Shown: positions 1-32,000, counted from the first letter of the stretch. The stretch: DNA of 32,000 nucleotides from Candidatus Methanoperedens sp. (GCA_041494705.1 JBGQBI010000003.1:1-32000), one strand, 5' to 3'. Made by a program: numbers and translations. Notes: a model not told the origin generated them from the letters alone.

Positions 1-9
1 GTTCTCTGT

Positions 10-163
10 AAGCCGAAACTTCGGCTTGCGCAGTACCCACGTATGGCAAAGCCATACGTGTATGCGGTGTAAACTGCCGCAACAGTTTTTGATAAACCTT
101 TCCAAAGGTTTTCCTCTGTGCACTCTGTGGTTTTTTAAACCAGAAGATAATAAAAATTATTAT
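10..163. other. Train of six back-to-back short perfect dyads/hairpins, function unknown
   Basis: Read directly. 10-27 is aagccgaa/ttcggctt. 38-60 is cacgtatggc-aaa-gccatacgtg (10 bp). 71-88 is aaactg-ccgcaa-cagttt. 94-111 is aaaccttt-cc-aaaggttt. 129-141 is ggttt-ttt-aaacc. 147-163 is ataataa-aaa-ttattat. CTCTGTR also occurs as a direct repeat at 4-10, 114-120 and 123-129. Confidence 0.6.
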
Positions 164-185
164 TCTCCGATATCTGATTATTTAT

Positions 186-254
186 AACCCCCTCATCCGA
201 AAAAATGAATGCAAAAGGTGGTAAAATTGCAATTCATTTCGGTTATAGGGGGTT
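186..254. other. Long imperfect hairpin (~20 bp in three helical segments), possible structured RNA or terminator
   Basis: aaccccc (186-192) pairs with gggggtt (248-254). ccgaaa (197-202) pairs with tttcgg (237-242). tgaat (206-210) pairs with attca (232-236). gc (211-212) pairs with gc (229-230). The apical loop is 213-228. Confidence 0.4.
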
Positions 255-656
255 CTTCCTTTACAATGCTTTCATACGAATATAAGGGTGAGTGAGATAA
301 AATGAGCATCAAAAAACCCTTCCATAAAAAAAATGACAACACTTGCTGATGCTGGAAAAAATTAGAATACCTTGAATTTCGCAATAAGTACCAGTGTGGG
401 AAATAATCTCACCACCCATTAAAAATATATTGAACATCAAGAGATGATAACAAAACCCGCACTGTTAATCTAAATCTGACCAATGACAACTGTCATGCAA
501 AATAAGGAAAAATGTTAATACTATGAAATTATGTCTATTAATTCCGGATTGGCATCCCTTTTTATATCTTTAATCCACCGTCTCACTAATGCTGTGATAT
601 TTGTGAAAATTAATCGCACCAATACTTATCTTTGTGTGATTTCAAGTGCAAATCAT

Positions 657-1289
657 ATGATGCAGAAAAAGTCAAAATCAATTCTTATTGTAAACAGCGA
701 ACCCGATGTAGCTGGCCTTTTTGCAGAAATGCTGCTTATGGATGTTGATAGGTACCTAATTAATACGGCATATACCGGAAATGATTGTTTACTGGCGCTG
801 GAAAGAGATATGCCTGATATGGTTCTTTTGGATATGGATTTCATGGATACGGATGGATGGGAATTGATTGAAAAAATAAAAGAGACAGGCCCGGAAATTC
901 CAGTGGTGGTCATTACGTCAAAACCTCCCGGCATAGATGATTTTTTACGCCTTTCGATGGTATCCGACTATCTGATGAAACCTGTAACCCTTGATGGTTT
1001 CCTCATGGCTGTTAAAGATGCCCTGGAAATCCCGGCTCTCCTTCAGGATTGCATTGAAACTGTCAAACACTGTAAAGGAAAAGAGGAAATATTGTACCTT
1101 GTATTCTCATTATTAAAACAGGGCATTGCAGACAGGAAACGATTCATCCTTATGCGGCAGCTTTATCCTGACAGGATACTTGAAAATGACCCGGGAACGA
1201 AACTTCTTCTTTATAATTTAAGGACTAAAATCGAAAAAACAACCAGGGAAATAGATTCGTTTAAAAATAATAAAGTCTTAATCGCCTGA
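657..1289 (+). CDS. Atypical CheY-like receiver-domain protein with an uncharacterised ~100-aa C-terminal domain
   Basis: From ORF 531..1289. Receiver landmarks are ILIVNSEPD, MVLLDMDFMDTDGWEL, VVVITS and YLMKPV. I moved the start to ATG 657 (or 660) because the first 42 codons of the ORF do not look like part of the domain. The acidic DD pair is replaced by N-S. Confidence 0.7.
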   Translation: MMQKKSKSILIVNSEPDVAGLFAEMLLMDVDRYLINTAYTGNDCLLALERDMPDMVLLDMDFMDTDGWELIEKIKETGPEIPVVVITSKPPGIDDFLRLSMVSDYLMKPVTLDGFLMAVKDALEIPALLQDCIETVKHCKGKEEILYLVFSLLKQGIADRKRFILMRQLYPDRILENDPGTKLLLYNLRTKIEKTTREIDSFKNNKVLIA

Positions 1290-1322
1290 TTTCTCTTTTT
1301 TTCAAGGTTTTTATTCGCAGAC

Positions 1323-1352
1323 TTCACACGTTTTTCACAACTTTGTTTATAT
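1323..1352 (+). promoter_or_regulatory. Candidate arl operon promoter: TTCACAC-N6-CACAACTTTGTTTATAT (direct CACAM repeat abutting a TATA-like box)
   Basis: A TTTATAT box lies 93 nt upstream of the arlB1 ATG. The same 30-nt architecture recurs at 8198..8227 upstream of cheY, at the same distance from the ATG to within 1 nt. Confidence 0.5.
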
Positions 1353-1444
1353 CCACGTATAAACACAAATTGGGTTAGAAGCAAGGAATGGCGTAATGAC
1401 GCCACCTAAGTTTCGAAAAATATATGAAATATAATGGAGGCGTT

Positions 1445-2023
1445 ATGAAAGCAAATAGAACCAATATCTTGAAAAATGACACAGGTGATGTTGGTATTGG
1501 CACGCTGATTATCTTCATTGCGATGGTTCTCGTCGCAGCGGTAGCAGCAGCAGTGTTAATCCAGACATCAGGTATCCTGCAGCAAAAGGCACAGACGACA
1601 GGAAAAGAAGCGACAGCGGAAGTTTCGTCCAACATGAAAGTTGTATCGGTTGTCGGTACCAGGTCAATTGATAAACCCGTTGATCACCTTAATGTTACTT
1701 TGCAACTTACAGCCGGCGGAGCAGATATTGACTTCAGACAAGTCGTTGTGAAATACATTAATGAATCCAAATCAGTGACCTTGAATTATAATACAGGGTT
1801 CAATTATACTGAGGAAAGGTCTATTTCAGGTTCAATCGATAGTGTCCTGCAGCCAGGAGACCTTGGTGTAATCACAATAGATCTTAACGCGACAGGGCAG
1901 TCGCTGGATGTCAGGAAGAAAGGCACCATACAGGTCATACCTGAGGCAGGAACGATGATTACAAAAGAAGTAATCGCTCCGGCGACATTTGGTGCATCAA
2001 CTACGGTACAGCTATTCCCCTGA
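1445..2023 (+). CDS. arlB: Archaellin ArlB1 (FlaB)
   Basis: Class III signal peptide and archaellin N-terminus MKANRTNILKNDTGDVGIGTLIIFIAMVLVAAVAAAVLIQTSG. GGAGG lies 4 nt upstream of ATG 1445, so the ORF-track start at 1424 is upstream of the RBS. Several N-X-S/T sequons are present. Confidence 0.9.
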   Translation: MKANRTNILKNDTGDVGIGTLIIFIAMVLVAAVAAAVLIQTSGILQQKAQTTGKEATAEVSSNMKVVSVVGTRSIDKPVDHLNVTLQLTAGGADIDFRQVVVKYINESKSVTLNYNTGFNYTEERSISGSIDSVLQPGDLGVITIDLNATGQSLDVRKKGTIQVIPEAGTMITKEVIAPATFGASTTVQLFP

Positions 2024-2044
2024 ACAGGGGAATTTTTTCTTTTA
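2015..2044 (+). terminator. Hairpin plus T-tract spanning the arlB1 stop codon (partial terminator/attenuator)
   Basis: ttcccc (2015-2020) pairs with ggggaa (2027-2032). The TGA stop sits in the loop. The hairpin is followed by ttttttctttt. Confidence 0.5.
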
Positions 2045-2060
2045 TAAGAAGGAGTAGAAT

Positions 2061-2663
2061 ATGAAAGCAAATAGAACCAATATATTGAAAAACGACACAG
2101 GTGATGTCGGTATTGGCACGCTGATTATCTTCATTGCGATGGTTCTCGTCGCAGCGGTGGCAGCAGCAGTGTTAATCCAGACATCAGGTATCCTGCAGCA
2201 AAAGGCACAGACGACAGGTAAAGAAGCGACAGCGGAAGTTTCTTCCAACCTGAAAGCAATTTCGGTTGTGGGTACCAGATCAGATCCTAATAATGGGGGA
2301 CCCGTTGATAACCTTAGTGTTCTTTTGCAACTTACAGCCGGCGGAGCAGATATTGACTTCAAAACTGTCATTGTGAAATACATTAATGAATCCTCATCAA
2401 CGACCTTGCATTGGGATAACAATGCGTCTGCTACAGCGTTCAATTATACTGAGGTAAGGTCTATATCAGGTTTACCCGATGATGTCCTGCAGCCAGGAGA
2501 TATTGGTGTAATTACAATAGATCTTAGCGCGACAGGACAGCAGCTGGTTGTCAGGAAGAAAGCTACCATAGAGGTCATACCTGAGGTAGGAACGATGATT
2601 ACAAAAGATATTGTCGCTCCGGCGACATTTAATGCAGCAAAAACGGTACAGCTATTCCCCTGA
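2061..2663 (+). CDS. arlB: Archaellin ArlB2 (FlaB), recent paralogue of ArlB1
   Basis: The N-terminal 63 aa are identical to ArlB1 (first difference at residue 64), and the C-terminal ~70 aa are highly similar. AAGGAG RBS upstream. Confidence 0.9.
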   Translation: MKANRTNILKNDTGDVGIGTLIIFIAMVLVAAVAAAVLIQTSGILQQKAQTTGKEATAEVSSNLKAISVVGTRSDPNNGGPVDNLSVLLQLTAGGADIDFKTVIVKYINESSSTTLHWDNNASATAFNYTEVRSISGLPDDVLQPGDIGVITIDLSATGQQLVVRKKATIEVIPEVGTMITKDIVAPATFNAAKTVQLFP

Positions 2664-2690
2664 AAAACGGGGAATTATTTCCTTTTCTAA
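2655..2690 (+). terminator. Hairpin plus T-rich tract spanning the arlB2 stop codon
   Basis: ttcccc (2655-2660) pairs with ggggaa (2669-2674), followed by ttatttccttttc. It is homologous to the element after arlB1. Confidence 0.45.
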
Positions 2691-2703
2691 GGAGGAGTAA
2701 AAT

Positions 2704-3327
2704 ATGAAAGCAAACCGGAAATTTCTGATGGACAATGAAAGAGGTGATATAGGAGTCGGCACTTTGATCATATTCATCGCAATGGTGCTTGTAGCCGCAG
2801 TAGCAGCTACAGTATTGATATACACAACAGGTGCGCTTCAGCAGAAAGCCTCAAAGACAAGCAAAGAGGCAACACAGCAGATATCAACAAATATTATTGT
2901 AGAACAGGTAATGGGAAACAGGTCTGATTCATCAATCGCTAACTTCAATAACGGTTTGATAATCAGGGTCAAACCAGACGTAGGCACCACTTCGATTGAC
3001 TTGAGGCAGATGATTATAACAGTCTGGGATAAATCTTATCAGTTCGATTTGAATTATTCGGAGGATCCTAATACACTTGATATTAAAACTTTTACAGCCC
3101 AAGTTGTGCGAGATGAGGATCATTCATTTAATTTATCGACGCCCGTGTTGAACAGCGGGGACCTTGTAAAAATCATTATTCCCGCGGATAGACTTCCGGG
3201 CATTGATCTTACCACAAGAAAAACCTTCTGGATAACATTGAACTTGGAACTGGGCTCGCCTGTAAATCTTGAAATAACCACACCCAACTCATTTGGTGTG
3301 AACCAGTATGTGATGTTGTATCCATAA
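2704..3327 (+). CDS. arlB: Archaellin ArlB3 (FlaB), divergent paralogue
   Basis: N-terminus MKANRKFLMDNERGDIGVGTLIIFIAMVLVAAVAATVLI. GGAGGAG RBS upstream. Confidence 0.85.
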   Translation: MKANRKFLMDNERGDIGVGTLIIFIAMVLVAAVAATVLIYTTGALQQKASKTSKEATQQISTNIIVEQVMGNRSDSSIANFNNGLIIRVKPDVGTTSIDLRQMIITVWDKSYQFDLNYSEDPNTLDIKTFTAQVVRDEDHSFNLSTPVLNSGDLVKIIIPADRLPGIDLTTRKTFWITLNLELGSPVNLEITTPNSFGVNQYVMLYP

Positions 3328-3341
3328 CAGCGGAGGATTAG

Positions 3342-3731
3342 ATGGGTTTTTCAACCTCTGCTGTCATGGTAATATTTGCCGCTTCGTTAATGTATATGGC
3401 TGCAATGTTTTACCCTCTGGCTGATATGTCCCACCGTAATGTCTTAGAGGCTGAAAAAATTTCAAATGAGCTCTGGAAAGAAAAATTGAATACAAAAATA
3501 GTTATTACGAATTGGTCGAGCGACAATATTACCGTTTATAATAATGGTTCCATTGCCCTTAATTCCAGCAAGATTAATGTAATTCATAATGGGACACTAA
3601 AATTGTTATACACAGTAGATCCTCAGGGCGTATGGCCTCCAAAAACCTCAATAAATGTGGATATCGAAGCGGCAAGCGGCAGAGTTAAAATCATAGCTGC
3701 AAACGGTGCTGCTGATTATTTTGCAAGGTAG
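3342..3731 (+). CDS. arlF: Archaellum stator-associated protein ArlF (FlaF)
   Basis: 129 aa. Single N-terminal hydrophobic segment MGFSTSAVMVIFAASLMYMAAMF followed by a beta-rich domain. It sits directly before the arlG-like gene and arlHIJ. GGAGG RBS. The assignment rests on position and architecture. Confidence 0.6.
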   Translation: MGFSTSAVMVIFAASLMYMAAMFYPLADMSHRNVLEAEKISNELWKEKLNTKIVITNWSSDNITVYNNGSIALNSSKINVIHNGTLKLLYTVDPQGVWPPKTSINVDIEAASGRVKIIAANGAADYFAR

Positions 3732-3740
3732 GTGAATTTC

Positions 3741-4190
3741 ATGGGAGCAGGAACATCAGCAACTCAAATGATATTTTTTATCACGTCCGTGATAATAGCT
3801 TTAGGCGTTGTGGGAGCCTTGTTCTTGAACGTCCAGTCCATATCGAGCGCAGCCACTATGGGCAGCAAGACATTTTCCGAACAGTTGAAGACTGACATCA
3901 CTATAATAAACGACCCGGAAATCATATCGAATTCCAGCGGGAATTATACCTTTTATGTAAAGAACACGGGGAAAGAAGACCTCTCCACACAATATATTAC
4001 AGTTCTCATTGACGGCAACCTTATTCCTGACGGCAATCTTAATAAAACAATATTAAACAGCGATGCTATGTGGATTCCGGGGGATGTTTTACAAATAAAT
4101 GCTACGGTTTCCATTGTCCCCGGAAGCCATAGCCTGAGAGTGATTACAGAAAACGGAGTTGAAGACAGTTTTGAATTCAGGAAGTCATAA
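3741..4190 (+). CDS. arlG: Archaellum protein ArlG (FlaG)
   Basis: N-terminal segment MGAGTSATQMIFFITSVIIALGVVGALF. AGGTAGGTGA precedes ATG 3741 by 5 nt (the ORF track gives GTG 3732). It lies between arlF and arlH. Confidence 0.6.
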   Translation: MGAGTSATQMIFFITSVIIALGVVGALFLNVQSISSAATMGSKTFSEQLKTDITIINDPEIISNSSGNYTFYVKNTGKEDLSTQYITVLIDGNLIPDGNLNKTILNSDAMWIPGDVLQINATVSIVPGSHSLRVITENGVEDSFEFRKS

Positions 4191-4192
4191 AT

Positions 4193-4885
4193 ATGGCAGG
4201 ATATTCATTTTTACTTGACAGGGACGAATTGAACCAGATGCTTGGAGGAGGATTCCCCAAGGGTTCGCTGATAATGATAGACGGTCCCAGCGGAAGCGGA
4301 AAAAGCGCCCTGTGCCAGCGGTTCGCTTTCGGCCTTCTGGATAATAAACACACGGTAACATATATTTCAACACAATTAACAACAAAGAATTTCATCAGGC
4401 AGATGAACTCGCTGGATTACCCCATAGGAATAAAACTGTTAAAAGGGGAACTTTTGTATATCCCGGTCTTTCCACTGCTTAAGGAATCCACGCCCAGGAT
4501 AGATTTCGTCCAGCGGCTTATGGGCGCCGAGGTGCTATTTGAAAAAAATATTATACTAATAGATACGCTTTCAGCGCTTGTCAGGTATAGCATTAACCAG
4601 GAGAAAAGCCTTGAGCTGATTTCATTTTTCAAGAAACTGTGTGGCGTGCAAAAAACAATAATCCTTACTATAGATAGCACGGAAATGCCATCCAATATAG
4701 TTACCGAATTTAAAGATGCGGCAGAGATTCTTATGACAATAAAGATGCGCCAGATGGGGTCAGAAATTCTCAGGACGGCCATGATAAATAAATATTCGCG
4801 TCCTGAAATCCAGGTTGGCGCCATGATAGGTTTTAAAGTCGAGGCGAAAAGCGGGGTAATGATCAACATTTCCGGAGTCTCTTGA
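4193..4885 (+). CDS. arlH: Archaellum KaiC/RecA-like ATP-binding protein ArlH (FlaH)
   Basis: Walker A GPSGSGKS, 230 aa, located immediately upstream of arlI. Confidence 0.85.
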   Translation: MAGYSFLLDRDELNQMLGGGFPKGSLIMIDGPSGSGKSALCQRFAFGLLDNKHTVTYISTQLTTKNFIRQMNSLDYPIGIKLLKGELLYIPVFPLLKESTPRIDFVQRLMGAEVLFEKNIILIDTLSALVRYSINQEKSLELISFFKKLCGVQKTIILTIDSTEMPSNIVTEFKDAAEILMTIKMRQMGSEILRTAMINKYSRPEIQVGAMIGFKVEAKSGVMINISGVS

Positions 4886-4941
4886 AGAGGTGATATTTTC
4901 TGGATGATAAATTTGAAGAAGCTATTCAACGAAACCCTCAT

Positions 4942-6531
4942 TTGAATGAATATGTGGAGAAATGCAAGAAAGAGAGCGGGATTATGCCCGATTTCTTTGC
5001 AAAATTACCGCGGGATATTGTCGACATTCCCGTACCTTCCATAATTTATCCTGTAGGGGACCCCATATTCATCCATCTGAAAGGGGATAAGGCAACAAGG
5101 GAAATACGGTATATCGCAGTCGAGCCCGTACTATCTCTGGAAGAACAGAAAAAATATCGTGTGATAATGGACTCTATCCTTGAAAAGGCGGCGGATGAAA
5201 TTGTTCCTGAAAACGAAGAACAATTGAGAAAGCTCATGATGTCGCTTTTTAATGATTCAATACAGGTCGAAGGTAAAATTTCACCGACCGGTTTCCTTGA
5301 TAAGCTGCTCGGGGAAAAAATCGTTCACTTGAGCCAGGAAGAATATGATAAAATATCCTATTTTCTTGACAGGGACATTATAGGCCAGGGACCAATAGAA
5401 CCGGTCGTAAGGGATCCGTACCTTGAAGATATTCACAGTATAGGGGTCAGCAGTATTTTTGTCGTTCACAAGATTATGGGGATGCTTACCACCAACCTCA
5501 CCTTTGGCACACAGGAAAACCTGAGCCGCTGGCTCCATACCATGGGAGAGCGGATTGGCAGGCCGGTAAGCGATGCGCGTCCTATTATCGATGGCACGCT
5601 TCCGGACGGCACACGTATTAACGCTATTTACAGCACTGACGTAAGCCGAAAAGGTTCCAGTTTCACCATGAGAAAATTCATGGAAATCCCTGCAAGTATT
5701 CCCCAGCTTATCAAATGGGGAAGTATTGACGGGAACATGGCTTCTTACCTCTGGCTTCTGCTTGAGAACCAGATGAGTATATTTTTCAGCGGTGAAACAG
5801 CAAGCGGCAAAACAACAATGCTCAACGCAGCATTGCCATTCATAAGCAGCAAAGCAAAGATGTATTCTGTGGAGAACACGGCAGAAGTGTCCCCACCTCA
5901 GCCTGCCTGGCAGCAGTTGATAACCAGAGAGGATGGTCCTAAGGAATCGCAGGTTGATACTTTCACACTCCTCAAAGTCGCCCTCAGGTCAAGACCTAAT
6001 TATATTATTGTAGGTGAAATCAGGGGTGAAGAGGGCGCAGTAGCATTCCAGGCAATGCAGACAGGACATGCAGTTCTTGCCACATTCCATGCATCATCGG
6101 TCAAAAAACTTCTTCAGCGGCTTACAGGTGAACCTATCAATATCCCGCCAACATTTGCTGATAATCTCAATTGCGCCCTGATTCTCCAGGCGATATATAG
6201 AAAAGGCAAATATTTGCGAAGATGTACTTCGGTTGACGAGATTGAAGGTTATCTGGAAGAAGCAGGCGGTGTGATAACCCGTGGCGTTTTCGAATGGGAT
6301 TTTACAAATGACAGGCATCGCTTCAGGGGGATGAATAACAGTTTTATACTTGACAAGATAGCCATAAAACAGGGATATGACGATAAGCGCATGATATATG
6401 ACGAGCTTGCATTGCGCGCTAAAATTCTCAACAGGATGGTTGAGGAGGGTATCCTTGACTATTATAAGGTAAGGGACATCATCTGGGGATACCAGGCGAA
6501 AGGTCTTGACGGCATACCGTTTGAGGTATGA
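4942..6531 (+). CDS. arlI: Archaellum motor/assembly ATPase ArlI (FlaI); start codon uncertain
   Basis: Walker A GETASGKTT, Walker B IIVGEIRGEE, ATFHA His box, N-terminal IYPVGDPIFIH...YIAVEP segment. The ORF-track start is TTG 4942 with no RBS (see the finding at 4887..4945). Confidence 0.9.
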   Translation: MNEYVEKCKKESGIMPDFFAKLPRDIVDIPVPSIIYPVGDPIFIHLKGDKATREIRYIAVEPVLSLEEQKKYRVIMDSILEKAADEIVPENEEQLRKLMMSLFNDSIQVEGKISPTGFLDKLLGEKIVHLSQEEYDKISYFLDRDIIGQGPIEPVVRDPYLEDIHSIGVSSIFVVHKIMGMLTTNLTFGTQENLSRWLHTMGERIGRPVSDARPIIDGTLPDGTRINAIYSTDVSRKGSSFTMRKFMEIPASIPQLIKWGSIDGNMASYLWLLLENQMSIFFSGETASGKTTMLNAALPFISSKAKMYSVENTAEVSPPQPAWQQLITREDGPKESQVDTFTLLKVALRSRPNYIIVGEIRGEEGAVAFQAMQTGHAVLATFHASSVKKLLQRLTGEPINIPPTFADNLNCALILQAIYRKGKYLRRCTSVDEIEGYLEEAGGVITRGVFEWDFTNDRHRFRGMNNSFILDKIAIKQGYDDKRMIYDELALRAKILNRMVEEGILDYYKVRDIIWGYQAKGLDGIPFEV

Positions 6532-8189
6532 AAATGGACACGAAGATCATATTTCACTGTCTTGGTATCTCGCAGAAACATTATTTTAAGAAATTCGTGA
6601 TACCGACATTTGTATTTGCCATTCTTTTTCCTTTTCTGGTATTGGTTGCGGTTCCCTCTATAATGACCGGGATTCTGGCAATCCTGATTGTATTGATTGT
6701 TTTTGTACTGGTTGCCATGGTTTTAATCTATCCAATAACAATGATTGAAAAAAAAAGGACAGAAATCGATAATAGTATCCATTATTATATTACGCATATG
6801 GGGGTTCTTGCCACGTCCCAGATGTCAAGGGTGGATATTCTGCTCAAGTTGTCGCAGAATGAGGCTTATGGTTATTTAGCCAGGGAAACGGGAAGGATAT
6901 ATGCACTAATTTATTACTGGCACGTAAGTTTTCCTGTAGCGTGCAGGTTCATTGCAAAAAGGACGCCTTCAGTCCTGTTTTCAGATTTCCTGGACAGGAT
7001 GGCGCATTCGGTGCAGGCTGGCCAGGATTTTGAAAATTTCGTCATATCAGAACAATCGGTGGTAATGAACGATTTTATGACAATGTACAAGGATTCGCTA
7101 AATTCCATCGATATGATTAAGGAAATGTTCATTTCCATGTGCATGTCCCTGATTTTCATTGTAGCATTCGCTATAATAATGCCTATAATTACAGGCCTGG
7201 ACGCTATAATGTTACTTGGTGGCTCTATAGGGATATTCGTTATAACCGAACTGGTTATAGTGTTATTCGCAAAATCAAAAGTGCCGACCGACCAGATATG
7301 GCATACACTTGAAATAGAGACCGTTGCTGACCGCAGGATTAAATGGTCCATGCCCCTTTCATTATTCGCCTGTTTAATCACAACCGGCGTCGTGATAAGT
7401 TTTTCACATCTTCCCATAACGATAATGTTCGCAGTTGCTTTAACGCCGTTATTGTTCACCGGCCTTATAGCTAGGACAGAAGAAAATAAAATCAAACGGT
7501 TTGATGATAATTTCGGCGCTTTTATACGCTCTCTCGGGGGCGCTTCCGGGGCGAGAAGCGGTCTTATTATTGAATCGTTAAGAGAACTTGTCTCGCATGA
7601 TTTTGGGCCTCTTTCAGAAAATATCAGCAACCTTTACAAAAGACTGAAAACAAGACTCAATACAATGCGTTCATGGGAGCATTTTGCAGCAGGTACGGGA
7701 AGTAATCTCATTGAACGGTTTGCAACAATGTTCGTAGAAGGCACGAACGTGGGCGGGAAACCCGCTATCATCGGGGATATTATCAGCAGGAATTTCATGG
7801 ATATCGTCTCGATGAGGAAGTTAAGATACAGCAGCGCTTCAAGCCTTATAGGCGTGCTCTACGGCATGACGGCGGGGATTGCTGCCACTATGTTCCTCGC
7901 AGTTTCTATAATCGCCATGCTTGCAAAGCTTTTTTCAAGTGTTTCCATTCCTGATATCGATATAGGTATCTCGATTGCCGCTATATCCCACAGTAATATT
8001 CCTTTGATGACCACTATGTTGATGTTCATGATGGTTTGCCATTCGTTAATATCCGCAATGCTCATCAGGATAGTTGATGGCGGTCATCATTTTAACACAT
8101 ATACCCACTTTGTGGGGCTTGTATGGATTTCTGCGCTGTCTGCGGAATTGACCATACGCGGTATAACTCCTCTTCTGGGAATGATGTGA
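6528..8189 (+). CDS. arlJ: Archaellum polytopic membrane platform protein ArlJ (FlaJ)
   Basis: 553 aa with many hydrophobic helices. ATGA overlap with the arlI stop. Canonical position after arlI. Confidence 0.8.
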   Translation: MKMDTKIIFHCLGISQKHYFKKFVIPTFVFAILFPFLVLVAVPSIMTGILAILIVLIVFVLVAMVLIYPITMIEKKRTEIDNSIHYYITHMGVLATSQMSRVDILLKLSQNEAYGYLARETGRIYALIYYWHVSFPVACRFIAKRTPSVLFSDFLDRMAHSVQAGQDFENFVISEQSVVMNDFMTMYKDSLNSIDMIKEMFISMCMSLIFIVAFAIIMPIITGLDAIMLLGGSIGIFVITELVIVLFAKSKVPTDQIWHTLEIETVADRRIKWSMPLSLFACLITTGVVISFSHLPITIMFAVALTPLLFTGLIARTEENKIKRFDDNFGAFIRSLGGASGARSGLIIESLRELVSHDFGPLSENISNLYKRLKTRLNTMRSWEHFAAGTGSNLIERFATMFVEGTNVGGKPAIIGDIISRNFMDIVSMRKLRYSSASSLIGVLYGMTAGIAATMFLAVSIIAMLAKLFSSVSIPDIDIGISIAAISHSNIPLMTTMLMFMMVCHSLISAMLIRIVDGGHHFNTYTHFVGLVWISALSAELTIRGITPLLGMM

Positions 8190-8197
8190 TAATCCCT

Positions 8198-8227
8198 TTC
8201 ACACAAACCTCACACCTTTGTTTATAG
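8198..8227 (+). promoter_or_regulatory. Candidate che operon promoter: TTCACAC-N6-CACACCTTTGTTTATAG
   Basis: Twin of 1323..1352. The TATA-like box is 94 nt upstream of the cheY ATG. Both operons also share AATGGAGG-N4-ATG at the start codon. Confidence 0.5.
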
Positions 8228-8320
8228 TTATGTGGATAAGATTTACCCTTTATTGACAAATGGAATTAATCATATGAATAAATATTATAAAAATATCTAC
8301 TAATTAAAAATGGAGGAAAA

Positions 8321-8680
8321 ATGCCAGGAAAAATATTACTTGTGGATGATGCAGCATTCATGCGAATGATGCTCAAGAAAATCATTGCACCATCTGGAAA
8401 CGAGGTAGTGGAAGCTGTCGATGGCTCGGATGGCGTAGCCAAATATAAAGAGCATAAACCCAATCTCGTGTTTTTGGATATAGTAATGCCAAATGTCGAT
8501 GGAATTGAATGCCTGAAGCAAATAATGGCATTTGATAGTAATGCCAAGGTCGTAATGTGCAGTTCGATTGGCCAGCAGACGGTTGTAAATGATGCAATCA
8601 AAATAGGAGCAAGGGATTTTATTATCAAGCCTTTCGATGGTGCAAAAGTGCTGGAAACCGTTTCGAAAAACCTGTCATAA
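8321..8680 (+). CDS. cheY: Chemotaxis response regulator CheY
   Basis: 119-aa single receiver domain: LLVDDAAFMR, FLDIVMPNVDG, VVMCSS, IIKPF. First gene of the che cluster. Confidence 0.9.
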   Translation: MPGKILLVDDAAFMRMMLKKIIAPSGNEVVEAVDGSDGVAKYKEHKPNLVFLDIVMPNVDGIECLKQIMAFDSNAKVVMCSSIGQQTVVNDAIKIGARDFIIKPFDGAKVLETVSKNLS

Positions 8681-8688
8681 GGAATAAA

Positions 8689-9831
8689 ATGCCGAGGATA
8701 AAAGTACTGGTCGTGGATGACTCAGCTTTCATGCGCAAGGCCATCACTGATATTCTCTCTTCCTCGCCGGATATAGAAGTCATTGGCAAAGCAAAAAATG
8801 GGAAGGAAGCGTTTGAAAAGGTAATAGAATTAAAACCTGATGTCGTTACCCTGGACATTGAAATGCCTGTTCTTGACGGTCTCCAGACTCTTGGATATAT
8901 AATGAGTGAATGCCCGACACCCGTAATAATGCTCAGCGCCGCGGAATCAAAACATGCGGATGTCACAATGACGGCATTCCAATACGGTGCAGTAGATTTC
9001 ATTCTCAAACCTTCAGGAAATATCAGCCTCGACATGAATAAAATAAAGGATGAAATGGTTAAAAAGGTAAAGGCTGCAGCCAAAGTTGAAACTTATAAGC
9101 TTGGTTTTATCCAGGAACACGGGAAAGAAGATAATTCCTGTATTTCCAGGATGGAAGGTGTTAAAGAGACCGGAAAAAAGCCAAAAGGTTCAGTTGTAGT
9201 AGAAAGAGACCGGATGGAAGAGCAAAAGATTGAACCTGACAAAAAATCAAAATTTAAGAAAATAATAATTATCGGTACATCTACAGGCGGGCCAAGAGCG
9301 CTGCAGCAGGTTATACCTTTGCTCCCCTCTAACCTTAATGCGCCGGTTCTTGTGGTCCAGCACATGCCGGCAGGATTTACAAAATCACTTGCGGAGCGCC
9401 TGGACAGCCAGTCCGGGATAAAGGTAAGGGAAGCTCGGGATGGGGATATAGTGAGACCCGGAATTGTCCTGATAGCACCTGGCGATTACCATATGATTGT
9501 GAGGCAGGAAGAAATAAACGGCAAAACAAAAGAAGTTATCGCGCTTAATAAGAGTGAAAAAGTCCAGGGTGTAAGGCCGTCTGTTGATGTTCTTCTCAAT
9601 TCAGTTGTGCGGATTTACGGGGCAAACTCGATAGGGGTTATACTTACGGGAATGGGCTCTGACGGTACTGATGGTATCAGGAGACTCAAATCAGCCGGCG
9701 GCAAAGTAATCGCAGAGGATGAATCCACATGCGTGGTTTATGGCATGCCCAGGTCTATTATAGAACAACGGCTGGCAGATTATGTTTTACCAATTAATAA
9801 AATAGCGGAGAGCATAGCGCAAATTACATAG
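8689..9831 (+). CDS. cheB: Chemotaxis protein-glutamate methylesterase CheB
   Basis: N-terminal receiver (VLVVDDSAFMR, TLDIEMPVLDG), a long K/E-rich linker, then a methylesterase domain (GTSTGGPRAL, VVQHMPAGFT, GMGSDG). Confidence 0.9.
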   Translation: MPRIKVLVVDDSAFMRKAITDILSSSPDIEVIGKAKNGKEAFEKVIELKPDVVTLDIEMPVLDGLQTLGYIMSECPTPVIMLSAAESKHADVTMTAFQYGAVDFILKPSGNISLDMNKIKDEMVKKVKAAAKVETYKLGFIQEHGKEDNSCISRMEGVKETGKKPKGSVVVERDRMEEQKIEPDKKSKFKKIIIIGTSTGGPRALQQVIPLLPSNLNAPVLVVQHMPAGFTKSLAERLDSQSGIKVREARDGDIVRPGIVLIAPGDYHMIVRQEEINGKTKEVIALNKSEKVQGVRPSVDVLLNSVVRIYGANSIGVILTGMGSDGTDGIRRLKSAGGKVIAEDESTCVVYGMPRSIIEQRLADYVLPINKIAESIAQIT

Positions 9832-9841
9832 GGGAATTTTA

Positions 9842-11800
9842 ATGGATGACATGTCGGAATATAAGGAAATGTATGCGGTTGAAGCAGCAGAACACCTTCA
9901 ATCGATGAATGAGGCGCTTCTCAATCTTGAGAAAGACCCGGAAAACAGTGAAACGATTAATGTAATGTTCAGGGCGGCTCACACGCTAAAAGGCATGTCT
10001 GCAACTATGGGTTACACCAATATCAAGGAACTCACCCATGAAATGGAAAACCTGATGGACAGCGCCCGGAAAAACGAGATGAAACTTGATTCTGCGGCTA
10101 TCGATATACTTTTCGAAGGTCTTGATAAGCTTGAAAAAATGGCGGAAAACCCTGAAAATTGTTCGCAATTCGATATATCCGCTCTGATAGGGAAAATTTC
10201 ATTACTGTCAAAAAGGGAAACCGGGGCAGAAGCGACCGGGCAGGTAAAAACTCCCGGGACAGAAGCCGCAGATGTTACCCATGATAGCTCTAAACCCGGT
10301 AATACCGGCCAGGAAAAAGTCGAAGATGGCTGCACAATTTTAGATATTACTGTTACGCTTCACGAATCATGTGTTCTCAAATCTGCCCGTTCGACAGTTG
10401 TAATGAGGAATCTTTCAGAGCTCGGGGAAATTATTGAAACGCATCCTTCGATTAAGGAAATTGAAGACGAGAAGTTTGACAGGGAATTCAAGATTGTGGT
10501 TTCGACTAAAGAAGAGGCTGCAAAATTAGAAAAAAGTATAATGAAAATTTCAGAGATTGCAAAAGTGGAGATTAAAGCACATGAAGGGGCACAGGCAAAG
10601 GCAAAAGTTGAAGAAAAATCCTGCAATCCCGATAGTAACAAGACCGCAATAAAAAGCGTCCAGAGCGTCCGTGTAAGTATAGAACGCCTGGATTCGCTGA
10701 TGAACCTTGTCGGGGAACTGATTATTAATAAAATACGCTTGATGCAGCTTGCCACTGTTCATAAACTGGATGTCCTGGAAGAGACGCTTGCAAGTCTTAA
10801 CCGTCTTACGAATGAATTGCAGGAAGAAATCATGGCATCCAGGATGGTACCGATTGAACAGATATTCAACCGTTTCCCGAGGATGGTCAGGGACCTTGCC
10901 AAAAAAGAGGAAAAAGATATAGATTTAATCCTGGAAGGCGGTGATATTGAACTTGACCGTACCGTGCTGGATGAGATAGGAGACCCGCTTGTCCATATCC
11001 TCAGGAACTGTGTGGACCATGGTATCGAATCCCCGGAGGTCAGGAAACAGGCAGGTAAAAACCCCAGGGGTACTATCAGGTTGATTGCAAGGCGTGAGAA
11101 AAATCATGTGGTCATTGAAGCCACGGATGACGGTAAAGGAATGGACCCGCAGAAGTTTCGGGAAACTGCTGTCAAGAAAGGGTTATTGACGCAGGAAGAG
11201 GCGACAAAACTTTCAGATAATGAAGCAATCAACCTGTCATTCATGCCCGGGTTCAGCACAGCTGAGAAAGTAACAGATGTTTCAGGGCGCGGGGTGGGGA
11301 TGGACGTTGTGAGAACCAAAATAGGGAGTATGGGCGGCTCGATAAAACTTGAATCTGCAAAAGGGGCAGGTACAAAAATCATTCTCAAATTGCCTTTAAC
11401 TGTGGCAATCATCCATTCCCTGATGGTAAAGGTAGGAAAGGATGTCTATGCCGTGCCCATTGCCAATGTGGTAAGGGATTTGTCTGTCAAGAAAGACCAG
11501 ATAAAGACAATAAAGGGCGAGGAAGTTATATTGATACGGGGCGAAGTCCTGCCTATTGTCCGGCTTCACAAGCTTTTCGGAATCATCGATACCAACGGTT
11601 CGGAAGACCTTCTTGTCGTGGTCGTGGAACGAGGCGGAAGCAATATCGGGCTTGTTGTGGACCAGGTCATCGGCCAGCAGGAAGTAATACTCAAGAACCT
11701 TGAAAATCATATTCTCAAAGGCGTCAGGGGATTTGCCGGAGCGACAATACTGGGTGACGGCAATGTTGCACTGATTCTTGACGTGGGGACACTGCTATGA
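9842..11800 (+). CDS. cheA: Chemotaxis histidine kinase CheA
   Basis: Hpt H-box FRAAHTLKGMSATMG, dimerisation segment, HATPase (HILRNCVDHGIE, DDGKGMD, GRGVGMDVV), and a C-terminal CheW-like domain. Confidence 0.95.
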   Translation: MDDMSEYKEMYAVEAAEHLQSMNEALLNLEKDPENSETINVMFRAAHTLKGMSATMGYTNIKELTHEMENLMDSARKNEMKLDSAAIDILFEGLDKLEKMAENPENCSQFDISALIGKISLLSKRETGAEATGQVKTPGTEAADVTHDSSKPGNTGQEKVEDGCTILDITVTLHESCVLKSARSTVVMRNLSELGEIIETHPSIKEIEDEKFDREFKIVVSTKEEAAKLEKSIMKISEIAKVEIKAHEGAQAKAKVEEKSCNPDSNKTAIKSVQSVRVSIERLDSLMNLVGELIINKIRLMQLATVHKLDVLEETLASLNRLTNELQEEIMASRMVPIEQIFNRFPRMVRDLAKKEEKDIDLILEGGDIELDRTVLDEIGDPLVHILRNCVDHGIESPEVRKQAGKNPRGTIRLIARREKNHVVIEATDDGKGMDPQKFRETAVKKGLLTQEEATKLSDNEAINLSFMPGFSTAEKVTDVSGRGVGMDVVRTKIGSMGGSIKLESAKGAGTKIILKLPLTVAIIHSLMVKVGKDVYAVPIANVVRDLSVKKDQIKTIKGEEVILIRGEVLPIVRLHKLFGIIDTNGSEDLLVVVVERGGSNIGLVVDQVIGQQEVILKNLENHILKGVRGFAGATILGDGNVALILDVGTLL

Positions 11801-12639
11801 TAAATACTTCTGATATCGTGACATTGCGCGAGGATGACAGGGAATTTTCAGAATTAAAAGTTATTATCAAGAGGAAAATCGGTTTTAATTGCGAGCAATA
11901 CAAGCAGGCGCATTTGAAAAGGAGACTGGCTGTCAGGCTCAGGGCAACCCAATCAAAATCTTATAAAGAGTATGCAGAGGTCCTTTTAAAAAATCTGGCT
12001 GAAGAGAAACAATTGAAAGAGACATTAACAGTCAATGTTACGGAATTGTTCAGGAACCCTGAAACCTACGAAGCGTTTCGTGCAACGGTGCTTCCTGAAT
12101 TGATTAAATCCAGAGGAGAGAACCGGACCTTGAAAGTATGGAGCGCCGGATGCTCAAATGGGGAAGAACCGTATTCCATAGCCATTATGCTGGCCGAATA
12201 CCTGGGAATAGCAGCCAGGAGATATAATATCTCCATCATGGGCACAGATATTGATGAGGATTCACTCAGTAAAGCTGAACTTGGCATATTTCATCCGAAG
12301 GCACTCGAAAAAATAAGTAAAGAAAGGCTTGAACGTTTTTTTATTAAGAAAGATAATAATTATCAGGTCACTGACGGAATTCATCGCATGATCACTTTTA
12401 AAAACCATGATTTGATATCCGGACCGAAACTATCAGGATTTGACATAATCTTTTGCAGGAATGTCACTATATATTTTGAGCAGAAACTTCAGGAGAAGCT
12501 TTATTTTGATTTCTATAATGCCCTGAAAGACGGCGGTTATTTTGTTATGGGAAAAACAGAAACCCTTATCGGACAATCAAGCAAGCTTTTCAAACACGTT
12601 GATTTGAAAGAAAGGATATACCAAAAGAAGGCAAACTAA
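11797..12639 (+). CDS. cheR: Chemotaxis protein methyltransferase CheR
   Basis: TELFRNPETYEAF, then LKVWSAGCSNGEEPYSIAI and IFCRNVTIYF (SAM-binding fold). ATGA overlap with cheA. Confidence 0.85.
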   Translation: MINTSDIVTLREDDREFSELKVIIKRKIGFNCEQYKQAHLKRRLAVRLRATQSKSYKEYAEVLLKNLAEEKQLKETLTVNVTELFRNPETYEAFRATVLPELIKSRGENRTLKVWSAGCSNGEEPYSIAIMLAEYLGIAARRYNISIMGTDIDEDSLSKAELGIFHPKALEKISKERLERFFIKKDNNYQVTDGIHRMITFKNHDLISGPKLSGFDIIFCRNVTIYFEQKLQEKLYFDFYNALKDGGYFVMGKTETLIGQSSKLFKHVDLKERIYQKKAN

Positions 12640-12641
12640 AT

Positions 12642-13259
12642 ATGACTGAAATAAAAACACTTACTGAATTCCAGAAAGATGCACTCAAAGAGGTCGGGAA
12701 TATCGGGATTGGGCATGCAACAACATCGCTCTCCCAGATGGTCAACAAGCCTGTCTGGATATCCCTGCCCGACCTTAAGCTGATACCATTAATAAAAGTG
12801 GCTGTCCTTGTAAAGAATGAAGCACCAGTGATAGGGATAATACTGGAATTGACAGGGGATACCAAAGGGTTTCTTCTGCTTTTATTATCGAAAAAAAGCG
12901 CGAAGTACCTGATTAATCTTGTACTTGGTACGGTAAATGAGACCGAGACATTTGATGAAATGGAACAATCTGTCCTTAAAGAGCTGGGAAACATAATGAG
13001 CGGGACTTATATAACCTCTCTTTCAAATTTCCTGGGAATATCAATTGGTCTTTCGCCGCCCTTAAATATATATGATATGGCCGATGCAATAATTAACCAG
13101 ATTGTATGCATGATGAGCAGGGATGTCGAAGATGTCCTGTTTATAAACACCGAATTCACAATAAACACCGAGAAAATTGAAGGGAAAATACTCATATTTA
13201 CAGATTCTGCATCCCTTTCTAAAATACTGGATTCCATAAACAGGATTTCAGGGAATTAA
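12642..13259 (+). CDS. cheC: CheY-P phosphatase CheC
   Basis: Two CheC-type motifs, DALKEVGNIGIGHA and SVLKELGNIMSGTY. 205 aa. Confidence 0.8.
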   Translation: MTEIKTLTEFQKDALKEVGNIGIGHATTSLSQMVNKPVWISLPDLKLIPLIKVAVLVKNEAPVIGIILELTGDTKGFLLLLLSKKSAKYLINLVLGTVNETETFDEMEQSVLKELGNIMSGTYITSLSNFLGISIGLSPPLNIYDMADAIINQIVCMMSRDVEDVLFINTEFTINTEKIEGKILIFTDSASLSKILDSINRISGN

Positions 13260-13348
13260 AACAGCATTTCGAGCTATATTTATATCCATCATCATAATGA
13301 TAGTTATCAGCAAACCTTATTACTTTAAAGAATAATATACATTACATT

Positions 13349-13837
13349 ATGGATATGGTTAAAGAGAAGATTATCGTCGGAATTGCAGACCTTGTCGTTG
13401 TTCATAACCCGGCAGTGCTTGTAACAATTGGACTTGGTTCATGTGTAGCGATTTCATTCCGCGACCCGGTGGCAAAATTCGGGGGACTTGCCCATATATT
13501 ACTTCCCGCTATAGAGGAATCAAGAAATAAAGACAATCCTTTGAAATTTGCGGATACAGCCATCGAAAAGGGTGTTGAGATGATGCTCCAGAAGGGCTGT
13601 GCGAAGAACAGGATAGAAACCAAGATAGCGGGTGGGGCAAGCATGTTTGCTTTCAGAGATGCGGATTTGCAGATAGGGGCAAAAAATGTTGAAGCTGTCA
13701 GGAGAAAACTTAAAGATTTGAAACTTCCGATTATAGCAAGCGATACCGGGGGAAATTACGGCAGGACCATAGAATTCGATATCGCATCCGGGGCTATGTT
13801 TGTTAAAAGCGCATTTAATGGGAACAAAGAAATTTAA
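13349..13837 (+). CDS. cheD: Chemoreceptor glutamine deamidase CheD
   Basis: GLGSCVAI active-site Cys context and GLAHILLP. 162 aa. Confidence 0.85.
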   Translation: MDMVKEKIIVGIADLVVVHNPAVLVTIGLGSCVAISFRDPVAKFGGLAHILLPAIEESRNKDNPLKFADTAIEKGVEMMLQKGCAKNRIETKIAGGASMFAFRDADLQIGAKNVEAVRRKLKDLKLPIIASDTGGNYGRTIEFDIASGAMFVKSAFNGNKEI

Positions 13838-13843
13838 TTTTTC

Positions 13844-14746
13844 TTAATGGTAATCCTCATGCCCTATTTCCACAGGGGCGCATTCGGCACATTCAAATTG
13901 CAGTGTGGTATGCAATATCCGAAACCTGTCTTTTACAATTTCGCTTATCCTGGTTATTAATATCTCAGTCTGCTGGACATGAATCCTGTCCACAACTACA
14001 TGGGCGCTCATAGCATGGATATTGGAGCAAATACTCCATATATGAATATCATGAACTCCTTTTATGCCTTCTATCTGCATCATTGTTTCTTTTAATTTAT
14101 CAGCATCAACATGCGCGGGGGCGAACTCAAGGAGAATCCGGGCGGAGCCGAAAATGAGCCTGACAGAACCGTACAAAAGCATGATGCCCAACAAAATGCC
14201 AAGCGCAGGGTCAACAATTGTTTTGCCTGTGAAAATGATGATAAGGGCTCCCGCTATCACCCCGATGGATGCAAGGGCGTCCCCGATTACATGCAGGTAT
14301 GCACCTCTGATATTGAGATCATGATGCCCACGCAATTTTAAAGCCACCCACATATTCACAACCAGTCCCACGCTGGCTATTATCAGCACCTCAGCTCCCC
14401 TCACCGGGGGAGGATTCAGGATTCTTCCATAAGCCTCATAAAAGATGAATATGGAAATTCCGAGAATCGTTAATCCATTCATTAATGCAGCAAAAATTTC
14501 AAACCTGTGGTAACCGAAGGTAACATTCCTGTTGGATGGACGGGAGGATATTTTTATTGCGCCGTAGGTAAGAACCAGTGCCACCGCATCCGTAAAAACA
14601 TGGGCTGCATCCGAAAGAAGAGCAAGGCTGTTGGATATTATTCCCCCCGCAAATTCGAGGAAAAAAATAAGGATTGTGAGGATTATTGCAATCTTTAAGT
14701 TCTTATTTATATCTCCCATGTTACAGTCATATAAGATTGGCGCCAT
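13844..14746 (-). CDS. Cation diffusion facilitator family transporter (CzcD/ZitB-like)
   Basis: LLSDAAHVFTD in TM2 and HVIGDALASIG in TM5, with a C-terminal cytoplasmic domain. An alternative start is ATG 14719. Confidence 0.85.
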   Translation of the reverse strand: MAPILYDCNMGDINKNLKIAIILTILIFFLEFAGGIISNSLALLSDAAHVFTDAVALVLTYGAIKISSRPSNRNVTFGYHRFEIFAALMNGLTILGISIFIFYEAYGRILNPPPVRGAEVLIIASVGLVVNMWVALKLRGHHDLNIRGAYLHVIGDALASIGVIAGALIIIFTGKTIVDPALGILLGIMLLYGSVRLIFGSARILLEFAPAHVDADKLKETMMQIEGIKGVHDIHIWSICSNIHAMSAHVVVDRIHVQQTEILITRISEIVKDRFRILHTTLQFECAECAPVEIGHEDYH

Positions 14747-14783
14747 GATAAAATATTTCTATCGGTAATGCCACCTATGATTC

Positions 14784-15071
14784 ATGCTTGTTGAACAGAT
14801 TAAGCTTGAAAATGGGAGCGCTCTTGGTTTAAAGATGGACATGGAAAATGCCCCGCTTCTTGTTATCAGGGCCGGGTGCGGCTTTGTTATGTGCGGGTAT
14901 CTTAATATGGATATTGCTAATAAACTGGGAGATGTGGCCGTGCGGGTGACCGGTGTAAGAAGCTTTGAAGATGTTTTGAATGCAAAAGCTGTAGATGTTT
15001 CCCTGGCTGCAAAAAGTCTGGGCATAATTGTTGGGATGGCTGCAAAAGATGCGCTTAATAAGATGTTCTAA
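14784..15071 (+). CDS. DUF1805 (YunC-like) family protein
   Basis: 95 aa with PLLVIRAGCGFVMCGYLNMDIANKLGDVAVRVTGV, recalled as typical of DUF1805. Not verified by search. Confidence 0.6.
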   Translation: MLVEQIKLENGSALGLKMDMENAPLLVIRAGCGFVMCGYLNMDIANKLGDVAVRVTGVRSFEDVLNAKAVDVSLAAKSLGIIVGMAAKDALNKMF

Positions 15072-15109
15072 TCCAGAATTTCACGGTGTCAGCACTGGAT
15101 AATGGAATC

Positions 15110-15745
15110 TCACTCAATTTTACAGGAATCAAACCAATCTTTTTCAAATAATGTTTTAGGGATTCTATATATCTCTTCGGCAGTACCCTCTATTAAATAA
15201 GTTATAGAGATTTTACTATTCTTTTTATCTACATCGATGCTGATGAATTTTGACCTCTTAGAGCCCACTGATAATAATTGGTTTTTTATTTCTATTTCAT
15301 CAATAATTCTATTTGTATTAATAATCAATTTTTTTTGATAATAACCCATCCCCTTTTTTTCATAAAGTTTATCGAAGAAAATTACTATCCAGGTCAAAAT
15401 ATAAATACTGATTCCTATAAAATATTCACCGACTCCTGTGGCTATTCCAAATATTGCGAAAACCCATATGCTTGCCGCAGTTGTAAATCCAAATGTTTTA
15501 TCATTGGTTTTTATTAAAGCACCCGCTCCCAAAAAGCCTATTCCCGTTACAATAGCACCTAATAGCGGTAGGGGATTTTCTAAATCTATAATCGTTGCTG
15601 TAATTGCAAGCCCACACGCGCCAACCGAGACAAAAATAAATGCGCCAAAACCTATGGGTTTATGGGATCTCTGTCTCTCAATACCGAAAATCAGGGACAG
15701 TACAAACGTAATAATTAATCTTAATAGGATTACTGATCTTTCCAT
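15110..15745 (-). CDS. MgtC/SapB family membrane protein
   Basis: N-terminal GIERQRSHKPIGFGAFIFVSVGA and four to five TM helices, plus a soluble C-terminal domain. Confidence 0.8.
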   Translation of the reverse strand: MERSVILLRLIITFVLSLIFGIERQRSHKPIGFGAFIFVSVGACGLAITATIIDLENPLPLLGAIVTGIGFLGAGALIKTNDKTFGFTTAASIWVFAIFGIATGVGEYFIGISIYILTWIVIFFDKLYEKKGMGYYQKKLIINTNRIIDEIEIKNQLLSVGSKRSKFISIDVDKKNSKISITYLIEGTAEEIYRIPKTLFEKDWFDSCKIE

Positions 15746-15790
15746 CGGCCTGACTTAATGTGTTAAAGCATATATATTCATTTTCTTCTC

Positions 15791-16744
15791 TTAATCAACA
15801 GGGTTGTCAGGTATTTTACAAACATCAAGTTTCTTGCATACTTCGCAATCCGTTTCACATGGTTCAATATGTATCAGGATTGAAAGGTTTGGGATTTGCT
15901 CTTTTATATCCTTTTCAAGATGGTCGCAGAATTCATGCGCCTCAACAACCTGCTGGTTTTTGGGCACAACAAGATGCAAATCCACATATCTCTCGGCGCC
16001 AGACATCCTTGTGCGTAAGTCATGATATTCAGCAAATTCCGAGTAATGCTCTGAAATTATGGATTTGATGATATTCTCTTCCTTGTCTGAAAGTTTCATA
16101 TCCATAAGCCCTGAAACAGAGCGCTTTGTCAGGTCGTATGAAGCCTTGATTATAATGAGCGCTACGATTATTGCCATAACCGGGTCAAAAATGGGATTGT
16201 TGGTTAATTTAATGAGAATAAGACCTATGAAAACACCTATCGAGGTATATACATCCGTGGTGAGGTGATAGGCATCTGCCTCGAGTGCAATAGATTCAGC
16301 TTTTTTTGCCACTTTCATGATTCTTGATGACACATAAAAATTGACAATAGCAGAGATACCCATGACGACAATACCGACCCCGATCATCTCGAATTCAATC
16401 CCATCATTTCCCAGTAACTTTTCACCTGATTTATAAAGTATAATTATTGCTGCTACGAAAATGAGAATTGCTTCTACGGTTCCGGATACATTCTCAAATT
16501 TACCATGCCCGAACTTGTGTTCATCATCAGCAGGTTGTCCTGCTTTCCTAACAGAATAATTCGCTATTATAGCAGCAAGGAGGTCTATGCCTGAATGCAG
16601 GGCTTCGGAGAGTATGCTTATTGAACCTATGACTAAGCCGACCGCGAGCTTCATGATAAGTAACAGAGAATTGGAATATATGGAGAGTTTCGCTACCGAG
16701 GTAATTTCCTTATGAGCTGCAAAATACTTGTTGTTTTCAGGCAT
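15791..16744 (-). CDS. Cation diffusion facilitator family transporter (FieF-like) with Cys-rich C-terminal tail
   Basis: SILSEALHSGIDL and HLTTDVYTSIG motifs. The tail is CETDCEVCKKLDVC. Confidence 0.85.
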   Translation of the reverse strand: MPENNKYFAAHKEITSVAKLSIYSNSLLLIMKLAVGLVIGSISILSEALHSGIDLLAAIIANYSVRKAGQPADDEHKFGHGKFENVSGTVEAILIFVAAIIILYKSGEKLLGNDGIEFEMIGVGIVVMGISAIVNFYVSSRIMKVAKKAESIALEADAYHLTTDVYTSIGVFIGLILIKLTNNPIFDPVMAIIVALIIIKASYDLTKRSVSGLMDMKLSDKEENIIKSIISEHYSEFAEYHDLRTRMSGAERYVDLHLVVPKNQQVVEAHEFCDHLEKDIKEQIPNLSILIHIEPCETDCEVCKKLDVCKIPDNPVD

Positions 16745-16942
16745 TTATTTTAGCTTAATCTCAGTAATAGTATAAAGGGGTATTTATTTGACCTATTTTG
16801 CATAGGCAAATCCTGAGACGATTACAAAATCTATTTATCAATCCCGAAAGAAGAAAAAACTACAGGTATGGAGATAGGTATAAATATGCATAAAATTAAC
16901 ATTATAATCACTGGAGGACACGTTATAAAGGAGGCCAGAATT

Positions 16943-17110
16943 ATGTGCAGCACATATACGCCGTTTGAAATAAAGCCGGAAGAACTGGCAGAGATAGGAA
17001 GAACATACGGGATGTACTGGTGCATGTCATGCAAGAAGACTTTCCTGAAAAAAGGAGCAATTGAATGCCCGAACTGCGGCTCAAAGAAAATAAAACCGAG
17101 AGCGCCATAA
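16943..17110 (+). CDS. Small zinc-ribbon protein (55 aa), hypothetical
   Basis: AAGGAGG lies 6 nt upstream of ATG 16943 (the ORF-track start at 16868 is upstream of this RBS). The CMSC...CPNC pair forms a Zn-ribbon signature. Confidence 0.45.
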   Translation: MCSTYTPFEIKPEELAEIGRTYGMYWCMSCKKTFLKKGAIECPNCGSKKIKPRAP

Positions 17111-17116
17111 AAACTA

Positions 17117-19330
17117 TCAGGTAACTCTTACAATATTCTTTTCAATCAACCCATTCAAAAAGTTTTTGCACTTTAGTTCAGCTTCGCTGTAATGCATCCG
17201 GTACTTTTCTTTGAGTTTGTTTATTATATCGGATAAATTAGCTCTGCCGCTGCAATTGTCCAGAATATCCCTTGCAAAATCAGTGATGGTAAAAATCCTG
17301 TTATTATTAGTGTCAAATAGTACATTTGTCCGTTCCTTTTGCAGGTCCTCCTTTAAAAGAATTCCTTCCATCATGGCATGATGTATTAGCGCCCAATTGA
17401 AGTTAAACGGTCCAACAAAAACCCCTTCGTTAAGTATCGGGTAAATCTTATTATTATTTAAGGGGGTTGCCGCGGGTCTATTAATTGTGTGCTTTTTGTA
17501 TATTTTATCAGTAAGTTCAGATAGCTCCGGGACTTTCTTTCTGGAACCCTTGTAGTGGGAGATGTAAAGGAAAAGATGTTCCCTGTCAAGATTGCTCCAT
17601 ATCGGGAAATCCCGGTACTGTAGCGATAGCTTATAGTAGAATTCCTGTATCAGTTCATCCGTTTCCTTTTTCGACATACCTCTGGCGGTTTCATGCTCGT
17701 ACCAGAGCGACAGGTCTGTGCCATCATCCTGGGATATTTTACTGATGTCAAACGATGCGGGGTTTTCGAAAACTCTTGAATGTTTGGTAAGCTGGAAACT
17801 GCCAAAGGACATTGAACTGATTATATTCCTATTTTGCAGGATAAAATCAATAGTCTCCTCTGCTTCATCAGGCGTCTCTGTAGGAAATCCGAATATCAAA
17901 AAGAGGTGCGTCCATATACCCGCATCATTGCTGTATTTACAGATATTCAGGACATTTTCTTTTTTTATCCCCTTATCCATGCACGTCAGAATCCTGTCAT
18001 TGGCCGACTCCAGTCCAAAATACAGCATCTTACATCCTGCCTCAGCAATCTTATTACTGAGTTCAGCAGAAAATGCAGGCTCAAACCTTGAATCAGCCAG
18101 CCACGATATATCAAGACCGTGTTCTATTATCTTGTCTGATAAAGCGCCAATCAATTTTGGGGATACACCTTCATCCTGAAACGTGAAAAATCCTGTTTTA
18201 TATTTTTCCTTTAAGGTTTCAAGATCATTATATAATAGCTCAATATCCCTGGGTCTGTAATTCCCGGAATAACCATAGCTGTGGTCGCAAAACGTACAGC
18301 GTCTCCAGTAACATCCTCTCGATGAAAGAACAGGAAGGATGAGCTCAGGCGATAGATACCTGTCAAGAGGTAAATCATCAAAGCATGGTGTCGGTAATGA
18401 GTTAATATCTTCTCCTTCTGAATTGATCCTGTTTACCCTGATTTCCGAGCCCTTTTTATATATGAGATTCTGAACGTCTTTTATGTCAAGTTCATTATTT
18501 AAATGTTTAATCAGGTTCATTAAGGCAGTTTCACCCTCATGTACAATCACGCTGTCAAAGAGTGAGAATAGCTCATTATTCTGGCGTATCTCCTTGATAA
18601 GGCGTGTGAAAACGCTGCCTCCGATGTTAATATGCACATTCCCGCTGGCTTTTTTAATTAAATTTGCCAGGGTTAATCCCGGGATTAACTGGCTTGTATT
18701 GATTATCGAGATTCCTATTAGCCCGGGTTCGTTCTTCAGGACTTCTGGAACTATGTTTTTCTCGAAATAATCAATAAAAAGATTTTCTTCCCTGTCATTT
18801 ATGGCAGAAAGAACATCCCTACTTCCGCGGCATGAATAGCGCATATAATAATCATTAAAAGTCAGATTTGTAGGATAATAAGCTGATGAAGCAAGCTTAA
18901 GCCCAAGCTTAAGTATCTTAAAAGCGCTGAAATGTTCTTCATAATCGTAAAAATCTTCTTTATTTCTCAGAATTTTTTTTGCACTATCTATCTCTTCAAG
19001 GATGTATTCGCCATAAAGTATAGAACTACCCAATGCATGATACTGTTTTTGAAGGTCATGCGGTAATTCTTTTTTGGAATCAAGCTCCTGGAATTTCGAA
19101 TAAGCCCTCTCATAGAAAGGAGAAAGCCCCTTTTTACTCAATATCTCGTCATAGAAGGATACATTAATATCCATCTGCTCCACGTCACAGCCATTGGCTT
19201 TCAGGAAAGCGGTTAGAGAGGGAAGACTCAAATAAGGCTGGGTTGGAATCCATTGCGGCGGGAATAATAATTTTGTAAGCATATTTTTTAGTTTGAATAA
19301 GGTACAATTCCAATAAAACTTTTGGTTCAC
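17117..19330 (-). CDS. B12-binding-domain radical SAM protein with C-terminal PqqD-like (RRE) domain
   Basis: N-terminus LLFPPQWIPTQPYLSLPSLTAFLKANGCDV...GLIGISIINTSQ...INIGGS. Cluster motif SSRGCYWRRCTFCDH (CX4CX2C). C-terminus VLFDTNNNRIFTITDFARDILDNCSGRANLSDIINKLKEKY...FLNGLIEKNIV. A likely alternative start is ATG 19282 (MLTKLLFPP). Confidence 0.85.
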   Translation of the reverse strand: MNQKFYWNCTLFKLKNMLTKLLFPPQWIPTQPYLSLPSLTAFLKANGCDVEQMDINVSFYDEILSKKGLSPFYERAYSKFQELDSKKELPHDLQKQYHALGSSILYGEYILEEIDSAKKILRNKEDFYDYEEHFSAFKILKLGLKLASSAYYPTNLTFNDYYMRYSCRGSRDVLSAINDREENLFIDYFEKNIVPEVLKNEPGLIGISIINTSQLIPGLTLANLIKKASGNVHINIGGSVFTRLIKEIRQNNELFSLFDSVIVHEGETALMNLIKHLNNELDIKDVQNLIYKKGSEIRVNRINSEGEDINSLPTPCFDDLPLDRYLSPELILPVLSSRGCYWRRCTFCDHSYGYSGNYRPRDIELLYNDLETLKEKYKTGFFTFQDEGVSPKLIGALSDKIIEHGLDISWLADSRFEPAFSAELSNKIAEAGCKMLYFGLESANDRILTCMDKGIKKENVLNICKYSNDAGIWTHLFLIFGFPTETPDEAEETIDFILQNRNIISSMSFGSFQLTKHSRVFENPASFDISKISQDDGTDLSLWYEHETARGMSKKETDELIQEFYYKLSLQYRDFPIWSNLDREHLFLYISHYKGSRKKVPELSELTDKIYKKHTINRPAATPLNNNKIYPILNEGVFVGPFNFNWALIHHAMMEGILLKEDLQKERTNVLFDTNNNRIFTITDFARDILDNCSGRANLSDIINKLKEKYRMHYSEAELKCKNFLNGLIEKNIVRVT

Positions 19331-19373
19331 CTACCACAAACTTTATGTGAGATAATTGTGATTCATGTCATAA

Positions 19374-19688
19374 GTGATTTTCGTGGCAGATACTAAATCT
19401 AAATATGTAGGCGATGAATTTGTTGAAGAGGAAAATATTGCGGATGAGAAAGGAACTGAACTTCAGGGCCTGTATGACCTTGTTTTACCACCGGGAGTTC
19501 CTCAAAGATTGATTATGGAGGCTATGGAAAAATTTAATTTAGAAGTTATCGTCCGCAAATGTGCGCTCAAAACCATCGAAGTTGAAACTGATAATCTTCT
19601 GGTATTACGGGGGGAACTTGATGCGGTAAATAATGCGCATGATTATATTTTTCAAAAAATGAGTAAAAAGTATAATTATAAGAAATAA
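19374..19688 (+). CDS. Hypothetical acidic protein (104 aa, GTG start), divergent from the radical SAM gene
   Basis: The ORF is open from GTG 19374 and has no recognisable family. A T9 tract follows the stop. Coding status is inferred from ORF length and position only. Confidence 0.45.
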   Translation: MIFVADTKSKYVGDEFVEEENIADEKGTELQGLYDLVLPPGVPQRLIMEAMEKFNLEVIVRKCALKTIEVETDNLLVLRGELDAVNNAHDYIFQKMSKKYNYKK

Positions 19689-19730
19689 TTACTTTTTTTT
19701 TCTAAAAAACCGATATTAATACAGATAAAG

Positions 19731-19750
19731 ATAGGGGAAGAACCCCCTAT
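19731..19750. terminator. Hairpin between convergent genes (possible bidirectional terminator)
   Basis: atagggg (19731-19737) pairs with cccctat (19744-19750), with a 6-nt loop. It is preceded by a T9 run at 19693-19701. Confidence 0.4.
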
Positions 19751-19762
19751 TTCTCTATAATC

Positions 19763-20011
19763 TTAAAACAGGCGCTCTTTACCAATAGGTCTTGTAGCTC
19801 CGGTTCCTCCGCAATTTGTGCATGGTATGTCATGCATTAAATAACCTCTTCCCTTGCACCACTGGCATTTCCGTGATGAGTCTACAACCTCTACTTTTCC
19901 TTTTCCGTCGCAGACAATACATGCCTTGCCAAAGTGTTTCCCTGTCCCATCACAATATGCACATTTCACTTCACCTGGTACTTTGGGTGTTCTTACTTTT
20001 GCTTCTGCCAT
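19763..20011 (-). CDS. Stand-alone DnaJ-type zinc-finger protein (four CXXCXGXG repeats)
   Basis: 82 aa containing CAYCDGTG, CIVCDGKG, CQWCKGRG and CTNCGGTG. GGTGATG RBS about 9 nt upstream of the ATG. Confidence 0.7.
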   Translation of the reverse strand: MAEAKVRTPKVPGEVKCAYCDGTGKHFGKACIVCDGKGKVEVVDSSRKCQWCKGRGYLMHDIPCTNCGGTGATRPIGKERLF

Positions 20012-20073
20012 TTTAAATCACATCACCATAAATTTCAAACTATGCTATAAATTTTTCCATTTGATTTTCGTAT

Positions 20074-20110
20074 CTCAAAAAAATAAGAAAAGTAGGCATA
20101 TAGCCTACTT
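20074..20110 (-). terminator. mcr operon terminator: 8-bp hairpin plus T-tract after mcrA
   Basis: On the - strand, AAGTAGGC-tatat-GCCTACTT (20110-20090) is followed by TTCTTATTTTTTT. It begins 9 nt after the mcrA stop. Confidence 0.6.
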
Positions 20111-20118
20111 AACATTGT

Positions 20119-21819
20119 TTACTTTGCTGGGATAACGAATGCTCTCTCACCGGCGCAGCGGTCCCACTCTCTGAGTGCTGCCTTGCCGAATGCTCCTCTT
20201 GGGTCAGAGAAGTCAAAGTTGATCAAGTCATCTGCGAAGCAGGTCTTGACTAACGGATTGACACAGAACGCGTCCTTGCCAGCGTGAGCTGCTGCTACTA
20301 CTGAGGTGTATCCACCCTGGTGACCTACGTTCATTGCGTAGTTCGGGTAGTTAGCGCCTCTGCATTCGCCTATGCAGCCCTCGTCTGATGCAATTGAGAA
20401 CACGTTGGTTGCGCCGCACTGATCCTGCAGGTCATACCCGTAGAATCCGAGTCTGCCGTGTGCCTCTTTGTGGAGGTACATGGACAGGTACCATGCAGAG
20501 AGACCGGCCTGGCTGTGGCCTGTTGCCATAGCTGTTGCGCCGCCTGCTGCGATTGATACGACTGTTGCGCGCTGTGAACCACCGAAATGGTCTTCCAGTG
20601 TTGTCGGGTACTTCTCGTACTGCTCAAGACTGTACAGTGTTGTTTCTGTAGCGATGTCTTTTACTGTCTCGATTGTAGCCTTGGCCTTTCCATTTCCGCC
20701 GTATTTCTTTGATGCGTAGTCGTTGCCCCAGTACAGGAAGTCATCGACGATATCGTTGGTGTATGCTGGTGTTGCATACATTGTGAATCCGACGCCGCCT
20801 GACATGTAGCCACCGAGCCAGATCTGGTCATACAGCATTGTGGCCGCGCTTGCGGTCTGCAATACTACATTGACTGGATCTTTTGGTGTCTTCCTGTTAG
20901 TCTGGCAGATATCTGCCATATGACCGAAGGATAATCCTCCAGGTTCATTTGGGCCTCTTGCTCTGCGAGCTGGGATCATATCACCCATTTCGACAAGTCC
21001 AGCGTGTTTGGCTGTGAATGCAAGTTCACCGACTGCTGCTTCACCGGCGCACATATGATATGCGCTGATAAAGGTCATACCGACCTGCATTGCCATCCAG
21101 CGGCTTGTGCCTGGTCCATCTTCAGTTCTTGTAACGATGGTTGGGATGTGCACTGCCTGCCAGGAAGTCTTGCCGACTGCAGCCTTGACCTGTTTTGCCT
21201 GGTCTGCTGGGAATTCGTTGTCAATGTTGATAACGAACTGCTTATCTACTTCATCCTGTAAGGTTTCGTCACCTGTGAATATTTTCACATAGCAGTCATC
21301 TACTAATGCCGGGTGTGTTTCGACCATGTGTTCCTGAACGATTGCTGCGCCAGGCATTGCGTGGTTTAAAACTTCCAGATAGTAGTTGATTGTCTCAGGT
21401 GTAACTTCCTTGCCCAATCTCTTCTCAAGAGTCTCATGTGCGAGGTCAAGACCTACGACGCATGTTCTCCTGATATCGTCCCATTCCTGCTGCATTGCTG
21501 CATTGTTGACGAAGTGAAGATCGTCACCATCGCATACGATATCTGTTCCAGATATTGTGTATGGGGTCAACTGTCTCTGACCCATGGGTATGCCAGCAAG
21601 GTGCAGTTTAGGATCATATGCCTGCAATCCTCTCTTCTTGGTGATTGCTGCTCCGCATTTTGCCATTTCGACCTTTCTTGGGTTCTGTGTATAGCCAAGT
21701 CTCAGGTATTTGGTCTTCTTATCGGTTATCTTTGCTTTTGCAGTGGAGCCGCATTTGTTTGATCCCCATTCTTTTGCGTACTTTGTTTCCATTGATTTCT
21801 TGAATCTTGGTTCTGCCAT
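20119..21819 (-). CDS. mcrA: Methyl-coenzyme M reductase subunit alpha (McrA)
   Basis: 566 aa collinear with Methanosarcinales McrA. Landmarks: [77 protein letters not shown]. Confidence 0.97.
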
Positions 21820-21829
21820 TTAGCTCACC

Positions 21830-22579
21830 TCACGCCTTTGGGACGAACCCATATTTGGTTCTTAATTCCCAGACTTTCTGAACATGTTCAACAACTTCCT
21901 TGTCGCTTCTGAAGGATACGTTGTCCACTCTATAGATAGTGGTTCTCTTGGCTGCTTCTGCTTCGCTCATTGGTTTGCCAAGGTTGACTTTTCTGTCAAT
22001 TGGGACGCCGACCTGGTCCTTGTCACTTACAATAACGCCGCCTTCCAGTCTGCGCCTGTCCAGCATATCGAACATTGTTCCATCTTCCTGCAATCTGAGG
22101 GAGTGACCGTGAACTGTACAGCCTCTAAGACCTGCAAGACCCCAGTCAGTCATTTCGGTCTCTGCCTGTCTCTTGGTGTACTCTTCCATATCTCTCTCTC
22201 TCATTTCGTTGACCTGTCTGCCTGACAGTGTTCCTGGGTCAACTCCTCTGAAATTGATTGCTGCATGGTACGATCTCCAGTATGGTGTTGACGGAGCATT
22301 GTACATGGAGTCAGAGAACTGTGAATATCTGACTCTGTCTCCAGCTGCTGCGCCTGGTGTTGGTGTAACAACTTCTCTTACGGAGCATTCTGGTTCGCCC
22401 ATCTCTGAAAGTGGTGGATGTGTGCTGGGATAATCCGAACCGGGTGCTCTGTGACCCAGTAATGCTGTTAAGTCCTCATCGGAAATATCACGCAGTTTCT
22501 CTACGTCATCAGACATGTGTTTTCTTCTATTCTTAGCAACTGAGGTATTGCCAGGATAATATTGTGGTTTGTATGCCAT
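21830..22579 (-). CDS. mcrG: Methyl-coenzyme M reductase subunit gamma (McrG)
   Basis: GHRAPGSDYPSTHPPLSEMGEPEC, AINFRGVDPGTLSGRQ, HGHSLRLQEDGTMFDMLDRRRLEGG. Confidence 0.95.
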   Translation of the reverse strand: MAYKPQYYPGNTSVAKNRRKHMSDDVEKLRDISDEDLTALLGHRAPGSDYPSTHPPLSEMGEPECSVREVVTPTPGAAAGDRVRYSQFSDSMYNAPSTPYWRSYHAAINFRGVDPGTLSGRQVNEMRERDMEEYTKRQAETEMTDWGLAGLRGCTVHGHSLRLQEDGTMFDMLDRRRLEGGVIVSDKDQVGVPIDRKVNLGKPMSEAEAAKRTTIYRVDNVSFRSDKEVVEHVQKVWELRTKYGFVPKA

Positions 22580-22634
22580 ATTTTTTCCTCCTAATTAATT
22601 TGAATCGGTTCCTTCTGCTCTGTGATGGATAAAC

Positions 22635-23156
22635 TCATGATTTCTCCTCTGTTCCAATTACACAGAGGTTCGTTTCCGCTTTTGCATGCGGGTCCATTAG
22701 GCCGAGTATTCGTTCATCTTCAAGATTGATACTTTCATCAGTCTTGCTTTTGAACCCATACTTACCGTAATCTGTCAAAGTAGCTTTTTTCTTGATGAAG
22801 AATCCCTGTTTGAATTCAAAGGAAAAAGGTAACGCTCGCTCACACGCTTTTCTAAGTTCTTCCTTTGCTGTTTCATCCTCTATTTCGACAATTACCTCGC
22901 CAACCATGACATGCAATTCGAATGCACAATCTCCTACATGGATTATTTCCATGTTGGGGTGGTTAACATCCGTCCCGGTTCCAGGTCCGCATGTGACCTT
23001 CCTGGGAAGATTTTTACCAGCGATAAGCATTCGTATTACCCCTTTGACCTGATCAATCTCATTTAAGAGTTTTTCAGCAGTCGCAGGTTGTAATAATCTA
23101 CACGGAAATACTTTGATCTGGATCGGTTTACCCGGTATTGAAGCAGCTCTTACCAT
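22635..23156 (-). CDS. mcrD: Methyl-coenzyme M reductase operon protein D (McrD)
   Basis: 173 aa. IQIKVFPCRLLQPATAEKLLNEI...GPGTGTDVNHP...LPFSFEFKQGFFIKKKATLTDYGK matches the McrD pattern rather than the longer McrC. Confidence 0.85.
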   Translation of the reverse strand: MVRAASIPGKPIQIKVFPCRLLQPATAEKLLNEIDQVKGVIRMLIAGKNLPRKVTCGPGTGTDVNHPNMEIIHVGDCAFELHVMVGEVIVEIEDETAKEELRKACERALPFSFEFKQGFFIKKKATLTDYGKYGFKSKTDESINLEDERILGLMDPHAKAETNLCVIGTEEKS

Positions 23157-23169
23157 TCAATTCTCCGAT

Positions 23170-24474
23170 TTATACGGCTCCTGCTACTGCCTTGATTGGC
23201 TCTCTGAATTCATCTACTGAGCTGAAGACATCTCCTACTAATCCTGAGGTCTTCTCGGGGCTGTAGATCTGAACACCTGCGTCAAGAGCAACTGCTGCTG
23301 CTACGCATGGTACTGCCAGACCCTTTGAGTGCCTGGTAACGACGTGGTTGCCGTTGAAGACTCCTGGTCCACCGCCTCCATAAATGGAGTGTGAGAAGAA
23401 GGAGAATCCGACTGCTGCGCCCTGTACTTTACCGAAGTCACATCCTGGGAGTGAGGTTTCCTTCTCAATGAGGTCGTTGAAGTACAGCAATACTGCTGAT
23501 ACTGACTGTGGGGCTCTCATTGCACCGCAGTTGATGAGTGTTGCTACAAGTGTGCCTGCTGCACAATATGCATTCCACTTTCCGACATCATTGGTCTTGT
23601 ATGTAGTATAGCCAGATGCGAATTTCTTATCTGCACTGATTACCTTGTCTGCGATTGCCTTTTCGACAGTTGCATGGACTGCTGTACCGATTGTACCGGT
23701 CTTGCCCAATGCTTTTACTGTTCCATACACCATGTTGTTTGCATTTAAGCCCTGGTGTGAAAATGCCAGTAATCTGTGTCTTTCCTGGTTACCGATTGCG
23801 TCACCCATTTCGAATACGCCTGTATTCTCAAGGATTGAGCAGAGGGCGGCTGTGTTCATAGCGCTCTTCTTGCATGTTGCTGCAAGGTGGTTTGCCATGA
23901 CGTTTCTTAATGTATAGCCAAAGCCTTCATCTTTCTGTGGGATTTCGACGATTGACTTTACGTTTCCGCCTACCATATCAAGTGTCTGTGGGTACTGTCC
24001 CCATACTGCGGACTTGATGGTTGGTGCATCGAACATTCCAATGTTGAACTGGCTTATTATTGCCTGTGTTGTTGCTGATGCTGCGCAGGTTAATGATGAA
24101 ACATATTCTGCTGCTACATCTATTCTTGCGGATGGAACTTGAACGATTAACTGTTTTCCACCATTTAAGGCATTTACAACGGTGTCATCTCCGCTGTCTA
24201 CCTTTACCATATCGGCAACTGCGGCCTGTATTTTTCCAGCGTTCTTTACTATGTCCAATTTCATTTCTTTACCGGGAATCTTTCTGCCCTTGCCACCGAT
24301 TGCTGCGGTTGCTAAGGTTTTCTCGATTCCTGCTAAGTCAACGGCTGCTGTTCGCTTAATACCGGTGACTATTTTTTTGATAGCGGCATTTCTCATCGGG
24401 CTTATGTCGTTTATGTCGACGCCTGATTTGAGTTTTGCTCCTCTGTCGCTATATAGGTCTATTGTGTCAGCCAC
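23170..24474 (-). CDS. mcrB: Methyl-coenzyme M reductase subunit beta (McrB), GTG start
   Basis: MADTIDLYSDRG...RNAAIKKIV...; 434 aa. TAGGAGGT RBS 7 nt upstream of the GTG. Confidence 0.95.
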   Translation of the reverse strand: MADTIDLYSDRGAKLKSGVDINDISPMRNAAIKKIVTGIKRTAAVDLAGIEKTLATAAIGGKGRKIPGKEMKLDIVKNAGKIQAAVADMVKVDSGDDTVVNALNGGKQLIVQVPSARIDVAAEYVSSLTCAASATTQAIISQFNIGMFDAPTIKSAVWGQYPQTLDMVGGNVKSIVEIPQKDEGFGYTLRNVMANHLAATCKKSAMNTAALCSILENTGVFEMGDAIGNQERHRLLAFSHQGLNANNMVYGTVKALGKTGTIGTAVHATVEKAIADKVISADKKFASGYTTYKTNDVGKWNAYCAAGTLVATLINCGAMRAPQSVSAVLLYFNDLIEKETSLPGCDFGKVQGAAVGFSFFSHSIYGGGGPGVFNGNHVVTRHSKGLAVPCVAAAVALDAGVQIYSPEKTSGLVGDVFSSVDEFREPIKAVAGAV

Positions 24475-24703
24475 GTTTATTTACCTCCTAATTTTGTATT
24501 TCCAAGAAATTGCTCACCTGGAACCGATACAACAAACGAGCGACCACAACATGATAGAGTATAGAACCCAAAATAAGATAATTATGTTCTATTCATCCCA
24601 GCCATATTGTTTTTTATTGTATCGAACATCCATTACAATCCCTTGTACACCCTACCAATTCCTTTAAACTACTTAAAGCTTACGAATCGTTCATGATAAT
24701 ACA

Positions 24704-24716
24704 TTATAAAATAATT
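24704..24716 (-). promoter_or_regulatory. Candidate mcr promoter TATA box (TTTTATAA), implying a ~200-nt leader
   Basis: The - strand reads cacgaattatTTTATAAtg about 230 nt upstream of the mcrB GTG. No experimental anchor, and other AT-rich candidates exist in the spacer. Confidence 0.3.
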
Positions 24717-24768
24717 CGTGGCGACGAAGCATGTTTTTAATTAGCAAGTTGCTTCTTTTATTATATAT

Positions 24769-25077
24769 TTATCCGCCGCTTTCCACGCTAACATCACTCA
24801 TTTCAGCTTTACCAGCTTCTTTCTGTTTTTCCAATACTTCGTTGACTTCTTCACGAGTTAATATTTTCTCACCGAGCTCTTTCTCCTCAACGGGATTTAT
24901 TATTTTTAGAACCTCGGTTTTATAATATAGATTTGTCTTATCTACAAGAGCCCAGGTACCTTCTTCGTCAGAAACGATTTCAATTACATTGCCTTTCGTA
25001 CCTGTAGTGGTATACAGTACAAAACTTCCCACATGCAAAGGGTTTCCTGCCGAATCGGATACCTTTATTTCACTCAT
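24769..25077 (-). CDS. Small conserved-looking archaeal protein (possibly DUF2098-like), hypothetical
   Basis: 102 aa. The N-terminal half is beta-rich (HVGSFVLYTTTGTKGNVIEIVSDEEGTWALVDK) and the tail is charged. It lies directly upstream of mcrB on the same strand and divergent from mmp10. Confidence 0.6.
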   Translation of the reverse strand: MSEIKVSDSAGNPLHVGSFVLYTTTGTKGNVIEIVSDEEGTWALVDKTNLYYKTEVLKIINPVEEKELGEKILTREEVNEVLEKQKEAGKAEMSDVSVESGG

Positions 25078-25162
25078 CTATTCCTTTAGTTGTACTGATT
25101 ACTATTAATTATTACGGTCATAAGCAATAGGTTTAAATGACTTTCTTACATTTCATAAAGAC

Positions 25163-26398
25163 ATGGAAATACTCGCAGACATCGGAGGACGCCCAGGGCA
25201 TGATTGCCGCGGTTTTTGCAGGTACTGTTATTTCAGGGGAGTAAAGGAAGTCCCGGCTTTTGGATGCAAGCACTGCCCCCCCTTCCAGAAAGGATGCAAT
25301 TACTGCACCAAAAATGTAAAAGAGGGCTATTCGAGCTTTAAACCGTTTTCCATGGTGGCCCAGGAAGTCCAGCAGGCAGTTTTTTTCAACAAAAATGTAT
25401 CAAAATTCAACGTAAGCGGCGGAGGGGATGTGAGCTGCTATCCTGAACTCAAATCGCTTGTGAAATTCCTCTCGCAATTTAAAAAGCCGGTACATCTTGG
25501 CTATACAAGCGGGAAAGGGCTGAATAAAGAAGATGCGCTGTTCTTCATCAACCACGGCGTAAAAGAAGTTACGTTCACTGTTTTTGCAACCGACCCTGAA
25601 CTTCGGCGAACATACATGAACGACAGGACAGCCGAGGATTCACTTGAAGCACTTCGTACCTTTGCGCAGCATATCGATGTATATGCCGCTTCAGTGCTCA
25701 TTCCAAGCGTAAATGATGGCGCTGTTCTTTTAAAAACCTGCGCAGACCTTGAGGAAATGGGCGTAAAAGGTCTCATCCTGATGCGGTTTGCCAATGCCGT
25801 TGAGCAGGGCTTGATCCTGAATAACGCCCCGGTGATAGAAGGGGTAATCCCTCATACGCTTTCCGAATTCAAGGCAATCGTTGATAATATAAACGATAAG
25901 TTCAAATTCCGCGTAACGGGAACGCCCCTTTACGACCCTGAAACTGGCTCGCCGTTTGCTATTAGGAATGAACCCGAAGCGCTTTTGAAACTGCCCAGGC
26001 TCACAAAAGAGGCTACAATAATAACAAGCGAAGTCGCTGCTCCGTTTCTGGAAGACATTTTCGGCAAGCTGAGTGGGCTGGTAAATATAGTGCCTGTAAA
26101 AAAAGACGTTGGCTGCCTGATTACTATTGAAGATGTAAAAGCTCTTGACCTGTCCCAAATAAAGGAGACTGTTTTATTCCCAGGGAGGGCGTTTGTCCAT
26201 GACCCTGAGATTAAGAAAGTATTGACGGGCGACGGCGTGGATAGATTGGTGCGCAGGGGCCCTGATATGCTAACGGTTGATGGGGAGATGAGCATTTCGA
26301 TGACGAAGGATGAGGTTATTGCTAAGGAGACAGAGGCTTTTACTGAATTGATACAGATGATAAATGTGCTGGGAACGGCGCCTAAAAAACAGCTTTAA
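25163..26398 (+). CDS. mmp10: Methanogenesis marker protein 10 (Mmp10), B12-dependent radical SAM McrA arginine C-methyltransferase
   Basis: N-terminus [20 protein letters not shown] (CX3CX2C), then [52 protein letters not shown], and [16 protein letters not shown]. 411 aa, next to mcr as in Methanosarcina. Confidence 0.85.
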
Positions 26399-26835
26399 TC
26401 TTTTTTATCCTTCTCCTCAGGAATCCCGCACACTTCGCATTCGTCTTTAACCTCAGAATCCATCGCCCGTGTGCCCTCGGCAAGGACGGCGGCATTGGAC
26501 AACGACCCCGCAATTAATATGGCATCGAAAATTTCCTCTTTTGTGATACCGAGGCGCTGCGCCACGCGGATATGCAGCTTGAGGCAGTGCTCGCACCGCA
26601 GTGCTGCAGCCACGCCTATTGATATAAGCTCTACCGTTTTCGCATCGAGGCGCTTAAATTCCCTGACTATGGCATTCTCATAGATAACCTTGGCAACAAG
26701 CAGCTCAGGCGACTGTTTCATGAAATTCAGGATATACGGTACTTCCCCGTAAACTTTTTCAACCTCTTTCAATAATTCCTCAGCTGCCTCATCCGGCTCT
26801 TTTTTCAGGATTTTTTCAATCTTTTGCAATTCCAT
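26395..26835 (-). CDS. Carboxymuconolactone decarboxylase / AhpD-like family protein
   Basis: [16 protein letters not shown] context within an all-helical 146-aa protein. Confidence 0.7.
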
Positions 26836-26901
26836 GTTTCTAATAAAACGATTTCATTCCTATACTAAATAAACATTTGTATTTTTGCCATAAAAAATGG
26901 A

Positions 26902-27672
26902 TTAGTCCTGTTCAATTCTTTCCCCGAAAGCAAAATTGGGTTTGATAAAACGGATTCTTATCTTAAGTTTCTCGCCTTTTTTTGCGTTATTTATAAATAC
27001 AACAAAATCATTAATTTTGGCTATCCCGTCCCCATTGGCTCCTATGTTCTCAATGGTAACTGTATATTCCTCACCTATTTTTACCGCCCCTGAAAGCAAT
27101 TCCCTTCCGATAACATATATCTCGGCGCTCTGTTTTCGGGAAGCCTCCGGAGAAAATGCTTTCACTTTCACAAAACTCTGCCGTACCTTATCCAGGAAAT
27201 CGGGAAATAAATCCCCCTGGAATACTTTCACTGCAAATTTTCCTCCGGGCTTTAATATTTTTCTTGCACATTCAAGAGCAGAAGTAGCAAGGTCAATGGA
27301 ACGGGCATGGTCGTAGCTCCAGTTGCCCGTGAGATTGGGAGCAGCGTCGCAGATAACCGCATCAGCGCCTTCTTTTTTAATTTTATCCCTGATTTTTTCA
27401 ACAGTCCCATCAAGCCGGATATCCCCCTTTATTGTTTCCACACCTTCCATCTTCTCGATCGGGAGTATATCCACACCAACAATTTTTCCTCCCGAGAGTT
27501 CCTTTGCGACCTGAAGCCAGCCCCCCGGAGCGGCGCCGAGGTCAACTACGGCATCCCCTTTCGTAATAATTTTAAATTTTTCATTTATTTGTTTCAGTTT
27601 AAAAGCGGCTCTGGAACGATAGCCTTCGTCCTTGGCTTTCTTATAGAAATAATCCCTTCTATCACGAGGCAT
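26902..27672 (-). CDS. rlmE: 23S rRNA 2'-O-ribose methyltransferase RlmE (FtsJ) with C-terminal TRAM domain
   Basis: YRSRAAFKLKQINEKF, VVDLGAAPGGWLQVA, VICDAAPN. C-terminal TRAM-like YTVTIENIGANGDGIAKINDFVVFINNAKKGEKLKIRI. Confidence 0.9.
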   Translation of the reverse strand: MPRDRRDYFYKKAKDEGYRSRAAFKLKQINEKFKIITKGDAVVDLGAAPGGWLQVAKELSGGKIVGVDILPIEKMEGVETIKGDIRLDGTVEKIRDKIKKEGADAVICDAAPNLTGNWSYDHARSIDLATSALECARKILKPGGKFAVKVFQGDLFPDFLDKVRQSFVKVKAFSPEASRKQSAEIYVIGRELLSGAVKIGEEYTVTIENIGANGDGIAKINDFVVFINNAKKGEKLKIRIRFIKPNFAFGERIEQD

Positions 27673-27697
27673 AAGTCTTAGTCCCCATTCCCAGTAT

Positions 27698-28648
27698 TTA
27701 AATACGGGGTCTTACAGGGTCTTTATTTCCTATATACACCCACTGGTCATAAATTCCTTTTTCATCGGTATTGTCGATCAGCTTCCCTGTAATGCCATTT
27801 TTCTCAAGTGCGCTTTTTAAAATATCTATTTCTTCCCGTTTATTTACTGTCAGCATGATAAATCCACCAGGTTTCAGAACCTTTACCGATTCATCCATCA
27901 TTTTTTCCCATATACTTTTGTTAAAAGGATATATTGTGCCCAGCATAAAACCGACTATGGTATCAAATTCATTTTCTGCAAAGAAAAGAGAAAGCCTCGT
28001 TGCATCAAGAACAATCGTCCTCTTTGGGTCAAGAACATGATGCTCAAGCCCCTGGCATATCTGGCATTTATCATAATCTGTCGCCAGGGGATTGTATCCC
28101 ATTTTATGAAGGGGCAGGGTTGACATACCGTTCCCGCAGCATATTTCAAGTATATCCCCGTTGAGTTTATATTTATCCAGTAATCCTTCCAGTCTGGCAT
28201 TGCGGCTTTCGATATAAACCATTTCATAGGGTTCTTTTGAAATATGGCAATTTTCACATAACCGCCTGTTTACAAGTTCGATGGAATAATATTCTATGAT
28301 TGCATTATTGAATTCTGTGGCATTGGTATTGTATAATTTATTAAATTTTAAATTCTTTACGATACCGGAAAATCTCCTGCTGCTCTCATTGGGCGCAGGC
28401 TTTGAAGAAATGAGGTTTGTGAAAACAGCCTGGAACTCTTCTGTCTCTTCAGTTTCTGGATTAAAAAGAACCAAACCTATAATGTTATTGTTTTCATCCT
28501 TAATCCCGCTAATCAAAGCTTGCGGGTCTTTCCGGATGTTCTCCAGATATTGCAGGGATAACGTATTGTTCTTTAAGGATGCGTAACTTTCTTCAACAAA
28601 ATATATTTTATCCTTCGCAGGAAGACCCAGAATATCATGAATCAGCAT
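27698..28648 (-). CDS. Two-domain class I SAM-dependent methyltransferase, substrate unknown
   Basis: C-terminal half DILEICCGNGMSTLPL...ATDYD...LKPGGFIMLTV (Rossmann motifs I and post-I). The N-terminal ~150 aa are unassigned. Confidence 0.7.
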   Translation of the reverse strand: MLIHDILGLPAKDKIYFVEESYASLKNNTLSLQYLENIRKDPQALISGIKDENNNIIGLVLFNPETEETEEFQAVFTNLISSKPAPNESSRRFSGIVKNLKFNKLYNTNATEFNNAIIEYYSIELVNRRLCENCHISKEPYEMVYIESRNARLEGLLDKYKLNGDILEICCGNGMSTLPLHKMGYNPLATDYDKCQICQGLEHHVLDPKRTIVLDATRLSLFFAENEFDTIVGFMLGTIYPFNKSIWEKMMDESVKVLKPGGFIMLTVNKREEIDILKSALEKNGITGKLIDNTDEKGIYDQWVYIGNKDPVRPRI

Positions 28649-28660
28649 TATCGGATTGGT

Positions 28661-29260
28661 TCAATTCCCTTCATCAGGTTCATCATCGCGATAGCTGTTA
28701 TCGCCAACCATGGCCGCACTGAGGGAATCTATCCCATCAAGCCATTCAGCTACAAGTCCTTCCGGGATATCATCAAGGTCTTTTTCCTTGATTTTCCCGC
28801 CCGCAAGGATGTTTGCTCCGATTTCTGCGATATTTCCAAGCGCAGCGCCCATATTTTCCTCTTTTTCAGCCGCGATGGCGCTTTTAATCAATTTGTTAAG
28901 GGATTTTGTTTTTTCAAACGCTTTCTCTGCATAGCATTCACACGATGCAAAAACACCCATCAATGATAATTGAACGGATTCTATCATCATGTCAATATCC
29001 TCATTAACAGGTTCTATTTTTTTCAGGACTATTTCTTTGATACCTGAAAGATACGCAAGAGCTGATTCTTTGCTAATTACATTCTTGTCGTATTTTGCTA
29101 TTATTTTCAAACATGCAAGAACCACATCATCTTCCATATATACAAAAACAGCGCCTTTTTGCTGGTCATCTATCTTGAAACCGCTTTCAATCACATTATT
29201 TATCCAGTTGTTCCATCTCTCCTGCGTATAGAAGGGAATTACAATTTTTTGTTCTTGCAT
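28661..29260 (-). CDS. Hypothetical acidic helical protein (199 aa)
   Basis: Long ORF packed tightly between the methyltransferase and response regulator genes. I could not confidently recognise a family (possibly an archaeal DUF). Confidence 0.5.
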   Translation of the reverse strand: MQEQKIVIPFYTQERWNNWINNVIESGFKIDDQQKGAVFVYMEDDVVLACLKIIAKYDKNVISKESALAYLSGIKEIVLKKIEPVNEDIDMMIESVQLSLMGVFASCECYAEKAFEKTKSLNKLIKSAIAAEKEENMGAALGNIAEIGANILAGGKIKEKDLDDIPEGLVAEWLDGIDSLSAAMVGDNSYRDDEPDEGN

Positions 29261-29311
29261 GATTTCTCCAATTGTTATGGATAGTACATTAATTTTTGGT
29301 CATTTTTCATT

Positions 29312-29692
29312 TCAGGTGCCTGTCAATTTCTTTACTTTGTTAATTAATTCATTCTTGCCAAAAGGTTTTGTTATATAATCATCGGCTTTTAAAACATGAA
29401 GCCCGAGTAATTTATCTATGTTCTGCGCTTTGGCAGTCAAAATAGCAATGGGAATCGTTGGATATTTCTCTTTGATTTTCCTGAAGACATCCCATCCATC
29501 CATATCCGGCATCATGACATCAAGCAGGACAAGATCCGGTCTTGTTTTCCCAACCTTATCCAGCGCTTCCATCCCATTTGCAGCAAGCACAGTTTCAAAA
29601 CCGCCGCTCTCCAGGACTAATTTAACAAGCTCAAGAGTATCGGGTTCATCGTCAACCACAAGGACTTTTTTAATTGATGCGTTATTATTCAT
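29312..29692 (-). CDS. Single-domain response regulator (CheY-like receiver)
   Basis: VLVVDDEPDT, VLLDVMMPDMDGW, IAILTAK, YITKPF. ATGA overlap with the upstream kinase gene. Confidence 0.9.
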   Translation of the reverse strand: MNNNASIKKVLVVDDEPDTLELVKLVLESGGFETVLAANGMEALDKVGKTRPDLVLLDVMMPDMDGWDVFRKIKEKYPTIPIAILTAKAQNIDKLLGLHVLKADDYITKPFGKNELINKVKKLTGT

Positions 29693-31923
29693 TCTTTCAC
29701 CGATTTTGGCAATAAAATATGAAAGGTACTTCCCCTATTTTTACTTTCCGCCCAGATTCTGCCGCCATGGGCCTCAACAATATTTTTTGAAATCCATAGA
29801 CCCAATCCCGCCCCTTCATATTTTCGCGTGCTGGATGATTCCACCAGGTAAAACTTGTCAAATATCCGAAGAAGATTTTCCTGGGGGATGCCTATTCCGG
29901 TATCGATTACTTTAATGTGTATGTTTTCAGCTTCCTCTTCTGCGGAAATTCTTATCTCGCCTTTTATTGTAAATTTAATAGCATTGTCCAGGATATTCGA
30001 AAATACCTGCAACAGCCTTTCCTTATCGCCATTAATGATAATAGATTCCGGGATATCATTAAATATGGGTATATTTTTTATCGAAGCAACGGTTTTCATA
30101 TCTTCTATGACCTGTGCGGCAAGGTCAAAAAGAGGCACCAACTGGGTTTTAAGCGCAAGGGCCCCGGATTCGATAAGGGGAATATCGAGCAGCGCCCTGA
30201 TTAACTTTGACAACCGTTTTGAATTTCTAAGGATTATCTCCGCCTTGTGCCGCTGTTCTTCAGTCAGATTCCCTTCGAGCATCAATTCCGTGTATCCGAT
30301 AACGGAAGTAAGCGGCGTCCTGAGTTCATGTGATATATTTGAAAGGAAATTGTCCTTCATCCTGAAAAGTTCCTGTAGTTTTGAATATGTGAGTTTAAGT
30401 TCCTCATAAGAATCTTTTAATTCTTCTTCAAGTTTTTTGTGCCCTGATACATCAGTGATGACGGTTATGATTTTTTCGACATTGCCATTTTTATCCTTGA
30501 TTGGTATTTTGCTGGTGTTCGTGTAAATTACTTCATCAAAATATTGTGTTTTTTCTTCGCTCAGTAAAATCTCTCCCGTTTTGATAACATGTTCATATTC
30601 CAGATCGACATGCTTTTCTTTCAGGAAGGGATAAACTTCATAAAGATTTTTGTTTGTTACCAGCTCTTTTTTGATCCTGCCTTTGCCGAGTCTTATCAGT
30701 TCATCATTAACAGCGAGGATATTCATATCTTTATCAACGACATGGATTGCCAGATTGACATTATTCAGAATCTCTTCGTTAAATTCCTTCAAGTACTTGA
30801 TGTTTTTATTAAAAGCAATATTTTCTTCTTCAAGCGCTTTTTGCTGTGTTATATCCCTCAGTACTAAAATTATATTTGTGATATCTTTCTTATCAATAAA
30901 CGGCGATGCGTTTATTTCGAGGATTTTTTTTGTACCGTTGATATTTATCTCATGCATGAATCTCAACGGTTTCTTTGTTTGAAGCAATTTTTTGACAGGG
31001 CATTCTTCTGTCTTGTATTGCGCTTTATCCCCGAAGACCATTTCATGGCACGTTCTTCCCATCACACATTCTTCGTTCAGACCCATTAACTTCAGGAATG
31101 GTTTATTTACCTTTACAATTTCATGATCGCTATTGACAACGAATATCCCGTCATCGATACTGTCAAACAATGTTTCAAGATATTTTTCAGCAGCCTCGGT
31201 TTGTTCTTTTGAAGTTATGATATCCTTGATTTTCTGGTCAAGGTTCAAAGCCATATCATTAAATGTCCGGGCAAGCTCTCCAAGCTCATCGCCGGTGCTT
31301 ATATCTATTTTCTGGTCAAGTACACCCTTATTTATCCTCTTTGCTCCTTCAGTAAGCTTCGATATCGGTTCTGTCAGTCTTTTCCCGGTCAGGTATGAAA
31401 AAATACCTCCGATAACCAGTGCCGATACCGCTAACAGAAGAAGCCTTCTTGAAGCTTCAAGAATCTGCGCCCGTACCCCGTTTTCAGTTAAACCCACATG
31501 AATGTAACCAATATTTCTAAAAACCGGCGCATTAAATTCATGTATGATTCCAGTTTCCGTATCAATTACAGATTCTTTCATGGTTTTAGAGGGTTTTGTC
31601 ATATTTTGAAGAGCTTTTGGGAATCCTTTATCAAAAGTATGCACCAGGACTATCCCCTCGGAATCAGTAAGAAAAATATATTCAACATCGGGATAACTTT
31701 TCTTCACATTGTCAAAAGAATCCCTGATGCTCACCATGTCATTTAAAAGCAATGGATTTGTAACAGTCTGCGCCAGGTTATTAGCCAGTAGAAATCCTTT
31801 ATCACGGAAGTCACCTTCAATTATGCCTCTCTGGATATCCTGGATAACCAGATAAGACCCTGTTATAATCAGGAATATTATAAACATTGTCGAAATAATA
31901 ATCCTGGAGCGTAAGGTTGCCAT
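29689..31923 (-). CDS. Membrane sensor histidine kinase (extracytoplasmic sensor, HAMP, three PAS-like segments, HisKA, HATPase_c)
   Basis: TM helices at residues ~8-27 and ~160-180. HAMP LTEPISKLTEGAKRINKG...LARTFNDMALNL. H-box FLSNISHELRTPLTS. N-box ILDNAIKFT. G-boxes DTGIGI and GAGLGL. Confidence 0.9.
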   Translation of the reverse strand: MATLRSRIIISTMFIIFLIITGSYLVIQDIQRGIIEGDFRDKGFLLANNLAQTVTNPLLLNDMVSIRDSFDNVKKSYPDVEYIFLTDSEGIVLVHTFDKGFPKALQNMTKPSKTMKESVIDTETGIIHEFNAPVFRNIGYIHVGLTENGVRAQILEASRRLLLLAVSALVIGGIFSYLTGKRLTEPISKLTEGAKRINKGVLDQKIDISTGDELGELARTFNDMALNLDQKIKDIITSKEQTEAAEKYLETLFDSIDDGIFVVNSDHEIVKVNKPFLKLMGLNEECVMGRTCHEMVFGDKAQYKTEECPVKKLLQTKKPLRFMHEININGTKKILEINASPFIDKKDITNIILVLRDITQQKALEEENIAFNKNIKYLKEFNEEILNNVNLAIHVVDKDMNILAVNDELIRLGKGRIKKELVTNKNLYEVYPFLKEKHVDLEYEHVIKTGEILLSEEKTQYFDEVIYTNTSKIPIKDKNGNVEKIITVITDVSGHKKLEEELKDSYEELKLTYSKLQELFRMKDNFLSNISHELRTPLTSVIGYTELMLEGNLTEEQRHKAEIILRNSKRLSKLIRALLDIPLIESGALALKTQLVPLFDLAAQVIEDMKTVASIKNIPIFNDIPESIIINGDKERLLQVFSNILDNAIKFTIKGEIRISAEEEAENIHIKVIDTGIGIPQENLLRIFDKFYLVESSSTRKYEGAGLGLWISKNIVEAHGGRIWAESKNRGSTFHILLPKSVKE

Positions 31924-32000
31924 TAGACTTTTTTCCTCATTTCTCTTATGGAATCATAGGCATTATCATTTATATTAACAAATTTATCGATCATGATTTT
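31923..32000 (-). CDS. 3' end of an unidentified upstream gene, truncated by the window edge
   Basis: The - strand frame is open from the window edge (...KIMIDKFVNINDNAYDSIREMRKKV*). Its TAA overlaps the kinase ATG (TAATG). Confidence 0.3.
   Translation of the reverse strand, partial: KIMIDKFVNINDNAYDSIREMRKKV

Follow-up and report, generated by a model that had tools for sequence, protein, structure and literature searches.

Just downstream of mcrA, Ca. Methanoperedens (ANME-2d) encodes a 721-aa cobalamin-type radical SAM enzyme, here termed rSAM, that stands as the best genomic candidate for the 3-methylhistidine enzyme of the MCR gamma subunit. Sequence comparisons and structure models suggest, with a probability that we put at roughly 0.6, that rSAM is a class B C-methyltransferase guided by a RiPP recognition element (RRE) and a candidate for methylating C-beta of McrG His159; the link between gene and modification is correlative. 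Almost all methane of biological origin is produced and consumed through MCR, and expression of methanotrophic MCR in tractable hosts depends on knowing the maturation enzymes that are required. For the orphan 3(S)-methylhistidine at gamma-His159, the rSAM gene is a single, specific candidate.

The window, i.e., the whole 32,000-nucleotide stretch of DNA that was analyzed, is the mcr locus of this archaeon (Table 1). From one side to the other it reads mmp10, divergent from a run of DUF2098, mcrBDGA and a zinc-finger (ZnF) gene, followed by an MJ0093-like gene, rSAM divergent from it, and a Zn-ribbon gene convergent with rSAM. Thus, mmp10 is a second radical SAM gene at mcr, placed on the side opposite rSAM. 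The end of mcrA and the start of rSAM lie 837 nt apart, in agreement with the 0.8 kb given in an earlier note on this DNA.

Table 1. Features of the mcr-rSAM region, in window coordinates; residue numbers refer to the 721-aa protein.
Feature	Coordinates	Strand	Basis or remark
Small Zn-ribbon protein, convergent with rSAM; 80 aa, or 55 aa if started at 16943	16868..17110	+	Zn_ribbon_3; public gene call = 80 aa
rSAM gene, 721-aa cobalamin-type radical SAM enzyme with C-terminal RRE	17117..19282	-	ORF call, Pfam, ortholog alignment, AF2, public gene call
rSAM residues 615-721, PqqD-like RRE, winged helix-turn-helix	17120..17440	-	PF05402 (match 17129..17323), domain model, Foldseek
rSAM residues 320-481, radical SAM core	17840..18325	-	PF04055, 66.4 bits
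CX4CX2C cluster motif CYWRRCTFC, C324/C329/C332	18287..18313	-	Sequence, alignments, OxsB precedent
rSAM residues 182-300, rest of predicted B12-binding domain (GLIGISIINTSQ ... INIGGS ... VHEGE)	18383..18739	-	PF02310; Foldseek
rSAM residues 39-181, all-helical insert splitting the Rossmann domain	18740..19168	-	AF2; conserved throughout wider clade
rSAM residues 1-38, first beta-alpha-beta of cobalamin-binding Rossmann (MLTKLLFPPQW...)	19169..19282	-	AF2 secondary structure; invariant across family
Divergent intergenic region, rSAM / MJ0093-like gene, 91 nt	19283..19373	.	Sequence
MJ0093-family (PF27275) protein, 104 aa, divergent from rSAM	19374..19688	+	Precomputed annotation
82-aa DnaJ-type CXXCXGXG zinc-finger protein	19763..20011	-	PF00684, 33.7 bits; 107 nt downstream of mcrA, same strand
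mcrBDGA operon	20119..24474	-	mcrB 23170..24474, mcrD 22635..23156, mcrG 21830..22579, mcrA 20119..21819
McrG His159 codon CAC, proposed target	22103..22105	-	Aligns with modified X159 of PDB 9QQT and 9QR1, chain C
mmp10, McrA arginine C-methyltransferase	25163..26398	+	TIGR03278, 617.8 bits vs cutoff 350

The earlier note had described a 737-aa ORF. Such a frame does run mechanically from the stop codon (17117..17119) back to a GTG at 19330, but every rSAM ortholog in the alignment starts with MLTKL and the public gene call for the identical sequence yields 721 aa; the real start is therefore the ATG at 19282. The predicted combination of a B12-binding domain, a radical SAM core and a fused PqqD-like domain held up in the Pfam search, where all three models scored above cutoff: Radical_SAM PF04055 at residues 336-497 (66.4 bits versus 29.5), PqqD PF05402 at 670-734 (29.3 versus 23.4) and, marginally, B12-binding PF02310 at 191-273 (32.7 versus 32.1), all in the numbering of the 737-aa ORF. 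The AF2 model is confident (pLDDT 93.4, pTM 0.92) and reproduces a split Rossmann domain, with beta1 at residues 2-7, a helix at 19-29, beta2 at 33-38, an all-helical insert at ~39-181 and beta3 at 188-192. On these secondary-structure limits the insert, previously estimated at ~130 aa, measures ~145 aa, and homologs from the wider clade align to rSAM from residue 4 on, insert included. Top Foldseek matches were all B12-rSAM structures, with OxsB, CysS, TokK, TsrM, MgmA and AprD4 as neighbors of the whole protein and OxsB, TokK, TsrM, CysS and MgmA as matches for the B12-binding part. By domains and fold, rSAM is a class B (cobalamin-dependent) radical SAM enzyme, with cobalamin binding predicted.

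Rereading of the DNA placed the C-YWRR-C-TF-C motif where it had been reported, and the CX4CX2C pattern is invariant in the alignments of rSAM. This spacing, which the earlier note had singled out as a departure from the canonical motif, proved to be a clade-wide trait (263 of the 269 homologs fetched) with a structural precedent, the solved enzyme OxsB coordinating its cluster through identically spaced cysteines (PMC9204698). OxsB (PDB 5UL2-5UL4) is the closest solved structure to rSAM by both sequence (E = 4.7e-10) and fold and shares with it an N-terminal extension ahead of the B12 domain. It differs in its low identity (~16%), in having no RRE and in its chemistry, a ring contraction on a nucleotide rather than a methylation. 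SPASM-type C-terminal cysteines are absent from rSAM, as had been noted: the Pfam search matched no SPASM/twitch auxiliary-cluster domain, and the cysteines that follow C348 (433, 450, 464, 693 and 721; 737-aa numbering) are isolated.

The C-terminal PqqD-family RRE was borne out both by its above-threshold Pfam match and by a model of the isolated domain, which adopts the winged helix-turn-helix of this fold, with 3 strands and 3 helices (pLDDT 83.8, >90 in the core). Its best Foldseek matches were PqqD (5sxy) and the leader-bound lasso B1 proteins 6jx3 and TbiB1 (5v1u/5v1v), with target TM-scores of 0.71-0.82 (0.82 for 6jx3, rmsd 2.1 A). The fold of the last ~105 residues is thus common to PqqD and lasso-peptide B1 proteins. 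Those RREs stand alone or are N-terminal fusions on SPASM-type radical SAM enzymes (CteB, SuiB) and bind leader peptides of dedicated precursors. In contrast, the RRE of rSAM is C-terminal on a B12-dependent enzyme, and the ligand that we propose is an enzyme subunit of 249 aa. We know of no case in which an RRE recognizes a full-size enzyme subunit.

Judged from family models, rSAM is not Mmp10, MgmA or a member of any named family. Nearest among the curated NCBIfam families are the RiPP C-methyltransferases TIGR03975 (115.3 bits versus a cutoff of 281.85) and ApyD (114.5 versus 750), together with the PhpK methylase family (118.8 versus 600). All scores fall below cutoff, so that rSAM is a member of none of the three. 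The wider clade offered no name, since none of 8 diverse relatives reached any NCBIfam cutoff. Functionally, the class B RiPP C-methyltransferases (TIGR03975 and ApyD, with PoyC and the clavusporin pair MpcBC) apply B12 and radical SAM chemistry to ribosomal peptides, where they methylate unactivated carbons of side chains, C-beta included. MpcBC thereby sets a precedent for B12-rSAM beta-C-methylation of peptides. MpcB is paired with a putative RRE partner, whereas in rSAM the RRE is fused at the C terminus and no precursor gene accompanies it.

Both known comparators at MCR are likewise cobalamin-dependent radical SAM enzymes. MgmA, the McrA glutamine C-alpha-methyltransferase (TIGR04014, PDB 9CCB), is a structural neighbor of rSAM (Foldseek rank 9), but it lacks the split Rossmann insert and the RRE and is ~300 residues shorter; identity with MgmA was rejected, as rSAM scores 61.4 bits against a TIGR04014 cutoff of 360. 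MgmA acts on its MCR subunit prior to assembly, and the gene for MgmA often lies in a cluster with mcr (PMC11796369); its product, 2-methylglutamine, is absent from ANME-2d MCR (PMC12413448). Mmp10, the McrA arginine C5-methyltransferase encoded beside mcr, belongs to a different family (TIGR03278, which is not one of the 25 NCBIfam families that match rSAM best), is 411 aa long and has neither an N-terminal Rossmann B12 domain nor an RRE.

The case for an MCR-directed role draws on phyletic distribution, gene order and an orphan modification of MCR. Orthologs of rSAM (60-93% identity) occur only in Methanoperedenaceae, in 39 species. All matches at ≥60% identity came from Methanoperedens or Methanoperedenaceae, the next level being 44%, and a single cluster was >50% identical to rSAM among the 50%-identity clusters of 1.8 billion proteins. 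Protein searches that included these clusters found no ortholog above 45% identity outside the family. Counting as informative those loci that retain 1.5 kb or more of flanking sequence, we found mcrA upstream of rSAM, with rSAM just 3' of it, in 23 of 28; in at least 5 of the 28 (L011, L041/L043, L026 and L033), rSAM sits amid housekeeping genes away from mcr.

Atomic-resolution structures published in 2025 revealed 3(S)-methylhistidine at McrG His159, next to F430, in ANME-2d MCR, and their authors predict a radical enzyme like Mmp10 or MgmA that acts on the free gamma subunit (PMC12413448). The part of the literature that we covered assigns no enzyme to this residue. The gamma chains of 9QQT and 9QR1 are identical to the McrG proteins encoded at two of our loci (L021 and L023), and rSAM lies downstream in both. 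The gene, found only in Methanoperedenaceae, adjoins mcr in 23 of 28 loci and stands beside the genes of both MCRs known to carry 3-methylHis159, the modification having been mapped in two ANME-2d enzymes. MgmA was identified by the same genomic logic (PMC11796369). McrG itself gives no strong specificity signal, because MCRs without the modification have the same His and, for the most part, the same residues around it; only W146/G147, C155 and L161 differ from Methanosarcina/Methermicoccus. 3-Methylhistidine has been sought in just a handful of MCRs.

Of the possibilities raised by the earlier note, an additional MCR-directed modifying enzyme is thus the one favored by the orphan McrG His159 modification, the restriction to Methanoperedenaceae and the usual adjacency to mcr. 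The direction toward MCR stands, and the expected target shifts from McrA to McrG as the better candidate. In the mechanism that we propose, the C-terminal RRE would dock a segment of newly made, still unassembled McrG, in which the His159 loop would be solvent exposed. CX4CX2C would hold the [4Fe-4S] cluster, which in its reduced state would split SAM to give a 5'-deoxyadenosyl radical. This radical would take a hydrogen off the His159 C-beta, leaving a substrate radical to which methylcobalamin would donate its methyl group. Like other class B methylases, rSAM would then reduce cob(II)alamin and use a second SAM to re-methylate it. rSAM appears to descend from a large uncharacterized clade nearest RiPP C-methyltransferases; therefore, it was probably recruited out of a peptide-modifying ancestry into MCR maturation.

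A different role for the RRE underlies the main competing explanation, which we consider unlikely. rSAM may be a RiPP-like maturase that C-methylates some small ribosomal product, a peptide or a protein, captured by its RRE, with its proximity to mcr being incidental. Such a substrate might be one of the neighbors, namely the DnaJ-type zinc finger, the Zn ribbon or the MJ0093-like protein, or else a precursor from another part of the genome. A fused PqqD/RRE is a hallmark of RiPP enzymes, and RiPP C-methyltransferases are the closest curated families. Furthermore, the Zn ribbon accompanies rSAM even in loci that lack mcr (L011, L026, L041 and L043). Nevertheless, 17 of the 37 orthologous loci have this gene and 20 lack it, and it is convergent with rSAM rather than cotranscribed. 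The MJ0093-like and DnaJ-ZnF genes track mcr: where rSAM and mcr are apart, both remain with mcr, and the ZnF gene adjoins mcrA in every mcr-linked locus. In addition, the MJ0093 Pfam family is named for a protein of Methanocaldococcus, an organism without rSAM. Across the 39 Methanoperedenaceae loci, we found no conserved small ORF co-directional with rSAM that could serve as a dedicated precursor, nor a protease or exporter gene at rSAM. The proposal of the earlier note that rSAM matures one of its small neighbors is thus weakly borne out, none of them being both co-directional and adjacent, and on their genomic distribution these ORFs appear to be poor substrate candidates. Beyond the family, a 44%-identical Dehalococcoidia homolog does have a 63- to 66-aa ORF directly upstream on the same strand. 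Inspection of distant-homolog loci from Dehalococcoidia (L045), Thermococci (L048) and Nitrospinota (L049) found no clearly RiPP-like context, but only the short unannotated upstream ORF in L045 and an ABC ATPase gene upstream in L048.

It is less probable still that rSAM serves MCR through another modification, didehydroaspartate or 6-hydroxytryptophan, or modifies F430. The gene adjoins mcr, class B enzymes can perform desaturation and other nonmethylation chemistry (preprint 10.1101/2025.10.20.683597), and the literature checked (PMC12413448, PMC11796369) names no enzyme for either residue. Both residues, however, also occur in the MCR of ANME-2c (PMC12413448), and our searches found no rSAM ortholog above 45% identity outside Methanoperedenaceae. 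The F430-directed role suggested by the earlier note became unlikely because ANME-2 MCR holds classic, unmodified F430 (PMC12413448), and the RRE points to a peptide rather than a tetrapyrrole substrate. Least probable of all is a nonprotein substrate (a membrane lipid or cofactor, as for the archaeal B12-rSAM lipid methylases and ring synthases, with another role for the PqqD-like domain): GDGT-lipid-modifying archaeal B12-rSAMs are known and rSAM lies amid housekeeping genes in several loci, but its matches to the lipid-biosynthesis B12-rSAM family TIGR04072, HpnJ and BchE are far under cutoffs and weaker than those to the RiPP and PhpK families, the RRE fold of its C-terminal domain is predicted with confidence and no lipid-gene neighborhood was found at rSAM loci.

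Should rSAM methylate gamma-His159, histidine C-beta methylation would be added to radical SAM chemistry, an RRE domain would be shown to work on a housekeeping enzyme subunit, and a part would be supplied for engineering a methane-activating MCR. We give about even odds to the full claim that rSAM makes 3(S)-methylhistidine, a residue seen in no other natural protein so far. It would then be the first MCR-maturation enzyme for the gamma subunit, and its RRE, fused to a B12-rSAM methylase of peptide-natural-product lineage, the first to serve in modifying not a dedicated precursor peptide but a core catabolic enzyme of full size. For MgmA and Mmp10, the corresponding question was settled by co-expression in Methanosarcina or by an in vitro route.

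The small neighbors and the intergenic region add some detail to the locus. The convergent Zn ribbon, described earlier as 55 aa long, just exceeds the Zn_ribbon_3 cutoff in the Pfam search (28 bits versus 27), a start further upstream also being possible; its stop codon and that of rSAM are 6 nt apart. The divergent 104-aa ORF belongs to the 'MJ0093' family and is acidic only mildly (19 D+E versus 14 K+R). A search for PDB relatives of its product and a literature search for papers mentioning MJ0093 returned none. With the MJ0093-like and ZnF sequences as queries, protein searches gave no matches beyond close relatives from Methanoperedens, a result of the low sensitivity of the word index for proteins this short. 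Base composition gave no signal of horizontal transfer, as the GC content of rSAM is 39.3% and that of the window 41.7%. The gap between the divergent genes, put at no more than 90 nt by the earlier note, measures 91 nt; we infer that it presumably holds both promoters, and it carries AAAAGTTTTATTGG ~45 nt ahead of the ATG of rSAM.

The gene next to the window's mcr operon (hereafter rSAM) encodes a real, well-conserved, uncharacterised enzyme. Its description in the earlier note as a B12-binding radical SAM protein with a PqqD-like domain was borne out by three Pfam domains, an AlphaFold2 model and a Foldseek search. The 737-aa ORF described there is present (17117..19330, -; GTG start), but the true start is the ATG at 19282, because every orthologue in our alignments begins with MLTKL and an identical stretch of DNA carries a public gene call of 721 aa. 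In 737-aa numbering, Radical_SAM spans residues 336-497 (66.4 bits), B12-binding residues 191-273 (32.7 bits, barely above the 32.1 cutoff) and PqqD residues 670-734 (29.3 bits; cutoff, 23.4). The model, built from 55 homologues, is confident (mean pLDDT, 93.4; pTM, 0.92) and displays the anticipated Rossmann segment split by an insert, albeit of ~145 rather than ~130 aa. Residues 2-38 form the first beta-alpha-beta unit of the Rossmann fold and residues 39-181 an all-helical insert; the chain then completes the Rossmann domain and runs through the radical SAM barrel and a bridging region to a C-terminal strand/helix domain. Foldseek neighbours of the whole model are solved cobalamin-dependent radical SAM enzymes (OxsB, CysS, TokK, TsrM, MgmA and AprD4). 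A separate model of the C-terminal 128 residues (pLDDT, 83.8) had its closest matches in PqqD (5sxy) and in lasso-peptide B1 proteins with bound leader (6jx3, 5v1u/5v1v), at target TM-scores of 0.71-0.82. As also claimed earlier, Pfam search and cysteine inspection found no SPASM-type cluster after the core. It is very probable that rSAM is a class B enzyme with a genuine RiPP recognition element (RRE) and a peptide or protein substrate.

CYWRRCTFC, the cluster motif, occupies 18287..18313. Its CX4CX2C spacing had been taken for a peculiarity of this ORF, a reading ruled out by the 263 of 269 fetched homologues that carry it (consensus, G-C-Y-W-x-[RK]-C-[AT]-F-C) and by OxsB. The spacing is a clade trait with structural precedent: it is invariant in alignments down to ~30% identity, OxsB (the closest solved structure) shows C-DYSR-C-TF-C in the alignment, and a review describes a CX4CX2C cluster-binding motif in OxsB (PMC9204698).

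No curated family cutoff was reached in the profile search by rSAM, which scored 118.8 bits against PhpK (cutoff, 600), 115.3 against TIGR03975, a RiPP maturation radical SAM C-methyltransferase family (281.85), 114.5 against ApyD (750) and 61.4 against MgmA (TIGR04014; 360); the last score rules out that it is MgmA. Eight diverse relatives likewise fell below every family cutoff. When 1.84 billion cluster representatives were searched exhaustively with HMMER, 2412 relatives were returned at E <= 1e-30, which places rSAM in a large class B clade that is uncharacterised; a single 50%-identity cluster exceeded 50% identity to it, the next best reaching 43%. Close homologues all belong to Candidatus Methanoperedens/Methanoperedenaceae (ANME-2d). 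Scanning a single genome for each GTDB species gave orthologues (60-93% identity) in 39 species, all of them Methanoperedenaceae; next in similarity came proteins from a Dehalococcoidia bacterium (44%), from a Thermococci archaeon (34%) and from many Nitrospinota (34-39%). rSAM is a lineage-specific class B enzyme; its nearest curated relatives methylate peptide side-chain carbons. Some clade members have the C-terminal RRE and others lack it, and Nitrospinota homologues match residues 1-578 only. The latter, found in dozens of species (L049-L084; 591-aa ORF in L049), have the split B12 domain and CX4CX2C without an RRE.

The mcr operon is bracketed by two radical SAM genes, since a bona fide mmp10 (TIGR03278, 617.8 bits; cutoff, 350) lies on one side and rSAM on the other. 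The spacer between rSAM and the gene for the MJ0093-like protein (PF27275 family) is 91 nt, and 6 nt separate the stop codons of rSAM and the Zn-ribbon gene.

Coordinates of genes at and near mcr in the window
Feature	Coordinates	Strand	Remarks
CheA-like gene	9842..11800	+	from look of translation
CheR-like gene	11797..12639	+	from look of translation
CheC-like gene	12642..13259	+	from look of translation
CheD-like gene	13349..13837	+	from look of translation
Cation-efflux-type gene, first	13844..14746		after chemotaxis run
Cation-efflux-type gene, second	15791..16744		Cation_efflux Pfam label seen in L085 (a compared locus) only for this gene
Small Zn-ribbon gene	16868..17110	+	convergent with rSAM
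rSAM	17117..19282	-	
MJ0093-family gene, 104 aa	19374..19688	+	
DnaJ-type zinc-finger (ZnF) gene, 82 aa	19763..20011	-	107 nt downstream of mcrA, same strand
DUF2098 gene and mcrB-mcrD-mcrG-mcrA	20119..24474 (mcrBDGA)	-	divergent from mmp10
mcrG	21830..22579	-	
mmp10	25163..26398	+	

Linkage of orthologues to mcr proved frequent but not obligatory: mcrA lies upstream of rSAM in 23 of 28 Methanoperedenaceae loci with at least 1.5 kb of upstream flank, but five loci place rSAM among housekeeping genes without mcr (L011; L041 and L043, sharing one context; L026; L033). These neighbours include a HAD hydrolase and chorismate mutase in one case and DUF92 and HisF in another, which shows at least three independent genomic contexts. 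Gene calls in three further divergent genomes gave the same order (DUF2098, mcrBDGA, ZnF, MJ0093, rSAM), with variation in what follows rSAM. The alternative that rSAM matures one of the small proteins beside it is unlikely in the light of this comparison. Among Methanoperedenaceae loci with enough flank, the MJ0093-like gene is near rSAM in 26/33 and the Zn ribbon in 17/37; the Zn ribbon still adjoins rSAM in four of the five mcr-less loci (absent from L033), and the MJ0093-like and ZnF genes do not accompany it there. None of these neighbours behaves as a dedicated precursor.

Mueller et al. (Nat Commun 2025; PMC12413448) reported atomic-resolution structures of two ANME-2d MCRs with seven modifications and classic F430 as cofactor. 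Unlike ANME-2c MCR, these enzymes lack 2(S)-methylglutamine. In both, and so far in these two enzymes only, gamma-chain His159 was mapped as 3(S)-methylhistidine, which was previously unknown and is the first modification reported for an MCR gamma chain. The paper argues that His159 is exposed on the free gamma subunit and that its methyl must come from a radical enzyme like Mmp10 or MgmA, naming none (PMC12413448); among the papers searched, none assigns this enzyme. The window McrG aligns residue for residue with the gamma chains 9QQT_C (ANME-2d V) and 9QR1_C (ANME-2d O), and their modified X159 corresponds to its His159 (TVHG-H-SLRL). X aside, both PDB chains are identical to McrG of L021 (isolate METP1) and L023 (Ca. 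Methanoperedens sp. BLZ2), loci in which the rSAM orthologue directly follows mcrBDGA-ZnF-MJ0093. Therefore, rSAM occupies this position in the organisms showing 3(S)-methylHis159. The motif RGCTVHGHSLRL is unchanged across 20 McrG sequences from Methanoperedenaceae. Deposited gamma chains of Methanosarcina acetivorans, M. barkeri and Methermicoccus shengliensis read RGATVHGHS[V/C]RL, the residue being written as ordinary His.

We propose rSAM as the candidate methylase of McrG His159, a correlative link to which we assign a probability of roughly 60%. His159 is preferred over other targets because each remaining ANME-2d modification is either explained already or does not fit. Mmp10, whose gene is in the window, makes 5-methylarginine; N- and S-methylations are due to ordinary SAM methyltransferases and thioglycine to YcaO (PMC11796369). 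ANME-2c MCR shares didehydroaspartate and 6-hydroxytryptophan (PMC12413448), and no rSAM orthologue was found in ANME-2c, either in one genome per GTDB species or by HMMER on cluster representatives. 3-MethylHis159 is the only lineage-specific C-methylation of ANME-2d MCR. The identification of MgmA rested on the same pair of arguments, phyletic pattern and mcr clustering (PMC11796369). There is a precedent for B12-radical SAM methylation of a peptide beta-carbon in the clavusporin enzymes MpcBC, a pair in which one partner may be RRE-like. We know of no RRE that recognises a folded enzyme subunit. Class B enzymes are also capable of chemistries other than methylation (10.1101/2025.10.20.683597). 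As a His159 methylase, rSAM would not be a new kind of system, since B12-dependent radical SAM methylases maturing MCR have been described before. What makes it a distinct variant is its clade, its fused C-terminal RRE and, probably, a new target, the gamma histidine C-beta. This candidate reduces the question raised by the 2025 structures to an experiment on one gene.

Judging from class B membership, the RRE would dock a segment of unassembled McrG, and the reduced [4Fe-4S] cluster would cleave SAM to the 5'-deoxyadenosyl radical. This radical would take a hydrogen off His159 C-beta, the resulting carbon radical would capture the methyl of methylcobalamin, and cob(II)alamin would then be reduced and re-methylated by a second SAM.

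Around the target histidine, within McrG residues 146-161, Methanoperedenaceae (DWGLAG.RGCTVHGHSL) differ from Methanosarcina and Methermicoccus (D[PH]ALAG.RGATVHGHS[VC]) at W146/G147, C155 and L161, possible recognition determinants. mcrC is missing from the window operon (mcrBDGA); Ca. M. nitroreducens (locus L001) has an MCR_C gene (21664..22157) ~10 kb away on the other strand. The ZnF protein consists of four CXXCXGXG DnaJ-type repeats, its gene adjoins mcrA in 23/23 mcr-linked Methanoperedenaceae loci, and only close relatives (at least 68% identity) were retrieved; it could be a lineage-specific addition to the mcr operon, e.g., an assembly factor. The second knuckle of the Zn ribbon, CPNCG, resembles that of rubredoxin, making a redox-partner role conceivable. 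Farther away, 9842..13837 (+) holds a putative chemotaxis run, judged from translations. In Dehalococcoidia, a 63-66-aa ORF without a Pfam match (L045 9646..9846, +; also L004 9667..9858) lies 136 nt upstream of the 44%-identical, RRE-bearing homologue on the same strand and could encode a precursor peptide in the clade's bacterial branch.
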